A stretch of DNA of 64,000 bases from a virus. The stretch lies in the IMG/VR virus record IMGVR_UViG_3300035698_008781, positions 1-64,000 of that record. The stretch is one strand, 5' to 3'. How positions within the stretch are numbered: the first letter of the stretch is position 1; each line of letters starts with the position of its first letter. Below, piece after piece: positions 1 through 64,000 of this stretch. Position numbers and translations under genes: made by a program. Under the pieces are notes generated by a model. It saw nothing but the letters and a program-made list of their open reading frames with translations, did no database searches and was not told the DNA's origin.

Positions 1-60
1 ACCTGTTGCTATTCCACCTAATAATACCCATATTGTATTAATTTGGTCTATATATTCCAT
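1..60 (-). CDS. 5' part of a membrane protein running off the window (possibly holin-like)
   Basis: ATG at 60 reads MEYIDQINTIWVLLGGIATG..., a hydrophobic N-terminus, at the end of the tail gene block. Confidence 0.3.
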   Translation of the reverse strand, partial: MEYIDQINTIWVLLGGIATG

Positions 61-127
61 AATTTTTGTTTGTTAGTTTGTAAAATTTTTTACTTCTTCT
101 TCTAAATTCATTTTGATTGATTGATTT

Positions 128-586
128 TTAATTATAATATTTTGGTGTAAAAAAATAGCAGTAAGGTACAAAAAACACACCTAATACGCATAAACCTATA
201 AATCTGAATAGTTGGTTTCCGTTACCTAATTTGAAGTGATTTAAGTAATAATCATAAGTTGATATATACCATAATTTAAAATTTCTATTTGCACCTATCA
301 AACATTGGTAATCGTGAAGCATTGCTTTTAAGTCTAAATCTTTAATGTCATGCAAATCTTTAACAATAGTCGCTCCATCAAACTTTGTTGGATTTTTACA
401 AAAGAAGTCGTAAGCTTTAATGTAAGGTTCGATTTCTTCTATATCTAAACCTTTGTAGGTTAATAGCATTATCATTTCGTGTCGCTTTGTTGCGAGTGCT
501 TCTCTATCTTGTTTAAAAAAATCGCACTTACTTTTTTTGAAGAAGTAGTAAACTATTATTATTGTTGGGTATATTAGTAGGTACAT
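128..586 (-). CDS. membrane-anchored hypothetical protein (HDY motif, DUF1353-like)
   Basis: 152 aa; hydrophobic termini; FDGAT...AMLHDY motif. Confidence 0.4.
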   Translation of the reverse strand: MYLLIYPTIIIVYYFFKKSKCDFFKQDREALATKRHEMIMLLTYKGLDIEEIEPYIKAYDFFCKNPTKFDGATIVKDLHDIKDLDLKAMLHDYQCLIGANRNFKLWYISTYDYYLNHFKLGNGNQLFRFIGLCVLGVFFVPYCYFFTPKYYN

Positions 587-588
587 AT

Positions 589-1020
589 TTATAATTTATT
601 TCCGTTAATAAAAATATAGTCTAGTTGTTCGCTTGTAATACCTAACATTTGTGCCATTTGTTTAAGTGTTGTATCATTTCTATCAAATACAATCGCATAT
701 TCCCACTTTGCATAAATTAACTCTTTTTGAACTTGGTCAGGAATTTGCTCAATCATTGCGTAAATTGAAGCAATTGAAATGCCACTTAAAATAAGTTGCA
801 CTCTCAATTTCATTTGTGAAATGCTTTCTGGAACTAATAATTTTTTATGTTCTGCAATTTCTTCATCAGTCGTACCCTCGTAATACTTCGAGCCGTCAAA
901 CATTGGTTTAACAAAGTTTTCAGCACACAGTTTATCCGTTTCGTTTGATTTTAAAATATAATTATCTTCTTCAATTCTTGCACCTTGTACAATGTTATTT
1001 TCGTATGTTGTTACTATCAT
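589..1020 (-). CDS. putative tail fibre assembly/chaperone-like protein
   Basis: 143 aa downstream of a fibre-like gene; C-terminal WEYA..FDR...LGITSEQLDYIF pattern typical of small phage tail-associated proteins. Confidence 0.45.
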   Translation of the reverse strand: MIVTTYENNIVQGARIEEDNYILKSNETDKLCAENFVKPMFDGSKYYEGTTDEEIAEHKKLLVPESISQMKLRVQLILSGISIASIYAMIEQIPDQVQKELIYAKWEYAIVFDRNDTTLKQMAQMLGITSEQLDYIFINGNKL

Positions 1021-1913
1021 AATTTTATAAGATTGTGATTTGCTATAAAAGTTGTTTCTGAAGAATTAGTTAAAGCAGATGAAAAATGAAGCCAATTATC
1101 CACCGTATGATCAAAAGTAGTATTAGAAATACTTGAGAAATTTGCAAAATGTCTATCATCAGCCTCACCAACATTTAAATATTTAAAAACTCCATCTTGT
1201 AAAATCCAATGTTTACTAAATGACCTCCAACCCGCATTACTAAAGTGACCGTAAATTTGAGGATTTGACGTTGATGGCGTAATAGATTGACCTAGTCTAA
1301 CTCTGGAAAAAACATTACTTGTGCCGTTGTGAATTTCATCATATCTTAATAATAATGTTTCGTTATCCGTTAAAGTAAAGGCTGGTATTTTTATTGATTT
1401 TATAAATGTTTCAGTAGTTGTTCCTGTTAAAATTAAAGATTTAATATTTGTTTTTGAAATTAAACCAGTTTGATTACTAACATCATCCAACATCGCAAAC
1501 ATCCCACTCTTATTTGGTAATTGATATTCTTTACTAGCAGTTAAATTATCAATTAGAAAATTAGCAATTACAGAATCACTCCTTCTTTTAGAAAAGAAAC
1601 TACCATTAGCAGACATTCCAAACATATCTACACCTGTAGTTCCTTTAAAGTAATATTCTGCATCATTAACATTTATTCTAAAATAAGTGGCATTTGCTAC
1701 ATCATAGATATATAAACTATCATTGATATAAATTGGTAAATTAGTGGTATTTCCTTCTTCGGTAACTTGCTGAAGTCCTTGTGTACCATTCAACGCTAAA
1801 TCTCCACTACCTGAACCACCTATATTTATTATAGGTTGAATAGTAACAACATTAGCTTCTTGACTAATTGTTAAGTTTAATTTAGTTACGTTCTGTGTTA
1901 CTGTTAATTTCAT
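1017..1913 (-). CDS. putative tail fibre/spike protein
   Basis: 298 aa, beta-rich; LQQVTEEGNTT and YQLPNKSG motifs seen in Bacteroidota phage fibres. Confidence 0.5.
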   Translation of the reverse strand: MKLTVTQNVTKLNLTISQEANVVTIQPIINIGGSGSGDLALNGTQGLQQVTEEGNTTNLPIYINDSLYIYDVANATYFRINVNDAEYYFKGTTGVDMFGMSANGSFFSKRRSDSVIANFLIDNLTASKEYQLPNKSGMFAMLDDVSNQTGLISKTNIKSLILTGTTTETFIKSIKIPAFTLTDNETLLLRYDEIHNGTSNVFSRVRLGQSITPSTSNPQIYGHFSNAGWRSFSKHWILQDGVFKYLNVGEADDRHFANFSSISNTTFDHTVDNWLHFSSALTNSSETTFIANHNLIKL

Positions 1914-2257
1914 TTAGTATATTGTTTTAATATAGTATAAGCTACTCTAAAGTAAGTAAATCTAGTATAATTATTAGTTATTTCTAAATCTCCCATAAAT
2001 GTTCCTACAGGAAAATCATTATCACTTTCATCAACACTATCTATTTCAAAAGTTTTATCATCTATAACAGTTATTCCATCAGTAGTATTTGATATATCAA
2101 TAAATTTTATATTATTGTTATATACTTGCATTTTAATTATAGTTCCTAATAATGTCAAATCAATATCATCAGTAGGATCAAATTGAAAAGTTATTTTAGG
2201 TATAGTGTCTCCTTGAACTATATAACTATTACCTAAAGGTATTTTTAGTGTTTCCAT
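1910..2257 (-). CDS. Ig-like tail/baseplate (BppU N-terminal-like) protein
   Basis: 115 aa; QGDT...IDLT...G.F.GDLEIT pattern. Confidence 0.4.
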   Translation of the reverse strand: METLKIPLGNSYIVQGDTIPKITFQFDPTDDIDLTLLGTIIKMQVYNNNIKFIDISNTTDGITVIDDKTFEIDSVDESDNDFPVGTFMGDLEITNNYTRFTYFRVAYTILKQYTK

Positions 2258-2258
2258 T

Positions 2259-2858
2259 TTAGCTAGGTTTTATTACATTACATTCTTCAAAAGAAGCTCT
2301 TATAGACCAAAATCCAATATGTATTTCAGTACTATCAGTTACTTGTATTCCTCCAATATATAAACTTCCTATTTTTATACAATCATTAATTTCATATAAA
2401 AAATCATTTTCAGTACCAATAGACTCAGCAAGTGATACTACTATTGGTATATTTGAATTATCACCACATCTTATGTAAGAAGCCCAAGAAAACCTATCTA
2501 ATCCATTATCAAGATTAGCACCATTAATACTTTCAAGCTTAATACATAATTTTTCAGGTCTATCTGTAGGTACACAATTATTATTTTGGATAAATTTAGG
2601 TTTTATAGTTGTTTGATAGCTTTTAATAAGTTTAGGTTCACAAATATCATTAGAACAATGTGATAATTTATTATAAAAATTAATTAAATTATTTCTTTCA
2701 TCATTTGTTAAATCAATTATATCTAATAATTTAAAAATTAAATTTAAATTATAAATATCTGTTACATCTAATTTACCATATATTGTAGCTTTATTATATA
2801 TTTTTTCTACAGAACTTATCATTACTGCAGTATGTGTTTTTGACTTTATATTTAACAT
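2259..2858 (-). CDS. putative virion structural protein (tail hub/fibre-attachment region)
   Basis: 199 aa; position in the crAss-like structural operon. Confidence 0.4.
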   Translation of the reverse strand: MLNIKSKTHTAVMISSVEKIYNKATIYGKLDVTDIYNLNLIFKLLDIIDLTNDERNNLINFYNKLSHCSNDICEPKLIKSYQTTIKPKFIQNNNCVPTDRPEKLCIKLESINGANLDNGLDRFSWASYIRCGDNSNIPIVVSLAESIGTENDFLYEINDCIKIGSLYIGGIQVTDSTEIHIGFWSIRASFEECNVIKPS

Positions 2859-3436
2859 TATACTATTTGTTGATTAAATCCATTACAAGAATTACAAAAA
2901 ATAGGTTGACAGTTATTACATTTATCTAAAGAACAAAGTTTTTTAATTTTATTAACTAAAGATACAGCTTCTAAATAATAACCTGCATTAATTGATTTTT
3001 CTGTAATATCTAATAATAAATTTATAGTTAATAATTTTTGATCTATTATAACATCATTACAATTTAAACAATCACTTTTTTGAGATTTAAAAAAACCATC
3101 TAATAAACATTGGTATTGTTCTGTAAAATCATAAGTAATACCTATGACTGAAACCATTGTTTCACAATTATCATCAGGTATATAATCACTTTCAACTTCA
3201 ATAAATAATAAATCTTTAAATATATCAATTTGTAATTCAGAAGCTGTTACAATAAAAGATTCATTATTATTTAATTGTGAAAGTTTAGTGTTTAAATCTA
3301 TAGCTAAAGTATAATCTTTAAAATCATCCATTTTCCATAATAATAATGAAGTAATGGTATTACCAACATTAGTAGTCAAGTCTATTAAAAGTTCTTGCCC
3401 ATTGTTTTGTATTTGAAAGTTATTAATTGTTATCAT
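2858..3436 (-). CDS. putative tail hub-type structural protein with Cys-rich C-terminus
   Basis: 192 aa; synteny after the auxiliary capsid gene in crAss-like phages. Confidence 0.45.
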   Translation of the reverse strand: MITINNFQIQNNGQELLIDLTTNVGNTITSLLLWKMDDFKDYTLAIDLNTKLSQLNNNESFIVTASELQIDIFKDLLFIEVESDYIPDDNCETMVSVIGITYDFTEQYQCLLDGFFKSQKSDCLNCNDVIIDQKLLTINLLLDITEKSINAGYYLEAVSLVNKIKKLCSLDKCNNCQPIFCNSCNGFNQQIV

Positions 3437-3446
3437 ATTATGGTAT

Positions 3447-3482
3447 AAAAAAAAGGGAGTAGAGTTTTGAACTCACTCCCTT
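3447..3482 (-). terminator. intrinsic terminator
   Basis: AAGGGAGT...ACTCCCTT hairpin followed by a U-run on the minus strand. Confidence 0.8.
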
Positions 3483-3510
3483 AATTAGTTAATTTTGTTT
3501 ATTTATTTTA

Positions 3511-4497
3511 TTATGCTAAATCTGCAGGAATAGATACTCCAGGAGCAGCTGTTGCAATTTCAGCTTTAATAGCATTAATTGTAGCTAATGTTTCGCTTAC
3601 TATTGTAAGCTCTTTAAATTGTCTTTCAACATTAACTCCCTCACGATCTTTATGAAAGCCTATAATTAATGTTTTATATTGACCAGCTGGATTAGCTAAA
3701 TAATCAACATTAAAGTTATTAGGAAAACTTACTTCACGTCCATAATCTGCATTTTCATATCCTTTTAAAGAATATTCAGCTAATGCAACTTGTTTACCTG
3801 TACCTATACCTTCTTTCAAAGCTTGAGTAGTTGTAACAGTTAATACATTATAAGAACTTCCAGCTTCAGCTAATGTTTCAGGAGAATTATCTTTTACAGA
3901 TACTTCAACTTCAAAATTAATAGGTGCACCAGCATCTTTACCTTTATAAAAACCTTGTACTTTACCTGTTAAAACAATAGTTGTTCCAGATACAGAAGCT
4001 TCAATTTCTTTTAAAGCATCTTCACGTTTTAAACTACCATTTAAATTTTTAACTAACTCTGATTGAATTTCTGTATAAGTCATCGTGTTATTAACTGGTG
4101 TTACTACAAAACCATGAACATGTCTAAAATTTTCTGGTGAACCAATACCATCAAACTTACGAATAGATACTCTATAAGTAACATTTGCAATAGCAGTTCC
4201 TGTAAAACCTCCTACAGTTATAATTTTAGGTACTTCAGCTACATAGTTTGCAACTTTAACATAATCAATTTGTTTAGGGTCAATTGTATCAGAAGCTTTT
4301 ACTCCTGTTAAAGAAGTATTTTCTTTACTTACAATTTTAAACGGTTGATTAGCAGCTACTGCAGCTCCATTTGATTTTACAACAGCTACCTCACCAACTG
4401 AAGCAGTAGCATTAAACGTTGTATTAGTAGTTTCAGTTGCTAAAGCATCTGTAATCATTAATCTACCTACATTTTTTGGTGAAATTATACTCGCCAT
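3511..4497 (-). CDS. auxiliary capsid (stabilisation/decoration) protein
   Basis: 328 aa, Ala/Thr/Val-rich, highly expressed codon bias, followed by a terminator; crAss-like synteny. Confidence 0.65.
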   Translation of the reverse strand: MASIISPKNVGRLMITDALATETTNTTFNATASVGEVAVVKSNGAAVAANQPFKIVSKENTSLTGVKASDTIDPKQIDYVKVANYVAEVPKIITVGGFTGTAIANVTYRVSIRKFDGIGSPENFRHVHGFVVTPVNNTMTYTEIQSELVKNLNGSLKREDALKEIEASVSGTTIVLTGKVQGFYKGKDAGAPINFEVEVSVKDNSPETLAEAGSSYNVLTVTTTQALKEGIGTGKQVALAEYSLKGYENADYGREVSFPNNFNVDYLANPAGQYKTLIIGFHKDREGVNVERQFKELTIVSETLATINAIKAEIATAAPGVSIPADLA

Positions 4498-4508
4498 ATT
4501 TTTAATTT

Positions 4509-5246
4509 TTAGTTATTTCTATTATTTAATTGAACTCTATTTTGTAAATTATTTTCTTTATAATCTCGATGTGCTAGTTCTACAGCACGATCTAATATTT
4601 CTGGATGAATCTCTTTATCTAATTCAGAAGTTTGTTCTTGTACAATACCATTAATTGATAAATTCATTCCTGAAAATTCAGGGTCAGCACTTAAATCAGT
4701 TAATAAAATTGGACTAGGATATTTTAAGTATCTTAAATGATAAGTATCAATTACCCTATCACTTATAACCTCAACAACATTATTTAATGAAGAATTATAA
4801 TCTAATCTCCAAGCTAAATATTTATAAGGTCTTTTAAAAGGATTATTAGTTTTTTCATTAAACTCATCTAAAGTTACAGGTATAATATCTATTTCAATAC
4901 TACAATTGTTTTTAGTGTAAATACCTTTCTCGTATTTTATTAAAAATACATCTTTAGGTATTGTAAAAAACCTTGAGTTTAATTTATTAGTTATTCTATC
5001 AGTGTTAACAGCAAAAGATGTTGATTTAAAATCTTTAATTAATTCTTTTAAATCAGCTCTTCTTTTATCAGAACCATCAAAACCTTTTTGATACTTATTT
5101 GCTAATCCATTATATTCTTTAACTATTTCTAATTGTGCTTTAGTTAAATAAAATGACTTTTCATATTTATCTAATCCTGGAGCAGAATTTGAAGATATAT
5201 TATCATAAAGAATATCAAACTCTAAGTTAAATTCATTAGTAGTCAT
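4509..5246 (-). CDS. tail ring/adaptor protein (crAss gene 73/74-like)
   Basis: N-terminus MTTNEFNLEFDILYDNISSNSAPGLDKYEKSFYLTKAQ and C-terminal HPEILDRAVELA typical of crAss ring proteins. Confidence 0.7.
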   Translation of the reverse strand: MTTNEFNLEFDILYDNISSNSAPGLDKYEKSFYLTKAQLEIVKEYNGLANKYQKGFDGSDKRRADLKELIKDFKSTSFAVNTDRITNKLNSRFFTIPKDVFLIKYEKGIYTKNNCSIEIDIIPVTLDEFNEKTNNPFKRPYKYLAWRLDYNSSLNNVVEVISDRVIDTYHLRYLKYPSPILLTDLSADPEFSGMNLSINGIVQEQTSELDKEIHPEILDRAVELAHRDYKENNLQNRVQLNNRNN

Positions 5247-6106
5247 TATTTAGTATTTTTAACTCTAGCTTCAATTAAATCACGAACTTCTTGATTTTTT
5301 GGATCAATTAAATATTTAACAGCATTTTGTAAAGAAGCAATTTCCCCTTCTTTAGCTAATGTTAATCCATCAACTGTTTCATATTTACCATTCTTTTTAA
5401 CAACTATTCCTACATTTTCAGCAAGAGCAATTAATGTTTTAGTTTCAAAATTTGGATCTTCAATTAAATTTAAGAAATCTTTAGTTCTTGAGTCAACTAA
5501 TGTCTCAACTTCAGTATTAATAAATTTCATTGTTGAATTATCAGATAATTTTTTACCACTCATTAAATATATAATTGAAACAAGTACATCTCTGTTATCT
5601 TCAATCTTATAGTATTCTTTCCAAGCAGTTTTAATTAAATCTAATTTTTTAGATCTATCTTTTAATTCTTCACCTGTTCTAGTCATGTAGAATTGATAAG
5701 TACCTTTGTTAGTTCGTTTATATTCTTCTAAACTAGGTGCAATAACATCTTGCCATGCTAATAATATTTTATATTTTAAATAATCTTCAGGTATAGATAA
5801 ATCTAATATTGTATCAAGTTTTTCTAATGCTACATTTTTACTGTGCCAAAAATCACTATAAATAGAAAGATTAACTCCTCTAAAATGACCGTTTTCAAAA
5901 TATTCTTTTTCTTCTGTAGTAAGAACGTTTTTTAAACCACCACCTCTTTGTAAAGGTACACAAAACTTACGTGTTGCACCTTCAACCATTCCTCCTGAAA
6001 TTACATGTGATTCAGATACATCTGCAGCTAAACCTTTATTTCTTTTAATAAACTTAATTGTTACCTTTTCTTGTGGTAACATAAATCCTTCTTTAACTTC
6101 TCCCAT
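5246..6106 (-). CDS. conserved crAss-like protein downstream of MCP (gene 75-like)
   Basis: 286 aa; synteny; LDLSIPEDYLKYKILL motif. Confidence 0.65.
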   Translation of the reverse strand: MGEVKEGFMLPQEKVTIKFIKRNKGLAADVSESHVISGGMVEGATRKFCVPLQRGGGLKNVLTTEEKEYFENGHFRGVNLSIYSDFWHSKNVALEKLDTILDLSIPEDYLKYKILLAWQDVIAPSLEEYKRTNKGTYQFYMTRTGEELKDRSKKLDLIKTAWKEYYKIEDNRDVLVSIIYLMSGKKLSDNSTMKFINTEVETLVDSRTKDFLNLIEDPNFETKTLIALAENVGIVVKKNGKYETVDGLTLAKEGEIASLQNAVKYLIDPKNQEVRDLIEARVKNTK

Positions 6107-6127
6107 TGTTAATTTTATTTATGTTTT

Positions 6128-6160
6128 AAAAAATAAAGGGTGTTTTTGGGCACACCCTTT
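6128..6160 (-). terminator. intrinsic terminator after MCP
   Basis: AAAGGGTGT/ACACCCTTT hairpin plus U-rich tail on the minus strand. Confidence 0.7.
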
Positions 6161-6172
6161 AAAGCCTATTTA

Positions 6173-7693
6173 TTAATATTGGTATATAATACTTGGTATT
6201 AATGATGCAGTTCTAGAAGGGTCTTTAACCATCGCACCTTGCATACAGTAAGCTGTAATTGTAGCACTATCTTCCATTCTACCCATATTTCCTGAACCTC
6301 TTTCTCCTGTAAAAGGATTTCTGAAACCTGCTTGATATCCTCTAATTTCTTCGTTATCTTTAACCATTACTTTTTGAATATTAGGCTCTTCAGTAGATCC
6401 AATATATAAAATATCATATCTGTAAGATTCAGCAACACCACCATCTGGGTGCATAATTTTATTACGAACTTTGTCATCATACATTGGGTCAACCTCAACC
6501 ATTACTTTGATAGAATTCGCAAATTCATATTCTGTAAATTGGTAACCCGCTTTGAATGAGTTAGAATGTAATTGAGAACTTGTTTTCTGAACAACAGCTG
6601 GGTTGTTTTGAGAAAGTTCTTTCCAAGCTTGACCTTCACGATTAATAGATTGAGAGAATTGTTTAGCTCCTCTTTCACCAGTACGTAAAATAAATATTCT
6701 ATCTTTAAAGTCTAATTTACCTTCTGATAATTCATGTAACATATCTTCAAGAATTCTCAATGAGAACGTGTTATATGTAACAATGTTTGAAACTTCCATT
6801 TGTTCACGAATACCTGAACCTGATTCAATAGAGAATCCTGATTTACCTATATTTAAGAAGTTACCACTTTCATCTCTGTTTGATTTACCAAACATAATGT
6901 TAAATGCTTTTAAACGAGATAAATGTTGTTCAAATCTCCAATAGATTTCTTGCATCCAAGTGTTAGAAGTTCTAACTTTACCTGCATTATCTAATGATTC
7001 AATTTTTGAATAATAAACATCTGTTGCGTTTAATTTACAATTAATCATATTACCTGGAACAGTTGTTTCAACACGTAATTGTGACATTGTATTTTTCAAT
7101 GTGTAAGGAGAACTGAAGTTAATATCAGAACCTTTATTAGACATTGTTCTTTCAACAGGAGATCCTTCAATAGAGAATCTTTCTCCTACTAAAAGTTCAC
7201 TACCAGGAACACCCTGATAAGTTTCAGGTCCACCCCATACTTCAGCTGTATAAACATAAGGTCCATTTGGTCCTTCTGATCTTGGATCAGCTAAGATACG
7301 ATATTGATAAATATCTGGTTTTGAACCTGCAATTGTATGTACATCAGAAAAGTATTTTTCTGCGAACACCAATTCTATTTCGCTACGATTAGCTCCAACA
7401 TTTACACTAGCATCAGTTACTACAGCACCTTCAAATCTTGCTTCAGCAAGTGGAATATTTCTTTCGTGAGAACCTACCATTTTCCATGTAAAGTCACCCT
7501 CATCTTCTAAATATTTCACTGGAAACATATTAAGTACAGTATCTAAGTTTTTCATCCCTGCCTTAGCAAGTAACACCCCAGTAATCTGAGATGCAACCAT
7601 TGGTCTAGTAGCATAGATCTGACCTAAGTGATTTCTAGTTGTTAATCCTGACCAGTATTGTCCTTTGGTCATTACAAATTTACCTACACTCAT
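6173..7693 (-). CDS. major capsid protein
   Basis: 506 aa; WSGLTTRNHLG N-terminus, GSGIREQ and HPDGGVAESYR motifs of crAss-like MCPs; strong codon bias. Confidence 0.9.
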   Translation of the reverse strand: MSVGKFVMTKGQYWSGLTTRNHLGQIYATRPMVASQITGVLLAKAGMKNLDTVLNMFPVKYLEDEGDFTWKMVGSHERNIPLAEARFEGAVVTDASVNVGANRSEIELVFAEKYFSDVHTIAGSKPDIYQYRILADPRSEGPNGPYVYTAEVWGGPETYQGVPGSELLVGERFSIEGSPVERTMSNKGSDINFSSPYTLKNTMSQLRVETTVPGNMINCKLNATDVYYSKIESLDNAGKVRTSNTWMQEIYWRFEQHLSRLKAFNIMFGKSNRDESGNFLNIGKSGFSIESGSGIREQMEVSNIVTYNTFSLRILEDMLHELSEGKLDFKDRIFILRTGERGAKQFSQSINREGQAWKELSQNNPAVVQKTSSQLHSNSFKAGYQFTEYEFANSIKVMVEVDPMYDDKVRNKIMHPDGGVAESYRYDILYIGSTEEPNIQKVMVKDNEEIRGYQAGFRNPFTGERGSGNMGRMEDSATITAYCMQGAMVKDPSRTASLIPSIIYQY

Positions 7694-7741
7694 AATTTTA
7701 ATTTAATTATTTATTTACTTATTTAAAATTTTTATTGTTTT

Positions 7742-8866
7742 TTAATATACTAAACTATCACCAATTTCATAATCTTTAGAATTAGCATCATCTAAGAATG
7801 ACGCATCACCACCAGCTATAACATGTTGATTGTTTTTTAATACTCTTTCAAAATCATTTTTAACTTTAGTTGTTTCAACTTTTCCAAATTGACTAAAATC
7901 TGTAAAACCTTTTGTTAATGCATATATAGTATATAATTTTTGTGAAAAATTTTCATCTTCACGTTGGTCTCTCATAAGAGCATTTTCCTCAACACCAGTT
8001 ACAGGATTTTTTCCTACAGGAACCATCATTGATTTTAGAATACTTTGTCTAGCTACAGTGTTTAATTTTAATCCCTCAAAAGGTTGTTCTGTTTCTAAAA
8101 TTTTCTTTTCTAAAGTTTTAATTCTTAAATCTTCTTTTTCTTTATTAATACGAATTTGCTCTAGATTATATTTCTTTTCTTCTTCAAATCTTTCTTTAAC
8201 ACCTGTTCGTATATTTTCTAAAGCTTCTCTAGCATCTTCAACGTCGCCATCTGTAGCAAAACTACGTTCAGTTAATTTTAATGCTTTTTGTTCATTGAAC
8301 CCTTGATTTACAAAATCTTGATAAATTAATTGTTTTCTTAAATCTTCATTTTCAATTAAAGAATCTTCTGTAATAGAATCAAGTTGTGATTCAACTTGTT
8401 TTTGTTTTTGAAATGTCTCAACATCAAATCCTGATCTGAAAGCATCTAATGCTTCTCTTTGTTCAACAGATAAATCATTTAACTCTTTAGACTTAATTTC
8501 TTCTGATATTAAATCTGCTAGATCTTGAACTGTTTTAACATTTTCTAATTTAGAAGAATCTACAGAGGCAAGCACACCTTCTTTATGTAATAAAGATGCA
8601 AAGGATTTATATAATGGGGGAGAAGAATCAACATCTTCATCATCTGAAGGTTCGTTGTCCTCGCCATCTGTAATATCCCCAATTACTTTCTCTGGATTTT
8701 TATCCTCATCAGGTTCTTCTTCATTTATATTTTCAGGAGTAAGATTTTCATCTTCATCTCCAATTTCATTGTCTATAATATGTCCATTAGGATCTACTGC
8801 ATTTTCATCACCTTCGTAATCAAAATCATCCCCTAAGAACAAATTCATTCCTAATTCTTCTTCCAT
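7742..8866 (-). CDS. capsid scaffolding protein (crAss gene 77-like)
   Basis: very acidic N-terminus, coiled coils, lies between portal and MCP. Confidence 0.7.
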   Translation of the reverse strand: MEEELGMNLFLGDDFDYEGDENAVDPNGHIIDNEIGDEDENLTPENINEEEPDEDKNPEKVIGDITDGEDNEPSDDEDVDSSPPLYKSFASLLHKEGVLASVDSSKLENVKTVQDLADLISEEIKSKELNDLSVEQREALDAFRSGFDVETFQKQKQVESQLDSITEDSLIENEDLRKQLIYQDFVNQGFNEQKALKLTERSFATDGDVEDAREALENIRTGVKERFEEEKKYNLEQIRINKEKEDLRIKTLEKKILETEQPFEGLKLNTVARQSILKSMMVPVGKNPVTGVEENALMRDQREDENFSQKLYTIYALTKGFTDFSQFGKVETTKVKNDFERVLKNNQHVIAGGDASFLDDANSKDYEIGDSLVY

Positions 8867-8894
8867 TTTTATTTCCCCTTTAAAAATTATAATA

Positions 8895-8902
8895 CAAATA
8901 TA
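8895..8902 (-). promoter_or_regulatory. Bacteroidota-type -7 promoter element (TATATTTG) upstream of scaffold/MCP
   Basis: CAAATATA on the + strand equals TAnnTTTG on the minus strand, in an intergenic gap. Confidence 0.55.
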
Positions 8903-8948
8903 CTACAAAATTATTAAAAATTGTTATTTAATTATGTATCCTATATGG

Positions 8949-11306
8949 CTAACTAATAGCTTTTTTTTGTTTAGATACTGCAATTTTCTTATCTTCTTTC
9001 TCCATTTTATCTTTATGCATTTTCATACTATCACTTAATGATTTCATTTTAACCATTAGATCATCTTTATGCTTTTGATAATCAAATGACATATCTTCAG
9101 AATCTACAGCCATGTTCTTATCATTAGATGTAATAATTGCTTTTTGTATATCTGTTTCAGCTTTAACATCAATTTCATAGATTTTAAGATCTCTATCAGC
9201 TTGTTTGCCTGCAGCTTCTTGTTCTATTTGAGCTTGAACGTTTTTATTTTGATCTTCAGATGCTTTTGCATTTCTTTCATTAACTTCATCTTCAGCATGT
9301 TCTATTTTTCTACGTATATCTGCTAATGATTGTGAAGTCATTATATCTATAACTGTAGCATAAGAACCACCATTTTGCAAGTAAGCTTGAGCTAATGTTT
9401 CTAAAGTATCTTTTACTTTTTTAAGATTTGTACTTGTAGAAACTACTAAACCATAATCCGCTTCATTAATTTCATTACCATCAATCTCAATTATTTGAGC
9501 AGATAATTCATCTGTAATAACTTGAAGCTTTTTCTTATTATCTTTAAGTGCAATCTTAGCTGTTTCTAAAAACATTATTAAAGCTCTTTTTTTAACATGC
9601 TCATGTTTCATATACCACCATTCAGTAATGTGTGAAGATTGAGTTACAGCTCTTTCAGCTCCACCTACAGTTTCTCTATTAGATATATTACCTTCACGTT
9701 GTCTAGATATACCTGCAATCTCACCCATCTCCATTTTAATAAACTCTAATAAGTTTATATGTTGCTGAATATAATTTCCTGTTTCTAAATCAATAGCTCT
9801 AGTATTAGCACCATTCATTTGTCCAGCAAGTTTACCTTGTGAGGCACCCATATTACCTTCTTTAAAACCATCCATAATACCTACACCTAATTTAGTAGCT
9901 TGAGCTAACCATTTTTCAGGTTCCCAACCATCAGGTATTAAAGATATATCAAGTAATAATATTTTACCTAAATTTTTAGCAATAGCTTTATTTACTCTAT
10001 CCCAAATTACATCATATAAGTATTGATAATTTTTCATTTTATCAACTAATGAAACAGCTCTTCCTTGATTTGTATTATATACTTCTCCTACAATACCAGG
10101 TCCACAAACAGATGGATTACTTAATCTATTATATTGAACAGGTTTAGGTCGCATTCTAATATAAATATCTTTTGCAATTTTAGTACCTTCCCACCATTCA
10201 TTAACCCATAGTGTAGTAATTTCTTCTCCTAAATCTGGATTAGGTATATATTCTTCAGAAACATATTTAAAGTCTTTTTCACCATACTCATCATAAAATT
10301 TTAATTTAAAAATTTTCTTTTGAGATCTCCAATAGACTCTTAATACTCTAAGATTTCCTGATGAATCAATATAATTTGAACTAAACTGATGACCATTAAC
10401 TTCAGCAATGTTAAGATATGAATTAACCATCTCATCATGACCATCTCTTAATAATAAGTGATTTTCATCATCTACAGTATATTTACCTTCACCTGTACTA
10501 TTTGATTCAGAATATTCTAATACTCTATCTAATTCAGAACCTTTCAATTCATCATAATAATAATCAACTATTTTACCAGGTGACCAGTGATCTTCTATAA
10601 CAATTAAATCTGAGTCTTCTATTTGAGAAGAGTTACTTGATCTAACAGAATGTACTTTTAAATTATTTAATTTTTCAAATGTAGGCTCACCTGATATAAT
10701 ATCAGATTGATAAATTTCTTCAGCATTGATGAAAGCATCTTTAATACCTTCATTAAATTTAAAATCAAAATTTAATTCTTCATAATAGTGTTTCATTAAA
10801 TGATTAACCATTCTTTCACGACTATCTTGAAAATTATATTTTAAATATTTTGCAAATTTTTGAAGTTCTTTTTCAGCATCTTCTTGAGATAAACCTTGTT
10901 GTATTATTGAAATTAACTTAGACTTAATCATTTCTGATTTTTCTTCTTCTTTCCTTGATATAGCATCAGGATTACTTACAGTAAAGAACCAATCAAATGG
11001 TCTATTAATTTCTTCACCTACTAATACATCAATTTTAGGAACCATTATAGGATGATGTGGAATCTGCCTTGTAATAAAGTCAGCATCAATACCTTGTGGG
11101 TTTAATGTATTTGCTATATCTTCAGGAGATACAATACCGTTATATAAATTTAAATTTATAATTCTATTTCTTAGAGTTTGTCTAACTCTTTCGTTATTAT
11201 AAAATGAAAATTTATCAGCATGATCTACATTATCCTTTCGCCATGTTTTTGTCTTTTGTTTATAAGCTAACTTCTGACGAGGCATTTTAGATATTATTGA
11301 ACTCAT
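8949..11306 (-). CDS. portal protein
   Basis: 785 aa; PKIDVLVGEEINRPF and VNEWWEGTKI crAss portal motifs; adjacent to TerL. Confidence 0.9.
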   Translation of the reverse strand: MSSIISKMPRQKLAYKQKTKTWRKDNVDHADKFSFYNNERVRQTLRNRIINLNLYNGIVSPEDIANTLNPQGIDADFITRQIPHHPIMVPKIDVLVGEEINRPFDWFFTVSNPDAISRKEEEKSEMIKSKLISIIQQGLSQEDAEKELQKFAKYLKYNFQDSRERMVNHLMKHYYEELNFDFKFNEGIKDAFINAEEIYQSDIISGEPTFEKLNNLKVHSVRSSNSSQIEDSDLIVIEDHWSPGKIVDYYYDELKGSELDRVLEYSESNSTGEGKYTVDDENHLLLRDGHDEMVNSYLNIAEVNGHQFSSNYIDSSGNLRVLRVYWRSQKKIFKLKFYDEYGEKDFKYVSEEYIPNPDLGEEITTLWVNEWWEGTKIAKDIYIRMRPKPVQYNRLSNPSVCGPGIVGEVYNTNQGRAVSLVDKMKNYQYLYDVIWDRVNKAIAKNLGKILLLDISLIPDGWEPEKWLAQATKLGVGIMDGFKEGNMGASQGKLAGQMNGANTRAIDLETGNYIQQHINLLEFIKMEMGEIAGISRQREGNISNRETVGGAERAVTQSSHITEWWYMKHEHVKKRALIMFLETAKIALKDNKKKLQVITDELSAQIIEIDGNEINEADYGLVVSTSTNLKKVKDTLETLAQAYLQNGGSYATVIDIMTSQSLADIRRKIEHAEDEVNERNAKASEDQNKNVQAQIEQEAAGKQADRDLKIYEIDVKAETDIQKAIITSNDKNMAVDSEDMSFDYQKHKDDLMVKMKSLSDSMKMHKDKMEKEDKKIAVSKQKKAIS

Positions 11307-11329
11307 TGATTATATTTTTTATTAATTTA

Positions 11330-11337
11330 CAAATATA
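11330..11337 (-). promoter_or_regulatory. Bacteroidota-type -7 promoter element upstream of portal
   Basis: TATATTTG on the minus strand, intergenic. Confidence 0.5.
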
Positions 11338-11387
11338 ACAAAATTATATTGTATATTTTTAATTATTTAGCGATTTAAAATAGCTAA

Positions 11388-13694
11388 CTAATCAAACATA
11401 CTTTTATACATATCATTATTATTACTTGTTTTATTACCATAAACTCCTTCAAAAAATTTACTATTTGACCATGAGTTTTTAGTTTTAGTTTCTAGTTTCT
11501 TTAAAGATTGTCTTTGTCTTAACTTATCTTCTCTTAAAATAAAAAGCATATTTGCTGCTGATACCCTATCAAAGTTACCATCATGATTCCATACAATACA
11601 TTCTTCTAAATAACCTAATGATCTAATTGTATGTAAGTTAAGTTTATTACTTTCCTCTTCTTGAGTATAAGCTTCTGTTAACATCCAACTTACTTGTAGT
11701 TGTCTACCCCAAGCATTAATAGGTTTTGTAGATCTAGTACCTTTAGGGTTAGTTAATGATGGTTTAAGCATATCCATATCTTTTAGTATTTCTGGAGTAT
11801 CTGCTAAATAACTTAATGCATTTTTATGTTTAAAGTAAGTATGAATACCTTTAAGGTTATTTTCATAGTTAGCCTGTGCGTTATAAAAAATACATAATTT
11901 AAGAGCAACTTCATAACATTGTTCTGCTTTTGGATATCTACCAGTATATTCTGCTACAATTCTATCTGTAAGTAAATCCATTACTAATATACTAAATAAT
12001 GATTGCCCATCATCAGCATCAATAGGGTCAATACCAGCAATATATCTACCAGTTTGTATTTTACCATCTGCACCTCTTTTAGGTAATTCAAATATTTCAA
12101 CAGCACCTATTCTACTTAACTTACCTACTTCATTAGTTCTAATAGGTTTTAAATCAGCATTAGGTACCCATTTAATTCCTTCTACTGCATCATATATTAA
12201 TTCACCTACATAATGCTGAGAAAGAAATCTTTGCTCTTCAGGTTTAATTGAATTTAAATAATCCGCTAGATCTCCTACAGGAAATATAGTACCTTCAACT
12301 CTCATTATGGCTTCTTGAGGTGTAATAGGTTTCTCTGCTCTGGCTTGTGTTAAAGCAGCTATATCAAATGAATTTTTAGCAATTAAATGTCTATTTTCTA
12401 TAACTTCAATTAATGCTTTAATAACATCAGGTTCACCTGTAACTTCATCATAACATCTGTGTCTATTCATATAAGCTCCCCAAAAGAAACCACACTTAAC
12501 AGAGTTTTGTACATTTTTATCATATACATTATTTACACCATAGATATTATAACCTTCTGGTTTATAGAATAATTTTCTAGAACCTTCAAAAGAAGCACCT
12601 TCAGTACCACCTGTTCCTCCTGCCAACATAAATCCAAAAGATGAACTTCCTGATTCTACTGCTTCTCTATTTATACCCCATGCTGTTTCTAAATCTGGAA
12701 ATAAACCATCTTCTTCATATTGTATAAATGGTCCACGAATACCCCTTGCTTTCTCAGGATTATCTTTTAATGATATACCTGTAACAGAAGTTTGTTTACC
12801 TTTCATTGTACCATACTTATCCATATAACCTAACTTAATTTCCATAGCAGCAATTGAGTTTTTATATCTAATTTTAGGTAAAGGTGTATGTGTAGCAATC
12901 CAATCTAAGTTTTCTACCACTTTACCAAAAACACCTTTATCTCCTGATAAAAAAGTTTTTTCAGAAGCTAAATGAAAGTTAATCATACGTGCACCTGTAT
13001 AAATATACATATTACAAGGTGATATTGCTGCGGCTTTAAATGACCAACCACACCCCCTCATTTTTAGTAACTTACCATGTTGACCTGCTTGTCTTAATTT
13101 ATCTATATAATGAAAAAATAAATAATCTCCTAACCAAGGTTTTGGAAATTGTCTAACACTTTTTGCTTTTTGACGTTTTTTATTTTTACTTTTCTCATCT
13201 TCTTCAACTAACCAAATAGGAGCGTAATTCCAATAGTAATATAAATAACCTGGTATCCATTCACCATCAGATGGTCTAATAACACCTTCTTCCCATTTAC
13301 GCAACTCTTCTTTCCAAAATAATGCATACTCGGATTTAGGATTAGGATTAGGTGGTATATCTGTATACTTACCATACTTATCAAAAAAGATGGCTCTTTC
13401 TCTAAAATAATCCATATCCTCTAATATATGAGGTTTTGTTATATCTACTATAATTCTATCATCATAATAAAATTTATTTTCATCATCATCATCTAATGAT
13501 GTATATCGTAGCATATCTTTAGCGTAACCTCTTACTTTTTCTGAAGAAATTAAGTGCTTTATGAAAGGTATTGTTTCTATGTATTCAATCAACTCATCTT
13601 TGACTTTACTATTAATATTATCAGGAATTTGTGATTGATAACTATTCATTTTATAAAAATCCATCTTCAAACATTGCTTTATCTTGTGAACCAA
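11388..13694 (-). CDS. terL: terminase large subunit
   Basis: KMRGCGWS Walker A variant, YEEDG Walker B, GGTGG, YIAGIDP RNase H-like nuclease, GNFDRVSA; true start probably slightly downstream (MDFYK). Confidence 0.9.
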   Translation of the reverse strand: MVHKIKQCLKMDFYKMNSYQSQIPDNINSKVKDELIEYIETIPFIKHLISSEKVRGYAKDMLRYTSLDDDDENKFYYDDRIIVDITKPHILEDMDYFRERAIFFDKYGKYTDIPPNPNPKSEYALFWKEELRKWEEGVIRPSDGEWIPGYLYYYWNYAPIWLVEEDEKSKNKKRQKAKSVRQFPKPWLGDYLFFHYIDKLRQAGQHGKLLKMRGCGWSFKAAAISPCNMYIYTGARMINFHLASEKTFLSGDKGVFGKVVENLDWIATHTPLPKIRYKNSIAAMEIKLGYMDKYGTMKGKQTSVTGISLKDNPEKARGIRGPFIQYEEDGLFPDLETAWGINREAVESGSSSFGFMLAGGTGGTEGASFEGSRKLFYKPEGYNIYGVNNVYDKNVQNSVKCGFFWGAYMNRHRCYDEVTGEPDVIKALIEVIENRHLIAKNSFDIAALTQARAEKPITPQEAIMRVEGTIFPVGDLADYLNSIKPEEQRFLSQHYVGELIYDAVEGIKWVPNADLKPIRTNEVGKLSRIGAVEIFELPKRGADGKIQTGRYIAGIDPIDADDGQSLFSILVMDLLTDRIVAEYTGRYPKAEQCYEVALKLCIFYNAQANYENNLKGIHTYFKHKNALSYLADTPEILKDMDMLKPSLTNPKGTRSTKPINAWGRQLQVSWMLTEAYTQEEESNKLNLHTIRSLGYLEECIVWNHDGNFDRVSAANMLFILREDKLRQRQSLKKLETKTKNSWSNSKFFEGVYGNKTSNNNDMYKSMFD

Positions 13695-14193
13695 CTTTAT
13701 CTGATTTTTCAGATACTTCTTTTAATACTGTTTGTTCTAATTGCTGAAGTGACTTTACAATAGCTGGCATTTTACTTAAACCACTTGCAATTTGATCTAT
13801 TTCTTTTAATGTAAGTTCATCATCACCTACTAATTTTTTCATCTTATCAGAAACTGTATTTGCTATAAATAAACTATTAGCTAATATAGAAGAAGAAACT
13901 GTCTTACTTCTTTCTTTATAAAATTCCATAGCTTCAGTTACTAACTTACTTTTTTTCCAATCTTTAGGTAGTTTTAAATCCTTTTTTAGCTCAATCTCTT
14001 TTTCATCAACATTTGTTATATAATTATAATCTGATTTTACATCACAAGAAAACCATATAAAAGCTAGTTCTTTTATAGCTAAATCTTTAACTTTAGTTTT
14101 ATCGTTTTTAATTATATTATTAAATGGTTCTAATAAATAAGCTTCTTCCTTAATAACTATATCATAGTTACTGTTTAATTCAAATAGTTTCAT
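13651..14193 (-). CDS. putative terminase small subunit
   Basis: 180 aa helical protein immediately upstream of and overlapping TerL. Confidence 0.45.
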   Translation of the reverse strand: MKLFELNSNYDIVIKEEAYLLEPFNNIIKNDKTKVKDLAIKELAFIWFSCDVKSDYNYITNVDEKEIELKKDLKLPKDWKKSKLVTEAMEFYKERSKTVSSSILANSLFIANTVSDKMKKLVGDDELTLKEIDQIASGLSKMPAIVKSLQQLEQTVLKEVSEKSDKVGSQDKAMFEDGFL

Positions 14194-14441
14194 TTAAATC
14201 CTATATTTTTATTATTAGTTTCTCTAATTTGTGTAACCCAATCTTTCCAATTCCCTTTAACTCTATGTTGTTTTCCGTATATATCAGTTAACATAGTTAT
14301 ATTTTTGTATAAAGCCCCATAGTCGTTAAACAAGGGGCTAATTTCATGTATACTTTGCTTAGGAATGTCAGTGGGTAACACCATGTTCTCTATAAGATCA
14401 CCATCTTCTGTTTCAAAATTTACATATTTATATACTATCAT
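14190..14441 (-). CDS. hypothetical protein
   Basis: 83-aa ORF coupled to its neighbours. Confidence 0.6.
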   Translation of the reverse strand: MIVYKYVNFETEDGDLIENMVLPTDIPKQSIHEISPLFNDYGALYKNITMLTDIYGKQHRVKGNWKDWVTQIRETNNKNIGFK

Positions 14442-14446
14442 TAATT

Positions 14447-14986
14447 TTACATTTTAATCATTCCTGAACCAGTTGCTGTTTTTAACAATATACCTGTATC
14501 ATTAGCTTTAACGTCTTTAAACATTTCAGCTTTTTTACTTTCAATATTTTTAACACTATTATTAATTTCTTCCTGTTCTAATGTAAATTCAAGTAATGAC
14601 TTATATGACTTAACTGTTTCTGGTAAAGAATTATAATCTGGAATAATACCTTCAATCTCTCTAGAATTAATTTTAATATAAACATCTTCATATCCTGGTA
14701 CAGAAAAGAAAGGTATTACAATTTCTTCTTTTAACATATCATGTCCTCCAATACCAGCTTTAATTTGAGATTTAATTTTAACAGTTTGAATAAAGTTATT
14801 CATATTCATCATAACCCAATCGCCTACTTCAATACCTTGAACATCAGGACCTATAACCATTACTTGCTGTATTTCTTTAATCTCAGGTGCTTGTTTACCT
14901 ACATAAATTGCACTTTTTTCTTTCTTTACTAAATTACTTGTTACTAAAATATAACTTCCTCTTGGTATAAAATTTACTTTACTCAT
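14447..14986 (-). CDS. GroES-like co-chaperonin
   Basis: FIPRGSYILV...VMVIGPDVQGIEVGDWV resembles the Cpn10 signature. Confidence 0.6.
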   Translation of the reverse strand: MSKVNFIPRGSYILVTSNLVKKEKSAIYVGKQAPEIKEIQQVMVIGPDVQGIEVGDWVMMNMNNFIQTVKIKSQIKAGIGGHDMLKEEIVIPFFSVPGYEDVYIKINSREIEGIIPDYNSLPETVKSYKSLLEFTLEQEEINNSVKNIESKKAEMFKDVKANDTGILLKTATGSGMIKM

Positions 14987-15266
14987 CTTCTTTATTATTT
15001 AATCTATTTAATTTATTTTGTGTTAATCTTTTTAATTTTTGTACTTTATTCCATGTGGTAAAAAACTTACCAATATACTTGAAATAAAATGTTGTTTTTA
15101 ATGCATCAAATTCTTCTTTAGTTTCTATAGTCTTTAAAGGTAGTTCGCTAACTATTTTTCTATAAAATTTAAACTGACTATTAAACATATCCTCTACTAT
15201 ACTTTCAGGAAGATTATATTTACGTGCTACTTCTTTAATTTTATATTTAAATTTTATATTAACCAT
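14979..15266 (-). CDS. IHF/HU-like DNA-binding protein
   Basis: basic; IKEVARKYNLPESIVED...FYFKYIGKF HU/IHF pattern as in crAss IHF-like genes. Confidence 0.65.
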   Translation of the reverse strand: MVNIKFKYKIKEVARKYNLPESIVEDMFNSQFKFYRKIVSELPLKTIETKEEFDALKTTFYFKYIGKFFTTWNKVQKLKRLTQNKLNRLNNKEDE

Positions 15267-15645
15267 TTATTTCAAATTTATATATTAATGAAAAATTATT
15301 TGAATTTTCTAAATCAAATACTGGTACAAATGATTTATTTACTTTATTACCTATAATTACTTTTTCTTTTCTTAACTTATATAATAAGTTATTAAATATC
15401 TGATCTGATTTAATATTCATTTTATCTTTGATTTTAGATTTTGTATCATAATCAAAAGTTAATTTCCAAGCTAAATTATCATCTGATATTTCTTTTTTAA
15501 ATTTAAAATAATTATATAATAACAATGCTACAAGTTCTAATTTTTGATTAGTTAACTTATGTAGTGGTTTAGTTAATACTAACCAATGTTTGAAAAAGTT
15601 TTTTTCATTTGTTTTAATTAATGCTTGTTTTGTGTTCATAGCCAT
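15259..15645 (-). CDS. conserved hypothetical protein (possible winged helix)
   Basis: 128 aa; C-terminal helix-turn-helix/wing-like segment. Confidence 0.5.
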   Translation of the reverse strand: MAMNTKQALIKTNEKNFFKHWLVLTKPLHKLTNQKLELVALLLYNYFKFKKEISDDNLAWKLTFDYDTKSKIKDKMNIKSDQIFNNLLYKLRKEKVIIGNKVNKSFVPVFDLENSNNFSLIYKFEING

Positions 15646-15938
15646 CTATTAGGATATTTGTTTAAATAATGGAATATTGTTTTATGAACTTCCACTTCAT
15701 TTATACTGTTTTTACATAAAGGACATATATCATTTCCTTCTTCATCAATTACTAATGCTAAATTTTGACAATGTATGCATGATATAACAGGTTCACTATC
15801 ATAATCAGTATCATCATCTATTTTATTTTTAATAATATCTATAATTTCAGTATCAATAATTGGAAAAGGACTTAAATTATTTATTTTTTTAAAATAATTA
15901 TATAATCTTTCCATTTCATTTTTTTTTATTTTACTCAT
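15636..15938 (-). CDS. zinc-ribbon protein
   Basis: CIHC...CPLC motifs. Confidence 0.55.
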   Translation of the reverse strand: MSKIKKNEMERLYNYFKKINNLSPFPIIDTEIIDIIKNKIDDDTDYDSEPVISCIHCQNLALVIDEEGNDICPLCKNSINEVEVHKTIFHYLNKYPNRWL

Positions 15939-16113
15939 TGTATACTTTTATTTCTAAGAGCCATTCACTATCTATATACTCTTGCTTAATATATAATTTA
16001 TATTTTAAACGTTTAAGTAGTTTAGATAATGATATGACAATTTCATTTCTTTTATTTCTTAATTGATCTTCAGTTGTAAACTTATTTACGTACTGTACTA
16101 TTCCATTCATCAT
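15931..16113 (-). CDS. hypothetical protein
   Basis: 60-aa ORF within the operon. Confidence 0.5.
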   Translation of the reverse strand: MMNGIVQYVNKFTTEDQLRNKRNEIVISLSKLLKRLKYKLYIKQEYIDSEWLLEIKVYNE

Positions 16114-16133
16114 TCCAATATATAAATTCTTCG

Positions 16134-16802
16134 TTATTTTTCATTTTCTAAATAATTAATTATTTTAGTTAATACTGGATTTCTATGATTAGCTACTAAT
16201 GTTTTAAAACCTACTAATCCTGAATCCTCTAATCTTAATGCTGCACTAATACAACTGTTTTTTCCAAGTAATCTTGATATTTGTTGTTTAGAACCACAAA
16301 AAATCATTTTACTACCTTCACCTAATCTAGTTAATATAGTTCTGAAATCTTCATAATCCATATCTTGGAATTCATCTACAATAACAACTGACTTCATAAA
16401 TGTAACACCTTTAGCTACTTCAATTGGCATAATTTTAATTAAACCTTCCTTAACCATTTTATCAGTAGTTTCTTTACCTTGACATACTTCTAAGTTTTGA
16501 ATAATAGGGAATATATAAGGTGATAATTTATCTTCAATCTCACCAGGTAATGCTCCTAAGTTATTCTTTAACATAGGTCTTGTAATCCAAATGTTATTAA
16601 ACTGTTTTTTTCTAAATGCAGTAACTGCTGTGTGCACTGCTGCTAATGACTTACCTGAACCAAAATCCCCTAATAAAAAGTTAACATCATATTCATAAAA
16701 CATTCTAACAAAATCTTTTTGTTCTTCGTTAAGAGTAACTTGTAATTTAGGTTCACTTTTTAAACCTCTTTTGTCCATATTATCTTTCTTATATGTAGCC
16801 AT
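16134..16802 (-). CDS. phoH: PhoH-like ATPase
   Basis: GDFGSGKS, ITRP, LGALPG, IVDEFQ, LTRLGEGSK and HRNP PhoH motifs. Confidence 0.9.
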   Translation of the reverse strand: MATYKKDNMDKRGLKSEPKLQVTLNEEQKDFVRMFYEYDVNFLLGDFGSGKSLAAVHTAVTAFRKKQFNNIWITRPMLKNNLGALPGEIEDKLSPYIFPIIQNLEVCQGKETTDKMVKEGLIKIMPIEVAKGVTFMKSVVIVDEFQDMDYEDFRTILTRLGEGSKMIFCGSKQQISRLLGKNSCISAALRLEDSGLVGFKTLVANHRNPVLTKIINYLENEK

Positions 16803-17086
16803 TAAATATTATTTTTAATTTTAAATTCCTCCCATTCTTTTCTATTCGTTATATCTGGAAACCTTTCTGGATTACAACTTGTTAAATTAAATACTTTACC
16901 AGGAAAATCACATCCACATTTTATACAACAACCTTGTTTAGCACAATCATTTTTACATAAAAATAATCTATACTTAATTTGTTCTTGTTGATGTGGTGGT
17001 AAACCTACTAATTTATCTTTAATTAATCTACCGTAACCTTCAAAAAAGTTATATATATTATTCCATGTTATCTTCTTGCTCATCAA
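16802..17086 (-). CDS. small Cys-rich protein
   Basis: RLFLC..C...CCIKCGC motif. Confidence 0.55.
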   Translation of the reverse strand: MMSKKITWNNIYNFFEGYGRLIKDKLVGLPPHQQEQIKYRLFLCKNDCAKQGCCIKCGCDFPGKVFNLTSCNPERFPDITNRKEWEEFKIKNNI

Positions 17087-17276
17087 CTTTTTTCTTTAAG
17101 TGTTCTATATAGTCTTTCATTGCAAAGTAAAATATTTCTCTTTCAGTCTGAAAAGAATTTTTACTTCTTTTAGAATTATTAAATGGTCTATTTAATTTAT
17201 TACCATATTCATCAATATTACCTTTCTTTAATTTTCTACTAATACTTTGTCCTTTATTATTTACCCCTTTACCCAT
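17058..17276 (-). CDS. hypothetical basic protein
   Basis: 72-aa ORF. Confidence 0.5.
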   Translation of the reverse strand: MGKGVNNKGQSISRKLKKGNIDEYGNKLNRPFNNSKRSKNSFQTEREIFYFAMKDYIEHLKKKVDEQEDNME

Positions 17277-17284
17277 TGTGTTTA

Positions 17285-17452
17285 TTAAAAATTAATAATT
17301 ATATTCATAAATAAGAATCCTATAATTAATCTAGCTCCTTCATAACTATCTACTACTTCATCTGTTTCAGGATCTATTTCATCATATATTCCTTGTTCAT
17401 AATGTATACCTAAAGTACACTCATCTTTGTTAAAAAATTCTATGTTTATCAT
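17285..17452 (-). CDS. small hypothetical protein (not in ORF track)
   Basis: 55 aa MINIEFFNKDECTLGIHYEQG...GFLFMNIIINF directly below a consensus promoter. Confidence 0.55.
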   Translation of the reverse strand: MINIEFFNKDECTLGIHYEQGIYDEIDPETDEVVDSYEGARLIIGFLFMNIIINF

Positions 17453-17472
17453 ATGTTTAAATATTTATAGTA

Positions 17473-17504
17473 CAAATATATATTAAATATTTTACAATTC
17501 CAAA
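17473..17504 (-). promoter_or_regulatory. Bacteroidota primary-sigma promoter (-33 TTTG, N20, -7 TATATTTG)
   Basis: CAAATATA at 17473-80 and CAAA at 17501-04 on the + strand. Confidence 0.75.
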
Positions 17505-17526
17505 TATTTTGTTAATTATTTTAAAT

Positions 17527-17559
17527 AAAAAAACCTGTAACTAATAAAAGCACAGGTTT
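17527..17559 (-). terminator. intrinsic terminator
   Basis: AAACCTGT/ACAGGTTT stem followed by a U-run on the minus strand. Confidence 0.6.
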
Positions 17560-17599
17560 AGTCTTTATAATAACTATATAAGTTATATAAATTATATTA

Positions 17600-17880
17600 A
17601 AACTTTATTATCTAATAGATATAAGAACCCCTGGTCATGTGCTGGTATTGCACCGACAGGTAAATTTTATATGACTTTCCTTTTAACAGTTCTGCTTATA
17701 ATAAGCTACCCAGAATTACTTTAAAAACCATTCCCTTATAGGTACATGTAATTCAATTAAAAGATTATAGTCATATCAGGACTACCTAGATTCAAACATT
17801 CTTATATTACCTTCATGCACCTACGCCCTTACTTGTTCAAGGTGATAGCTTTAGGTTGACATTTCATACAATAAGAATTA
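17600..17880 (-). ncRNA. putative structured non-coding RNA of unknown family
   Basis: ORF-free, GC-richer than its flanks, multiple nested helices, bounded by its own promoter and terminator. Confidence 0.55.
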
Positions 17881-17887
17881 TGTTTTG

Positions 17888-17919
17888 CAAATATACAACA
17901 TTATTTTGTAAAAAGCAAA
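17888..17919 (-). promoter_or_regulatory. Bacteroidota primary-sigma promoter (-33 TTTG, N20, -7 TATATTTG)
   Basis: CAAATATA at 17888-95 and CAAA at 17916-19 on the + strand. Confidence 0.75.
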
Positions 17920-17933
17920 TTTATTTACAGATG

Positions 17934-18134
17934 TTAAATAGCTAACACGTTAATAGTTTCAGATGCTAATATAACATTATCATCATAATTAGAGAATAAT
18001 AATAATCTCAATCTCTCATATTCTTCATCATTTATTATCTCAGACTTACATAATAATATTAATTTAGTTGTAGCTTCGTTTCTAATATTAAATAGTTTAG
18101 TTGGATATCTCATTTTATCAATATTACTTTTCAT
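17934..18134 (-). CDS. small protein of the LxSxDxxNxxLA paralog family
   Basis: C-terminal LLLFSNYDDNVILASETI. Confidence 0.55.
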   Translation of the reverse strand: MKSNIDKMRYPTKLFNIRNEATTKLILLCKSEIINDEEYERLRLLLFSNYDDNVILASETINVLAI

Positions 18135-18364
18135 TACATATATGTTTTAAGTATTTCTATTGCTAGTGAACAATTAAGTTCATCTTTAGATTCTATAAGA
18201 GTTCTTATTTCATCAGTCTTATATTCTTTAAAGTATTTCCTAACTCCAAACATAAACTCTGATTCTAATTCATCTAACATGTGTTTAGCTTTTGTATATT
18301 TAGATTTCCATATAACATTATTAATATTTATAGTAGGAAATTTTTCACATTCTTCTGTTATCAT
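18134..18364 (-). CDS. small protein of the LxSxDxxNxxLA paralog family
   Basis: C-terminal TLIESKDELNCSLAIEIL. Confidence 0.55.
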   Translation of the reverse strand: MITEECEKFPTININNVIWKSKYTKAKHMLDELESEFMFGVRKYFKEYKTDEIRTLIESKDELNCSLAIEILKTYM

Positions 18365-18383
18365 ATATTCTTATTTAATATAG

Positions 18384-18415
18384 CTAAGATAATACTAATA
18401 AATGAGAATTCCAAA
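18384..18415 (-). promoter_or_regulatory. variant Bacteroidota promoter (TTTG-N20-TATCTTAG)
   Basis: same spacing as the other two full promoters; heads the minus-strand block. Confidence 0.45.
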
Positions 18416-18550
18416 TTTTTTTAATTTTTTTAAAATTTTCTTTCTTGAATACGTGACATAAACTAACAAACCCACCCCACTCTTTTTAAATTTTGTATAG
18501 TCCCCGCCATAGGACTACAATAGTTATAAAAACACTTAAATCATTTTATT

Positions 18551-19021
18551 ATGTCAAGATTAGACCAACAAGGAGCAATGCGTATCTTAAAAAGCAACGT
18601 AGTAGTATCAGTAGGAGTTACTGCAAGCGTAAGAGTATCTAACGTTACAACACGTAACGGAAAAACAGGTAGACCATTCTTATGGGAAGACACTAAAGAA
18701 CCTTACGCAATAGCTAACTTTCAAGCTATGAATAACTATGGTGCTTCTAAAGCATTAGAGCAATTCAAAGCAGGTAGCTTTGACGATTGTGTAAACAACA
18801 ATCTATCAGCAAGAGTTACAATGGAACAAGCTGAACAGTTACAAAAGTCTTTGTATGCTACAATTGAAGTAGCACCTGCAGAGCTTAAAGACGGTTCATT
18901 TGCTGATTTAATTCGTAAGGTTATTCCTAACGAACCAATAGTTGCAAAGAATTTCAGCTTTGGAAAAGAAAATGTTAATGAAGAAACTTCTACACCTGCA
19001 ACAGCAGACGAAAAGTTCTAA
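18551..19021 (+). CDS. first gene of the + block; highly expressed protein, possibly OB-fold/SSB-like
   Basis: 156 aa, strong codon bias, acidic tail ending in F, own terminator. Confidence 0.45.
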   Translation: MSRLDQQGAMRILKSNVVVSVGVTASVRVSNVTTRNGKTGRPFLWEDTKEPYAIANFQAMNNYGASKALEQFKAGSFDDCVNNNLSARVTMEQAEQLQKSLYATIEVAPAELKDGSFADLIRKVIPNEPIVAKNFSFGKENVNEETSTPATADEKF

Positions 19022-19039
19022 TTAACACACATTAAGATT

Positions 19040-19066
19040 GAGCCTTAACAGGCTCTTTCTTTTTTT
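19040..19066 (+). terminator. intrinsic terminator
   Basis: GAGCCT-TAAC-AGGCTC followed by TTTCTTTTTTT. Confidence 0.8.
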
Positions 19067-19123
19067 ATGGTAAGTATTGTCAACCACAAACCCACTGCAG
19101 AGCTACACTGTAACACTGATAGG

Positions 19124-19182
19124 TAATCAGTATAATGTAGACTACTGAAATACACTTAATCAGAATAATGTAGACTACTGAA
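19124..19182 (+). repeat. 26-bp direct repeat, two copies
   Basis: TAATCAG(T/A)ATAATGTAGACTACTGAA at 19124-149 and 19157-182. Confidence 0.9.
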
Positions 19183-19204
19183 TTATTAATTTTAAACTAA
19201 CACA

Positions 19205-19408
19205 ATGAAAATAAACTATAAACTATGGGAGTTATGGTTTGTACTATCTGCAATATTGTTTACTACAATGTTATTTATAGGTACAATTGAGAACTCAAGA
19301 GAATTCTGCCCACATTGGGTTGAAATTACATTAACAATAATTGTTAACCTATTAATATGTATAGGTGTGGGAATTTATGGTGATTATGATGATGATTTAT
19401 CGTTGTAA
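19205..19408 (+). CDS. small two-TM membrane protein
   Basis: two hydrophobic helices. Confidence 0.55.
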   Translation: MKINYKLWELWFVLSAILFTTMLFIGTIENSREFCPHWVEITLTIIVNLLICIGVGIYGDYDDDLSL

Positions 19409-19524
19409 GTTGTTGATTGTGTGGGACTAACAACAATCCCTACAATAATCACTCTATCCGCTCAATTAAAAACTAACTATGCTATTATTATAGCTAACAT
19501 ATTATATCTTAAACTTAATTTACA

Positions 19525-19728
19525 ATGAAAACATTTTATTTAATATTAACATTTATATTCTTCGTATTAACTATTTTAGCATTGGTTACATTTATACTAC
19601 TTTGGATTTCTCCAATAATTATAAATTATAGAATCACATTTATGTGGATATCTGTAGCTGAGATAATCATGTTCGCATGGGTTACTGTACTAGGTATTAA
19701 AAACATATCTAATATACTAGATAATTAG
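19525..19728 (+). CDS. small two-TM membrane protein
   Basis: two hydrophobic helices. Confidence 0.55.
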   Translation: MKTFYLILTFIFFVLTILALVTFILLWISPIIINYRITFMWISVAEIIMFAWVTVLGIKNISNILDN

Positions 19729-19969
19729 GTATTGAAGGAAAATAACAATCTTTTAGTTAACTAGAGATAACTTCAAAGGTTAACTATAATAAATTAAACT
19801 AACAAACAATTGCTACACTGTTGTCCTATGAAATAATTAGGTTAACGAAGAAAGAGTAAACATAAAACAGTCAATTGTAATTATTAACTAACAAATTAAA
19901 TTAATCAAATACATAGAAGAATGGATAGTATTGCTGAAGTAGTGAATAACTATTAAACTTAAAAAAAAC

Positions 19970-20164
19970 ATGGGAAAGACTATATTACACACTGAAAAAG
20001 CGAAGTATAATCGAGGAGATAAAACGTCTCAAAGCCTAGAGAATTATTTTAACAGGTCTAATAACAACTTAGGAAGATATAGATCTTTAAAAAAGATAAA
20101 AATGGAAAAAATCATATCAAAAGACTTAGACATACAGCTAAGAGAGATATTAAAAGAAACATAA
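19970..20164 (+). CDS. small basic hypothetical protein
   Basis: 64-aa ORF with an A-rich leader. Confidence 0.5.
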   Translation: MGKTILHTEKAKYNRGDKTSQSLENYFNRSNNNLGRYRSLKKIKMEKIISKDLDIQLREILKET

Positions 20165-20185
20165 TATGAAAAAACTTATAAAATT

Positions 20186-20371
20186 ATGAAAACAATAGTA
20201 ACTTGGCTACACAGTATATTAACTTTCTTTAGTTTTTTTATACTACTATCATTTTTAAGCAATTCTAATACAACAAAAGACCAAGTTTTAATTGCCTTGA
20301 GTATTTATAATTATTGTCTTGTTATTGCAATAGTATTAATTAACTCTACAATAAAAGATGAAAACAAATAA
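20186..20371 (+). CDS. small membrane protein
   Basis: two hydrophobic helices. Confidence 0.5.
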   Translation: MKTIVTWLHSILTFFSFFILLSFLSNSNTTKDQVLIALSIYNYCLVIAIVLINSTIKDENK

Positions 20372-20645
20372 AGATAACTACTTTGAAGTAGAATACAATG
20401 GACAAAGAGGATTTGTTCTTGTTAGTGATGAAGAAATTAAAAATGATGTAACTTGTTTATATCATAATAGGTTTGGGAGTTTAATTATTTGTACTTCTAA
20501 AAAGACAAAAAACGGTTTTGTATACCAAGAAGAAAATGAAACTTATGGACATCCTGATGGGGGAATAACTCCTTTAAAAAATGAAATATCAAAAATCATA
20601 GGTTCTACATTTGAATTAGAAGGTGTTCCTTTAATTGTTTTGTAA
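20358..20645 (+). CDS. hypothetical protein
   Basis: 95 aa; LVSDEEIK...KIIGST...LEGVPLI pattern common in Bacteroidota phages. Confidence 0.55.
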   Translation: MKTNKDNYFEVEYNGQRGFVLVSDEEIKNDVTCLYHNRFGSLIICTSKKTKNGFVYQEENETYGHPDGGITPLKNEISKIIGSTFELEGVPLIVL

Positions 20646-20761
20646 AATGAATCAAAATCATTCAAACAATCATAAATTACTTACAAATATACTACTTATT
20701 GTAGCATTAATATGTATAGTATTAACAATAATTAACTAATATTAACAATTAAATTACAAAA

Positions 20762-20820
20762 AGATGTTTAACAGCAAACAAAAACAATTATTTAGCAAAA
20801 ATAAAAAAACACAAATATCT
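20762..20820 (+). promoter_or_regulatory. ACAGCAA stem module over the start codon of the TROVE-like gene (putative autoregulatory site)
   Basis: AGATGTTT-A-ACAGCAA...AAATATCT: 8-bp stem (one GU) containing the ATG, in the same register as the array modules. Confidence 0.6.
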
Positions 20821-22428
20821 GGTAATGTATTTATAACAGAAGCTACTAAATCTACATCAGTAACAAGAAGTGAAAACGGTGCTAAAAAATATACTACAAC
20901 AGGTAGTGAATTTGTGGATCAATTTAGTAATTTAGGTAACTATAAAACACCTAGATCATTCGCAGATATATCAAGAGATATGTCGACATTATGGGCTATT
21001 AATCCTTTTATGACAGTTGCATTTACATTATTCATTAGAATAATCACTAGAACAACTATGTTATTTACAGGAAAAAAAACTGAAACTACTCAAAGAGGTG
21101 CTGGATTAAGGTATGAAGGTATAATGAGAATGATGTGGTTACATATATATCATAAAGATATATTTTGGAATAACATTCATCTATTTATATCAGCAGGTTC
21201 TTGGAAAGATATTATTATGATGTTATCATATGATTTACAATATAATGGTTGGGATAAACGACAATTAGATTGGAATCAATTTGGTAAATTAATATTATCT
21301 GGATTAGAAAATCCAAATCATTCTGAATTGATTAAAAAGTATTTACCTCAAATTAAATCAAATAATAAATGTAATACATTAGAAGCTCAAGCTGATAATA
21401 TAATTGCTAAATGGATTTGTTCATTATTATTTGGTGAAAAAGATAATGCAAATACTTATAAAAAATATAGAATGTTAAAATCTAAAGGTACAGCTCACCA
21501 ATGGCAACAATTAATATCACAAAGTAAACACAACCTTGTTGATTTTAATACAGTACATGGTAGAGCATTATCATTATTAGTATCTGGTAAGTATTTAACT
21601 AATCAAGGCTTAGAATCTAAATATCAAGAATTTATTGAATCTAAACCAATTGCTAAATATACAGGATATGTACATGAATTATTTGAAAAAATAACTCATT
21701 CAATGCCTAAATATCAAATAGATACTTTAAACTCACAATTTAAAGGTTTAGTAGAAACCGCTAAAACAAATGCTACTACAACTACAGGAATGATAGTTGT
21801 AAGAGATACTTCAGCTAGCATGAGTTCTTTAGCAATAGGTACTAAAACGTCTTGTGGTAATGTAGCAAAAGCATTAGCATTATTCTTTAATGAAATGTTA
21901 CCTGATGGTGTATTTAGTAATAATTGGATAGAATTTAATTCAACTGCTAAAATGTATCAATGGAATGGTTCAACACCTTATGAAAAATGGGTAAATGATA
22001 GATCAAGTTATATTGGGGATACAAACTTTCAATCTGTAATAGATTTATTATGTTCTATTAAGTCTAAAGATATTGATGAATCAGAATTTCCATCAGGTAT
22101 TATTTGCATTAGTGATATGGAATTCAATCCATCATCATTAAATCAAACAAATGTTTCAAGTGCTTTAGATAAATTAAGAGGGGTTGGTTTTTCAGACCAA
22201 TATATTAATAATTTTAAAATAGTACTATGGGATTTAGGAAGAAAAAATAAACAAACTAAGTTTGAAACATATGATAATGTTAAAAATACATTCTATTTTA
22301 GTGGATTTGATGGTTCAATAATGGCATTCTTAACAGGTGTTGAAGGTGCTGAAATGACTCCTCAAAATGCTCAAGAATTATTTAATGCTTCAATGGATCA
22401 AGAATTAATGCAAATGATTCAATTATGA
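20764..22428 (+). CDS. TROVE/Ro60-like RNA-binding protein with C-terminal vWA domain (DUF2828-like)
   Basis: 554 aa; SENGA..Y..TG...VDQF N-terminal motif, GSWKD, KYLP, MIDAS-like VVRDTSASM, ISDMEF, IVLWDL, FSGF. Confidence 0.8.
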   Translation: MFNSKQKQLFSKNKKTQISGNVFITEATKSTSVTRSENGAKKYTTTGSEFVDQFSNLGNYKTPRSFADISRDMSTLWAINPFMTVAFTLFIRIITRTTMLFTGKKTETTQRGAGLRYEGIMRMMWLHIYHKDIFWNNIHLFISAGSWKDIIMMLSYDLQYNGWDKRQLDWNQFGKLILSGLENPNHSELIKKYLPQIKSNNKCNTLEAQADNIIAKWICSLLFGEKDNANTYKKYRMLKSKGTAHQWQQLISQSKHNLVDFNTVHGRALSLLVSGKYLTNQGLESKYQEFIESKPIAKYTGYVHELFEKITHSMPKYQIDTLNSQFKGLVETAKTNATTTTGMIVVRDTSASMSSLAIGTKTSCGNVAKALALFFNEMLPDGVFSNNWIEFNSTAKMYQWNGSTPYEKWVNDRSSYIGDTNFQSVIDLLCSIKSKDIDESEFPSGIICISDMEFNPSSLNQTNVSSALDKLRGVGFSDQYINNFKIVLWDLGRKNKQTKFETYDNVKNTFYFSGFDGSIMAFLTGVEGAEMTPQNAQELFNASMDQELMQMIQL

Positions 22429-22432
22429 TATA

Positions 22433-22590
22433 AGGTGTAGAATCTGCAAATCATACACAAACAAATATGATAAGCAACAAGCACTACTAAGTATAATAAA
22501 AATAATAATAATTTTAAACTTTAACACTACACCTGTTAAATTCAAAGTTTAATTGTAAAAGTTATAATAAAAATACAATTAGTAGTGCTT
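22433..22590 (+). ncRNA. pseudoknot-like structured RNA preceding the array
   Basis: AGGTGTAG (22433-40) pairs with loop CTACACCT (22527-34); AAGCACTACTAA (22479-90) pairs with TTAGTAGTGCTT (22579-90). Confidence 0.55.
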
Positions 22591-22596
22591 TTAATA

Positions 22597-23031
22597 AGAA
22601 TACTAACAGCAATTTATAAAGATCAATTTTTTAACTTGAAACCTTATATGTATTCTGATAAAATGATTAATAGCACTCTTACGGTGAAATTGGTAAACAC
22701 AGGTGTCTAAAAAAATAATCATTTAATAAATAGTCTAACAGCAATTTTAATAGCTTTTCATGCCGTAAACAGTAGTTCGATTCTGCTAAGACATATAGAT
22801 ATGTCTTTCGTCTAGAGGCTAGGACAACGTAAAAAATAGACTATTGATAAGAAGTGTAACAGCAAATTTAAACTTTTTTAAAAATAAAAAAACAAATACA
22901 CTTCTAATAAGATTAGCAACAGCAAAATAACAAACATCAAATTTTTACTTTGACCAGTTATGCTAATCTGATAAAGTCACTAACAGCAACTCAAACAATT
23001 TTTATAGGAAAAAAGAAAAAAATAGTGACTT
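22597..23031 (+). ncRNA. array of six Y-RNA-like stem modules with an ACAGCAA motif
   Basis: modules 22597-656, 22661-724, 22729-845, 22850-905, 22910-969, 22974-23031; each has a different perfectly complementary closing stem; 4-nt RATA spacers. Confidence 0.85.
22753..22829 (+). tRNA. circularly permuted tRNA-Glu(UUC)-like sequence inside module 3
   Basis: GC-TTTTCAT-GCCGT, AAAC, T arm AGTAG-TTCGATT-CTGCT, acceptor AAGACAT-A-TAGAT-ATGTCTT, TC, D arm GTC-TAGAGGCTAG-GAC, A, ACG. Confidence 0.8.
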
Positions 23032-23064
23032 GAGTAAAATATTAACTAACTAATAATAATTATT

Positions 23065-23379
23065 ATGAAAACAATAAAATGTTTTAAAAAAAAAGGTTAT
23101 AAAAAACAACCTACTATTAATGAAATAATTAAATCATTAGAGGAACAAAAAATATATGATCAACTAAGATTAGTTCAACAAACTGAACTTGGTAGAATAA
23201 AGTATATATTATCACAAGGTCGTACATTATGTCTAGTACATGTAGCTTATTTAAGAGATTTATATTGGAGCTTTATATCTAATAATTTTAGATTTGAAGA
23301 TAAGATACAAAAAAAAGAAAAAGAAAAAAGAGATAATATTCATCCTGGAATGAAGTTATTTTTATCATTATCGCAATAG
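23065..23379 (+). CDS. hypothetical protein
   Basis: 104-aa ORF. Confidence 0.5.
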   Translation: MKTIKCFKKKGYKKQPTINEIIKSLEEQKIYDQLRLVQQTELGRIKYILSQGRTLCLVHVAYLRDLYWSFISNNFRFEDKIQKKEKEKRDNIHPGMKLFLSLSQ

Positions 23380-23568
23380 TATAATGTAGGTAAATATAAG
23401 CCAACAAAAGCAAAAGCTTGGGAAGAAAAATAGAATAATAAGTTTTGGTTCTATTTATATTTATAACAACTTTATAGAGAGGTTAAATTATCTCTTGTAG
23501 TGATAGTAGATATGGGTGATTATATGGCGACAGTCACCCATACTATTATTAATTTTTAAAAACAAAAC

Positions 23569-23968
23569 GGGGCAGACTGGTTTTGACAGGTGATTAATAG
23601 CAATAATAATCAGTGAGAGAGATAACTCTAAACTAAGGTGAATTTAATTAAACGGAAAAGATAATGATCAAATCGTAGCAAATATGAATGTAGTATATAA
23701 CATCTTAAATGGTGGTACTGAAGTATCAAAAGATTTAAATACTATTATGGTAGAAGAAGATTTATTGATGGCAGCATAATATTGCCCAAAGCTAGTTGAG
23801 GTAATACTAGTAAATTTATTTAAGATTTCTTCATTAGATTAAATGAAGTGGTGGAAGTTAACCTACTGGTTGACCCTTTCTAACGTAAAGAGTTTAAAGA
23901 AACGTGAAACTGTATAAATTATTATTGTAAACATTGCATGGACGAGGGTTCGAGTCCCTCCTGCTCCA
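23569..23968 (+). ncRNA. ssrA: tmRNA
   Basis: GGGGCAG/CTGCTCC-A acceptor with G3-U, GGTTTTGAC D-loop analogue, GGACGAGGGTTCGAGTCCCTC T arm, tag reading frame 23654-23779 ending LLMAA*; CCA not encoded. Confidence 0.9.
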
Positions 23969-23985
23969 CAACTAATTCTTAAATT

Positions 23986-24195
23986 ATGAATATTATAGAA
24001 ATTAAAGTAGTAACTATTAGTGAAGATCCTGGTAATCCAGGTTTCATTAAAACACAAACTGTTGGTCGACTTGACAAAAGAGTCAATAGACAACAAGATT
24101 TTGTGAGATGGTATTTAGAAATTCATTCTCAACATGGTAATGTTAATTATGAAGTTTTAGATAAGCTAGAAATAGCTAAAGATAGGGTCTTATAG
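23986..24195 (+). CDS. hypothetical protein
   Basis: 69-aa ORF; its stop overlaps the 5' end of the tRNA. Confidence 0.45.
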   Translation: MNIIEIKVVTISEDPGNPGFIKTQTVGRLDKRVNRQQDFVRWYLEIHSQHGNVNYEVLDKLEIAKDRVL

Positions 24196-24257
24196 CTCAG
24201 GGGTAGAGCAGGGTGCTCATAACACTCAGGTCGTAGGTTCAAATCCTTCTAAGACCA
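24186..24257 (+). tRNA. tRNA with CAT anticodon (Ile2 or elongator Met; not initiator)
   Basis: GGTCTTA/TAAGACC acceptor, GCTC/GAGC D stem, GGGTG-CTCATAA-CACTC, GTAGG-TTCAAAT-CCTTC; G1-C72 paired, C4-G69. Confidence 0.85.
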
Positions 24258-24397
24258 CTAATTATTTGATTAATAATTAGTTAGTTAGTTGTAAATGTGA
24301 GTGAAAACTGCGATCATTCCGTGGATGTAGCTCACATTTATTTTAATCATTAATAAAAAACAAAAATTATGGAAGAATTAGTAAAACAAAAACTTAA

Positions 24398-24748
24398 ATG
24401 AAAAAATTATTCTTAATATTATTATTGTTTATTACAGTAATGATGCATTCTCAAACTTATGAGTTTAAATCAAACCAACAAACATATGTTTCTTTAAAAG
24501 ATAGTAAAAATGCTTCTGAAAAAAGAAATGATATAAAATTTATATTTATTACAGATGCTTCTGTAATAAAGTTTGTATTAAATTCAGAAGTTATAGTATT
24601 TACTGTATTAAGTGTTAAAGAAACTAATATTTCTTATATATATAATATAATAAATGAAGATATATTATCACAAATTATAGTGTATAAAAATATTAAACGT
24701 ATTACTTTAAAAGGTGATATAGGTCAACTAAGTTGTCAAATTGAGTAG
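24398..24748 (+). CDS. secreted protein with signal peptide
   Basis: MKKLFLILLLFITVMMHSQ, a Bacteroidota-type signal peptide with cleavage before Q. Confidence 0.6.
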   Translation: MKKLFLILLLFITVMMHSQTYEFKSNQQTYVSLKDSKNASEKRNDIKFIFITDASVIKFVLNSEVIVFTVLSVKETNISYIYNIINEDILSQIIVYKNIKRITLKGDIGQLSCQIE

Positions 24749-24770
24749 TAACAATAAATAAATAAATAAC

Positions 24771-25049
24771 ATGTCAAATTTTCTTTATCATCAGAAACAT
24801 GAAAAGGTTACTGGTCACACAAGACGTAGTTTCGCAGGAAACTATAATCCTGATACTAACACATTAGTGATAGGTATTTCAGGTAATCATCAATCTGATA
24901 GCTTTTGTAAATCAAAAGGTAGACAAATTGCAGTAGGTAAATCTTTAGTTCAAAGAAAGAACTTACAAGATGCTGGTAAACAACGAATTATTAACAATGT
25001 AACTAAAGAAACTGCTAGAGAAGTTTTCTTTAATGAAATTAAAGATTAA
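24771..25049 (+). CDS. conserved small phage protein
   Basis: D.FCK.KGRQIA motif. Confidence 0.55.
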   Translation: MSNFLYHQKHEKVTGHTRRSFAGNYNPDTNTLVIGISGNHQSDSFCKSKGRQIAVGKSLVQRKNLQDAGKQRIINNVTKETAREVFFNEIKD

Positions 25050-25051
25050 TT

Positions 25052-25303
25052 ATGAGAAAACTATTAATTATGTTAGGTTATATAAAACCTAATGCTACTG
25101 ATTTTAATCAAAGAAAGTCATCAGCTTTAAGTGTATTCACTAAAACATTAAGTGAAATCAATACTTTAGTTGCTGAACAAAGAATTTATATATCTAATTT
25201 ATTAGATGATAAAGCTAAAATTGAAAAAGAAGTAGATTTAACACATAAACCTATTACTGAATCAGAAGTTACTATTGAAAAAATTGAAAACATTTTAAAT
25301 TAA
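25052..25303 (+). CDS. coiled-coil hypothetical protein
   Basis: 83-aa ORF. Confidence 0.55.
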   Translation: MRKLLIMLGYIKPNATDFNQRKSSALSVFTKTLSEINTLVAEQRIYISNLLDDKAKIEKEVDLTHKPITESEVTIEKIENILN

Positions 25304-25308
25304 AAAAC

Positions 25309-25536
25309 ATGCCACAAAAAACAACACCTATTGTAAGTCAATTACTTAAAATTAAAAATGGAGACTCTGCTGGAGTAATAACATACCATTTTGCAGATGG
25401 AACTAAACAAAATCAAAATATAAACACACAAATGTTTTATGATGAAAAAGGTAAATCTTTAGACTTATATAAAGTTGTTCAAAAAATTAATGACATTTGT
25501 CATGATTTAAAAGCAGTTAAATACGAAATTGAATAA
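25309..25536 (+). CDS. hypothetical protein
   Basis: 75-aa ORF. Confidence 0.5.
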   Translation: MPQKTTPIVSQLLKIKNGDSAGVITYHFADGTKQNQNINTQMFYDEKGKSLDLYKVVQKINDICHDLKAVKYEIE

Positions 25537-25644
25537 TTATGTTAAGAGGAACAATTGGACTCATTATAATAGTAGCTATTATATGGGTATTTTGGATGAC
25601 CAAAGAGTGGTTAACTAAAGATAAAACTAAAAAAGAAGAATAAT

Positions 25645-25971
25645 ATGTGGTTTACAACAGGACTTATTTTAGCAATTATAACATGTCTGCTATTATTAAT
25701 GTTTATGTTTAATAAGAAATTATTAGGTTTCATAAGTATGGATACAGATGTAATTTATGGTGAATGTGCAAGAGATATTATAAAAATTAGAAATGGTACG
25801 TATCAAGATGATATGCCAGCTACAGGAGTTATTGCAATATATGCTATAATTTATTTTATGATTTTAATCATACTATTTCTTATAATATGGTTATTATCTT
25901 ATATATATTTAGCAATATTACTTATAGTTCTTATAAGTTATATAATATCAAAAATTTTTAAACAACAATAA
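25645..25971 (+). CDS. membrane protein
   Basis: long hydrophobic segments; upstream of the SPFH gene. Confidence 0.55.
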   Translation: MWFTTGLILAIITCLLLLMFMFNKKLLGFISMDTDVIYGECARDIIKIRNGTYQDDMPATGVIAIYAIIYFMILIILFLIIWLLSYIYLAILLIVLISYIISKIFKQQ

Positions 25972-25994
25972 ATTAAAATCAATAAATTAAAACA

Positions 25995-26810
25995 ATGAAA
26001 AAATTATTAGTAGGATTATTATTAACAAGTGTATTTTTTACAGCTTGTACAACAGTTGAACCAGGTCATAAAGGTGTTAAAGTTTCATATGGTGGTGAAA
26101 CAGATATGACAACAATTTTACCAGAAGGTATGGATTTAGGTTTATCATGGTTAGTTGATGATGTTGTTCAATATGACGTTAGAGAGCATACAATGGTTAA
26201 AAAGTTTTCATTCAATGATAAAAATGACATGAAAACAGATGTTACAGTAGCTTTAGACTATAATTTAGATGCTACAAAAGTAAATAAATTACATGTTGGT
26301 ATTAATGATTACGAAGTTAAAATTGCAACATCGTTATCATCTGCTGCAAAAGAAGTTGTACCACAATATGCTGCTGTAGATTTAAATAAACATGAAAGAG
26401 CTGCTGGTGAAGCAAAGTTAGCTGAAATATTAAGAAAAGAATTACCTGAATTTTTTGTTGAATTTAAACGAGTTAGATTTACTGATATAGATATTCCAAA
26501 TGGTATATCACAATTAGCTGAACAAACTGCTGTGCAAATTGGTAAGAATGAATTAGCTAGTAAGAAAGAAGCTGAACAAACTGCATTAGCCAAGGCTAAA
26601 GTAGCTGAAGCTCAAGGTAATTATGATTCAGGTATACTTAATGCCAAAACTAAAGATATTATGTCTCAACCTAAAATGTTAGAAATGATGAGAATTGAGA
26701 ATGAAAGAGCTATGTGGGAAGGATTTAAACAACATGGTAAATCCCCTTTTGGGGAAAATAATATATTTGGTGGATCAGGAAGTCCTACATTATTACTTAA
26801 TCGTAAATAG
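25995..26810 (+). CDS. SPFH/band 7 (prohibitin-like) lipoprotein
   Basis: lipobox FTAC, VEPGHKGVKV, SPFH domain, C-terminal coiled coil. Confidence 0.85.
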   Translation: MKKLLVGLLLTSVFFTACTTVEPGHKGVKVSYGGETDMTTILPEGMDLGLSWLVDDVVQYDVREHTMVKKFSFNDKNDMKTDVTVALDYNLDATKVNKLHVGINDYEVKIATSLSSAAKEVVPQYAAVDLNKHERAAGEAKLAEILRKELPEFFVEFKRVRFTDIDIPNGISQLAEQTAVQIGKNELASKKEAEQTALAKAKVAEAQGNYDSGILNAKTKDIMSQPKMLEMMRIENERAMWEGFKQHGKSPFGENNIFGGSGSPTLLLNRK

Positions 26811-26906
26811 ATATGTCTGAACTTAGTAAAGTAAAAAAAGAAGTTAAAATTCTTACTACTTTTATTAATTCGGAACATGAAACTGTAATTGTAGAAGAAT
26901 AATTAT

Positions 26907-26940
26907 AAACCCATATAACTTAAATGTTGTATGGGTTTTT
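26907..26940 (+). terminator. intrinsic terminator
   Basis: AAACCCATATAAC...GTTGTATGGGTTT plus U-run. Confidence 0.75.
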
Positions 26941-26963
26941 GTTTAACTTTTAATAATAAATAA

Positions 26964-28339
26964 ATGAAGAAAGAAATTTATATATATGACTTAGAAACAT
27001 ATCCTAATATGTTTTTAGCGTCATTTAAAAATGTAAAGAATGGTGAGTGGATAGAGTTTGAAATAAGTGATAGAATAAATCAATTATTAGAATTGAAAAT
27101 ATTTTTATATAATGAAGTAGGGGGATTAATAGGTTTTAATAATATAAATTTTGATTATCCTGTTTTACATAATTCAGTATTAAATAGTAATAATAATTTT
27201 ATAACATCTCGTGACATATATAAAGAAGTTGAAAAAGTTATTGCTAATAAGTATTCAAGTATTTGGGATAACCAAACTATAATACCTCAATTAGATTTAT
27301 ATAAAATATGGCATTATGATAATAAAAATAAAGCAACTAGTCTTAAATGGTTAGAATTTGCTATGAGATGGTCAAATCTTCAAGAATTACCTTATGAAGT
27401 AGGAAGTATATTAACTTTTGAACAAATGGATGAAGTTAGATTATATTGTAGAAACGATATTAATGCTACTGAAGCATTTTATAATAAAAGTTTAAAACAT
27501 ATATCAATACGAGAATTCTATACTAAACAAGAAGGTTTAAATATGATGAATGCTTCTGAAATTAGAATGAGTAAAACCATATTTGGTAAATACTTAGCTA
27601 AAGAGATGGATATTAATATTAAAACTTTAAATGGATTAAGAACTAATAGAAGTGTTGTAAATATTAATGATATAATTTTTAATTATATAAAGTTTAATGA
27701 TGAAGAAAATTTAAAAGTTTTAGATTTTTATATAAACTCTGTTTGGAAAAATGATAAGGATGACGATTATGATGGTTTAAGTTATGAAACTAAGTATAAA
27801 AATGTAGTAAGACAATTTGCTGAAGGTGGTTTACATTCATTTGGTAAACCAGGTATATATGAATCAGATGATGAATATGTATTAGTAGATTTAGACTTTG
27901 CCAGCTACTATCCTCATATTTCATTTAGAAACAAATTACATCCAGAACATATTCCTGAAAAGATATTTAGTCAAATTTATGAAGGTTTTTACACTGATCG
28001 TAAAAAGTATGATAAAAAAGATCCTCGTAACTATGTATTGAAGATTATATTAAATGGTTCTTACGGATTAAGTAAAGATAAATTTAGTTTTTTATATGAT
28101 CCTAAATGGCAGTTAGCAATTTGTATTAATGGTCAATTAATGTTAACTATGTTAACTGAAAAAGTATTTGATTATTGTCAATTTGAACCTCAAATAATAT
28201 TTGAGAATACAGATGGTGCAATGTATAGAATTAAAAGAACTGATTTAGAAAATATTAATAGAGCTTGTAAAGAAATAGAAGATATTGTTAATATACCATT
28301 AGAAATTCAAGAATGTCAAAAGATTATTGCAAAAGACGT
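26964..28339 (+). CDS. polB: family B DNA polymerase, exon 1
   Basis: Exo I YDLET, Exo II GFNNINFDY, DFASYYP, KIILNGSYG, NTDG; ends AKD-GT at the splice site. Confidence 0.9.
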
Positions 28340-28391
28340 TAATTATTAGCGTCGTAACCTCGTGAATTGCTGGAAAGCTAAATTAAATAAA

Positions 28392-28529
28392 ATGAATAAA
28401 AATCAAAAATATAAAAAAGGAAAGTTATGCCCTAAATGTAAAAAAGGTGAATTAAATCACTGTGGAAAATATTCTAAAGGTCATAAACATCATATTTATT
28501 GTAAAATGTGTAGATATTCAAATTTTTAA
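28392..28529 (+). CDS. 45-aa zinc-ribbon ORF inside the polB intron (not in ORF track)
   Basis: MNKNQKYKKGKLCPKCKKGELNHCGKYSKGHKHHIYCKMCRYSNF, A-rich leader. Confidence 0.55.
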   Translation: MNKNQKYKKGKLCPKCKKGELNHCGKYSKGHKHHIYCKMCRYSNF

Positions 28530-28732
28530 CAAGTCAATCAGCAGCCAAGTTAAATCGGGTTCAGAGACTATCGAAATCACGTATATGACATATATGGAAG
28601 AGAGTAGAGTACATTTAATATACTAGATATATTATTTGGAAGCGCGAGGCAAATTTTATCAGTTTTTATTAGGTTATGTCAAAAATTTATTGTATATCTG
28701 TATAGTTATTAACTATATGTAAAATATATAAT

Positions 28733-29404
28733 ATGAAACCTAATATAAATGACAATATATGTGGTATTTACTGCATAAAAAACAAAGTAAACAATAAAGT
28801 ATACATAGGAAAATCTATCAATATTAAAAGAAGAATTTACCAGCATTTATATGATTTAAAAAATAAAAAAATTAAGAATGAAAACTCACATTTTTTAAAC
28901 GCATGGTATAAATATGGTAAAGAAAACTTTGAATATTTTATATTAGAAGAATTAGAGTTAAACGATTCTATTTGTAAAGATAGAGAGTTATATTGGATAA
29001 CAAAATATAAATCTACAAACAGAAAATTTGGTTATAATTTAAGGATGGATAGTTCCACTCAAATGATTGTGCATAAAGAAACTTCAGAAAAAATATCTAA
29101 AAGACTTAAAAAAGAATGGTTTCAAGGTATTAGAAGTGATCATGGTGATAAATTATCATTAAATTGGTCAACTACTCCTGAAAGAAATAAAAAGCAATCT
29201 AAAATTATGACTAATAATTTAACAATCTGGTCTTATAATATATACGATTTAAATATGAAATTTATTGAAAACTGTAAATATAAAAGGTTAAATGAACTAG
29301 GTTTAAAAGGTTCAATTACTTCATTTTATGGTTTTGAAAAAAGAAATAGTATAAAAACTATTTGTAAGTGTAAAAATTATTTTGTTGAAAGAATTAAAAT
29401 TTGA
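28733..29404 (+). CDS. GIY-YIG homing endonuclease (intron-encoded)
   Basis: GIYCIKNKVNNKVYIGKS, R..QH, E..W, GYN; lies between the R and S elements. Confidence 0.9.
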   Translation: MKPNINDNICGIYCIKNKVNNKVYIGKSINIKRRIYQHLYDLKNKKIKNENSHFLNAWYKYGKENFEYFILEELELNDSICKDRELYWITKYKSTNRKFGYNLRMDSSTQMIVHKETSEKISKRLKKEWFQGIRSDHGDKLSLNWSTTPERNKKQSKIMTNNLTIWSYNIYDLNMKFIENCKYKRLNELGLKGSITSFYGFEKRNSIKTICKCKNYFVERIKI

Positions 29405-29448
29405 AGATATAGTCCGACACCCTTTGAAAAAAGGGATAAAACAGTAAG

Positions 29449-30052
29449 TAACAATTATATAAATATTATATCAGATGAAAATATTAAGTTTAAAGGGTGT
29501 TTTGAAATCGACAGAGATTTCCATAAAAATCATAGTAAAAGAATTGTTCCAATTACCCTTGCTAATTATTTCATTAACGGAATATCTTGTGAGAATACTA
29601 TTAATGAACACCAGAAAAATATTAGTTATAGCTTTGCTGATAATCATGGTATTTATGATTTTTGTATAGGTGCTAAAATGAAAGGTGAAAATAAACTTTA
29701 TAAAAGAAATATTATTAACTTTAAAGTAATAGATGAACCTATTGGTAAAATAAATAGATATTTTATATCTAATAATGGTAGTGAGCTTATTAAAAAATTA
29801 CCACCATTAGAAAAAAACAGTTTAACTGAGACTGATAAATATAAAAATAAGACTGGTGAACAACAATTTAATATCTTTGATTTTATTGAAGATGTGAAAA
29901 TTGATCCTAGTGATAGAGAAGAAAACTTGGAAGCAGGTTCTTTATGTGAATTATTTAATATTTATGAAAACAGAGAATATGATATTAATTATAATTATTA
30001 TATAAATGAATGTAATAAAATAATTAATACAGTTAATACTCAAAATAATTAA
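29449..30052 (+). CDS. polB: family B DNA polymerase, exon 2
   Basis: open frame (V)NNYINIISDENIKFKGCFE...HKNHS...DINYNYYINEC; spliced product about 659 aa. Confidence 0.85.
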
Positions 30053-30054
30053 TT

Positions 30055-30264
30055 ATGAGTGATAAATTAAAAAATAAGTTTTATGTAGAAGTAATTGAAG
30101 AATTCTACAAAACTTCAGATGTAAAAGAAATAATTCATAAAATGAAAAAAAGATTAAATATTGATATTTCTGAAAAAGAAGTATATAATATTTTAAATGA
30201 AGACTATGAATTAGAATGTAGAAAAATGGAATATAATTTAGAAATGAGTTATATTTTTGAATAA
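30055..30264 (+). CDS. hypothetical protein (possible HTH)
   Basis: 69-aa ORF. Confidence 0.5.
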   Translation: MSDKLKNKFYVEVIEEFYKTSDVKEIIHKMKKRLNIDISEKEVYNILNEDYELECRKMEYNLEMSYIFE

Positions 30265-30913
30265 AATAAAAAGTATGTGGGAGAAATTGATAAATGAAGT
30301 TGAAAATACTGGCTTATCTTTTGATGAGTTCTTAGCTTTATATAAAATATATAGTTATGAAAAAGATATTATAAAGATAAATTATAATTCAGATATGTTT
30401 AACACGTATTTAGAATTAGAAGGTAAGAATCTAATTAAAATCATAAGTAATGAAGATGAAATATTAACATTTCATTTACGAGAAAATGGTTCAGAATTAA
30501 TTAGTTCTTTCTTAAATATAGAAACTCTAATAAAAAACCCAACAGAACAACCTAAAGTAGAAAATAAAAAAACAAATCAATATAGTTTTGATGAATTTTG
30601 GATGTCATTTCCAACTTCAGATGAACACAGTATATATAAAAAAACTAGAGTCTTAAAAGCAGCGAAAGAAGCTTGTAGAAAAAAGTATTTTAATATATTA
30701 TTAGAAGGTTATGAACATAAAGATATAATTAAAGCTTTAAAATATGAAATAAAATTAAGAAAAGATGGTTCAAATAAAGGTAATAAGCTTACCTATATGA
30801 GAAATAGTTTAACTTGGTTAAATCAAAAAGAATTTGAAGTTTTACTTGAGACAATGTCTGATGATGATAACTCTGAAAATTCTAATGGTGATTGGACCTC
30901 AAATTTAGTATAA
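30257..30913 (+). CDS. putative replication initiator/helicase-loader-like protein
   Basis: FDEFWMSFP...TWLNQ motif of phage replication proteins; upstream of the helicase. Confidence 0.55.
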   Translation: MNKIKSMWEKLINEVENTGLSFDEFLALYKIYSYEKDIIKINYNSDMFNTYLELEGKNLIKIISNEDEILTFHLRENGSELISSFLNIETLIKNPTEQPKVENKKTNQYSFDEFWMSFPTSDEHSIYKKTRVLKAAKEACRKKYFNILLEGYEHKDIIKALKYEIKLRKDGSNKGNKLTYMRNSLTWLNQKEFEVLLETMSDDDNSENSNGDWTSNLV

Positions 30914-31074
30914 TGAAAGAATATGAAATTACAGTAAGAATTGATAATTCTTATGATGTTGTAGAAACAATTACAGCAAGTGCAGATCATTTAGCCATCA
31001 CAGCTGCTAGAGGTATTATTAAAGAAAAATATCAACCTGATTCAATATGGTTTATTGATTTAAAGAAAAAGTAA
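30913..31074 (+). CDS. small hypothetical protein
   Basis: probable start MKEYEIT, coupled to the previous stop. Confidence 0.45.
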   Translation: MKEYEITVRIDNSYDVVETITASADHLAITAARGIIKEKYQPDSIWFIDLKKK

Positions 31075-31235
31075 ATGAATGGATTTGATAGAGTATTAGG
31101 TACTTTAAATGAAAGACGAGATCGTATATTATCTGGAAAAATTAACTGTATTCCATGGGGTTTACCAAGATTTGAAGAATTTAATCCTGGAATTGAAAAG
31201 TCTAAATATTACTTATTCACAGCTAACTCAAAGGT
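31075..31235 (+). CDS. dnaB: DnaB-like replicative helicase, exon 1 (not in ORF track)
   Basis: MNGFDRVL...NCIPWGLPRF...PGIEKSKYYLFTANSK-V; Walker A is completed by exon 2. Confidence 0.85.
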
Positions 31236-32309
31236 AAATATTTAGTATAATATAAAAACTATTATAAAATATGCGTTAATAAAATAGGATTTTGGAAATT
31301 AATGTTGTGTATTTGTTAAAAATATATAAAATGAAACAAATTTCACAAAATTTAAAAAAATCAGGTATTTATTGTATTATAAATATAAATAATAATAAAA
31401 GATATATTGGAAGTTCCAAAAATATATATCAACGATTATTAAAACATCGTTCTTTGTTAAGAAATAATAAACATGAAAATTTAAAACTTCAAAATTCTTG
31501 GAATAAATATTTAGAAAATCAATTTGATTTTTATATTTTAGAATATTGTGATGAAAGTTTATTAGAAAAAAAAGAACAATTTTATATTGATACATTAAAT
31601 CCTGAATTAAATATTACATTAATTGTTGAAAGAAATATATTAAGTAAAGAATCTCGGATTAAACAATCTGAAACTAGAAAAAGAAAAATACAATCTGGTG
31701 AAATTAAACTATCTTGTGAAAAAATTATATATCAATATAATTTATCAGGTGAATTTATGAAAAAACATGAAAGTATTAAAAAAGCTTGCTTAGAACTTAA
31801 TATAAGTGCTTCTACAATATGTAGATATTTAAATGGTACATATAAAAAAGGAGGTAATTATTTATGGTCTTTAGATTTTAAATCTAAATTAGAACCGTAT
31901 GTTAAACCTAAAAGAAATATGAAAAAATTATACAAAATTGTACAAATTATAGATTATTTAAATAATAATATAATAATTAAAGAATTTAATTCTTTAAAAG
32001 AATGTGCTTTATTTTATAATATTTTTTCATCTGTTGTATCAGAAACTATAAAAAATAAACGTAAATTTAAAAATAAGTATTTAATTATACTAAAACCTGC
32101 CTAAATATAATAGTAATATTATGTTATGCACATCTGAATATCGGTGAAGACTAAGTTTTAATAATAATTAAAATATGTTAATACCGAGGCATAGGGAGTA
32201 AAGTTCCAGCCGTAGAGACTAGATGCAGATGCTCCTACTTGAAAAAGAGGATGAAGATATAGTCCAGACCACAAAACATTAAATTGGTAGTGAAAACTAT
32301 AGTGGTACG
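31236..32309 (+). mobile_element. group I intron in the helicase gene
   Basis: exon ends AGGU; IGS CCTGCCT at 32096-102; CATCTG/CAGATG P3, AATATCGGTGAA, AATACCGAG, GTAGAGACTA, AAGATATAGTCC; terminal G; splicing gives ANSKVGKT. Confidence 0.9.
31331..32104 (+). CDS. GIY-YIG homing endonuclease with NUMOD1-like C-terminal repeats
   Basis: SGIYCIININNNKRYIGSS; IYQYNLSGEF..HESIKKA; likely ATG at 31331. Confidence 0.9.
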   Translation: MKQISQNLKKSGIYCIININNNKRYIGSSKNIYQRLLKHRSLLRNNKHENLKLQNSWNKYLENQFDFYILEYCDESLLEKKEQFYIDTLNPELNITLIVERNILSKESRIKQSETRKRKIQSGEIKLSCEKIIYQYNLSGEFMKKHESIKKACLELNISASTICRYLNGTYKKGGNYLWSLDFKSKLEPYVKPKRNMKKLYKIVQIIDYLNNNIIIKEFNSLKECALFYNIFSSVVSETIKNKRKFKNKYLIILKPA

Positions 32310-33246
32310 AGGAAAAACACAAGGTGTAGATTTCTTATTTGTATATAATGCTTTTAGACAAATTAAAGAAAATAATTTACCTATTAAACTTGTTATTAAA
32401 TATTTTTCATTAGAAATGTCTAAAGAAGAGAAAATAACACAATTTTTAAGTAATTTATTATTTGTAAAAAGTGGTATGAAAATAATAATATCACCTACTA
32501 ATCTTAGAAGTACTAAAAAAGCTATTGATGAATCAATATTACAGTTTTTAGAAAATGAAAGATCTTATATTGAAGAATTCTTAGAATGTGTTGAGTTTAT
32601 TGATAATATTAGGAATCCATTTGGTATTTTTAATTATATGCGTGAATATGCATTATCTCATGGTATTCAACATAAAAAGACAGTTAATTATGGTAAGGGA
32701 CCTATTGAAGTAGACGATTGGTATGAAGAAGATGATCCAGAAGAATATGTATTACCTATCGTAGATCATGCTAAACTATTATCACCTGAAAATGGTGGTA
32801 ATATACAATCTGCGATAGGAGATTTATCAAGTAAATATTTTATACAATTACGTAATAAGTATCATCAATCTCCTGTATTAATACAACAACAAGCTGCTGC
32901 TCAAGAAAGTGTTGATAATATGAAAGCTAATAGACTTAGACCTACATTAGATGGTCTTGGTGAGAATAAAACAACTCAACAAGATGCTAATGTCATCTTT
33001 GGTTTGTTTAGTCCATTTAGACATCATATACCTGAGTATGAAGGACATGATATTAAATTTTATAAAGATAATATTAGATTTCTTGAAATATTAGGAGGTC
33101 GTGAAGGTGGTGCAGGTAGTATATGTGCATTATACTTTAATGGTGCTGTTAATTATTTTAAAGAATTACCAAGAGTAGAAGATGTTGAAGCAACTAGAAT
33201 TACAAAACAAATAATTATTAATAACAGAAACAATGAGTTTAAATAA
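32310..33246 (+). CDS. dnaB: DnaB-like replicative helicase, exon 2
   Basis: GKT, YFSLEMS, IVDH, LIQQQ, QDANVIFGLF, REGG motifs; spliced product about 365 aa. Confidence 0.9.
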
Positions 33247-33496
33247 AAGTGAGAATAAAATAGGAATTGATCCTAGTCCTTATGAATATTCAAAATTATA
33301 CAAAGGACAATATAATGGATTAAGATTTATTTTAATTCATAATAAATTATATGAAAATGAATTTGGTGAAACAGATTATTCAGTTGAAATAAATTGGATA
33401 GACACATTAGACGAAGAACGTCAAAAAACAGTTAATGAAGCTGTTACTAAAATATTTAAAAACAAGATAGAAAACGGGATTGTAATAAAAGATTAA
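33233..33496 (+). CDS. hypothetical protein
   Basis: 87-aa ORF. Confidence 0.5.
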   Translation: MSLNKSENKIGIDPSPYEYSKLYKGQYNGLRFILIHNKLYENEFGETDYSVEINWIDTLDEERQKTVNEAVTKIFKNKIENGIVIKD

Positions 33497-33498
33497 AG

Positions 33499-33792
33499 AT
33501 GGTAGTAATATATTGTAAAAAATACAAAAATGAAAAGCGTTATTTTATTTCACATAAAAAATTAATTTATATTGTTAATAAATATGATAATAAGTTTGAT
33601 GATTTATATATAATAGGTGGCGTTGTTAAAAATGAATTTGATAGTTGGGATTTTGTAAAAAATATAAATTCATATAAATGTAATAACTTTCATTTAAATA
33701 TTTTACAATTATTACAATCAAATGATAATCTCAATATAAAACTTGCTTTTGAAATAATAGATATGAAATATGCTAATAAATTTAGAGATTGA
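33499..33792 (+). CDS. LxSxDxxNxxLA family protein
   Basis: QLLQSNDNLNIKLAFEII. Confidence 0.55.
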   Translation: MVVIYCKKYKNEKRYFISHKKLIYIVNKYDNKFDDLYIIGGVVKNEFDSWDFVKNINSYKCNNFHLNILQLLQSNDNLNIKLAFEIIDMKYANKFRD

Positions 33793-34051
33793 AGAATTAA
33801 TAACATTTAGTGTGTTGTATACAAAACATTATAAATTTAATAAAGTTAGATATAACTTATTAAAAGGTAATAGTTTAATAAATGTTAATTCAATTGATTT
33901 TCAAGAAAAATATACTACTTTATTTAAAAAAGAAATATTAATTAATCATAAAGTATTAGATTTATTAAACAGTGATGATAGATATAATAATATATTAGCT
34001 TTGAAGTTAATAGAAAATAAATGTAAAATTAAGATATTAAACGATGAGTGA
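33770..34051 (+). CDS. LxSxDxxNxxLA family protein
   Basis: DLLNSDDRYNNILALKLI. Confidence 0.55.
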   Translation: MLINLEIEELITFSVLYTKHYKFNKVRYNLLKGNSLINVNSIDFQEKYTTLFKKEILINHKVLDLLNSDDRYNNILALKLIENKCKIKILNDE

Positions 34052-34478
34052 AATATTATGTAAAGTAGCTAAAGTTAAAATTAGATTTTCAACTTCTAAG
34101 ATATATAACACAGGTGATTATTATAAAATAAGAATTATTAATAATAATGAAAAATCTTTTATTTATATAAGTACTTATCTTGTAGAATATGTAATGAATG
34201 ATATTAAAAATGAATTAATGTTTGAAAAATTAATACTTAATTTTCATTCTTATTTAAAAGAATTAGCACCTCGTTCATATTCACGTAGTTTATTTGTAAA
34301 AAATAAAGATCATCCTTATAATAGTATTACAAAGTATTGTTTACATTGTTTACATCATTATTATAAGAAAATAACATTACCATCTAATTTTATAGAATTA
34401 TTAGAAGTAAATGATATATATACTATTAAAGTATTAATATTAATTTTAAAAAATAAATTAGATAATGAAAGTAATTAA
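34044..34478 (+). CDS. LxSxDxxNxxLA family protein (diverged)
   Basis: ELLEVNDIYTIKVLILIL. Confidence 0.5.
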   Translation: MSEILCKVAKVKIRFSTSKIYNTGDYYKIRIINNNEKSFIYISTYLVEYVMNDIKNELMFEKLILNFHSYLKELAPRSYSRSLFVKNKDHPYNSITKYCLHCLHHYYKKITLPSNFIELLEVNDIYTIKVLILILKNKLDNESN

Positions 34479-34605
34479 AGCTGTATATTTAGAAGAAGAA
34501 TTTTTAAATTTAATAGAATCAACAAAACAAAATCAAGATAAATTGAATCAAGTTTTAATATGGGAAATATTACAACAAAAAATTAAAAAAAAACATGAAA
34601 AATAA
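34465..34605 (+). CDS. 46-aa family member (not in ORF track)
   Basis: NLIESTKQNQDKLNQVLIWEIL; overlaps both neighbours. Confidence 0.4.
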   Translation: MKVIKAVYLEEEFLNLIESTKQNQDKLNQVLIWEILQQKIKKKHEK

Positions 34606-35539
34606 AATCATTCTTACAAGTAAGCATGGAAGACCTTCAACTAAAGAAGTATATTCAACAATGTCATCAGGATCATTAGTCCAAAGAAGACAAATTTTTA
34701 GTACTAAAACTCGTAAATTGTTAAAACAATATTATAGAGTATACAGAAATAATGATAGTAATACCTTACATAAAGAAAAAAATGTAGAAACAGAAGGTAA
34801 TATTATCGTTAGATGGGGTACACGTGAAGAAGTTGTAACAGATTCTTCAACAATTGTATATAATCAAAGTAAAGCAATTGCTAACGCTACGAATAAAAGA
34901 CTATCAAGAGAAATTTTCATTGAAAAAAAAGTAAGTTGTCCAGTATTGGTTACACCTGAAAACTTTGATGAATCTTATTTACCTATAATTGCTAGACCAT
35001 TAGTTCATTCTAAAGGTAAGAATTTTATAGTACTAAAAACACCAAATGATTTTATTATTCATTATAATAAAAATAATGAAGGTTGGTATTATTCTCAATT
35101 TATTAATAAAGAGAGAGAATTTAGAATTCATTGTGCTCATAGTAAAGTGTTAGCTGTTATGGAAAAATCAAATCCAGATAATGGTAATATAGCTTGGAAT
35201 AGAGCTCAAAATGATACAGAACCATTTGAATATATTGCTTGGTCACAAGTTGATGAACAAGATTTAAAATGCGTACTAGAAGAAGCTATTAAAGCTACTG
35301 CTGTAGTAGGTTTAGATATGGCAGGTGTAGATGTTATGTTATGTGGAGGTACAGCTTATGTACTAGAGGTTAATACTGCTCCCACCCTTAACACATCACC
35401 ATATGTTGCTTCTAGATGGGGAATGTATTTTGATTGGTTATTTAGACAAGATAAAAGACGTGAACATTGGGATTATACTCAATTTAAAAAAGGTTCAAGT
35501 TTGATTTGGAAAAATAAACAATTAAATGAAACTAAATAA
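34595..35539 (+). CDS. ATP-grasp peptide ligase (RimK/phiEco32-like)
   Basis: VRWG, PIIARP..HSKG, REFRIH, GVDVM, VLEVNTAP. Confidence 0.85.
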   Translation: MKNKIILTSKHGRPSTKEVYSTMSSGSLVQRRQIFSTKTRKLLKQYYRVYRNNDSNTLHKEKNVETEGNIIVRWGTREEVVTDSSTIVYNQSKAIANATNKRLSREIFIEKKVSCPVLVTPENFDESYLPIIARPLVHSKGKNFIVLKTPNDFIIHYNKNNEGWYYSQFINKEREFRIHCAHSKVLAVMEKSNPDNGNIAWNRAQNDTEPFEYIAWSQVDEQDLKCVLEEAIKATAVVGLDMAGVDVMLCGGTAYVLEVNTAPTLNTSPYVASRWGMYFDWLFRQDKRREHWDYTQFKKGSSLIWKNKQLNETK

Positions 35540-35541
35540 TT

Positions 35542-35838
35542 ATGAAAAAAACAGCAACATCATGTTGTGCATTAGCACAACTATCAGGTTTAAGTAATAA
35601 TACTACAAAAGAAGAACTTCAATTAGAAATTGTTAAATTAACACAAGAACGTAATGAAGTGTATATACCTGGAGATTCTTCAGGTAAAGGACAAACAGCT
35701 GTTTTTGTTATAACAACACCTAAAGAAAAAGTTTTAGAAATGTTATTACTTTCACAAAATTTTAATCCTGTTACAGAATTTAAACGTAGATTAGGTTATG
35801 AAGACGGCTTATTAACTATGTATGTAAAACATTTATAA
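35542..35838 (+). CDS. hypothetical protein
   Basis: 98 aa with a TSCC motif. Confidence 0.55.
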   Translation: MKKTATSCCALAQLSGLSNNTTKEELQLEIVKLTQERNEVYIPGDSSGKGQTAVFVITTPKEKVLEMLLLSQNFNPVTEFKRRLGYEDGLLTMYVKHL

Positions 35839-36197
35839 TGAAATTGAGTAATTATAGAAGTAAAAGTAAGTTATATAGGGTGATTGTTAAGATATCAATT
35901 AGTCCTATAACTCGTACTATTTTATATGAAGAAATTAATATTCCTAAATTACATTTTACTATTGAATTAACAAATACTTTAAATTATCGTTATGCATGGT
36001 CATTTAGAACAGAAACTGAAATAAACGAAAGTGTTAAAAATTATCATAAAAATGATTCTATAAAAAGAGAATAACCTTATTTTGAAAAAAATCATGTTTT
36101 ACTTGAAGATGTTTTAATATCATTAATGGAAAGTGATGATAAATCTAATATAGCATTAGTTGCTGAAATATTAAAAATTAAAGTACAAATAAAATGA
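35838..36197 (+). pseudogene. LxSxDxxNxxLA family gene interrupted by an in-frame TAA (36072-74)
   Basis: frame continues PYFEK...SLMESDDKSNIALVAEIL to TGA at 36197. Confidence 0.5.
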
Positions 36198-36295
36198 AAG
36201 TAATAAACTTAAAATAAAAATAAAATGTCAATAGAAAACGAAAACGGCAATTTTGCCAAACCACTGTTATAAGCAGGTTTTTAACACTAAAAATT

Positions 36296-36478
36296 ATGAC
36301 TAAAAAAATTAAATTAGAAATCACAGAAGCACAATTAACAGCTTTAGTAGAAGTTATAAATGAATGTTCTGCAATGATTGGAGCAAGCGGAGAAGATGCA
36401 GATAAAAATAGAACTCATTGGGTTGAATTACTCGATAGACTGCTGAAAAATAATGGTTATAAACGTGAGTTCCTTTAA
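36296..36478 (+). CDS. cassette-borne hypothetical protein
   Basis: 60 aa, flanked by 15-bp inverted ends. Confidence 0.55.
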   Translation: MTKKIKLEITEAQLTALVEVINECSAMIGASGEDADKNRTHWVELLDRLLKNNGYKREFL

Positions 36479-36480
36479 AC

Positions 36481-36762
36481 TTGCTTATAACGTTTGGTGC
36501 TTTGCGTAGTGCAAACACCAAGCCAACCAATTGCGGTTATACAGTGTTAGCCACCGTTTTTGAAAAGCACATACTTCATTTTGATATTGGTGATAGTGTG
36601 TATTTAAAAACTGACCCTGAACAATGTGAAAGATTAGTTACGGGTATAAATATTAGACAAGATAGAATTAGCTATGCACTTTCTTTTTTGACAAACGAAA
36701 ATTATCATTACAATTTTGAAATTTCAAAAGAACGAGATATTGTAAAAGCAACGTCATCTTAA
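36481..36762 (+). CDS. cassette-borne SH3-like small protein (start uncertain)
   Basis: HFDIGDSVYLKTDPEQ..RLVTGI; the 5' part reads through the attC-like site. Confidence 0.5.
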   Translation: MLITFGALRSANTKPTNCGYTVLATVFEKHILHFDIGDSVYLKTDPEQCERLVTGINIRQDRISYALSFLTNENYHYNFEISKERDIVKATSS

Positions 36763-36835
36763 ATGGTGAATAACACTGATGACTTTGTCTTGTTGCCGAC
36801 AAAACACAAGATCAATTTTAAATAAATCACAAATT

Positions 36836-37051
36836 ATGGAAGGAAAATGCCCAAAAGATAGCAGAAAGAATAGACCTGTATTTATTACTTATAACAATAA
36901 AAGAACATTGGCTATGGCTGATGGTAAAGGACATGCATATAAAATGTACGGTGATGATTATATGCAATTAGAAAGTAAATGCTTACCTGAAAATAAGTAC
37001 GACCCAAGTGAATATGAATTTGATAGAGGTTTAAGTGGGTTCGACTTTTAA
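36836..37051 (+). CDS. cassette-borne hypothetical protein
   Basis: probable start MEGKCPKD; stop abuts GTGCCTAAC. Confidence 0.5.
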   Translation: MEGKCPKDSRKNRPVFITYNNKRTLAMADGKGHAYKMYGDDYMQLESKCLPENKYDPSEYEFDRGLSGFDF

Positions 37052-37213
37052 TTGTGCCTAACGGTACTCGTGTATAATAAGTGGCTTGTAGATAAACCAA
37101 CTAACTACTTATCAAGACAAACAAATAAATTAAACACAATCTAAGCCATTGACTATACACGATGTTGTGCAATAGTGCTTTTAAAAACAAATATTAATTA
37201 TAAAATTAAAAAA

Positions 37214-37558
37214 ATGAAAGAATTAATAAAAACAATAAGTTGGTTATTAAATGGTGTTCAATCAGGATTAACAATGGATGAATTAGCTAAATATGGTATT
37301 ATATCAGAAGAATCAACAGAATCAGATGGTATTATTACAGTAACTAGAAGTTTTACATCTAATGATGATACTTTAACTAAAGTGATTACCATAAAGTATG
37401 ATAAGTCTATTGAAGAAAAAGCTGTTCAAGAAGAACTTAGTAAATTAAAACAAAAAGTAGCTGAATATGATCAAAAAATTAACGAGGCAGTTAACAAAGA
37501 GGATTATGAATCTGCTGCAATCTTCAAAAAAGAAAAAGACGCTTTTTTACGAAGTTAA
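37214..37558 (+). CDS. protein with C-terminal UVR (UvrB/C) coiled-coil motif
   Basis: KINEAVNKEDYESAAIFKKE; probable start MKELIK. Confidence 0.6.
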   Translation: MKELIKTISWLLNGVQSGLTMDELAKYGIISEESTESDGIITVTRSFTSNDDTLTKVITIKYDKSIEEKAVQEELSKLKQKVAEYDQKINEAVNKEDYESAAIFKKEKDAFLRS

Positions 37559-37783
37559 ATATTATATAAGAAATTCTTATGTAAATAAAATTAGATTTAA
37601 GGTTTGATGCTTATCAATTTATAAGTGGTGAATACAGATTTAATAAACGGACATATAATAAAGGATTATCATTTTTAAAAATAATTAATAATTTTCAAAT
37701 AGAACCTAATTTAATTAATTTAATTGATAGTACAGATATTACTAATAAAACATTAGCATATATTATAATAAAAGAAAGATTGA

Positions 37784-38884
37784 ATGAACGTACAAGAAAA
37801 AATACAAAAGGAAGTAGAGGGGAAATGGTATCAAAATAATTGTAAAGGTTTAGCTTTATTAGCTACAGGTTCAGGTAAATCTAAAATATTTATTAATATA
37901 GTTTCTAAAGAAAAGAAAAAATGGTTACTCGTTGTTCCTACTGAGAAACTTCGTGATAGAAATTGGAAGGATGAATTTAAAAAGTGGAAAAAAACAAGTA
38001 TTTATAATAAATATGTAGATACTTGTTGTTATGCTAGTCTTAAAAACATTAATTTATCATTATATGATGGGGTATGTTTGGATGAATGTCATAATATAAC
38101 TGCTAATAATGTGCAACCTTTTAAAAACTATGTAGATTCTATTAAAATACTATGCTTAACAGCTACTAGACCAACTGATTTACAGAAACAATATATATTA
38201 GAAACCATGTTAAAATGTGAAATAATATATACATTATCATTAAAAGAAGCAATAAAAGTTGGGATAGTAGCTCCGTTAAGTATTATAATTCATGAATTAG
38301 AACTTAATACTATTAAAAATATATCTGTTAAATATAAAGATAAAACAGGTGTTGAAAGAACTTTCTATCAATCTGAAAAAGGTTCATATGACTATATATG
38401 TCAAAAGATAGCGAGAAAATCTAAACCAACATCTTTTGATTATATATTTAGAGCTAAGTTTATTTATGACTCTAAAACTAAAACAGATTATGCTAAAGTA
38501 TTATTAGATAAATTACCAAAAGATAAAAGAATATTAATATTTTCACAATCAATTAAACAGATTGAGTCAATAATGAAAGAAACCTATCATTCTAAAACTA
38601 CAGATAAATTTTATAATTTATTTATGAAGGAAAAGATAAAACGACTAGGTGTTGTACAATCATTAAATGAAGGTGAAAATATACCAAACTTAGATATTGG
38701 TATGATAATACAATTTAATTCTAATCCTAAGAATACGTTTCAACGTATAGGAAGGATTATAAGAAAAAGAGATAACCATGAAGCTGAAATTCATATCATT
38801 GTACTTAAAGATACAGTAGATGAACAGTGGATTAATAATATTCTTATTGAATATGAGGATATAATAACAAGAATTAAAGTATAA
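37784..38884 (+). CDS. superfamily 2 (DExH) helicase
   Basis: ATGSGKS, LDECH, LTAT, LNEGENIP, QRIGRIIR. Confidence 0.9.
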   Translation: MNVQEKIQKEVEGKWYQNNCKGLALLATGSGKSKIFINIVSKEKKKWLLVVPTEKLRDRNWKDEFKKWKKTSIYNKYVDTCCYASLKNINLSLYDGVCLDECHNITANNVQPFKNYVDSIKILCLTATRPTDLQKQYILETMLKCEIIYTLSLKEAIKVGIVAPLSIIIHELELNTIKNISVKYKDKTGVERTFYQSEKGSYDYICQKIARKSKPTSFDYIFRAKFIYDSKTKTDYAKVLLDKLPKDKRILIFSQSIKQIESIMKETYHSKTTDKFYNLFMKEKIKRLGVVQSLNEGENIPNLDIGMIIQFNSNPKNTFQRIGRIIRKRDNHEAEIHIIVLKDTVDEQWINNILIEYEDIITRIKV

Positions 38885-38887
38885 AAA

Positions 38888-39145
38888 ATGACAAAAGCAA
38901 AAATTATAGCAAAAAGTACAGCAGTTAAGAAAATTGCTGAAAATGCAGGTAAATTCTTTACTGTAACTTTTAAAAAAAAGAATAATACTGAAAGAACTAT
39001 TAATTGTTTAGTTAAAAAACAACACACTACTAAATTAGGATACATTAGTGTATACAGTATTCCTGATAAAGGTTATAGAAGTGTTGACCCAAGAACTATG
39101 ACATCACTTAGTATTCAAAACGAAGTATTTAAAATTAGAAAATAA
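38888..39145 (+). CDS. small SH3/WYL-like fold protein
   Basis: FFTVTFKKKNNTERTINC...KGYRSV pattern. Confidence 0.5.
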   Translation: MTKAKIIAKSTAVKKIAENAGKFFTVTFKKKNNTERTINCLVKKQHTTKLGYISVYSIPDKGYRSVDPRTMTSLSIQNEVFKIRK

Positions 39146-39546
39146 TGACAAAAATGACAAAAATGACTGAAGACCAATTTAGTGAAGTTATAAACACTAC
39201 GCTAGATAATCTAAAAGAATTGTTAATTAATAAAGGTAAGGAGTATAGACGCAATAATGATCCATTTCATAATTTTAATGAAGGTGGTAGGCGTAAAAAT
39301 ATACACCCTATTGAAGCATTAGATGGGATGTTATTAAAACATGAAATTTCTATTGCAGATATAACCAATGATTTAATTAAAGATATTATTCCTAAAAAGT
39401 CAAGTATTAATGAAAAATTTGATGATAATTTAGTTTATTTACTACTTAAAAAAGCAATGATAAATCATTATATTAATGAAAATCAGAAAGTAGAATTAAC
39501 TAAAATTGCTGAACATTTTTCACATCATGTAAATGTAGAGCAATAA
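39145..39546 (+). CDS. DUF1599-like nucleotide-modification-associated/dNTP pyrophosphatase-like protein
   Basis: KGKEY...DPFHNF...KFDDNLVY; adjacent to thyA. Confidence 0.5.
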   Translation: MTKMTKMTEDQFSEVINTTLDNLKELLINKGKEYRRNNDPFHNFNEGGRRKNIHPIEALDGMLLKHEISIADITNDLIKDIIPKKSSINEKFDDNLVYLLLKKAMINHYINENQKVELTKIAEHFSHHVNVEQ

Positions 39547-40634
39547 TGGCTAAAATAGATCACACATATCATAACCTCCTTGAGAAAATTCTTGAGGAGG
39601 GATATGATTATAAAGATGAAAGTAGAGATGTTATGTGTAAACAAATAAGTTCTTATGAATTTAGACATAATATAAGATTGAATGGATTTCCAGCAATTAC
39701 AACTAAAAAATTATACTGGAAAGGTATTGTGGGTGAATTAATTTGGTTTTTAAGAGGTGATACAAATATTAAATATTTAGTAGATAACAATATTCATATT
39801 TGGAATAAAGATGCTTATAATTGGTATGTAAAAAACCATAGTGAAGTAGGTGGTTCAAAATTATTATCAATTGAAAACTGGCATGAAGATGCTAAAAAGT
39901 TTCCTGAGATTTATACTTTAGGTAGAGTATATGGTGCTCAATGGAGAAGCTGGTCTGCACCAGTTTTGTATAATGATTTACCAGGATTACCAATTGAATT
40001 AGATCAAATATCTAATTTAATTCAGAATCTTAAAGATAAACCTATGTCTCGTAGACATATTATTACAGCATGGAATCCTGCTCAATTAGATGATATGGCT
40101 TTACCACCATGTCATTGGAGTTTTGAGATATTACCAAGACCTTTAACTGAAAATGAAAGGATTAAAATATTTAAAGAAAAATATAAAGTTTTTAACGGAT
40201 TACCACCTTTTCAAATTTTATTAGACTCTAAAAATATACCAAAATACACATTTGATTTAAAGTGGCATCAACGTAGCGTTGATACATTTCTTGGGTTACC
40301 ATTTAATATCGCATCTTATGGATTATTAATGGAAATTATTGGTAAATTAACTAATATGGTTCCTAATGAATTAATTGGTGATTTATCAAATGTTCATATC
40401 TATTATGACCATTTAATCGCTGTTAAAACACAGTTGAAAAATAAACCTGGTAAGTATTGGGAACCTATTGAATTAGAAATTAAAGATATTCCTGAATACA
40501 GAAGAATTAGAGAATTTGGAATAGGTTCGTGTTCTTTTGATAATCTAATGATTAATATGAATATTGAAGACTTTAAACTAAAAGATTATGAATCATATCC
40601 AGCAATACCTGCTGAGATGTTAGCACCTAAATAA
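39546..40634 (+). CDS. thyA: thymidylate synthase
   Basis: ELIWFLRG, IWN, YGAQWR, SRRHI..AWNP, ALPPCH, QRSVD.FLGLPFNIASY, HIY. Confidence 0.95.
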   Translation: MAKIDHTYHNLLEKILEEGYDYKDESRDVMCKQISSYEFRHNIRLNGFPAITTKKLYWKGIVGELIWFLRGDTNIKYLVDNNIHIWNKDAYNWYVKNHSEVGGSKLLSIENWHEDAKKFPEIYTLGRVYGAQWRSWSAPVLYNDLPGLPIELDQISNLIQNLKDKPMSRRHIITAWNPAQLDDMALPPCHWSFEILPRPLTENERIKIFKEKYKVFNGLPPFQILLDSKNIPKYTFDLKWHQRSVDTFLGLPFNIASYGLLMEIIGKLTNMVPNELIGDLSNVHIYYDHLIAVKTQLKNKPGKYWEPIELEIKDIPEYRRIREFGIGSCSFDNLMINMNIEDFKLKDYESYPAIPAEMLAPK

Positions 40635-40832
40635 AAAAAATTATGAAACAAATTACACTTAAATTTAAATCTGAAGAAGAATTTAAAGAAGTTAGAAATA
40701 TTATGTTAGAAGATATTAAAGAAGATCCTACTATTGGGGAAATTAAATTACTAAAAGACGGTAATATTATATTAACTTTTGGTAAAATAGACGAAGAATA
40801 AAAATTAAAACTTAAAATAAAGAAAAGATAGA

Positions 40833-42695
40833 ATGGAGTTAGATAAAAAGATTTTAAGTGATATTACAGTACATACTAAATACTCGAAGTATTTACCTAA
40901 ATTAGAAAGACGAGAAACATGGGATGAGCTTGTAACTAGAAATATGCAAATGCATATAGAAAAACATCCTGAACAAATTAAAGATATTACAGAAATATAT
41001 AAAAATTTTGTATATAACAAAAAAGTTTTACCTTCAATGCGTTCATTGCAATTTGGTGGTAAAGCTATTGAATTGAATAATGCAAGAATTTATAATTGTG
41101 CATTTTTACCAATTGATGATAATCGTAGTTTTAGTGAAACTATGTTTTTATTATTAGGAGGTACAGGTGTAGGATATAGTGTTCAAAATCATCATATTGA
41201 TAAATTACCTGAAATTAGAAAACCTGATTATAAGAAAAATAAGAAGTATGTAGTTCAGGATAGTATCATAGGATGGGCAGATGCTATTAAAATATTAATG
41301 AAGTCATATACTGGAACAGTACGTCAACATGTAAATTTTGATTTATCAGATATTAGACCTAAAGGTGCATTATTAGTAACTGCTGGAGGTAAAGCACCAG
41401 GACCAGAACCTTTAAGAATAGCTTTAGTTAAAATTGAAGCAATACTTAGAGAAAAAGAAGATGGTTCTAAATTAACAGATATTGAGTGTCATGATATTCA
41501 ATGTCATATTGCAGATGCTGTTCTTGCAGGGGGTATCAGACGTGCTGCCATGATAAGTTTATTTGATTTAGATAGTGATGTAATGTTGAATTGTAAAGCA
41601 GGTAATTGGTGGGAAAATAATCCACAAAGAGGTAGAGCTAATAACTCTGTTACTTTATTACGTCATAAAATTGATAAGAAAACTTTTGATAAAGTTTGGG
41701 AAAGAATTGAAGCATCAGGAAGTGGTGAACCAGGTATCTATCTTACAAATGATAGAGATTGGGGAACTAATCCATGTTGTGAAATTGCATTAAGACCTTA
41801 TCAATTTTGTAATCTTGTTGAAATTAATATGTCTAATATTGAATCACAAGAGGATTTAGATGCTAGAGCATCAGCAGCGTCATTTATAGCTACATTACAA
41901 GCAAGTTATACAGATTTTCACTATATTAGAGATATATGGAGAAAAAATACTGAAAAAGATGCTTTATTAGGTGTGTCTATGACAGGTATAGCTGCAGATA
42001 GTAATCTTGAATTGAATTTTGAACAAGCTTCAAATATTGTTAAATCTACTAATAAAAAATTAGCTGAACAAATAGGTATTAGAGTTGCAGCTAGAACAAC
42101 AGCTGTTAAACCTGCTGGAACTACATCATTAGTTGTAGGTTCATCATCAGGTATTCATGCTTGGCATAATGATTACTATATTCGTAGAATGAGGATTAAT
42201 AAAAATGAATCATTATATCAATATTTAGCAATTCATCATCCTGAATTATTAGAAGATGAATATTTTAGTCCTGATACAACTGCTGTAATTTCAGTACCAC
42301 AAAAAGCACCTGAAGGAGCTATTACAAGACATGAAACTACATTGGATTTACTTGAAAGAGTAAAACTTATTTCTAGAGATTGGGTTAAGACAGGACATAT
42401 TAAAGGTGAAAATACACATAATGTATCTTGTACTGTATCTGTAAGACCTGATGAATGGAAAATTATAGGTGAATGGATGTGGGCTAATAAGGAATATTAT
42501 AATGGATTATCTGTATTACCTTATAATGGTGGTACTTATAAACAAATGCCTTTTTCTGATTGTACAAAAGAAACATATGATGAGATGGTTAAACATTTAC
42601 ATAATATAGACATTACAAAAGTTATTGAAATGCAAGATGATACTAACCTTAGTGATAATATAGCTTGCGGACCAGATGGATGTGAAATTAAATAA
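40833..42695 (+). CDS. nrdJ: class II (B12-dependent) ribonucleotide reductase
   Basis: RETW, PSMRSL, NCAF, GGTGVG, GGIRRAA, TNPCCEI, VKPAGT, C-terminal ACGPDGC; no beta-subunit gene nearby. Confidence 0.9.
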   Translation: MELDKKILSDITVHTKYSKYLPKLERRETWDELVTRNMQMHIEKHPEQIKDITEIYKNFVYNKKVLPSMRSLQFGGKAIELNNARIYNCAFLPIDDNRSFSETMFLLLGGTGVGYSVQNHHIDKLPEIRKPDYKKNKKYVVQDSIIGWADAIKILMKSYTGTVRQHVNFDLSDIRPKGALLVTAGGKAPGPEPLRIALVKIEAILREKEDGSKLTDIECHDIQCHIADAVLAGGIRRAAMISLFDLDSDVMLNCKAGNWWENNPQRGRANNSVTLLRHKIDKKTFDKVWERIEASGSGEPGIYLTNDRDWGTNPCCEIALRPYQFCNLVEINMSNIESQEDLDARASAASFIATLQASYTDFHYIRDIWRKNTEKDALLGVSMTGIAADSNLELNFEQASNIVKSTNKKLAEQIGIRVAARTTAVKPAGTTSLVVGSSSGIHAWHNDYYIRRMRINKNESLYQYLAIHHPELLEDEYFSPDTTAVISVPQKAPEGAITRHETTLDLLERVKLISRDWVKTGHIKGENTHNVSCTVSVRPDEWKIIGEWMWANKEYYNGLSVLPYNGGTYKQMPFSDCTKETYDEMVKHLHNIDITKVIEMQDDTNLSDNIACGPDGCEIK

Positions 42696-42701
42696 TTAAG
42701 T

Positions 42702-43076
42702 ATGATAAACAGTAAATCAATAAGAAGTAATATAGGATATAAAGGTATATTCTTTGATAGAAATAATGGTAAATTTGAAGTTTAAGTTATAAATAAAAGT
42801 ACTACTCGCAAAATAACTAAAGATAAAGGAGGTCAGACATTACAGTTTATTCACAAAGAACCTAATGAAAGTAATGAATTAATTACTATTTCAGATGGTA
42901 CTACAAATGAAGAAGTTTTAGAAGTCCTCATTGACAGAATGAATTATTTAAATTCTAAATTTCCTTGTCTTGAAAATGAATTAGCAATAAATCATCTTGA
43001 TTTTGCGTTATTTCAATTAAATGAAAGAACCAGAAAAAGAATGGAAAGAAATGTTGAAGGAAAACATTTAAAATAA
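42702..43076 (+). pseudogene. Tad1-like (Thoeris anti-defence sponge) gene with an in-frame TAA at 42783-85
   Basis: GQTLQFIHKEP...DGTTNEEVLEVLIDRMNYLNSKFPCLENELAINHLDFALFQLNERTRKRMERNVEGKHLK. Confidence 0.65.
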
Positions 43077-43117
43077 ATTAACCAAAGTGTGAAAAAAGGT
43101 TTATAGTAACACAATTT

Positions 43118-43224
43118 AAGACACCTCAGAAACCTTGAGAGACCCGAAATATAAGGAAATATAACATTTTAAAGGTAGAACCTTTAGTTAAATATTCAAA
43201 TATAGTGAAGCTGTAAGGTGTCTT
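43118..43224 (+). ncRNA. possible small structured RNA
   Basis: terminal helix AAGACACCT-CAG/CTG-TA-AGGTGTCTT and an internal TAAAGGT/ACCTTTA hairpin in intergenic DNA. Confidence 0.35.
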
Positions 43225-43242
43225 TTTAATAAAAAAAACAAT

Positions 43243-43431
43243 ATGATATCAGATTGTAAAAACTTACAACCAAAAATTGAATCAGTTTTTGATGGTTTAT
43301 TCCAGGTGAAACAAGTTGCAGCTTTAAATTACTTAATCGATTTAGCCAACAAAGTAGATACAGTATTTGGAAAAAAATATCCAGAAATAGAAATTCATAA
43401 AGATAATCCTACTAATTTATATATACCATAA
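43243..43431 (+). CDS. hypothetical protein
   Basis: 62-aa ORF. Confidence 0.45.
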   Translation: MISDCKNLQPKIESVFDGLFQVKQVAALNYLIDLANKVDTVFGKKYPEIEIHKDNPTNLYIP

Positions 43432-43544
43432 AATGTTTAATAAAATTTTAACAAAAACTGAATTTTATTTATTTTTTAATGGTAAATTAATATATAAAAA
43501 TGGTTAAATAATAATAGAAGTAAAATATTTCAAGATTATAAAAT

Positions 43545-44345
43545 ATGGAAGTAAAAAATAAAAGTAGAACATTAGTAATAGGTGATATTCACGGTAATCA
43601 TAAAGGTTTACTACAAGCTTTAGAGAGAAGTAATTTTGATTATAAAAATGACACACTAATTTCATTAGGAGATGTTGTAGATGGTCATGAAGAAAGCTTT
43701 GAAGTAGTTGAAACATTATTAGGTATTCCTAATTTAATAGCAATTAAAGGTAATCACGATGATTGGTTTAATATATGGTTAGAAACAGGAGTGAATCCTA
43801 GTAATTGGCAACAAGGTCAGAAAGCTACAGGATTGAGTTATTTAGAAAAATCTAGACCAGGTCAAACTTGGTGGGATCTAAAATCAAAAAGTCCTATATT
43901 AATGGAAGCTATTAAAACTAATGACATTCCAGACAATCATATTGAATTTTTTAAAAATCAAAAACACTATTATATAGATGAACAAAATAGATTATTTGTT
44001 CATGGAGGATTTAATAGACATTATCCATTAGAAGAACAAGGGGATATTCTATGGTGGGACAGAGATTTATGGAGTCAAGCATTAAGTTATGAAGGAATGA
44101 CTAGAGGACCTTTAGATAAAAAACCTGGATTTAAAATGTTAGGTGACTACAAAGAAGTGTTTATAGGTCATACATCTACTCAATTTTGGAATGTAAATAC
44201 ACCAATGAAAGCTGCTAATATCTATAATTTAGATACAGGTGGAGGATGGATTGGTTATATTACAATAATGGATGTTGATACAAAAGAATATTGGCAATCA
44301 GATGATGCAAAAACTTTGTATCCAGAATTTAAAGGAAGAAACTAA
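43545..44345 (+). CDS. calcineurin-like metallophosphoesterase (Ser/Thr phosphatase-like)
   Basis: GDIHG, LGDVVD, KGNHD, FVHGG, IGHT, LDTG. Confidence 0.9.
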   Translation: MEVKNKSRTLVIGDIHGNHKGLLQALERSNFDYKNDTLISLGDVVDGHEESFEVVETLLGIPNLIAIKGNHDDWFNIWLETGVNPSNWQQGQKATGLSYLEKSRPGQTWWDLKSKSPILMEAIKTNDIPDNHIEFFKNQKHYYIDEQNRLFVHGGFNRHYPLEEQGDILWWDRDLWSQALSYEGMTRGPLDKKPGFKMLGDYKEVFIGHTSTQFWNVNTPMKAANIYNLDTGGGWIGYITIMDVDTKEYWQSDDAKTLYPEFKGRN

Positions 44346-44359
44346 AAAAAAGTAAGAAT

Positions 44360-45124
44360 ATGTTATTACCACAAAAGAAAGTGAGTGCAAGTAGAAAAAA
44401 TCCAAAAAAATTAATTATATTTAGTAAACCTAAGTCTGGGAAGACAAGTAGTTTAGCTGAATTAGAAGATAATTTTATTGTAGATTTAGAAGGAGGTTCT
44501 GAATATGTGGATGCATTAAAGGTTAATGTACCTAAAACAGCTGAAGAAAATGGTGAATCACCGTTAGAAGTTGTTAAACAAATTGTTAAAGAATTAAACG
44601 AAGTTAAAAACAAAACTGGTAAAAATCCATATAAAAGAATTACATTAGATACTATTACAGTATTAGAAGAATTAATTCTTCCAATGGCAGCTGACATGTA
44701 TAGAGCAACTCCTATGGGTTCATCATGGGCTGGTAGCGATGTAAGAAAATTACCTAATGGAGCAGGTTATGCTTATACTAGAGATGCCTTTTTCTTTGTA
44801 GTTAATCAATTTGAAAGAGTTTGTGATACATTAATTTTAGTAGGTCACGTTAAACGTAAAAGTATCTCAATAGGAGATGGTGAAATTGATGAAAAATCAT
44901 TACATTTAACAGGTCAAACACCTACGATGGTTTCAGCTGATGCTGATGCTATTGCATATCTTTATAGAGAAGATAACCAAACTATATTAGATTTTGAACC
45001 ATCATCAAGCGTAATTGCTGGTGCAAGATGTGAACATCTTAGAGGTAAAAAAATAGTAGTTGCTGAAAGTAATGAAGAAGGTAAAGTTGTTGTAGATTGG
45101 AGCAAAGTCTTTATTAAAGAATAA
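44360..45124 (+). CDS. AAA ATPase, Sak4-like single-strand annealing protein
   Basis: SKPKSGKT, VDLEGG, LDTIT, LPNGAGY, ILVGH. Confidence 0.75.
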   Translation: MLLPQKKVSASRKNPKKLIIFSKPKSGKTSSLAELEDNFIVDLEGGSEYVDALKVNVPKTAEENGESPLEVVKQIVKELNEVKNKTGKNPYKRITLDTITVLEELILPMAADMYRATPMGSSWAGSDVRKLPNGAGYAYTRDAFFFVVNQFERVCDTLILVGHVKRKSISIGDGEIDEKSLHLTGQTPTMVSADADAIAYLYREDNQTILDFEPSSSVIAGARCEHLRGKKIVVAESNEEGKVVVDWSKVFIKE

Positions 45125-45189
45125 TTAAATGGTTAGACTTCCATTTAAAAAGTCAATTTTAAACAATAATAAATATAAAAATCAAAAGT

Positions 45190-45789
45190 ATGTTTCAATT
45201 CGGAAAAGATCAAGTAAATGAAGGTGGAAATGGTGTTGCAATTTTTAATGATGGTAACGCAGGTAGAGTAACTAATGTAACTTTAGAAGTTAAAAAGAAA
45301 GATGTTGATTATCAAGATGAAGGTAAAAATAAACCTGATTATCAGGTAGTATATACTGATTCAAATGGTTCTTCTACAAATGAAGGATTTTATTACTTGA
45401 ATGAAGCTAAACATAATTCTCAATACACAACATTTGAGAAAGCTGTTGAAAAACAATGGAATAAAATGGCAGCAATTGTTATTGCAGCTGATGGTGATCC
45501 TACAATTAATGCTTCTACACCAGTAGAAATGTTAGATCAAATGGCAATTAAAGTGAAAACTGACGTAGTTGGTAAATCATTCAATGTTCTTACCAATTAT
45601 GGTACAACTTCTTCACCAAAGAAGTATTTACAAATTAGATCTTGGACTCCATTTATTGAGTCAGCAAGTGTATCTGCAGAAAATACTAAACTTAAACCAG
45701 GTAATTTAGACCAATTAGATAGATTAGTACCAGATGCTAATACTGGTGGTGGTGCTTCTACAGAAGGTACAATGCCAGGATGGGTATAA
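45190..45789 (+). CDS. putative single-stranded DNA-binding protein
   Basis: follows the Sak4-like gene; Gly-rich tail ending PGWV; high codon bias. Confidence 0.5.
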   Translation: MFQFGKDQVNEGGNGVAIFNDGNAGRVTNVTLEVKKKDVDYQDEGKNKPDYQVVYTDSNGSSTNEGFYYLNEAKHNSQYTTFEKAVEKQWNKMAAIVIAADGDPTINASTPVEMLDQMAIKVKTDVVGKSFNVLTNYGTTSSPKKYLQIRSWTPFIESASVSAENTKLKPGNLDQLDRLVPDANTGGGASTEGTMPGWV

Positions 45790-45802
45790 TATTAAATATA
45801 AG

Positions 45803-45828
45803 AAGAGGGTGTAAAAACCCTCTTTTTT
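45803..45828 (+). terminator. intrinsic terminator
   Basis: AAGAGGGT-GTAAAA-ACCCTCTT-TTTT. Confidence 0.8.
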
Positions 45829-46128
45829 ATTAAATTAAAAAAATATGATTATATATATAATTTTTGCAATAATTAATTATATTATTTGTAAAGTTCTTAG
45901 AAATAGAATTAATTCAAATAAAATTGAAGAAATTAATTATTTACTACTAAAACAAATATTAATATCAAAATTAAAACAGAATGTCTAAAAAAATAATAAA
46001 ACAAACTAATAAAGAAATTAAACAAATTTTAAAAACTTTAGATAATTTGGATATAAAAAATAAAAAACCTATTGATTTTTTAAAGACAATTCCTATAAAT
46101 GAATTTAGGTTAAATGGTAAAGTAAGAT

Positions 46129-47163
46129 ATGTACAATTTTAAAGTAAAGACATTTATAAGTGAAGAATCTATATTACATCATGTATCAGATTATGATATT
46201 TTTAGATATTATATAGGTGATTTCAAAATAGGTAAATCTTTCAATTCACCATTAAGAAAAGATAGTCATGCATCGTTTAACATAGGTTATAACCCTGTGA
46301 CTAATAGATTGTATTGTAATGATTATATATTAGGTGGTGGGAACTTTATAACGTTTGTTATACATAAATTCAACTTATCTTATAGAGAAGCGTGTAATAA
46401 AATAGTTATTGATTTAAATTTAGAAGATCACTTTTATCTATTTAATGTAGAAAAAATAATTGTTAAAGAAAATAAACAATTCGTAAAAAGCAATGATGGT
46501 GATATTAAAAAGTTTAAAGAAGAAACTAAGTTATCAGCTAAATTAAGAAACTGGGAACAATATGATTATGAATTTTGGAAACAATTTAATGTTTCAAAAG
46601 AAATGTTAAAATTTTACAACGTTCATCCTGCAGAGTATTCAATGATTGGTGATAAAATTTTTAAATTAGATAAATATGCGTATGTATTTATTGAAAATAA
46701 AGATAATGATAGAACATTAACTATTTATCAACCTTATAGTAATATTCAAAAATGGACAAAAAATCATGATGCATCTGTATGGTATGGTTGGGATCAACTT
46801 CCTGATAGAGCTGAAAAATTAATAATAACTAAATCAAGAAAAGATATAATGTCAATTCTTGAAACAACAGGTATACCTTCAACAGGTTTACAAAATGAAA
46901 AGATTATACCTAAAGAACATGTATTACAAGAATTAAAAAATAGATTTGGATTAATATATGTACTTTATGATAATGATTTTGATAAACCAGTAAATTGGGG
47001 AAGAGAATTTGGTGAAAAATTTTCTAATGAATGTAATATATTTCAAATAGAAATACCAGATGAATATCAATCAAAAGACTTCAGTGATTTAATAGTAAAT
47101 CATGGTGTAGAAAAAGCAAAAAATGTGTTATTAAAATTAGTAGATGACGCATTACCATTTTAA
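46129..47163 (+). CDS. DNA primase (DnaG/TOPRIM, crAss-type)
   Basis: SPLRKD..ASF, IITKSRKDIM, VLYDND, KDFSD. Confidence 0.85.
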   Translation: MYNFKVKTFISEESILHHVSDYDIFRYYIGDFKIGKSFNSPLRKDSHASFNIGYNPVTNRLYCNDYILGGGNFITFVIHKFNLSYREACNKIVIDLNLEDHFYLFNVEKIIVKENKQFVKSNDGDIKKFKEETKLSAKLRNWEQYDYEFWKQFNVSKEMLKFYNVHPAEYSMIGDKIFKLDKYAYVFIENKDNDRTLTIYQPYSNIQKWTKNHDASVWYGWDQLPDRAEKLIITKSRKDIMSILETTGIPSTGLQNEKIIPKEHVLQELKNRFGLIYVLYDNDFDKPVNWGREFGEKFSNECNIFQIEIPDEYQSKDFSDLIVNHGVEKAKNVLLKLVDDALPF

Positions 47164-47557
47164 AAAGAAAACAATGAGTAAAAACAAACAAGAGTACTAT
47201 TTTGTATATGGTACATTAAAAAGAGGACATGGTAATTGTCAAAGAGTATTTGGTAATTCTTTAACTGCAGAATTTGTAGAAGAAGCTATTACAGAACCTA
47301 AGTTTAATTTATATAATTTAGGACCTTTTCCTGGAGTAACTGAAAATGGTACAACAGCTATTCATGGTGAAATATGGTCTGTTTCAGATGATGAAACTAA
47401 ACAAAGATTAGATAGTTTAGAAGGTTATAATTCTTCATCACCTAAAAGTGGATTATATAACAAAAATACAATTTTAGTAAACAATAAAAATGTAAATATC
47501 TATTTAATTAATAGAGAAATTAGTAAAAACAAATTAGAAAACGGAAAATGGAATTAA
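47144..47557 (+). CDS. gamma-glutamylcyclotransferase (AIG2/GGACT-like)
   Basis: YFVYGTLKRGHGN, GPFPG, GEIW, LDSLEGY. Confidence 0.9.
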   Translation: MTHYHFKKKTMSKNKQEYYFVYGTLKRGHGNCQRVFGNSLTAEFVEEAITEPKFNLYNLGPFPGVTENGTTAIHGEIWSVSDDETKQRLDSLEGYNSSSPKSGLYNKNTILVNNKNVNIYLINREISKNKLENGKWN

Positions 47558-48588
47558 TTAAAGTAAGAGACATAGATTTAATTCATGATAAAAAAGAATT
47601 TAAATGGGATACAGCTGAAGCATATACTACAATTATTTATTATGGGGATCAAAGAAAATGTTCTTCAAGAAGAAATATTTATGATAATGAATACTGTGGA
47701 TTAGGTTGTTGCACGTCAGCAGCTGATCAAATATATGGTTCTAATATAAATATAGGTGAATTTATGATAGTAAAATATAAGTTATCATCATTACCTTCTA
47801 CGTATCGTGAATTATCTTTCATTAAAAAATGGATTAAATTTATAAATGATACATTTAGTTTTGCTAAATTAGAAATAGTAGGTTATAATGGTAAAGAAAC
47901 TAAATCTGAAAATAGTAGATTAGCTTTACATAATTATTCTTTAGAAGTAAGTGATAATGCTGTTTATATTTTAATAAATAAAACTTTCTTACAGACTGGT
48001 AATAGAAACTATAAAAATTTATTACTTTTATCTTTAGTTAGATATTTAAGTAATTCTGAATATATAATGTTACCTTATGATATTTTAAGATTAAGAAAAT
48101 TAAAATCTTTAAGTCATTTATCAAATTGGGATGTAATGAATATTGCAAGAATGGCATGTACTTTCAATACAGGACCTCATGATTATTCTAAATCATTTCC
48201 ATATTTAAGAGATTATAGATCACCAATGTATAATTCTTTAATAAATCTATATGTATATAATAATTTAAATGATGTTACTTTAAAATTGTCACAAGGTTAT
48301 ATGCAAAATAAATCAGTAAAAAAATATGATAAAAAAGGAAATTGTATGCTTATAAAAATTTCACCTTTATATTTAATGCATTTATTTCAAAACAAACAAT
48401 ATTTAAAAATTTATAATTTACTTAATGATGAAAAATATTATACTAATGATGCTGAAAATTATTATAGATATGTAGCATTAGTTCATGGGATTAATAATTA
48501 TAACGATTTATCTGATAGTTATGACTTTTTCAATAGAATAAATAAAACTTTTAATTATAAAGAATATGCGAAAAAATATATTAAATAA
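47548..48588 (+). CDS. hypothetical protein in the amidoligase cluster
   Basis: 346 aa, overlaps its neighbours. Confidence 0.55.
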   Translation: MELIKVRDIDLIHDKKEFKWDTAEAYTTIIYYGDQRKCSSRRNIYDNEYCGLGCCTSAADQIYGSNINIGEFMIVKYKLSSLPSTYRELSFIKKWIKFINDTFSFAKLEIVGYNGKETKSENSRLALHNYSLEVSDNAVYILINKTFLQTGNRNYKNLLLLSLVRYLSNSEYIMLPYDILRLRKLKSLSHLSNWDVMNIARMACTFNTGPHDYSKSFPYLRDYRSPMYNSLINLYVYNNLNDVTLKLSQGYMQNKSVKKYDKKGNCMLIKISPLYLMHLFQNKQYLKIYNLLNDEKYYTNDAENYYRYVALVHGINNYNDLSDSYDFFNRINKTFNYKEYAKKYIK

Positions 48589-49342
48589 TATAACAATAGG
48601 TTCTGATTTAGAATTATTTATAAAAAGTAAAGAAACTGGTAAATTATCATCAGCTATTGGTATGTTTGGTGGTACAAAAGAAGAACCTAGATATATAGGT
48701 GAAGGATGTTATGTTCAAGAAGATAATATTTTATTAGAAGCTAATATACCTCCTGTCACAACATTTAATGATTTTCATAAAAGTATTGAATATATCAAGA
48801 ACTATGTTACTGAAAATTATCCAGATGTTGAATTATTATATACATCAAGTGAAAAACCAAGTTTAATGTTATTATCAGATGATAAAGCTAGAGAGTTTGG
48901 TTGTGATCCTGTATTAATAATTGACTATAACGAAGATGGAGATGTTGTACCAGATATGGATTTTGAATTGGGAATTGAAAATAAAAAAAATTCTAATTTA
49001 AGAACAGGTGGTTTTCATATACACTTTGGTTATGAAGAACCTAACATTGAAACAAGTAGAGAAATAGTTAAACTTTTTGAAAAAAATGTAACACTACCTT
49101 TATTAAAATTTGATGTAGATAAACATAATAGAAGACAAAGTTATGGTAAAGCTGGTGAATATAGAATAAAACCATATGGTTTAGAATGTAGATCTTTAGG
49201 AAGTGCTTTACTTAAAGATGAAAATACTTTGAAAATGGTTTGGGATGGTGTTCAAAAAACAATATCTGAATTTAATCAAGGTGAAAGAGTATCAAAGCAA
49301 GAATTTGAAATAATAAAAGAATTAATTAACACACATAAATAA
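48566..49342 (+). CDS. phiEco32-like COOH-NH2 ligase type 2
   Basis: TIGSDLELF, GGTKEEP, QEDNILLE, FGCDP, RTGGFHIHFG, RR..YGKAGEYR.KPYGLECR. Confidence 0.9.
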   Translation: MRKNILNNITIGSDLELFIKSKETGKLSSAIGMFGGTKEEPRYIGEGCYVQEDNILLEANIPPVTTFNDFHKSIEYIKNYVTENYPDVELLYTSSEKPSLMLLSDDKAREFGCDPVLIIDYNEDGDVVPDMDFELGIENKKNSNLRTGGFHIHFGYEEPNIETSREIVKLFEKNVTLPLLKFDVDKHNRRQSYGKAGEYRIKPYGLECRSLGSALLKDENTLKMVWDGVQKTISEFNQGERVSKQEFEIIKELINTHK

Positions 49343-49350
49343 AAACAATA

Positions 49351-51096
49351 ATGTTTATAACAATAATAATAATTTTAGCAATTTTACAAATAGGGTTTAA
49401 TTTTTTATTTAAACCTAAATATAATAGGTTGAACTGCGGACTTTTTGGAGCAGCAGCTGACGATATTAACAAAATTAATATTAACAAAATAAAAATTCTT
49501 GGTATCTTCAATGATACTAGAGGAGGTCATTCATGTGGTTTATCTATTGATGGTGACATAATGATTGGTACATATAAAGAAAAATTATTTAAAGATTTTA
49601 TTGTAGATAATTTCATTGGTTCACCATTAGAGATACCAGTTGTAATAGGTCATACTAGATATGCAACAAGTGGTAGTCATAATGATGTTAATGCTCATCC
49701 TTTTGGATTTGGTAATTATGGCGATCATAATGATTATTTTAGATTTATAGGTGCACATAATGGATCTTTAGTTAATCATAAAGAATTAGCTCAAGTGTAT
49801 GATGTTTCTTTAACAGAACCTGCATCTACTAAATATAATGCTAAAATGACAAGAGATAAAATTGATTCAGAAGTATTATTAGAAATAATTTATAGAAATG
49901 GATTTAAAGTTTTAGAACAGTATGATGGTGCTGCCGCATTATCTTTTTATGATACAAAAGAACCAAATGTAATATATTTATATCATGGTAAATCAAATCT
50001 TAATAAAAATGTTACTTTTGAAACAGAAGAAAGACCTTTATATTATTATCAAGATAGTGAAAATATATTTTATTATTCATCTATTAAAGATTCGTTAGAA
50101 GCAATTAATGATACAGATGGTGAAATTAAAGAATTTGAACATAATAAAGTATATAAAATTACAAATGGTAATGTAAAAGAAGCTGTTAAATTTAAAATTA
50201 ATAGATCTAAATGTGTCCAAAAACATACTACTTATAACTCAATAACAACTATTGATTATACTAATAAAAAATGGGATCAAGATTTAAAAAAATGGGTTGA
50301 GAAAGATTCTAAAAAAGAAGAAGTTAAGAAAATTGAAGAAGCTAAATTAGATTTAAATGATTTAGTTAACCATAAACTTGATTTTGAGAAAAATAAGTTG
50401 GTAGAACAGGAAGTTTACTATGAAAATTTAAGATTTTTCAAAAATAAAAATTTATTAGAGGGTATTTGGGTAATAGATGAAGATGGTAAATTAAGATTTG
50501 TTTGTCATTCTGATTCAATGTTAGATAAAATTTACGAAGATGATACTACTATTAAAAAAGTAGATGGTGATCCAATATTTTTCTATTTTTATAGAGGAAT
50601 AATGTTAAGAAGTCAAAAAGACTATGAACCAGTTAAATCATATGGCAACAGTCTAGGTTTACCTACAGATATTAATAAATTAAGTCATGTGAGTGTATAT
50701 CCTATTAGATCTGAAAGTTATGTTGATAGTTTATCTTTTTTCAGAGGTTCTATTGCGAATTTAAGTTTTACTAATTTATTTACTAATAATTTAATTACTT
50801 TGAATAATGGTAAATGTACTTCAATACGTAGAAAAGAGCAATCTTTTAGTGATAATAAAAAATTCTACTTACCTGAAGATATTCAATTGATTGAAGATAT
50901 AATGAACCCTAAAGAAAAAGGTGTTGAAACTGATGAAGTTAAAGTTAATGATATATATTCAGAAAATATCTTAGCAACCGTTGATTATTGCATAGATGAT
51001 GTAGATGATTCAATTGATGAAATTGGTGTTCAATCTAAATTTAAAACAAAATTAGAGCTTATAAAAGAGTTCGTTATTAATACATTAAAATTATAA
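49351..51096 (+). CDS. class II (Ntn) glutamine amidotransferase with hydrophobic leader
   Basis: C29GLFG, RGGHSCG, IGHTRYAT, NAHPF, GAHNG, DSE, ERPL. Confidence 0.85.
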   Translation: MFITIIIILAILQIGFNFLFKPKYNRLNCGLFGAAADDINKININKIKILGIFNDTRGGHSCGLSIDGDIMIGTYKEKLFKDFIVDNFIGSPLEIPVVIGHTRYATSGSHNDVNAHPFGFGNYGDHNDYFRFIGAHNGSLVNHKELAQVYDVSLTEPASTKYNAKMTRDKIDSEVLLEIIYRNGFKVLEQYDGAAALSFYDTKEPNVIYLYHGKSNLNKNVTFETEERPLYYYQDSENIFYYSSIKDSLEAINDTDGEIKEFEHNKVYKITNGNVKEAVKFKINRSKCVQKHTTYNSITTIDYTNKKWDQDLKKWVEKDSKKEEVKKIEEAKLDLNDLVNHKLDFEKNKLVEQEVYYENLRFFKNKNLLEGIWVIDEDGKLRFVCHSDSMLDKIYEDDTTIKKVDGDPIFFYFYRGIMLRSQKDYEPVKSYGNSLGLPTDINKLSHVSVYPIRSESYVDSLSFFRGSIANLSFTNLFTNNLITLNNGKCTSIRRKEQSFSDNKKFYLPEDIQLIEDIMNPKEKGVETDEVKVNDIYSENILATVDYCIDDVDDSIDEIGVQSKFKTKLELIKEFVINTLKL

Positions 51097-51098
51097 AT

Positions 51099-52607
51099 AT
51101 GGCAACAGTGAAAGTCACTACTTTAAATGGTGAAGTAATTTTAAAAAAAAATGCTAGAAAAATAAAAGGCATTAATGGGGAGTTTAATTATTACAAAATA
51201 GGTAATTTAAGCCAACGTAATTCAGGAGACTGTTATCAAATTAACAATATTTATTATACTGTTGAAAAAGGAAGAATAGAATGGGATCATCATGAACAAA
51301 TATACCAATTGAAATCTAGATTACAAAAAGGTATAGTTGATGAAGAATATAATGTAGGTTACTTTAGTAAAGAAATAAAAGCTATAAAAATATATTCTAA
51401 AGCTGAATTACCAATACTATATATTAATGAATCAATTATTAATAAAAATATTTATATTAAAGTTGGAGAAGATTATTATGATAAATCCATAGTTGATTAT
51501 AAAAAAATATTTCCTAGAAAACAAATTTCAAGAGAAGAAAAGAATGAGTTAGAATATAATTTTAAAAATTATTTACCACAAGGTATTGCAAATTATAATA
51601 AAAATTATAGTGTTACACAAAAAGATTCTTTTATTGAAAAAGTATATTCTTTAAATTCAACATTAATTAATAAATTTACATTTGGTGTTGAATTAGAAAC
51701 AACTTCTGGTATGATACCTAAAGAAGTTTATGAAAGATTAGGAGTATTACCTGTAAAAGATGGTTCAATTTCAGGTTTGGAATTTGTAAGTATTCCATTA
51801 TCTGGTTTAAAAGGATTATATACATTAAAAGAAATTATTGAGGCTGTAAATATGTATACAGATCATGATTACACTTGTTCTATGCATATACATGTTGGTG
51901 GTAAAGGTGTACCAAGAACTGAAGAATTTATAGTTGCTATGTTTAAAATGGGATTCTTTATTCAAAAAGATTTCTATAGAATGTTTCCAGGCTATAAAGA
52001 AATTCACGATGGTACTAAAAGACAATGTTATACATCACCTTTAGATTCTGATTTATTATCTAAATTAGAGTATCTTAATGATACACCTAATAAATTATCT
52101 AAATCTTTTAAACACATTGTTCATAGATTAACTAATCACCATGATGCTTTTTCTGTATCAAAGAGGTATTCTATAGCTGATATAAATAGTCATCCTAGTG
52201 ATCCATCAGAAAGAAATAAATGGTACATGAGAGAACGTTATAAATGGTTAAACTTAATACCTTTAATATTTACAAATAAACAAACTATTGAATATAGAAT
52301 TTTTACAGTACCAGATACTGTTAAAAAAGGTTTATTATTTTTATTAAGTAGTTTAGCAGTAACTGATTTTGTAAATACAAACAAAAGTGCTATTTTAGCT
52401 GATCCTGAAGGAGTATATGGATGTAATTTAGAAACAATTTTTTATAGAGCTTTTCCTGTGACAAGTATATTTAATCTATTTACAGATAGGAGAAATTCTG
52501 TAGATTATATTAAAAAGATGAAAGGTACATTTTTTGAAGAAAAAGATGTTGAATCATATAATAGTTTATTATCTAAAATAAATAGTTTAGATGGAATTAA
52601 TCTTTAA
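51099..52607 (+). CDS. putative amidoligase (glutamine synthetase-like fold)
   Basis: FTFGVELET, DGSISGLEFVS, CSMHIHVG, RYKWLN, TIEYR. Confidence 0.8.
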   Translation: MATVKVTTLNGEVILKKNARKIKGINGEFNYYKIGNLSQRNSGDCYQINNIYYTVEKGRIEWDHHEQIYQLKSRLQKGIVDEEYNVGYFSKEIKAIKIYSKAELPILYINESIINKNIYIKVGEDYYDKSIVDYKKIFPRKQISREEKNELEYNFKNYLPQGIANYNKNYSVTQKDSFIEKVYSLNSTLINKFTFGVELETTSGMIPKEVYERLGVLPVKDGSISGLEFVSIPLSGLKGLYTLKEIIEAVNMYTDHDYTCSMHIHVGGKGVPRTEEFIVAMFKMGFFIQKDFYRMFPGYKEIHDGTKRQCYTSPLDSDLLSKLEYLNDTPNKLSKSFKHIVHRLTNHHDAFSVSKRYSIADINSHPSDPSERNKWYMRERYKWLNLIPLIFTNKQTIEYRIFTVPDTVKKGLLFLLSSLAVTDFVNTNKSAILADPEGVYGCNLETIFYRAFPVTSIFNLFTDRRNSVDYIKKMKGTFFEEKDVESYNSLLSKINSLDGINL

Positions 52608-53259
52608 AACATGGTTTAATCCACTTAAAGATATTCTATATAGTAATTATTTTAATACACTAATTAAACTATTAGATACACAATATGGTTTATCTAGATT
52701 TGCATTTAATAAAATAAAGATATATCCAGAAAAAAATAAAGTATTTAATTGCTTTAATTGTGATTTTAATAGTTTAAAGTTAGTAATTATTGGAAGCAAA
52801 CCTTTTGAAGAATATTCAGAAGGTTTAGCTTTTGATAGTACTGATTCTAAAATAAGATTATATCCTATTTCTGAATTATTTAGAAAAACTATAGAAGATC
52901 AATTTTATGATGGTTTTAATCTAGATCACGACTGCACTCTTGAATATTTAGTTAAGCAAGATGTATTACTCTTAAATGAAAGTTTAACAGTACAAACAAA
53001 TAAGTCAAATATTGATGATTGGAGAGAGTTTATAACATTTGTTATAAATAAAATTCAAGAACGTCATACAGGTATAATATTTTATATTAATGAAAATAGT
53101 AAATTGAAGAATATTATAAATGTTAATACTCAATATTTATTAACTTATAAAGACCCTTTACAATTTGTAAATAAACCTCAAGAATGGGATTTAGATTTAC
53201 ATGCTGTAAATAACATTATTAGAAATAATAATGGAGAAGAATATATAATTAAATTTTAA
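52591..53259 (+). CDS. uracil-DNA glycosylase family-1-like protein with degenerate catalytic motifs
   Basis: IYPEKNKVFNCF, KLVIIGSKPF (vs GQDPY), GLAF, QDVLLLNESLTV. Confidence 0.7.
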   Translation: MELIFKTWFNPLKDILYSNYFNTLIKLLDTQYGLSRFAFNKIKIYPEKNKVFNCFNCDFNSLKLVIIGSKPFEEYSEGLAFDSTDSKIRLYPISELFRKTIEDQFYDGFNLDHDCTLEYLVKQDVLLLNESLTVQTNKSNIDDWREFITFVINKIQERHTGIIFYINENSKLKNIINVNTQYLLTYKDPLQFVNKPQEWDLDLHAVNNIIRNNNGEEYIIKF

Positions 53260-53331
53260 AAATATGATAGCAATTTTATTAGGTTTATTATCAGGTATGT
53301 TTTTATATTTATGGTCAAATGAAGAATAAAT

Positions 53332-53727
53332 ATGGCAAATAGAAATAGAAACGCAGGAAATCAATATGAAAGAGATATTGTAAATGAATTAAAAGAATTA
53401 GGGTTTGATACAGTAGTTACTTCACGATCAGAATCACGTAATATGGATAATGCAAAAGTTGATATATTTGATCCTGAAGGTAACTTTCCTTACTTTATAC
53501 AAAATAAAGTATTAAAAAGTTATCCTAATTTAAATGAATTAATACATGGTGAGGATGTTCATAAAAAACTACCTTTACTTGTATTCCATAAAAAAGTCAT
53601 AAAGAAAAACACAAGATTTTTTACAGAAGGAGAGTTTGTGAGTATGGACAAGCAAACATTTTATGATTTATTAATACAAGCCTATGGAATTAACGAAGAT
53701 GAACAACTTAGCCAAGACATGCTTTAA
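53332..53727 (+). CDS. Holliday junction resolvase-like PD-(D/E)XK nuclease
   Basis: RNAGNQYERDIV, SRSES..MD.AKVDI, IQNK. Confidence 0.7.
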   Translation: MANRNRNAGNQYERDIVNELKELGFDTVVTSRSESRNMDNAKVDIFDPEGNFPYFIQNKVLKSYPNLNELIHGEDVHKKLPLLVFHKKVIKKNTRFFTEGEFVSMDKQTFYDLLIQAYGINEDEQLSQDML

Positions 53728-53953
53728 TCAAAAAGATTATAGCTGTTTTATGGCAAAAGTTAATAACCAACAATTAAACGGTGCAAGGTTATTTGTTGAA
53801 GAAAAATTGGATGAAGTTATATTTAGTAATAAACTTCAATCTATTGCACATAAACAACAACAATATGTTAATTTAAAAAAATTAGATAATATTGTTACAA
53901 ATGAATATATAAATCAAATTGACACATATGGAGCAAAGACAATTAGTAAGTAA
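53684..53953 (+). CDS. hypothetical protein
   Basis: 89-aa ORF. Confidence 0.5.
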   Translation: MELTKMNNLAKTCFNQKDYSCFMAKVNNQQLNGARLFVEEKLDEVIFSNKLQSIAHKQQQYVNLKKLDNIVTNEYINQIDTYGAKTISK

Positions 53954-54926
53954 TAATATAAGTTATTCATTATTAAAGTCTTTTGATGAAAATGGACCCA
54001 AAGTACTAGTAGAAACTAAAAAAGTATATACTAAATCACTAGACTATGGTTCTAAAGTTGATGATTTTATTACAATGACAAAAGAAGAGTTTAATAATAA
54101 CTATTTAGTTGTACAAAATGTTGAATCAGGAGATTTGTTTAAATTAGCTGAATTTGTTGTAAAAGCAAATATTAATTTAAAAGAAATTAATGATAAAATA
54201 TTAGATAAAATATGTCAAATAAGTGTTGATAATGAATTATTCAAAAGAATAAAATTAAAAGAATCTAGGATAAAGAAATTTAATGTACAATCATTTTATG
54301 ATGTTTGTGATTTAATTGTTGCAAATCCTGGTAAAACATTTATAGAACCACATGAATATAGTAAATTACTTCAAGCAAAATCTTCTTTATATAATCATAA
54401 GTCAACTAGAAACTATTTTAATATTTTTGGTAATGTCGAGGAATTACATCAAGTGGTTTTAAATTATGAGTATAAAGAAAAGAATGTTAAATGTGTATTA
54501 GATAAATTAATAATCAATCATGATGTAAAAACAATTCAAGGTATTGATTTAAAAACAGGTTCTCCAGATACAATGGAGTTTATGCATAATTTTTTCAAAT
54601 ATAAATATTATTTTCAAGGTGCATTATATCAAAATGGAATATTCCAACAATTTGAACATATATACCCTGATTATGAAGTTTTACCTTTTAAATATATATA
54701 TTTACCTACTTTTAATATTAATAATCCTAAAACATTTATATTAACAAATAAATGGATTAATGCAGCTTGGGATGGTTTTACAACTAAATCAGGTTATAGA
54801 TATAGAGGTATAAGTGAATTAGTTGATGAAATTAAATGGCATATTAAAAATCAAGTTTTTAATGAAACTAGAGAGTTTTACAATAATTTAGAAATTGAAT
54901 TGAATGATGATTTTATAAATTTATAA
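53919..54926 (+). CDS. PD-(D/E)XK exonuclease (DUF3799/RecE-like)
   Basis: SYSLLK, KCVLDKL, IDLKTG, Y..QGALY. Confidence 0.75.
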   Translation: MTHMEQRQLVSNNISYSLLKSFDENGPKVLVETKKVYTKSLDYGSKVDDFITMTKEEFNNNYLVVQNVESGDLFKLAEFVVKANINLKEINDKILDKICQISVDNELFKRIKLKESRIKKFNVQSFYDVCDLIVANPGKTFIEPHEYSKLLQAKSSLYNHKSTRNYFNIFGNVEELHQVVLNYEYKEKNVKCVLDKLIINHDVKTIQGIDLKTGSPDTMEFMHNFFKYKYYFQGALYQNGIFQQFEHIYPDYEVLPFKYIYLPTFNINNPKTFILTNKWINAAWDGFTTKSGYRYRGISELVDEIKWHIKNQVFNETREFYNNLEIELNDDFINL

Positions 54927-54929
54927 TAG

Positions 54930-55502
54930 ATGGAGATGAAAGAAAGGATAAATGTAGATATGACTCCAAATAGATCAAAAAGATATCTTTTACCTTTATT
55001 GTCAGAATTTGTTAATTTTGATAATTCAGTAACAGATGCTTTAATAAATAGTTATATATTTGATAAAGATGATACACATAAAAATTGTATATATTTATTA
55101 TTTGAATATGACTTAAAAAATCCTAAATTTACAAAATTTGAAAGTGAATTAAGTAAAATGAAAGGTTATATAACACATTATGATTTAGAAAATAATATGG
55201 TGTTATATGTAATAAAGTTTCCTAAAGAATACATGGCTGAATATAATCATTATAAAAATGGTAAATATTCATTATTTGATATTGACGCTCAAGAAGTAAT
55301 ATTTAATTTTTTACAAATACAAGGAGTTAGTAATAAATTCATTGTAAATTTGGAAAGAATATTTGAAAAAAATAGTATATTAAAAGCTCAAATTGAAAAA
55401 GCATTAGGTGTAACTTTAGATGATAATTCAGAACTTGAAGAAATTATGGATCAATCAAATGAAACTATAAATATTAAAAAATATATTAACAATTATATAT
55501 GA
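54930..55502 (+). CDS. conserved crAss-like hypothetical protein
   Basis: YLLPLL...GKYS...EKALGV.L....EL. Confidence 0.55.
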   Translation: MEMKERINVDMTPNRSKRYLLPLLSEFVNFDNSVTDALINSYIFDKDDTHKNCIYLLFEYDLKNPKFTKFESELSKMKGYITHYDLENNMVLYVIKFPKEYMAEYNHYKNGKYSLFDIDAQEVIFNFLQIQGVSNKFIVNLERIFEKNSILKAQIEKALGVTLDDNSELEEIMDQSNETINIKKYINNYI

Positions 55503-55933
55503 AATTAAAATATAAAAAATTAGATAAAAAAGCAGTAAAACCCATGTATGCTAAAGAGGGTGATGCGGGGTTAGATCTTGTAGCAACTAAAATAGCAAAA
55601 AGCGATATGTTTTCAGTATGGTATAATACAGATATTGCCGTAGAGATACCTAAAGGTCACTTTGGAATGTTAGTTCCTAGAAGCTCTATTTCTAATGATG
55701 GTGCATTATCAATGGCTAATAATATTGGTATTATTGATGCAGGTTTTAGAGGTGGAATGCAAGTACGTTTTAATAGAACATTAAAAGGTATTTTTACAAG
55801 AAAACAATATAACGTTGAAGATAGAATTGCCCAATTAATTATAGTACCTTTTAAAGTTGCTGAATTAGAAGAAGCTATCTTTTTATCTAAAACACAAAGA
55901 GGAAAACTTGGACATGGTAGCACAGGAAAATAA
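55499..55933 (+). CDS. dut: dUTPase (trimeric)
   Basis: GDAGLDL, PRSS, GIIDAGFRG, RIAQLII, RG..GHGSTG. Confidence 0.95.
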   Translation: MKLKYKKLDKKAVKPMYAKEGDAGLDLVATKIAKSDMFSVWYNTDIAVEIPKGHFGMLVPRSSISNDGALSMANNIGIIDAGFRGGMQVRFNRTLKGIFTRKQYNVEDRIAQLIIVPFKVAELEEAIFLSKTQRGKLGHGSTGK

Positions 55934-55945
55934 AAATACATAATT

Positions 55946-57133
55946 ATGGATGACATTGGTAAAATAGGTAAACTATTAATGATGAAAGAACCCTTTTATG
56001 GATTTTTTCTCTTAAACTTATACAAAAAGTTTAGCAATAGTTTACCTACCGCTGGTGTTGGAAAGCAAGGTATTAATCAAATGCTTTATATTAATCCTGA
56101 ATTTTGGGGGAGTTTATCAGATAATCACAAGTTAGGTTTGTTAAAACATGAATTACTACATATTTGTTTTTTTCATTTAACAACTAGAAGTCATTATGCT
56201 GATCCAAAATTATTTAATATAGCAGCAGATTTAGAAATAAATCAATATATTGATTCAACATGGTTACCTGAAGGAGGTATAACTATGGCTACATTTCCAA
56301 CACTAACATTACCAGCAAAAGCTGGTACAAAATATTATTATGATGAATTATTGAAAAATAGTAAATCTGATAATCCTGATAAAAATTTACAAAGTTTAAT
56401 GCAAGGTCAAGGTGAACTTCATGAAGGTGATGGTTCAGGTCAAGGTGATATGCATGGTACTTGGAAAGAATTTGAAAACTTATCTGAAGCTGAAAAAAAA
56501 CTTATACAAAATCAAACTGAACACATATTAAAAGAATCAGCAATTGTAACTAATAAATCAAGAGGTACTATACCTGGTGAATTAAAAGTAAAAATTGATG
56601 AATTGTTTGAAGTTAAAGAGGAAGTTTTTAATTGGAAAGCTTATTTAAGAAGACAAGTTGGTTCATCATCAGAAGTTTATACTAAAAAATCAAGACGAAA
56701 ATTATCTAAACGTTTTGAAGATAATGCAGGTATAAAAATTAAAATGAAGCATCATATTCTAGTAGCAGTAGATACATCTGGTTCAGTAAGTAATGGAGAG
56801 TTAATGGAATTCTTTAGTGAAATACATCACATTTACAAAGCAGGTACTAAAGTTACTATTATAGAATGTGACACAAAGATAAATGATATTTACCCTTATA
56901 ATGGTAAATTTAAAGGTTCAGTAAAAGGAAGAGGTGGTACAGATTTTACACCACCTATTGAATATTACAATGAACATAAATCAAAATTTACATCATTAGT
57001 ATTTTTTACTGATGGTTACGCACCAATTGATTGTAAACCCATGAAAAAAATGTTATGGGTTATATCATCAAATGGTACAGAGGAAAAAGGATTTCCAGGA
57101 TATATAATAAAAATACCAAAAACAAATGAATAG
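55946..57133 (+). CDS. metallopeptidase-like + vWA protein (DUF2201-like), MoxR partner
   Basis: HELLH, NIAADLEIN, AVDTSGSV, GRGGTDF, FTDG. Confidence 0.85.
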   Translation: MDDIGKIGKLLMMKEPFYGFFLLNLYKKFSNSLPTAGVGKQGINQMLYINPEFWGSLSDNHKLGLLKHELLHICFFHLTTRSHYADPKLFNIAADLEINQYIDSTWLPEGGITMATFPTLTLPAKAGTKYYYDELLKNSKSDNPDKNLQSLMQGQGELHEGDGSGQGDMHGTWKEFENLSEAEKKLIQNQTEHILKESAIVTNKSRGTIPGELKVKIDELFEVKEEVFNWKAYLRRQVGSSSEVYTKKSRRKLSKRFEDNAGIKIKMKHHILVAVDTSGSVSNGELMEFFSEIHHIYKAGTKVTIIECDTKINDIYPYNGKFKGSVKGRGGTDFTPPIEYYNEHKSKFTSLVFFTDGYAPIDCKPMKKMLWVISSNGTEEKGFPGYIIKIPKTNE

Positions 57134-58349
57134 TTTAAATATTACAGAATTAAAAAGTATTGTTAGTTATATTATTGATAATAACAACGTCTTAGAACAA
57201 GAAGATAAAAAAAGAACTGCTATTGAAGTAGTAGGTGAATCAGGTATTGGTAAAACAAGTGCTGTGATTCAAATAGCTCAAGAAAGAGAAATGGATATTG
57301 TTAAGTTAAACTTAGCTCAAATTGAAGAGTTAGGTGATTTAATTGGATATCCATTAAAAGAATTTCATATTTGTGCACCTGATGGTAAATGTATATGGGT
57401 TTCTGATAATTTATTAGAACATTACTTTAAATTAGGATACACTATTATTGAAAATGCAGATGCAAGAATGTCATATGCACCACCTGCATGGTTACCTAAA
57501 ACTATTAATCCTAATGGAGGTGTTTTAATATTAGATGACTGGAATAGAGCTGATCAAAGATTTATTCAAGCTGTAATGGAATTATTAGATAGAGGTCAAT
57601 ATATTTCTTGGGCACTTCCTCCTAATTGGACTATCTGTTTAACAGCAAATCCTGAAAATGGAGATTATAATGTATCTTCTATTGATAATGCTCAAAGAAC
57701 TAGATTTATTAGTTTTGATTTAGAGTTTGATAGAGAGGTATGGGCTAGATGGGCTGAAACAGAAAACATTGATGGTAGATGTATTAATTTTGTGTTAATG
57801 TATCCCGAAGTGTTGAAAAAAGAAGGTTCAGTTCAAACAGTTAATGCTAGAAGTTTAGTTACATTTTTTAATACTATTTCTGGAATTAAAGATTTTAATA
57901 GTTCAGAAGGATTATATAAAATTATGTTAATTTCTAAAGGGTGCTTCTCATCAAAAGAAAACGTAGTGGGTAATTTATTTACAATGTTTATTAATAATAG
58001 ACTTGATAAATTAATTCAACCTGATGAAATGTTATTTGGTGATTGGAAAACTATATCTAAAGAAATTAATGATTATGTTTATTCAGGTGAAAATAATACT
58101 TATAGAGCTGATATTGGTTCTACTATTACAACTAGATTTATTAATTTTGTAGAACACTATTTTGATGCAGATAAAAATGCTGAAACTAAAGTAGTAGTTG
58201 ATAGAATTATTGATATTGTTGAAAATGACAAAATGTTATTAGCAGAAGATTTAATTTTTAGTATGATTAGAAATATAGTAGGTAAATATCCTACTAGAAC
58301 TAATAAGTTATTAATGAATCCTAAAATTATGAAAAAAATTGTAGGATAA
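57126..58349 (+). CDS. MoxR-like AAA+ ATPase
   Basis: GESGIGKT, LILDDWNRA, LTANP, D.AQRTRF. Confidence 0.85.
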   Translation: MNSLNITELKSIVSYIIDNNNVLEQEDKKRTAIEVVGESGIGKTSAVIQIAQEREMDIVKLNLAQIEELGDLIGYPLKEFHICAPDGKCIWVSDNLLEHYFKLGYTIIENADARMSYAPPAWLPKTINPNGGVLILDDWNRADQRFIQAVMELLDRGQYISWALPPNWTICLTANPENGDYNVSSIDNAQRTRFISFDLEFDREVWARWAETENIDGRCINFVLMYPEVLKKEGSVQTVNARSLVTFFNTISGIKDFNSSEGLYKIMLISKGCFSSKENVVGNLFTMFINNRLDKLIQPDEMLFGDWKTISKEINDYVYSGENNTYRADIGSTITTRFINFVEHYFDADKNAETKVVVDRIIDIVENDKMLLAEDLIFSMIRNIVGKYPTRTNKLLMNPKIMKKIVG

Positions 58350-58361
58350 TAAAAAAAGAAA

Positions 58362-59435
58362 ATGATGATGAAGATGTGGAATAGTTTTGATACATTTAGT
58401 ATCAATAAGAATTATAATGGAGGGCAAATTAATGGTGATAGTTTTTATGTATCAGAAAATAAATATGGTTATAAAAATGGAGCCATTTTAAATGATGATG
58501 CATTAAAAGATTTTAAAACCAATTATAATAATATATTTACAACTACATCTACAGTTAAATCTGACGATGTAGTTTACTTTTTTAAAGAGAGTTCTTATCC
58601 TCGTTTTAAATTTAGTAATAATTGTGAAAATAAAAAGACAATACAAGTAGATAAAGCTACTAAAATTGTAACACCTAAATTAGATATATTTAATGATACA
58701 CGTTATTCTAAAAAATGTGATGTTATATTATGTACATTAACAAATAGAACGTTTGACCCAAGTAATGCTGTTTATTATACCGTTGACTTGGAAAAAGTTT
58801 ATAAAACGGGCGATGATATGATGAATTGTATTAAATTATTACAAGAAAAGTTTTTTATACAAGGAAATAATTATTCTATTGTAAATATTGAATATCTTAA
58901 TTCTTATATGACAGGTTGTAAAGATGTTCGTAAATTTATAAAAACTATTGAAGAAAATATTGATAAATGTATATCAGAAGAAAGTCTAGATACTTATTTA
59001 AGTACAGATTCTCCTGAATTAACAGAAGAAATGTATCATTCAATAGATACTATGTTGAAATCTAATGATAAAGGAACTGTAGAATTAGGTATTAAAATGC
59101 TAAATAATTTTGGTATTAATAAAAATTCTTTAAATTTAGGAATGTTAATTAGAAATAATGCTCAACAAATCACTAATAATAAAGCGAGAAATACCGTAGG
59201 ATTTAAAAATATATTAGATACATTAAGTATAGGTCCTGTACATTATATTATAGGTTCTGATAGCTTAAATTATTTAAGAACGTTATATAATGCATCAACA
59301 GATGATGTTAATAAAGAACATATTGAAAAGATATATAAAAAAGAAATATATGTTGAAATTGAAAATTTCTTTAGAAATACAAATCAAACTGATAAATGTA
59401 ATATACCTATTAAATTAGATTTAAATATATTATAA
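58362..59435 (+). CDS. hypothetical protein of the MoxR/vWA operon with the LxSxD family motif
   Basis: TMLKSNDKGTVELGIKML. Confidence 0.55.
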   Translation: MMMKMWNSFDTFSINKNYNGGQINGDSFYVSENKYGYKNGAILNDDALKDFKTNYNNIFTTTSTVKSDDVVYFFKESSYPRFKFSNNCENKKTIQVDKATKIVTPKLDIFNDTRYSKKCDVILCTLTNRTFDPSNAVYYTVDLEKVYKTGDDMMNCIKLLQEKFFIQGNNYSIVNIEYLNSYMTGCKDVRKFIKTIEENIDKCISEESLDTYLSTDSPELTEEMYHSIDTMLKSNDKGTVELGIKMLNNFGINKNSLNLGMLIRNNAQQITNNKARNTVGFKNILDTLSIGPVHYIIGSDSLNYLRTLYNASTDDVNKEHIEKIYKKEIYVEIENFFRNTNQTDKCNIPIKLDLNIL

Positions 59436-59436
59436 T

Positions 59437-59480
59437 AAAAACCCCACACTACTTAATTGTAATGTGGGGTTATTTTTTTT
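59437..59480. terminator. bidirectional terminator between convergent gene blocks
   Basis: AAAA-ACCCCACA...TGTGGGGT-TATTTTTTTT. Confidence 0.85.
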
Positions 59481-59488
59481 AGACTTTT

Positions 59489-62400
59489 CTAGTTTTTATT
59501 AAGGTAGTTATAAGCTTTTTTAGCATCTTTAAATATTTTACTTCCTGGTATAAATTTAGACATATCTATTGTTTCTTTAGCTAAACCTTCTAATCTATCT
59601 TCTTCAAGTGGATCTACAAGGTTTATAATTGCTGAAACAATGTCACTAGTTTCTTCTAAGAAATTTAATGTACTAATTGGATTTTTAAGTACTCTCCAAG
59701 CTTCATTAATATCAAAATATTGAGCAGCTTCAGATTGAGTTCTTCTAAATATAGCAGCAGCGTACCATAACATATCATCATCATCTCCTGCAGAAGCTGC
59801 AAATAAAGATGCTAATGTAGCCATTGTCATAATTATTGCTAATTCAGACATTGTTTTTTTAATATTACCTTGTTCCCAAGCATCCATTTCATTCCAATTT
59901 TTACGTATTAAATCAAATTGAAGTTTTTTAATATTAGGTAAAACATGATTTTTCATCCATCTAACTGTAGTAACATAATTACCTTCGTCAGGTCTTTGTA
60001 AATCATAATTCCATTGTAAATTTACATCTTCATCATTTTTAATATTAGTAGATAAACCTCTCCATCTACTTAATGTAGGTGATATAATATGTTTCTTAAA
60101 GTGAAATAATGATTTACCATAAAAATATCTTTGTAGTTCAGCTTGATAATCACTATTATATGTACCTTGAGATTTTTGTAATGATGATTGAATATAAGAT
60201 CTTACACTTGCTTTACCACCTTTATCATATTCAGTAATAGTATTTAAAGTAGTATAAAAAGGTTTTTTAATAGTTACACTCAAATTACCATCTTCTATAG
60301 TTGCTATATCTAGTAAACTTGCTGATAATTCTTTTGTAGCTACTATATTACCTTCTTTATCTAAATAATTACCATCTTTATCAAGTATTTTAACAGAATC
60401 TAATATAGTCATTGAATGAACAGCTTGTACATAATGTTCAGCACTTTCTTGAAAGAAGAATAGTGGTTTAGTTCCTGCAAATGCTAATGTTTTATTTTTT
60501 TCAAAATTATTTTGAAGCATTTGATGAGTGATTATACCACCATAAGATATTAATAATTGATTACCTAATGATTTGTAAACATTTCTACCCATATCATCCA
60601 TAAAACCACCTATATTCTTACTAAAGAATAATTCAGCTTTTTTAACATTAGCTAATCTTAAGTTAGGATCTCTTAATACTTCTAAGAAACTTTGAGATTT
60701 ACCTGTAATTAAATTGGCAGGAGCACCTATAGTATTTAATGCCATTGATGCTTGTGATACAATACTTCTTAAAAAGCCTTCTACTTTATTAACATCTTGA
60801 CCAAAGATTTGACCAGCATACTCTGTAGTTTTATCATATAGTCTATTATTCAACATTGTATCTAACATTTTAATTAAATATGCATCTTCTTTTGAATATT
60901 CAACAGGAGCATCAGTTTTACTAAACACACTTGTTATAACTCTACTACCAATACCTTTTACTTTTATAAATTTATTTTCTTGAATAACTTCTTTAAACAT
61001 TAATAAATCTGTAGCAACAGTATTCTTAACTTTAAATTTTACAGCATTTTGATATTCTAAAGCATATAAAGTAGCTAAATCTATAGATTGATGTTTTTGA
61101 TCTATCTTATTTCTAAAGTGAATTGGGACATATTTAACTTCTTTACCTGATAAATCAGTATACATTTTATAAATGTTATTATTATCAGTTAAATCTCCTA
61201 AATCAGTCTGGTCACTTTGTTGAGTAAAAGTTTCTTTATAGAACTCTTTAGCTGTCTGAACTAAATTACCTAACTTTAATGTACTAAGGGTATCCTTTCT
61301 TACTTTAGGTAATTCATAAAAGTCTGCATATAATATAGTTTTTTTTAGACTTTTCGTTCTAATTTGATATTGTTTATCACTTTCTTTAGCTAAATTTTGT
61401 ATATATTTTAAATAATTACGTTCTTGCTCAGTAAGTTTATATAAATCAGTTTTCCACTTATCAATTGGTACTCTAACTGGATTTAAAGCATCTTGTATAT
61501 TTAATATTTTAGTATTCTTATTTCTAAATTCAGTATATGCTGTTAAAGAATCTCTATATTCTATAGAGTTAACACCATGTTCTTCTTCAGCTTTACTACG
61601 AGCATTTTTTAGTGATTTAGCAATATTATAATATTCAATTTTATATTCACCTTTTAAGAAACCTACACCATCTTCAGAAAACTCAACTAAGTTTTTATAA
61701 ACATTATCAGAAGATATTGTTCTTTTACCTTTTAAGAAGTCATTTGTTTCTGATTGTAGACCTAATAATTTAGGTTGTATAATATTCTCGTAAGTATCTT
61801 TAATACTGTCTAATATTGAAGAAAACATCTGTATAATAGGATGTGAGAAATCTTTTTCAGAGTTCATTAAATAACTAAGTTGAGATATATCTAGAATTGG
61901 ATTATTTAACATTTCTTTAAAATCTTCTTTAGTTTCTTCTGTTATTTTATCTCTATTTTCAGACATCTTTTTATTAACATAAGATTCTATTTCATTTTTA
62001 GGAATATTTTTCTTATTAGCTTCAATTCTAAATTCCTGTTTATATCTTAATTCAGTTTCTTTATAACCTTTTAAGAACTTTGAGTTATTTTCTTCCAAAT
62101 ACTTTTTAGTAGCATCTAATATTTCACCTTTAGCTTTAGACGCTAATGCACCTAAATTTCTAGTTGTTTTTAATGTTTCATTATATTCTTCTTCAGTAAT
62201 GGAACCATTAGCTTTTAATTCATTTAAAGCTTTCTTAATAGAATCTTGAATGCTAATGAAAGCATCTACATAAGCTTTACTTGTATTAAATATTTTAGAA
62301 TCAAAGTCTTTTGGGTTTTCAAGCCTCGCATTAACAGAATACAACTGATTTTGCATAAATGTATTAAAAATATCTATAGATTTAAATCTATGTTCATCAG

Positions 62401-63619
62401 ATATATCTCCTAACTCTTTTTCAGAAGATTTAATTAATTTAACAACTTCTTTTACACTTCCTTTAAATTTAGAATTTTTATCTAATCTTTCAGATTGTAT
62501 TTCTAATACTTCTAATACATTAGTTATTTTATCATTTAATTTTTCTAAATGCTTAATATCAGTTTTTTTCTTACCAATAGAATATTTAGATTCTAAAACT
62601 TCAGAACCTTTAAATATTTCATCAGAATAATCAACTAATTGTAATAAGTCATTCATTAACTTATCATATTGTTTATTTGGTAAATTAAAAAATTCTTTAA
62701 AATAATTAATTAATTTATCCCAGAAACCTTGTTTAGCATTTAAAAATTTATTAACTTCTTTATTAAAATCTTTATTACTCATCATACCTGCTACAAACTC
62801 TTCAAAAGAAGACATTTCATGAATAAAACTATTTGTAATAAAACCTTGTGTAGATTGATAAAATTCTTTTAAACTTTCAACTAATTTACGTTCAGCTTCA
62901 TTTTTAGGTTGATTAATAATTCTAAGAGTTCTTTCATGATAAACTTCATGTATAAAGTTTCTTAAACCTTGCTCAATAGAATTAACGTCTCCTAAATTTT
63001 CTAAAGCTACTTCAATAGTATTTGTAGTACTATTAAATTGCATGTAAGTATCTTTATTCTTTAAATCATTAGCTTTAACTATTTTAACTTTAGCTTTAGT
63101 AGTAATCATTAAAGAGTTAATTAAATCAGTCATATATTTATCTGCTGTAAATACATCTGAATTTAAAATATTTAATAATACTTCGGAAGCATTGTCATTA
63201 GATACATTACCTTGAAATAAAGCATACTCAATTTCTTTAGAAAAATCTTCTTTACTTTCTTCACCTTCATTATATTCATCTTCAGATTGTTTACCAAAAA
63301 CTTCATTAACTTTATCACTAACTAAATCATTAAAATCTTTTTTAGACTCGTATACACCATTGTTATATACAATACCTTTAAGTTTATCAATCTTTCTAAA
63401 TAAAGCTTTATTAGGGTATGCTTTATCATTTTCTTCTAGAAATAATAATCCTTTTGTACCAAATCTTTCAGATGCATCTTTAGACCAAGCTTTATTTTTC
63501 TTTCTAAACTTATTAGTATCTAATATATTTAAATATTTATCTATAATTCCTTTAGTCCTCATGGAAGACTTTGTAGCGGCTTCCGAGGTCTTAAATTTTT
63601 TTTTGTCATCACAATTCAT
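59489..63619 (-). CDS. large virion (ejected cargo-type) protein with zincin HExxH motif
   Basis: 1376 aa, IHEVYH...FEEFVA, helical, hydrophobic C-terminal segments; typical of the crAss RNAP/cargo region. Confidence 0.6.
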   Translation of the reverse strand: MNCDDKKKFKTSEAATKSSMRTKGIIDKYLNILDTNKFRKKNKAWSKDASERFGTKGLLFLEENDKAYPNKALFRKIDKLKGIVYNNGVYESKKDFNDLVSDKVNEVFGKQSEDEYNEGEESKEDFSKEIEYALFQGNVSNDNASEVLLNILNSDVFTADKYMTDLINSLMITTKAKVKIVKANDLKNKDTYMQFNSTTNTIEVALENLGDVNSIEQGLRNFIHEVYHERTLRIINQPKNEAERKLVESLKEFYQSTQGFITNSFIHEMSSFEEFVAGMMSNKDFNKEVNKFLNAKQGFWDKLINYFKEFFNLPNKQYDKLMNDLLQLVDYSDEIFKGSEVLESKYSIGKKKTDIKHLEKLNDKITNVLEVLEIQSERLDKNSKFKGSVKEVVKLIKSSEKELGDISDEHRFKSIDIFNTFMQNQLYSVNARLENPKDFDSKIFNTSKAYVDAFISIQDSIKKALNELKANGSITEEEYNETLKTTRNLGALASKAKGEILDATKKYLEENNSKFLKGYKETELRYKQEFRIEANKKNIPKNEIESYVNKKMSENRDKITEETKEDFKEMLNNPILDISQLSYLMNSEKDFSHPIIQMFSSILDSIKDTYENIIQPKLLGLQSETNDFLKGKRTISSDNVYKNLVEFSEDGVGFLKGEYKIEYYNIAKSLKNARSKAEEEHGVNSIEYRDSLTAYTEFRNKNTKILNIQDALNPVRVPIDKWKTDLYKLTEQERNYLKYIQNLAKESDKQYQIRTKSLKKTILYADFYELPKVRKDTLSTLKLGNLVQTAKEFYKETFTQQSDQTDLGDLTDNNNIYKMYTDLSGKEVKYVPIHFRNKIDQKHQSIDLATLYALEYQNAVKFKVKNTVATDLLMFKEVIQENKFIKVKGIGSRVITSVFSKTDAPVEYSKEDAYLIKMLDTMLNNRLYDKTTEYAGQIFGQDVNKVEGFLRSIVSQASMALNTIGAPANLITGKSQSFLEVLRDPNLRLANVKKAELFFSKNIGGFMDDMGRNVYKSLGNQLLISYGGIITHQMLQNNFEKNKTLAFAGTKPLFFFQESAEHYVQAVHSMTILDSVKILDKDGNYLDKEGNIVATKELSASLLDIATIEDGNLSVTIKKPFYTTLNTITEYDKGGKASVRSYIQSSLQKSQGTYNSDYQAELQRYFYGKSLFHFKKHIISPTLSRWRGLSTNIKNDEDVNLQWNYDLQRPDEGNYVTTVRWMKNHVLPNIKKLQFDLIRKNWNEMDAWEQGNIKKTMSELAIIMTMATLASLFAASAGDDDDMLWYAAAIFRRTQSEAAQYFDINEAWRVLKNPISTLNFLEETSDIVSAIINLVDPLEEDRLEGLAKETIDMSKFIPGSKIFKDAKKAYNYLNKN

Positions 63620-63633
63620 AATTCATATTTTAA

Positions 63634-64000
63634 TTAAAATGGTACACAAGTATCATCATTATCTTCTTCTTTCCAAGAATCATCTTGTTCTCCAAATAAA
63701 TCCATTTGATTTTCAATCTTAGGTTGAGATTTAGATTTTTTAACTACGTCTTCTTTAGGAGTTAAATTTTTAATTTGTAATTTTAAATCTTTAATTCTTT
63801 CAGACTGTGTTATATCTGCTATATAATTTGTTTTACCTTTTGATAATATCTCAATTATAATATCTCTAATGCCACTTTCAGTGATTGGAGTTTCACTATA
63901 ATAATCTTGCCATAAATCTTCAGCAGCTTTTTCAACACTTACACCATCTTTACTAACTAGAGAAGATGATATGTCTTTACCAGCACCTACTTTTAAACCA
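63634..64000 (-). CDS. 3' end of a large protein extending beyond the window
   Basis: open frame ending ...KEEDNDDTCVPF* at 63634. Confidence 0.6.
   Translation of the reverse strand, partial: GLKVGAGKDISSSLVSKDGVSVEKAAEDLWQDYYSETPITESGIRDIIIEILSKGKTNYIADITQSERIKDLKLQIKNLTPKEDVVKKSKSQPKIENQMDLFGEQDDSWKEEDNDDTCVPF

What the first reader, a model, noticed from the sequence alone, without database searches (positions are those of the whole stretch)
22729..22845. Complete circularly permuted tRNA-Glu(UUC) held inside module 3
Seen, in order: GC | anticodon loop TTTTCAT | GCCGT | AAAC | T arm AGTAG-TTCGATT-CTGCT | acceptor 3' strand AAGACAT + A | linker TAGAT | acceptor 5' strand ATGTCTT | TC | D arm GTC-TAGAGGCTAG-GAC | A | ACG. 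Joining the final ACG to the initial GC gives ACGGC, the exact partner of GCCGT. All tRNA positions are therefore present, with the break inside the 5' anticodon-stem strand and the acceptor end closed by a loop. The D arm and UUC anticodon independently match bacterial tRNA-Glu. YrlA RNAs, as I recall them, have a similar T-acceptor-D permutation but lack an anticodon arm; here it is retained. Inference: it is either a non-chargeable full-shape decoy or a precursor that is ligated and reopened into a functional tRNA.
Basis: seen in the sequence. Interest (0 to 1): 0.85.

Follow-up and report, generated by a model that had tools for sequence, protein, structure and literature searches.

The report
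Sealed tRNA-Glu mimic on phage Ro60-like RNA
A phage small-RNA module holds a complete but rearranged and sealed copy of tRNA-Glu, anticodon loop included, next to a gene for a Ro60-like RNA-binding protein; it looks like an undescribed kind of tRNA look-alike, probably used as bait or tether for a host factor that reads tRNA anticodons.

Summary
Every segment sits at the stated coordinates. The re-joined sequence (22801-22829 + 22753-22795) is called tRNA-Glu(UUC) by ARAGORN and folds into a perfect cloverleaf, while 0 of 2000 shuffles give a tRNA.

The module (22729-22845) is one unit of a tandem array of "handle" RNAs, each a closing stem, an ACAGCAA box and an A-rich tail. The array follows a 554-aa gene whose model folds like Ro60 (TROVE ring + vWA).

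Related phages carry homologous modules. A covariance model finds 61, all on the gene's strand. The 2-bp anticodon hairpin and the 3-bp split stem stay paired (90% and 94%) through compensatory changes.

A wider scan gives at least 51 distinct modules with the same junction. They show 21 different anticodon triplets, R37 in 51/51 and A38 in 49/51. Acceptor stems are mostly 7 bp, capped by 4-8 nt loops, and rarely followed by CCA.

My reading is a non-chargeable, full-shape tRNA mimic displayed on a Ro60-like particle, close to YrlA but keeping the anticodon arm that YrlA lacks. Bait or tether for an anticodon-reading host factor is inferred, not shown. Opening by RNase P cannot be excluded.

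This scan noted the handle-RNA system before in at least 13 other genomes. I found no paper describing it.

The parts
20764..22428 (+). Gene for a 554-aa Ro60-like protein (helical TROVE-like ring plus C-terminal vWA with a DxSxS MIDAS motif); Pfam DUF7788, relatives also DUF2828
   Evidence: Pfam DUF7788 at 1.4e-10. phrog_850 'RNA-binding protein' at 7.5e-29. AlphaFold model pLDDT 82. Best PDB matches are phage phiLo Ro60/TROVE 9kop and 9l5y, Ro60 1yvr/1yvp/2i91 and Rsr 2nvo. D348, S350 and S352 are invariant in A1.
20762..20820 (+). Handle module (8-bp stem + AACAGCAA) lying over the gene's own start codon
   Evidence: Module finder. The same arrangement occurs in L003 (3999-4057) and L004 (3990-4048).
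22597..23031 (+). Tandem array of stem-closed handle modules separated by GATAA-type linkers. Module 3 is the finding; the others run 22597-22656, about 22658-22727 (variant box), 22850-22905, 22910-22969 and 22974-23031.
   Evidence: Inverted repeats I6-I10 and I14, each with a different arm sequence, and direct repeats D1-D4. Module finder.
22729..22737 (+). 5' arm of the closing stem of module 3; pairs with 22837-22845
   Evidence: Inverted repeat I8. Paired in both the MFE and the centroid fold.
22738..22744 (+). ACAGCAA box of the handle
   Evidence: Sequence. Shared by the array modules and by modules in related loci.
22745..22752 (+). A/U-rich linker between the box and the anticodon hairpin
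   Evidence: Sequence. Equivalent linkers in alignment A4.
22753..22763 (+). Anticodon hairpin: GC (nt 30-31), 7-nt loop TTTTCAT (nt 32-38, anticodon TTC at 22757-22759), GC (nt 39-40)
   Evidence: ARAGORN cloverleaf of the re-permuted sequence. This helix is 89.9% paired with changes on both sides in A4.
22764..22766 (+). CGT (nt 41-43), the 3' strand of the split part of the anticodon stem; pairs with ACG 22827-22829
   Evidence: This helix is 93.8% paired with changes on both sides.
22767..22770 (+). 4-nt variable loop AAAC
22771..22787 (+). T arm (AGTAG / TTCGATT / CTGCT)
   Evidence: 98.3% paired.
22788..22807 (+). Acceptor helix sealed into a hairpin: 3' strand 22788-22794, A73 at 22795, loop TAGA 22796-22799, T22800, 5' strand 22801-22807
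   Evidence: Inverted repeat I13, 9 nt and 100% complementary. Paired in MFE and centroid folds. No CCA follows A73.
22808..22826 (+). T8 C9, D arm (GTC / TAGAGGCTAG / GAC) and A26; a Glu/Gln-type D arm
   Evidence: D-arm motif found only in Glu and Gln among 974 tRNAs. D stem 98.8% paired.
22827..22829 (+). ACG (nt 27-29), the 5' strand of the split part of the anticodon stem
22830..22836 (+). A-rich 3' tail of the handle (TAAAAAA)
   Evidence: Sequence. TAAA/TATA-type tails are commonest in 51 related modules.
22837..22845 (+). 3' arm of the closing stem

Best explanation
Module 3 is a small structured RNA unit. It is probably cut from, or works within, a transcript that also carries the upstream gene and the other array modules.

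It has two functional parts. The first is a 'handle': a 9-bp closing stem, an ACAGCAA box and an A-rich tail. This handle is shared by all array modules and is the likely binding site of the Ro60-like TROVE-vWA protein encoded just upstream.

The second part is a cargo that is a whole tRNA-Glu(UUC). It is circularly permuted, so the handle leaves the body from the 5' strand of the anticodon stem, between nt 29 and 30. The acceptor end is sealed by a tetraloop.

The anticodon stem is rebuilt from a 2-bp hairpin stacked on a 3-bp helix. The RNA should therefore fold into the tRNA L-shape with an authentic, exposed anticodon loop, while having no end that can be charged.

Proposed action: like YrlA on Ro60, the tRNA-shaped cargo recruits or titrates a host factor to the Ro60-like particle. 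Because the anticodon loop and the Glu-type D arm are both kept, that factor would read tRNA-Glu identity. Candidates are an anticodon-directed nuclease, GluRS or a wobble-base modification enzyme.

Shown here: the anatomy, its conservation and covariation, and the link to the gene. Inferred: protein binding, the fold in vivo, and the bait or tether role. I put a bait or decoy role at about 0.35-0.4, inside an overall 0.7 for 'sealed handle-tagged tRNA mimic of a Ro60-like RNP'.
For: Anatomy
- The re-permuted sequence is called tRNA-Glu(ttc), and its MFE fold is a cloverleaf.
- 0 of 2000 shuffles give a tRNA.
- The D-arm motif is specific to Glu/Gln among 974 tRNAs.

Protein
- The model's best PDB matches are phage and cellular Ro60/TROVE structures, aligned over about 540 columns at probability 1.0. 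The C-terminus matches vWA domains.

Link between gene and handle RNAs
- In 60 related loci there are 170 handle modules downstream on the gene's strand, against 20 in the reverse-strand control.
- A module overlaps the gene's start codon here and in L003 and L004.
- All 61 covariance-model hits lie on the gene's strand.
- Starting from the RNA alone, 13 of 51 loci hold the gene in the fetched stretch, always on the same strand. A further 22 of 35 hold it elsewhere on the contig.

Anticodon arm kept by selection
- In A4 the hairpin is 89.9% paired and the split stem 93.8% paired, with changes on both sides at every pair. No shuffle of 500 reaches the observed pairing or covariation, and slid controls pair at 33-51%.
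- Explicit variants include GA/TCCGT/ACG in L001, AGG/CCTCG/CG in L007 and GGT/ACCCC/GG in L049. L011 and L028 have complete 5-bp hairpins.
- 19 modules pass the ARAGORN re-permutation test, against 1-8 after shuffling the 5' region.
- In 51 distinct modules sharing the GC|loop|GCCGT...ACG junction, R37 is 51/51, A38 is 49/51 and G32 never occurs. None of these was required by the search pattern. There are 21 different anticodon triplets.
- Bodies up to 89% identical carry different anticodons.

Sealed acceptor
- 40 of 51 have 7/7 bp, cap loops are mostly 4-8 nt, and CCA follows N73 in 5 of 51.

Precedent
- YrlA is a permuted, closed-acceptor tRNA mimic that acts as the effector-binding domain of a Ro60 RNP (PMC4201824; 10.1101/312249).
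- Phage phiLo Ro60 with its Yrl RNAs engages host PNPase (PMC12135203).
Against: - There is no expression or binding data of any kind.
- The nearest-neighbour MFE of the native module prefers an alternative 8-bp helix between the anticodon-loop region and the D loop: -22.7 against -18.3 kcal/mol for the tRNA-like fold. That helix cannot form in the L001 homologue, by my own reading of its sequence.
- Alignment A4 was fitted to the model's structure and contains some ordinary tRNAs and YrlA-style modules, so its pair counts lean towards the structure.
- The junction stem ACGGC/GCCGT is nearly invariant in the largest subgroup. Within that subgroup, support for the stem is conservation rather than covariation.
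- Four phage records rated at least 90% complete carry such a module with no detectable homologue of the protein and no Pfam TROVE match. The pairing is therefore strong but not obligatory.
- The protein does not reach Pfam TROVE by sequence.
- No partner factor is identified. The anticodons of these modules show no relation to the canonical tRNAs encoded nearby (15 of 46 observed, 13.1 +/- 2.3 expected).
Confidence: 0.7

Rival explanations
1. RNase P opens the module into a two-piece tRNA. RNase P cuts 5' of nt 1 (22801), the 3' side is trimmed to A73, and CCA is added. The two pieces stay joined by the acceptor, anticodon and closing stems. The result has a free CCA end and a real anticodon arm, so GluRS could charge it. 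It might then act as a handle-tagged tRNA, or be protected from exonucleases.
For: M. smegmatis YrlA, the YrlA with a 7-bp acceptor stem, is cleaved by RNase P in vitro and in vivo, gains CCA, and both halves stay bound to Rsr (PMC4201824). Module 3 has a perfect 7-bp acceptor stem plus A73. 40 of 51 related modules have 7/7 bp, and 5 of 51 have CCA right after N73, which by my rough estimate is more than base composition predicts. Many such modules sit inside phage tRNA gene arrays, which are processed by RNase P. The Glu-type D arm and the UUC anticodon are both retained; from memory, these are the main GluRS identity elements.
Against: The cap is only 4 nt once A73 pairs with T22800, so there is neither a leader nor a free 3' tail. 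A handle, and probably a bound 60-kDa protein, branching from the anticodon stem makes use on the ribosome unlikely (inference). Class-B anticodons neither fill gaps in nor avoid the neighbouring canonical tRNA set.
Confidence: 0.13
2. The anticodon hairpin is a neutral relic. The module works like any YrlA-type or plain handle RNA, as a scaffold, nuclease-resistant cap or PNPase tether. The loop is simply what remains of a recently captured tRNA-Glu gene.
For: Arrays mix cargo types freely. There are YrlA-style bodies broken in the anticodon loop (L001:5904, L003:5909, L004:5874, L024:4609), T-arm-only cargo, unpermuted tRNA bodies (L040:5528-5588) and cargo-free modules, so an anticodon loop is clearly not needed for a handle RNA as such. 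Module 3 still resembles a genuine tRNA-Glu closely, as expected for a young capture.
Against: 51 of 51 R37, 49 of 51 A38, no G32 and a constant 7-nt loop across modules whose bodies share a median of 71% identity. Compensatory changes occur in the 2-bp hairpin. Many anticodons sit on one conserved junction. A decaying relic would lose loop length and these positions first.
Confidence: 0.12
3. It is a true permuted tRNA gene. The ends at ACG and GC are trimmed and ligated into a circle, and the acceptor cap is removed to give a normal linear tRNA-Glu, as in Cyanidioschyzon merolae.
For: The gene order (3' half, linker, 5' half) is that of permuted tRNA genes (Soma et al. 2007 and Chan et al. 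2011, as listed in PMC4090602). The rejoined sequence is a flawless tRNA.
Against: The ends are embedded in a conserved handle that non-tRNA modules share. I saw no bulge-helix-bulge motif at the junction. No RNA ligase, RtcB or splicing endonuclease appeared among the 27 ORFs scanned. The break lies inside a helix, a position not reported for permuted tRNAs as far as I recall. No paper on permuted tRNA genes in phages was found.
Confidence: 0.03
4. It is a chance resemblance or a non-RNA feature, such as DNA repeats or protein-coding sequence.
For: The region is AT-rich, where short stems arise easily. The shuffle control still passes 1-8 modules. Small ORFs of 40-41 aa elsewhere in the intergenic region can be drawn.
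Against: 0 of 2000 shuffles give a tRNA. Homologous modules recur on the gene's strand in dozens of phages, with covariation. No ORF of 40 aa or more covers 22729-22845.
Confidence: 0.01

Closest known systems
YrlA (Y RNA-like A), the tRNA-mimic partner of bacterial and mycobacteriophage Ro60/Rsr (Chen et al. 2014, PMC4201824; Wang et al. 2018, 10.1101/312249)
   Same: The domain order is T arm, closed acceptor hairpin, D arm, which amounts to a circularly permuted tRNA. The tertiary-contact nucleotides are kept. It is encoded next to, and on the strand of, a gene for a Ro60-fold protein. The protein-binding module leaves from the anticodon-stem side. Several RNAs occur per locus.
   Different: YrlA 'lacks the anticodon loop'; here a 7-nt UUC loop and a full 5-bp stem are kept as a side branch at a three-way junction. 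The protein-binding part is a stem plus ACAGCAA, not the GNCGAAN0-1G helix, and there is no CGAA anywhere in the module. The protein belongs to DUF2828/DUF7788 and does not hit Pfam TROVE. No Rfam family matches the module, even at E up to 10. Up to six modules stand in direct tandem.
Deinococcus radiodurans Yrn1 (Y RNA of Rsr)
   Same: It is a Ro60-bound RNA that has been modelled with a T arm and an 'anticodon arm' with a 5-bp stem (PMC4201824).
   Different: The Yrn1 loop has 6 nt, not 7. It has no V region and no proven D arm. The orientation is different, with the stem-loop between the T and D arms in the anticodon position rather than the acceptor position. No tRNA finder would call it. 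Here every tRNA position is present.
Permuted tRNA genes of Cyanidioschyzon merolae, other algae and Thermofilum (Soma et al. 2007; Maruyama et al. 2010; Chan et al. 2011; cited in PMC4090602)
   Same: The 3' half is encoded upstream of the 5' half, with a short linker between the acceptor strands. Rejoining gives a standard cloverleaf.
   Different: Those genes give functional tRNAs through a circular intermediate made by the splicing endonuclease and ligase of eukaryotes and archaea. This one is in a phage, its ends are locked into a conserved protein-binding handle, its break lies inside the anticodon stem, and its acceptor cap is a tight tetraloop.
Thermus phage phiLo Ro60 with Yrl1/Yrl2 (PMC12135203; PDB 9kop, 9l5y)
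   Same: This is the best structural match of the window's protein. It is phage-encoded, has partner RNAs encoded beside the gene, and is proposed to capture a host enzyme (PNPase).
   Different: phiLo Yrl RNAs were identified through a CGAA motif, and that paper does not use the term tRNA-like. Sequence identity of the proteins is about 14% in the structural alignment.
Dictyostelium Class I RNAs (Rfam RF01414)
   Same: A short stem joins the 5' and 3' ends, followed at once by a conserved box that contains ACAGCAA, and then a variable region (PMC7919456). Three neighbouring array modules give sub-threshold matches (29.9, 28.0 and 18.8 bits; gathering score 41.5).
   Different: Module 3 itself is not matched and no module reaches the gathering score. 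Class I RNAs are eukaryotic, 42-65 nt long and reported as unique to dictyostelids. Their known direct binder is an RRM protein. This resemblance is a lead only.

Membership tests
Canonical tRNA gene (Rfam RF00005 / ARAGORN) | Contiguous cloverleaf in genomic order, detectable by tRNA finders | tested here: not met
   ARAGORN and Rfam find only tRNA-Met 24186-24258 and the tmRNA in the window. The native module gives 0 genes.
Canonical tRNA gene (Rfam RF00005 / ARAGORN) | All four arms, a 7-nt anticodon loop with U33 and R37, and a T loop TTCGA after re-joining | tested here: met
   Re-permuted 22801-22829 + 22753-22795 is called tRNA-Glu(ttc), 72 nt. Its MFE fold is a cloverleaf.
Canonical tRNA gene (Rfam RF00005 / ARAGORN) | A free acceptor end that can carry CCA | tested here: not met
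   The acceptor strands are joined by A73 plus TAGAT and no CCA is present. Whether RNase P opens it is not testable here.
YrlA / Ro60-associated Y RNA | tRNA-like domain in the order T arm, closed acceptor-like hairpin, D arm | tested here: met
   description of YrlA.
YrlA / Ro60-associated Y RNA | Ro60-binding helix with the GNCGAAN0-1G motif | tested here: not met
   No CGAA occurs in 22729-22845. The shared box is ACAGCAA. The motif is defined in PMC4201824.
YrlA / Ro60-associated Y RNA | Encoded within about 4 kb of a TROVE-domain Ro60 gene, on the same strand | tested here: inconclusive
   The module lies 300 nt downstream of a gene on the same strand whose model folds like Ro60. By sequence, though, that protein hits DUF7788 and not Pfam TROVE.
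YrlA / Ro60-associated Y RNA | Match to a curated Y-RNA/YrlA covariance model | tested here: not met
   No Rfam family matches the module at gathering score or at E up to 10. None matches homologous modules in 17 loci.
YrlA / Ro60-associated Y RNA | Anticodon stem runs on into the protein-binding stem, with no anticodon loop | tested here: not met
   A 7-nt loop on a 2-bp hairpin is retained. Published YrlA lacks it.
Permuted tRNA genes (C. merolae type) | 3' half upstream of 5' half, rejoining into a standard tRNA | tested here: met
Permuted tRNA genes (C. merolae type) | Maturation through a circular intermediate into a functional, chargeable tRNA | not testable with these tools
   This needs RT-PCR or RNA sequencing. 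No RNA run holds the sequence. No ligase or endonuclease candidate was found in the 27 ORFs scanned.
Handle RNAs (closing stem + ACAGCAA) of phage DUF2828/Ro60-like genes; a grouping known only from this scan's own notes | Closing stem of 7-9 bp whose sequence differs between copies, ACAGCAA directly 3' of the 5' arm, and an A-rich tail before the 3' arm | tested here: met
Handle RNAs (closing stem + ACAGCAA) of phage DUF2828/Ro60-like genes; a grouping known only from this scan's own notes | Co-occurrence with the Ro60-like gene, on the same strand | tested here: met
   170 modules downstream against 20 in the control. 35 of 48 RNA-anchored contigs that were searched hold the gene. There are exceptions.
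Dictyostelium Class I RNA (RF01414) | Score at or above the Rfam gathering threshold | tested here: not met
   Module 3 is not matched. Neighbouring modules reach 18.8-29.9 bits against a threshold of 41.5.

The most novel reading that the evidence does not exclude
Phage Ro60-like particles carry a swappable panel of sealed tRNA look-alikes that each show an authentic anticodon loop. Here it is Glu UUC; elsewhere Gln, Lys, Asp, Asn, Tyr, Arg, Met, Thr, Pro and Ser. They would act as baits that capture or neutralise host enzymes attacking or reading tRNA anticodons, for example anticodon nucleases of anti-phage defence. This would be an RNA-based counter-defence with a programmable specificity loop. 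A variant of the idea is that RNase P opens them into chargeable, handle-tagged tRNAs.
Probability: 0.3. Interest if true: 0.9.

Novelty: new variant of a known kind. Interest (0 to 1): 0.72.

Why it matters
Published Y RNAs of the YrlA type mimic the tRNA body but have lost the anticodon loop, and their binding partner is still unknown. Here the whole tRNA is kept, including a loop that stays canonical (7 nt, R37, A38) while its triplet varies between phages.

That points to a partner that reads the anticodon. It turns 'what does the tRNA-like domain of a Y RNA bind?' into a testable question with a built-in specificity handle: swap the triplet and see what is pulled down.

It also adds a distinct RNA-protein pairing to the Ro60 world, namely a stem-ACAGCAA handle with a DUF2828/DUF7788 protein of Ro60 fold. 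This pairing is common in uncultured phages and present in at least one cultured cyanophage (Leptolyngbya phage Lbo-JY46), yet absent from Rfam and from the papers I could search.

If the bait idea holds, it would be a new way for phages to answer tRNA-targeting defence.

Tried and rejected
- First collection scan with a 14-base junction pattern. All 80 fetched loci were chance matches, and the covariance model found none. It was replaced by a longer pattern.
- Public sequencing runs. No RNA holder is listed; the holders are DNA contigs from salt-lake and seawater metagenomes. Laying four runs gave only short fragments, with none across module 3, no variants and no joints. This says nothing about expression.
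- Promoter and terminator scan of 20300-24400. There were 43 promoter-like sites against 31.5 expected, and no terminator between the gene and the array. It is uninformative in 26% GC DNA.
- Thermodynamic folding of the native module did not return the D and anticodon helices. I set the alternative helix aside because the L001 homologue cannot form it.
- I tested whether module anticodons match or complement the canonical tRNAs encoded nearby. There was no signal: 15 of 46 observed against 13.1 +/- 2.3 expected.
- Pfam scans of 27 ORFs looking for RtcB, RNA ligase, kinase-phosphatase or CCA-adding enzyme found none. The hits were replication and nucleotide-metabolism genes, GIY-YIG endonucleases, a Band-7 protein and ATP-grasp/amidoligase genes.
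- Sequence search of the protein against PDB chains gave nothing useful; only the fold search did.
- The protein atlas returned only viral DUF2828/DUF7788 clusters and no information on eukaryotic relatives.
- A link to Dictyostelium Class I RNAs was considered. It is kept as a lead only, because all matches are below threshold.
Full report
**What is there**

The window is the first 64 kb of a 78.8-kb, 25% GC phage contig. It encodes a tmRNA (23569-23969), one canonical tRNA-Met (24186-24258), a family-B DNA polymerase and nucleotide-metabolism genes.

ACG (22827-22829) plus GC (22753-22754) is the perfect complement of GCCGT (22762-22766).

One small addition: A73 can pair with T22800. The acceptor helix is then 8 bp, closed by the tetraloop TAGA.

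**Is it more than chance?**

- Its minimum-free-energy fold is a cloverleaf at -20.0 kcal/mol.
- None of 2000 dinucleotide-preserving shuffles gives any tRNA call, and the native order gives none.
- The D-arm motif (TCGTCTAG.GG) occurs in 6 of 38 Glu and 2 of 30 Gln tRNAs, and in no other isotype, among 974 canonical tRNAs that ARAGORN finds in the fetched loci. The D arm and the UUC anticodon therefore point independently to a Glu/Gln-type tRNA.

**Context**

The module is the third unit of a tandem array (22597-23031). Each unit is a 7-9 bp closing stem, an ACAGCAA box directly after the 5' arm, a variable cargo and an A-rich tail before the 3' arm. The arm sequences differ from unit to unit but stay complementary.

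A further unit lies over the start codon of the upstream gene (20762-20820).

That gene (20764-22428, 554 aa) hits Pfam DUF7788 and phrog_850 'RNA-binding protein'. Many of its at least 1892 relatives also carry DUF2828.

An AlphaFold model built on 26 sequences (pLDDT 82) has as its best PDB matches:
- the TROVE domain and Ro60 dimer of Thermus phage phiLo (9kop, 9l5y);
- Xenopus and human Ro60 (1yvr, 1yvp, 2i91, 9nen);
- D. radiodurans Rsr (2nvo).

These matches run over about 540 aligned columns at probability 1.0, followed by vWA domains. The MIDAS residues D348, S350 and S352 are invariant. The protein is thus Ro60-like by fold, although it does not reach Pfam TROVE by sequence.

**Comparative evidence**

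The protein led to 85 IMG/VR loci.

- In 60 loci with full flanks, 170 handle modules lie downstream on the gene's strand, against 20 in a reverse-strand control.
- Cargo varies. Some modules have none, some a T arm only, some an unpermuted tRNA body. Some hold YrlA-style permuted bodies broken in the anticodon loop. Others, like module 3, are permuted bodies that keep the anticodon hairpin.

Re-permuting the cargo and asking ARAGORN for a tRNA across the junction succeeds for 19 modules, against 1-8 when the 5' region is shuffled. The junction is not always at 29/30:
- 2+3 splits: window, L001, L024, L025, L046, L059, L079;
- 3+2 splits: L007, L021, L033;
- a 4+1 split: L042;
- whole 5-bp hairpins broken at 26/27: L011, L028.

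The stems also differ: GC/GCCGT/ACG, GA/TCCGT/ACG, AGG/CCTCG/CG, AGC/GCTCG/CG, ATC/GATCG/CG, GGT/ACCCC/GG. This is covariation in both the hairpin part and the split part.

A covariance model built from seven such modules finds 61 matches in 79 sources, all on the gene's strand. On that alignment:
- 96.2% of cells are paired;
- the 2-bp hairpin is 89.9% paired and the split stem 93.8%, with changes on both sides at every pair;
- no shuffle of 500 reaches the observed values;
- slid controls pair at 33-51%.

The caveat is that this alignment is fitted to the model and includes some ordinary tRNAs and YrlA-style modules. In a cleaned subset of 22 handle-tagged modules with a 7-nt loop, 18-20 of 22 pair at each of the five positions.

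**The anticodon loop is maintained, not decaying**

I scanned IMG/VR for handle box + GC + N-T-N5 + GCCGT + T loop. It gave 51 distinct complete modules with a D arm, N26 and ACG.

- Position 37 is a purine in 51/51, position 38 is A in 49/51, and position 32 is never G. The pattern required none of these.
- The triplet takes 21 values (UGU, UGG, GUC, UGA, UCU, UUU, UCA and others).
- Bodies up to 89% identical carry different triplets, often synonymous ones such as UGU/GGU or UGG/CGG.
- The UNGG loops carry G37 and the UGU loops carry A37. From memory, this fits natural tRNA-Pro and tRNA-Thr.
- Acceptor stems are 7/7 bp in 40 of 51. They are closed by caps of mostly 4-8 nt, and CCA follows N73 in only 5 of 51.

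Starting from the RNA alone, 13 of 51 loci hold the Ro60-like gene in the fetched stretch, always on the module's strand. A further 22 of 35 hold it elsewhere on the contig. Four near-complete phages have no detectable homologue and no Pfam TROVE match.

**How it most likely works**

Shown:
- a conserved, covarying, sealed and circularly permuted tRNA with an intact anticodon arm;
- its fusion to a handle shared by neighbouring RNAs;
- its genetic linkage to a protein with the Ro60 fold.

Established elsewhere:
- Ro60 proteins bind Y RNAs, whose second domain tethers an effector.
- In YrlA that domain is a permuted tRNA mimic with a closed acceptor and no anticodon loop (PMC4201824; 10.1101/312249).
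- A phage Ro60 with its Yrl RNAs engages host PNPase (PMC12135203).

Inferred: the handle binds the 554-aa protein. The cargo folds into an L-shape in which a 2-bp hairpin stacks on the 3-bp ACG:CGT helix to rebuild the anticodon stem, and the handle leaves from the hinge side. The exposed UUC loop, together with the Glu-type D arm, lets the particle engage a factor that reads tRNA-Glu identity.

Candidate factors are anticodon-directed nucleases of host defence, GluRS and wobble-uridine modification enzymes. Many of the triplets seen across the family (Glu, Gln, Lys, Asp, Asn, Tyr, Arg, Met) are, from memory, classic targets of anticodon nucleases. That makes a bait or decoy role attractive, but nothing here tests it.

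**Rivals**

- *RNase P opening.* The 7-bp acceptor stem is the feature that made M. smegmatis YrlA an RNase P substrate followed by CCA addition. An opened, two-piece and possibly chargeable form cannot be excluded. The tight cap and the lack of CCA argue against it as the general rule.
- *Neutral relic.* This reading is weakened by the loop statistics above.
- *True permuted tRNA gene matured through a circle.* This is unlikely. The ends are locked in a handle shared with non-tRNA modules, no ligase or endonuclease was found, and the break lies inside a helix.
- *Chance.* This is excluded.

**Comparison with what is known, and novelty**

The module works like YrlA but fails YrlA membership on three points: it has no GNCGAA motif, it matches no Rfam model, and it keeps the anticodon loop. 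It also differs from D. radiodurans Yrn1, whose modelled 'anticodon arm' has a 6-nt loop in another orientation.

I found no paper on permuted tRNA-like genes in phages of this kind, and none on DUF2828 as an RNA-binding Ro60 relative.

This scan's own notes record the handle-RNA/Ro60-like pairing in at least 13 other genomes and the array in this genome. Those are AI notes. I re-derived the points I use here.

I class the finding as a new variant of a known kind, a Ro60/Y-RNA-type tRNA mimic. The new element is a retained, canonical and apparently swappable anticodon arm.

Noticed in passing
window 22597-22656, 22850-22905, 22974-23031: Three cargo-free array modules give sub-threshold matches to Rfam Dicty_Class_I_RNA (28.0, 18.8 and 29.9 bits; gathering score 41.5). 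The shared architecture is a terminal stem followed by a box containing ACAGCAA. Class I RNAs are reported as unique to dictyostelids, and three of their four reported binding proteins are not named in the paper I read (PMC7919456). Whether dictyostelids have a DUF2828 protein that binds them was not tested.
   Followed up: partly
window 20762-20820: A handle module (8-bp stem + AACAGCAA) overlaps the start codon of the Ro60-like gene. The same arrangement occurs in L003 and L004. It could allow the protein to regulate its own translation.
   Followed up: partly
window 22658-22727: The second array unit is closed by a 12-nt inverted repeat but has ATAGCAC in place of ACAGCAA. Its cargo contains a D-arm-like stretch (GGTGAAATTGGTAAACAC) without a T arm.
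   Followed up: no
window 22433-22590: Between the gene's stop codon and the array lies a region of interleaved inverted repeats (AGGTGTAG/CTACACCT and a 17-nt pair at 22479-22495/22574-22590). It is conserved almost base for base in L002 and L003, and it starts with a variant box (ATCTGCAA).
   Followed up: no
window 23569-23969 and 24186-24258; L004, L007, L079: A phage tmRNA and canonical tRNAs lie just downstream of the array. tmRNA genes recur next to the Ro60-like gene and its array in L004, L007 and L079. ARAGORN reads the tag here as 22 residues ending in AA.
   Followed up: no
L002 about 5870-6480, compared with L003: In L002 the first array modules present in its close relative L003 are replaced by about 700 nt carrying a reverse-strand ORF, while the flanks stay nearly identical. 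This looks like a mobile-gene insertion into the array. The window itself carries two GIY-YIG endonuclease genes (28733-29404 and 31292-32104).
   Followed up: no
L040:5489-5602, L049:4744-4867, L013:2293-2407: Some handle modules carry an unpermuted tRNA body (D arm, complete anticodon arm, T arm) in which the closing stem of the handle takes the place of the acceptor stem. Rfam tRNA matches L040:5528-5588 over model positions 6-65 only.
   Followed up: partly
L086 (Leptolyngbya phage Lbo-JY46, PP438436.1) 5160-5510: A cultured cyanophage has the Ro60-like gene (48.8% identity, annotated as hypothetical) followed by five unannotated ACAGCAA handle modules, one with a T-arm cargo. It is a possible experimental system.
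   Followed up: partly
loci L208, L229 and others: Seven of the 51 junction-type modules show triplets beginning with A (AGG, ATG, AGT, ACA, ATT, ATC). From memory, these are rare or absent as bacterial anticodons, so the displayed triplet is not always that of a natural tRNA.
   Followed up: no
records G007, G021, G024, G029 (contigs of L222, L271, L285, L303): Four phage records rated at least 90% complete carry a junction-type handle module but have no detectable homologue of the Ro60-like protein and no Pfam TROVE match. The partner may be host-encoded or too divergent to detect.
   Followed up: partly

What the first reader, a model, noticed from the sequence alone, without database searches (positions are those of the whole stretch)
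22615..22960. Other modules carry tRNA-Lys(UUU) anticodon stem-loops and a tRNA-Leu-like 5' half
Seen: module 5 has TCAAA-[TTTTTAC]-TTTGA (22937-953), a 5-bp stem with a 7-nt loop U32 U33 UUU A37. Module 1 has TCAA-T-[TTTTTAA]-C-TTGA (22623-639), the same UUU loop. Module 2 reads ACTCTTA-CG-GTG-AAATTGGTAAA-CAC-A-GGTGT-CT (22675-708), a class-II (Leu-like) 5' half ending at C32-U33, where anticodon nucleases cut. Modules 4 and 6 have only weak AT-rich loops (possibly UAA and UAG-GA). Inference: the cargo set (Lys, Glu, Leu) mirrors common tRNA targets of anti-phage nucleases. AT-richness makes the short mimics less certain than module 3.
Basis: partly seen in the sequence, partly recalled or inferred. 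Interest (0 to 1): 0.7.

Follow-up and report, generated by a model that had tools for sequence, protein, structure and literature searches.

The report
Anticodon-arm mimics on phage Ro60-partner RNAs
Downstream of a phage gene for a Ro60-shaped RNA-binding protein lie six small RNA modules that share one "handle"; one clearly displays a copy of the lysine-tRNA anticodon hairpin and another holds the front part of a leucine tRNA, so this looks like an undescribed Y-RNA-like particle that presents tRNA parts, possibly as bait in the phage-host fight over tRNAs.

Summary
All three sequence features are at the stated coordinates. Within this AT-rich window they are not beyond chance: shuffles give module 5's hairpin 2% of the time, and module 1's is not the best fold.

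Related phages decide the matter. The 554-aa upstream gene folds like Ro60 (TROVE ring plus vWA). In 80 phage loci that encode it, 184 handle modules (covarying stem plus ACAGCAA) lie on the gene strand and 6 on the other.

Of 63 non-redundant short cargos, 22 hold a hairpin with a 7-nt U33/R37 loop, against 5.3±2.0 in shuffles. C32-U33-NNN-A37-A38 loops are 38-fold enriched over the neighbouring gene. They match the loops of real Lys, Thr, Cys, Tyr, Asn, Ile, Met and Arg tRNAs from these phages.

- **Module 5** is a conserved, covarying Lys-type arm.
- **Module 1** is a diverged, weaker one.
- **Module 2** matches tRNA-Leu(UAA) best, but is probably a truncated permuted tRNA module.
- **Modules 4 and 6** are not anticodon mimics.

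The decoy role is untested. The cargo set is broad and not enriched for known nuclease targets.

This scan has noted the same system on other DNA in at least 60 genomes. I found no publication on it.

The parts
20764..22428 (+). Gene for a Ro60-like protein (DUF2828/DUF7788; TROVE-like ring plus vWA domain with a DxSxS MIDAS motif at D348/S350/S352)
   Evidence: Pfam DUF7788, E 1.4e-10. phrog_850 'RNA-binding protein', E 7.5e-29. Invariant D348/S350/S352. AlphaFold2 model with pLDDT 82.9. The top 13 Foldseek PDB hits are all Ro60/TROVE.
22429..22593 (+). Leader with a handle-like start (ATAAGGTGTAGA-ATCTGCAA) and a 12-bp helix, 22479-22490 with 22579-22590
   Evidence: Inverted repeat I1. The same leader occurs in L002, L003 and L126, with compensatory changes in the 12-bp helix when read by eye. 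Not analysed further.
22594..22659 (+). Module 1: handle (AAGAATAC/GTATTCTG stem plus ACAGCAA) with cargo hairpin TCAA-T-TTTTTAA-C-TTGA at 22623-22639
   Evidence: Sequence. Homologous to the TTCAAA-N7-TTTGAA class (A3). The L003 orthologue differs by one base, in the middle of the 'anticodon'. The claimed hairpin is not in the best RNAfold structure. Rfam RF01414 gives 28 bits.
22658..22727 (+). Module 2: intact 12-bp handle stem, degenerate motif ATAGCAC, and cargo equal to the 5' part of a tRNA-Leu(UAA)-like sequence (22675-22708)
   Evidence: Inverted repeat I14. The five best of 250 phage tRNAs are all Leu(UAA), the best at 26 of 31 identical. BLAST E 5e-4, 5' half only.
22726..22848 (+). 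Module 3: handle plus a circularly permuted tRNA-Glu-like body (loop TTTTCAT, T arm, closed acceptor hairpin, D arm). Given here as context; it is the subject of another finding.
   Evidence: YrlA-type order, T arm before D arm.
22847..22908 (+). Module 4: handle plus an A/U-run cargo (U7/A7 hairpin); no anticodon-like loop
22907..22972 (+). Module 5: handle, outer helix (UAAC/GUUA) and an anticodon-arm mimic TCAAA-TTTTTAC-TTTGA at 22937-22953 (U32 U33 UUU A37 C38, Lys type)
   Evidence: The best fold contains both helices, z -2.8. Orthologues in L003, L125, L140, L126, L129, L162 and L172 carry CTTTTAA, CTCTTAA or TTTTTAG loops on different stems. Covariation in A2.
22971..23034 (+). Module 6: handle plus A/U-rich cargo with no stable internal structure
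   Evidence: Rfam RF01414 gives 29.9 bits.
23569..23969 (+). tmRNA gene (context: the array lies in the phage's tRNA/tmRNA region)
   Evidence: ARAGORN. Rfam RF00023, 52.8 bits.
24186..24258 (+). tRNA-Met(CAU), the only tRNA gene in the 78.8-kb record

Best explanation
The six modules are small RNAs of a Y-RNA-like family. Each has a constant handle: a covarying terminal helix with a conserved A.G mismatch, followed by single-stranded ACAGCAA. The Ro60-like protein encoded just upstream most likely grips this handle. Each module also has a variable cargo that is displayed.

Across the family the cargo consists of tRNA parts.
- **Module 5** displays a tRNA-Lys-type anticodon arm.
- **Module 1** displays a diverged, weaker version of such an arm.
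- **Module 2** carries the 5' part of a tRNA-Leu(UAA) (acceptor strand, D arm, 5' anticodon-stem strand). It is most likely a permuted tRNA-like module that lost its other half.
- **Modules 4 and 6** carry A/U-rich cargo that does not mimic anticodon loops.

Proposed mechanism: the particle presents anticodon arms to proteins that read anticodon loops. It would act as bait or tether, most plausibly for host tRNA-cutting defence nucleases.

The identity part (RNA family, anticodon-arm cargo) is supported by computation, and I rate it about 0.85. Protein-handle binding and the bait role are inferences, which I rate about 0.35.
For: - **Protein.** Its fold matches Ro60/TROVE plus vWA and it has a MIDAS motif.
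- **Linkage.** In 80 protein-anchored phage loci, 184 modules lie on the gene strand and 6 on the other. 60 loci have at least one module, and 134 modules lie downstream of the gene.
- **Handle.** 8 of 11 pairs change on both sides, and ACAGCAA is invariant.
- **Anticodon geometry.** 22 of 63 cargos against 5.3±2.0 in shuffles. CU-NNN-AA loops have an odds ratio of 38 over gene-body hairpins.
- **Loop identity.** The loops equal those of real tRNAs in the same loci: CTTTTAA, CTCTTAA, CTTGTAA, TTTGTAA, CTGCAAA, CTGTAAA, CTGTTAA, CTGATAA, CTCATAA, CTTCTAA and TTTTGGT.
- **Anticodon-like stem.** All 5 pairs covary while U33 and U36 stay fixed and A37 nearly so.
- **Module 2.** Its top five tRNA matches are all Leu(UAA).
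- **Long cargos.** 21 of 21 with both tRNA halves are in permuted, YrlA-like order. They give partial YrlA hits over model positions 23-87.
- **Cultured phage.** Leptolyngbya phage Lbo-JY46 has an unannotated five-module array after its homologue, with two CTTTTAA arms and one CTGCAAA arm.
- **Published nuclease targets.** PARIS AriB cuts Lys(UUU), Thr(UGU) and Asn(GUU) (PMC12409363). P2 OLD favours Thr(UGU) and tRNAs with A37 (PMC12445682). Both sets fit the U36-A37 class to which module 5 belongs.
Against: - Inside this window alone the hairpins are not beyond chance.
- Module 1's arm is not the preferred fold.
- Module 5's loop is UUUUUAC, which differs from the canonical CUUUUAA at positions 32 and 38.
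- Module 2's motif is degenerate and it has no counterpart elsewhere.
- Lys, Thr and Asn are not enriched over real phage tRNA genes (p 0.45). The displayed identities span at least 12 amino acids, so a single nuclease target is unlikely.
- Protein-handle binding, transcription and processing are all unshown.
- Non-Watson-Crick positions in the handle show no excess of G.U over A.C, so the helix gives no RNA-specific signal.
Confidence: 0.6

Rival explanations
1. Repair or quality-control scaffold. As proposed for bacterial Rsr-YrlA-RtcB, the Ro60-like ring handles damaged or misfolded tRNAs. The tRNA-part cargos would then recruit or gate tRNA-processing, repair or modification enzymes rather than act as decoys.
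For: The protein has a Ro60 fold. The long cargos are YrlA-like. The arrays sit among tRNA and tmRNA genes: 43 of 80 loci have same-strand tRNA genes. The two main arm classes keep U36-A37-A38 or G36-G37, which from general knowledge are the determinants of t6A37 and m1G37 modification.
Against: RtcB is absent from 40 of 40 phage records, including 17 that are at least 90% complete, and from this record. RNA-ligase genes occur in only about half of the complete records and are not linked to the locus. A bare anticodon hairpin is a poor substrate mimic for end-joining enzymes.
Confidence: 0.2
2. Evolutionary debris. The cargos are fragments of tRNA genes caught between handle repeats by recombination in the phage tRNA cluster, and the anticodon loops themselves are not under selection. 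The window's AT-rich hairpins (modules 1, 4 and 6, and perhaps 5) would then be chance.
For: Within the window the hairpins are compatible with chance. Module 2 looks like a truncated module with a degenerate motif. Cargo types are heterogeneous, including T arm only and D arm only.
Against: The arm stems covary while U33, U36 and A37 stay fixed across phages whose proteins are only 43-69% identical to this window's. The arms are cleanly excised 4-6 bp plus 7 nt units on AU-rich stems unlike those of real tRNAs. Enrichment is strong against both shuffles and natural sequence.
Confidence: 0.1
3. Manipulation of translation. The displayed anticodon arms would bind aminoacyl-tRNA synthetase anticodon-binding domains, or the ribosomal decoding site, to retune or shut off host translation.
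For: The identities seen (Lys, Gln, Thr, Cys, Tyr, Asn, Ile, Met, Arg, Pro) are mostly tRNAs whose synthetases read the anticodon, from general knowledge. Gly, Ala, Val and Asp are depleted (1 of 32 against 54 of 238, p 0.009).
Against: There is no direct evidence. The depletion rests on small numbers and a noisy caller. The role of a Ro60-like ring is not explained.
Confidence: 0.1

Closest known systems
Ro60 (Rsr) with YrlA-type Y RNAs of bacteria and phages (Rfam RF02553; Chen et al. 2014, PMC4201824)
   Same: A ring-shaped TROVE plus vWA protein is encoded next to small RNAs whose 5' and 3' ends pair in a stem. At least one RNA per locus carries a tRNA-like domain in the order T arm, closed acceptor hairpin, D arm. 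Long cargos of related arrays give partial YrlA hits.
   Different: - The protein belongs to DUF2828/DUF7788 and gives no Pfam TROVE hit.
- The stem-plus-ACAGCAA handle is not the Y-RNA Ro-binding helix, and no Y_RNA or YrlA match reaches threshold.
- The arrays hold up to about eight modules rather than one or two RNAs.
- Many modules show only an anticodon arm, a part that the sources read here do not describe for YrlA.
- No RtcB is linked.
Thermus phage phiLo Ro60 with Yrl1 and Yrl2 (PMC12135203; PDB 9KOP, 9L5Y)
   Same: A phage-encoded Ro60 homologue with adjacent partner RNAs. It gives the best structural matches to this protein (E 4e-7 to 9e-6, TM 0.5-0.6).
   Different: It has two upstream Y-like RNAs identified through a CGAA motif. 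That paper does not mention tRNA-like features, an ACAGCAA handle or anticodon arms. Sequence identity to the model is 14-15%.
Class I RNAs of dictyostelid social amoebae (Rfam RF01414; Kjellin et al. 2021, PMC7919456)
   Same: RNAs of about 60 nt with a 6-bp terminal stem that starts with G, an adjacent conserved motif (CCUUACAGCAA there, ACUAACAGCAA here: 9 of 11 identical), a variable A/U-rich remainder and CUG after the 3' stem strand. Thirteen phage matches, twelve in arrays and one over a Ro60-like gene start, score 19-34 bits.
   Different: All scores are below the gathering score of 41.5. Class I RNAs are eukaryotic, each has its own DUSE promoter, their known binder is the RRM protein Rnp1A, and no anticodon-arm cargo is described. 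Whether dictyostelids have a DUF2828 protein could not be tested here.
Phage tRNA genes that resist or replace targets of tRNA-cutting defences, such as T5 tRNA-Lys/Thr/Asn against PARIS AriB (PMC12409363) and phage tRNA-Thr against P2 OLD (PMC12445682)
   Same: A phage-encoded RNA answer centred on the anticodon arm. The Lys and Thr identities overlap with the module-5 class (U36-A37).
   Different: Those are complete, functional tRNAs that replace cleaved host tRNAs. The modules here lack acceptor ends, cannot be charged, and are tied to a Ro60-like protein. In the P2 OLD study the rescue tRNAs did not act by competitive protection.

Membership tests
tRNA anticodon stem-loop geometry (as a mimic): module 5 | 5-bp stem closing a 7-nt loop with pyrimidine 32, U33 and purine 37 | tested here: met
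   TCAAA-TTTTTAC-TTTGA at 22937-22953. It is part of the best RNAfold structure.
tRNA anticodon stem-loop geometry (as a mimic): module 5 | Loop conserved and stem covarying in orthologous modules | tested here: met
   In A2, 5 of 5 stem pairs change on both sides and 89% of cells are paired. U33 and U36 are invariant and A37 nearly so.
tRNA anticodon stem-loop geometry (as a mimic): module 5 | Loop identical to that of a genuine isoacceptor | tested here: inconclusive
   The window has TTTTTAC, whereas real Lys(UUU) loops are CTTTTAA (8), CGTTTAA (2) and CTTTTAT (1). Orthologues in L003, L125, L126, L162 and L172 have exactly CTTTTAA.
tRNA anticodon stem-loop geometry (as a mimic): module 1 | Contiguous stem of at least 4-5 bp closing a 7-nt loop with U33 and R37 | tested here: inconclusive
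   A 4-bp stem plus a U.C mismatch. It is absent from the best fold and fails the contiguous-stem test. It aligns with the conserved TTCAAA-N7-TTTGAA class.
tRNA anticodon stem-loop geometry (as a mimic): modules 4 and 6 | Hairpin with a 7-nt U33/R37 loop | tested here: not met
   Module 4 is a U7/A7 hairpin with a 4-nt loop. Module 6 has no internal structure.
tRNA-Leu 5' half: module 2 | Sequence similarity to the acceptor 5' strand, class II D arm and 5' anticodon-stem strand of tRNA-Leu | tested here: met
   The top five of 250 phage tRNAs are all Leu(UAA), the best at 26 of 31 identical. BLAST E 5e-4.
tRNA-Leu 5' half: module 2 | A recurrent, selected module type (intact handle motif, counterparts in other arrays) | tested here: not met
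   The motif is ATAGCAC, two mismatches from the otherwise near-invariant ACAGCAA. The other six modules with only a 5'-half match have cargos of 89 nt or more, and at least three of them also carry a T arm by pattern. The L003 orthologue with the same stem carries a full permuted tRNA-like body.
Ro60 / Y RNA ribonucleoprotein | Protein with a TROVE ring plus a vWA (MIDAS) domain | tested here: met
   Met by fold: the top 13 Foldseek hits are Ro60/TROVE, and DxSxS is invariant. By sequence only DUF7788/DUF2828 is found, with no Pfam TROVE hit.
Ro60 / Y RNA ribonucleoprotein | Partner RNA genes next to the protein gene, with 5' and 3' ends paired in a stem | tested here: met
   184 against 6 modules by strand in 80 loci. 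Handle covariation.
Ro60 / Y RNA ribonucleoprotein | Match to the Y_RNA or YrlA covariance models at the curated threshold | tested here: not met
   Nothing at gathering score. Only partial YrlA hits of 24-32.5 bits against a gathering score of 69, over the tRNA-like domain.
Ro60 / Y RNA ribonucleoprotein | Physical binding of the RNA by the protein | not testable with these tools
   Needs EMSA, RIP or a structure.
Dictyostelium Class I RNA (RF01414) | Score at or above the Rfam gathering threshold of 41.5 bits | tested here: not met
   The best scores are 29.9 bits in the window and 34.1 bits in relatives.
Dictyostelium Class I RNA (RF01414) | Terminal 6-bp stem plus an adjacent 11-nt motif and a variable remainder | tested here: met
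   cmscan alignments span model positions 1-56. The motif is 9 of 11 identical (description in PMC7919456).
Decoy for anticodon nucleases | Binding to, or inhibition of, a tRNA-targeting nuclease | not testable with these tools
   There is only indirect overlap with published AriB and OLD targets. No enrichment of Lys, Thr and Asn.

The most novel reading that the evidence does not exclude
Phages assemble a Ro60-like particle whose exchangeable RNA subunits display bare anticodon arms and sealed tRNA bodies as a programmable bait library. Each arm would titrate or tether a host protein that reads that anticodon loop, above all tRNA-cutting defence nucleases. Swapping three loop letters, as between module 1 here (UUU) and its L003 orthologue (UGU), would retarget the bait. 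The same handle logic may also explain the orphan Class I RNAs of Dictyostelium.
Probability: 0.3. Interest if true: 0.88.

Novelty: new variant of a known kind. Interest (0 to 1): 0.68.

Why it matters
tRNA cleavage is now recognised as a major bacterial defence (PARIS, OLD, PrrC and others). The known phage answers are replacement tRNAs and repair enzymes. A protein-borne display of anticodon arms would be a third kind of answer.

It would also give the uncharacterised DUF2828 family a function and partner RNAs. That family had more than 1,800 homologues in one search. The same result would extend Y-RNA biology beyond whole-tRNA mimicry.

The proposal is directly testable. A cultured cyanophage, Leptolyngbya phage Lbo-JY46, carries the gene and an unannotated five-module array.

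Tried and rejected
- **Metagenome scan** gave only three distant loci.
- **Expression:** no RNA holder was listed for the stretch, so expression and processing could not be examined.
- **Sequence-only PDB search** found nothing.
- **Rfam at gathering score** finds only tRNA and tmRNA. A focused scan of modules 2-3 gave no tRNA hit.
- **G.U against A.C** at non-Watson-Crick handle positions: 27 against 30, which is uninformative.
- **Enrichment of Lys, Thr and Asn** among mimics over real phage tRNAs: not significant.
- **RtcB:** absent from this record and from 40 related records.
- **RNA ligases:** families PF09414 and PF09511 are present in some large relatives but unlinked.
- **Literature:** a search for DUF2828 returned only incidental mentions. 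A first search including 'TROVE' was swamped by the everyday word.
- **Protein atlas** returned only viral clusters, so whether dictyostelids encode a DUF2828 protein could not be tested.
- **Pattern scan** for CTGATAA-N8-ACAGCAA mostly returned single chance hits, and my first loose detector was too noisy.
- **Permuted functional tRNAs:** considered and rejected for modules 1, 4, 5 and 6, because they lack acceptor and T arms.
Full report
**What is at the coordinates.** The region 22594-23034 is a head-to-tail run of six modules. Each starts with ATAAR plus about 7 variable bases, then ACAGCAA, then a variable cargo. It ends with the complement of the variable bases plus YTRAT. The third position of the helix is a conserved A.G or A.A mismatch; it is A.G in 154 of 161 distinct handles.

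- TCAAA-TTTTTAC-TTTGA at 22937-22953 (module 5);
- TCAA-T-TTTTTAA-C-TTGA at 22623-22639 (module 1);
- the tRNA-like string at 22675-22708 (module 2).

ARAGORN and Rfam at curated thresholds see only the tmRNA (23569-23969) and tRNA-Met (24186-24258) further downstream. The whole 78.8-kb phage record holds no other tRNA. Head, portal, terminase and polymerase genes identify it as a tailed phage.

**Chance within the window.** The genome is about 26% G+C. Hairpins with at least 5 bp and a Y32-U33-R37 7-nt loop occur about 1.4 times per kb per strand. Shuffles of module 5's own cargo give one in 2% of trials.

RNAfold puts module 5's hairpin and a short outer helix in the best fold (z -2.8). It folds module 1 differently, gives module 4 a U7/A7 hairpin, and gives module 6 no internal structure. 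On this window alone only module 5 is suggestive.

**The protein next door.** The 554-aa ORF at 20764-22428 matches Pfam DUF7788, and its relatives also match DUF2828. It also matches phrog_850 "RNA-binding protein" and has an invariant DxSxS motif. An AlphaFold2 model (pLDDT 82.9) finds Ro60/TROVE structures as its 13 best PDB matches. These include the Thermus phage phiLo Ro60, Xenopus Ro60 and Deinococcus Rsr. It is therefore a Ro60-shaped protein that sequence models do not file under TROVE.

**Linkage of modules and gene.** I fetched 80 viral loci encoding relatives that are 43-69% identical. A strict detector required the ATAA arm, ACAGCAA with at most one mismatch, a complementary arm and a TGAT or TAAT tail.
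- It finds 184 modules on the gene strand and 6 on the other.
- 60 loci have at least one module and 43 have at least two.
- 134 modules lie downstream of the gene.

Same-strand tRNA genes lie within 3.5 kb in 43 of the 80 loci. In an alignment of 13 modules the handle helix has 8 of 11 pairs changed on both sides, and ACAGCAA is invariant.

I used 63 non-redundant short cargos (20-55 nt, under 80% alike).
- 22 hold a hairpin of at least 4 bp with a 7-nt loop carrying U33 and R37. Five hundred dinucleotide shuffles give 5.3±2.0, maximum 11.
- With Y32 also required, the count is 16 against 2.9±1.6.
- Against natural sequence, C32-U33-NNN-A37-A38 loops are 12 of 53 cargo hairpins and 25 of 3268 hairpins in the neighbouring gene body (odds ratio 38, p 1e-13).

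The loops are letter-for-letter those of genuine tRNAs found by ARAGORN in the same loci:
- CTTTTAA and CTCTTAA (Lys);
- CTTGTAA and TTTGTAA (Thr);
- CTGCAAA (Cys);
- CTGTAAA (Tyr);
- CTGTTAA (Asn);
- CTGATAA (Ile);
- CTCATAA (Met);
- CTTCTAA (Arg);
- TTTTGGT (Gln).

The mimic stems are AU-rich and differ from those of the real tRNAs. The refutation condition was "no anticodon-loop geometry beyond chance", and it is not met.

**Module 5.** Its orthologues keep a Lys-type loop on changing stems:

| Locus | Arm |
|---|---|
| L003, L125 | CAAA-CTTTTAA-TTTG |
| L126 | ACAAA-CTTTTAA-TTTGT |
| L162 | TTTGA-CTTTTAA-TCAAA |
| L172 | TTCTA-CTTTTAA-TGGAA |
| L129 | TCAAA-CTCTTAA-TTTGA |
| L140 | TCAAA-TTTTTAG-CTTGA |

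In alignment A2 all five arm pairs change on both sides and 89% of cells are paired. Outside the handle the only invariant positions are U33 and U36, and A37 is nearly invariant. Module 5 is therefore a real member of a selected anticodon-arm class. Its own loop, UUUUUAC, departs from the canonical CUUUUAA at positions 32 and 38.

**Module 1.** It aligns with a second class, TTCAAA-N7-TTTGAA, whose loops keep G36-G37-U38 (TTTTGGT, TTTAGGT, TTTGGGT). One stem pair in that class is flipped, C-G to G-C, in L133.

In the window and in L003 the closing pair has become U.C and the GG is lost. This leaves TTTTTAA here and TTTGTAA in L003. That single difference lies in the middle of the "anticodon" in an otherwise near-identical cargo. 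The change also fits the competing hairpin that RNAfold prefers. I rate module 1 as a plausible but weak arm.

**Module 2.** Among 250 distinct phage tRNAs its five best matches are all tRNA-Leu(UAA). The best has 26 of 31 identities through the D arm and onward; BLAST gives E 5e-4. The similarity is real.

Four observations point to a permuted tRNA-like module that lost its first half, rather than a designed mimic of a cleavage product. I put this at about 60:40.
- Its end, GGTGTC-TAAAAAAA-arm, parallels module 3's ACG-TAAAAAA-arm, where the short strand pairs with a partner at the start of the cargo. In module 2 that partner, the loop, the T arm and the acceptor 3' strand are all missing.
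- The handle motif is ATAGCAC.
- The L003 module with the same stem carries a full permuted tRNA-like body.
- The other six modules with only a 5'-half match have cargos of 89 nt or more, and at least three of them also carry a T arm by pattern.

**Modules 4 and 6.** Neither shows anticodon geometry.

**The wider cargo repertoire.** Of 67 non-redundant long cargos, 40 have a canonical T arm. All 21 that match both halves of real tRNAs have the 3' half first. This is the YrlA arrangement (PMC4201824), and three give partial YrlA hits over the tRNA-like domain.

Short modules repeatedly hit the Dictyostelium Class I RNA model at 19-34 bits, below its threshold of 41.5. The match runs through the terminal stem, a motif 9 of 11 identical, and the CUG tail.

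**Mechanism.** Three things are shown by computation: a Ro60-fold protein, strand-specific and position-specific linkage to handle RNAs, and selected anticodon-arm and tRNA-like cargo. Two things are inferred: that the protein binds the handle as Ro60 binds the Y-RNA stem, and that the cargo is presented to other proteins.

The bait reading fits published targets. PARIS AriB cuts Lys(UUU), Thr(UGU) and Asn(GUU) (PMC12409363). P2 OLD favours Thr(UGU) and tRNAs with A37 (PMC12445682).

Against a simple version of that reading:
- The displayed set spans at least 12 amino-acid identities.
- Lys, Thr and Asn are not enriched over the real tRNA genes of these phages (p 0.45).
- Gly, Ala, Val and Asp are depleted (p 0.009).

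A repair-scaffold reading loses weight because RtcB is absent from 40 of 40 related records, and RNA ligases are unlinked and present in only about half.

**Novelty.** Phage Ro60 with one or two Y-like RNAs is published (PMC4201824, PMC12135203). I found nothing on the function of DUF2828, on the ACAGCAA handle, or on anticodon-arm display.

Earlier notes of this scan describe the same system on other DNA in at least 60 genomes, including the estimate that about a third of copies show an anticodon arm. My counts, made independently, agree. GenBank phage Lbo-JY46 carries an unannotated five-module array with two Lys arms and one Cys arm, so it offers an experimental model.

Noticed in passing
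window 20760-20820; also L003:4000-4058 and the gene start of 8 of 80 loci: A handle-like hairpin with ACAGCAA spans the start codon of the Ro60-like gene (ATG TTT AAC AGC AAA = MFNSK). In L003 it scores 27.3 bits on RF01414, and the strict detector finds it at 8 gene starts. This may be autoregulation by the protein, but the peptide MFNSKQ is itself conserved, so coding constraint is a confounder.
   Followed up: partly
L126:6085-6125, L129:5497-5535, L130:5705-5745: A recurrent cargo motif, GAGG(C/T)ACTTGGTGTGGAATATC, follows a T arm in modules of three different phages. It matches no tRNA part that I recognise.
   Followed up: no
window 22598-22657, 22851-22906, 22975-23032; nine array modules and one gene-start hairpin in L003, L126, L133, L158, L203: Thirteen phage matches, twelve in arrays and one over a Ro60-like gene start, hit the Dictyostelium Class I RNA model (RF01414) at 19-34 bits, below the gathering score of 41.5. 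The match covers the terminal stem, a motif 9 of 11 identical and the CUG tail. Class I RNAs are reported as unique to dictyostelids and of unknown mechanism (PMC7919456).
   Followed up: partly
L208 (PP438436.1, Leptolyngbya phage Lbo-JY46), locus 4655-5015: This cultured cyanophage has five handle modules in a 394-nt unannotated gap right after its DUF2828 homologue, which is annotated as a hypothetical protein. They include TTCTA-CTTTTAA-TGGAA, GAAAT-CTTTTAA-ATTTC and ACTTT-CTGCAAA-AAAGT plus a T arm.
   Followed up: partly
window 22699-22706 and 22529-22536: Module 2's ACAGGTGT is the exact complement of ACACCTGT in the leader, which itself pairs with the leader's GGTGTAG arm. This could be an alternative long-range pairing or a coincidence.
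   Followed up: no
alignment A3 (L004, L130, L136, L145, L147, L135, L133, L144): A second anticodon-arm class keeps G36-G37-U38 while positions 34-35 vary (UUG, UAG, UGG, AUG). The module-5 class keeps U36-A37. From general knowledge these are the determinants of m1G37 and t6A37 modification.
   Followed up: partly
L159:6528-6588: An Rfam tRNA hit (52.6 bits, model positions 6-65) lies inside a handle module at 6486-6605. Here a non-permuted tRNA body seems to have its acceptor ends replaced by the handle.
   Followed up: no
window 23569-23969: The phage tmRNA has an ARAGORN-predicted 22-residue tag, GGTEVSKDLNTIMVEEDLLMAA. tmRNA genes also follow the arrays in L126 and L004.
   Followed up: no
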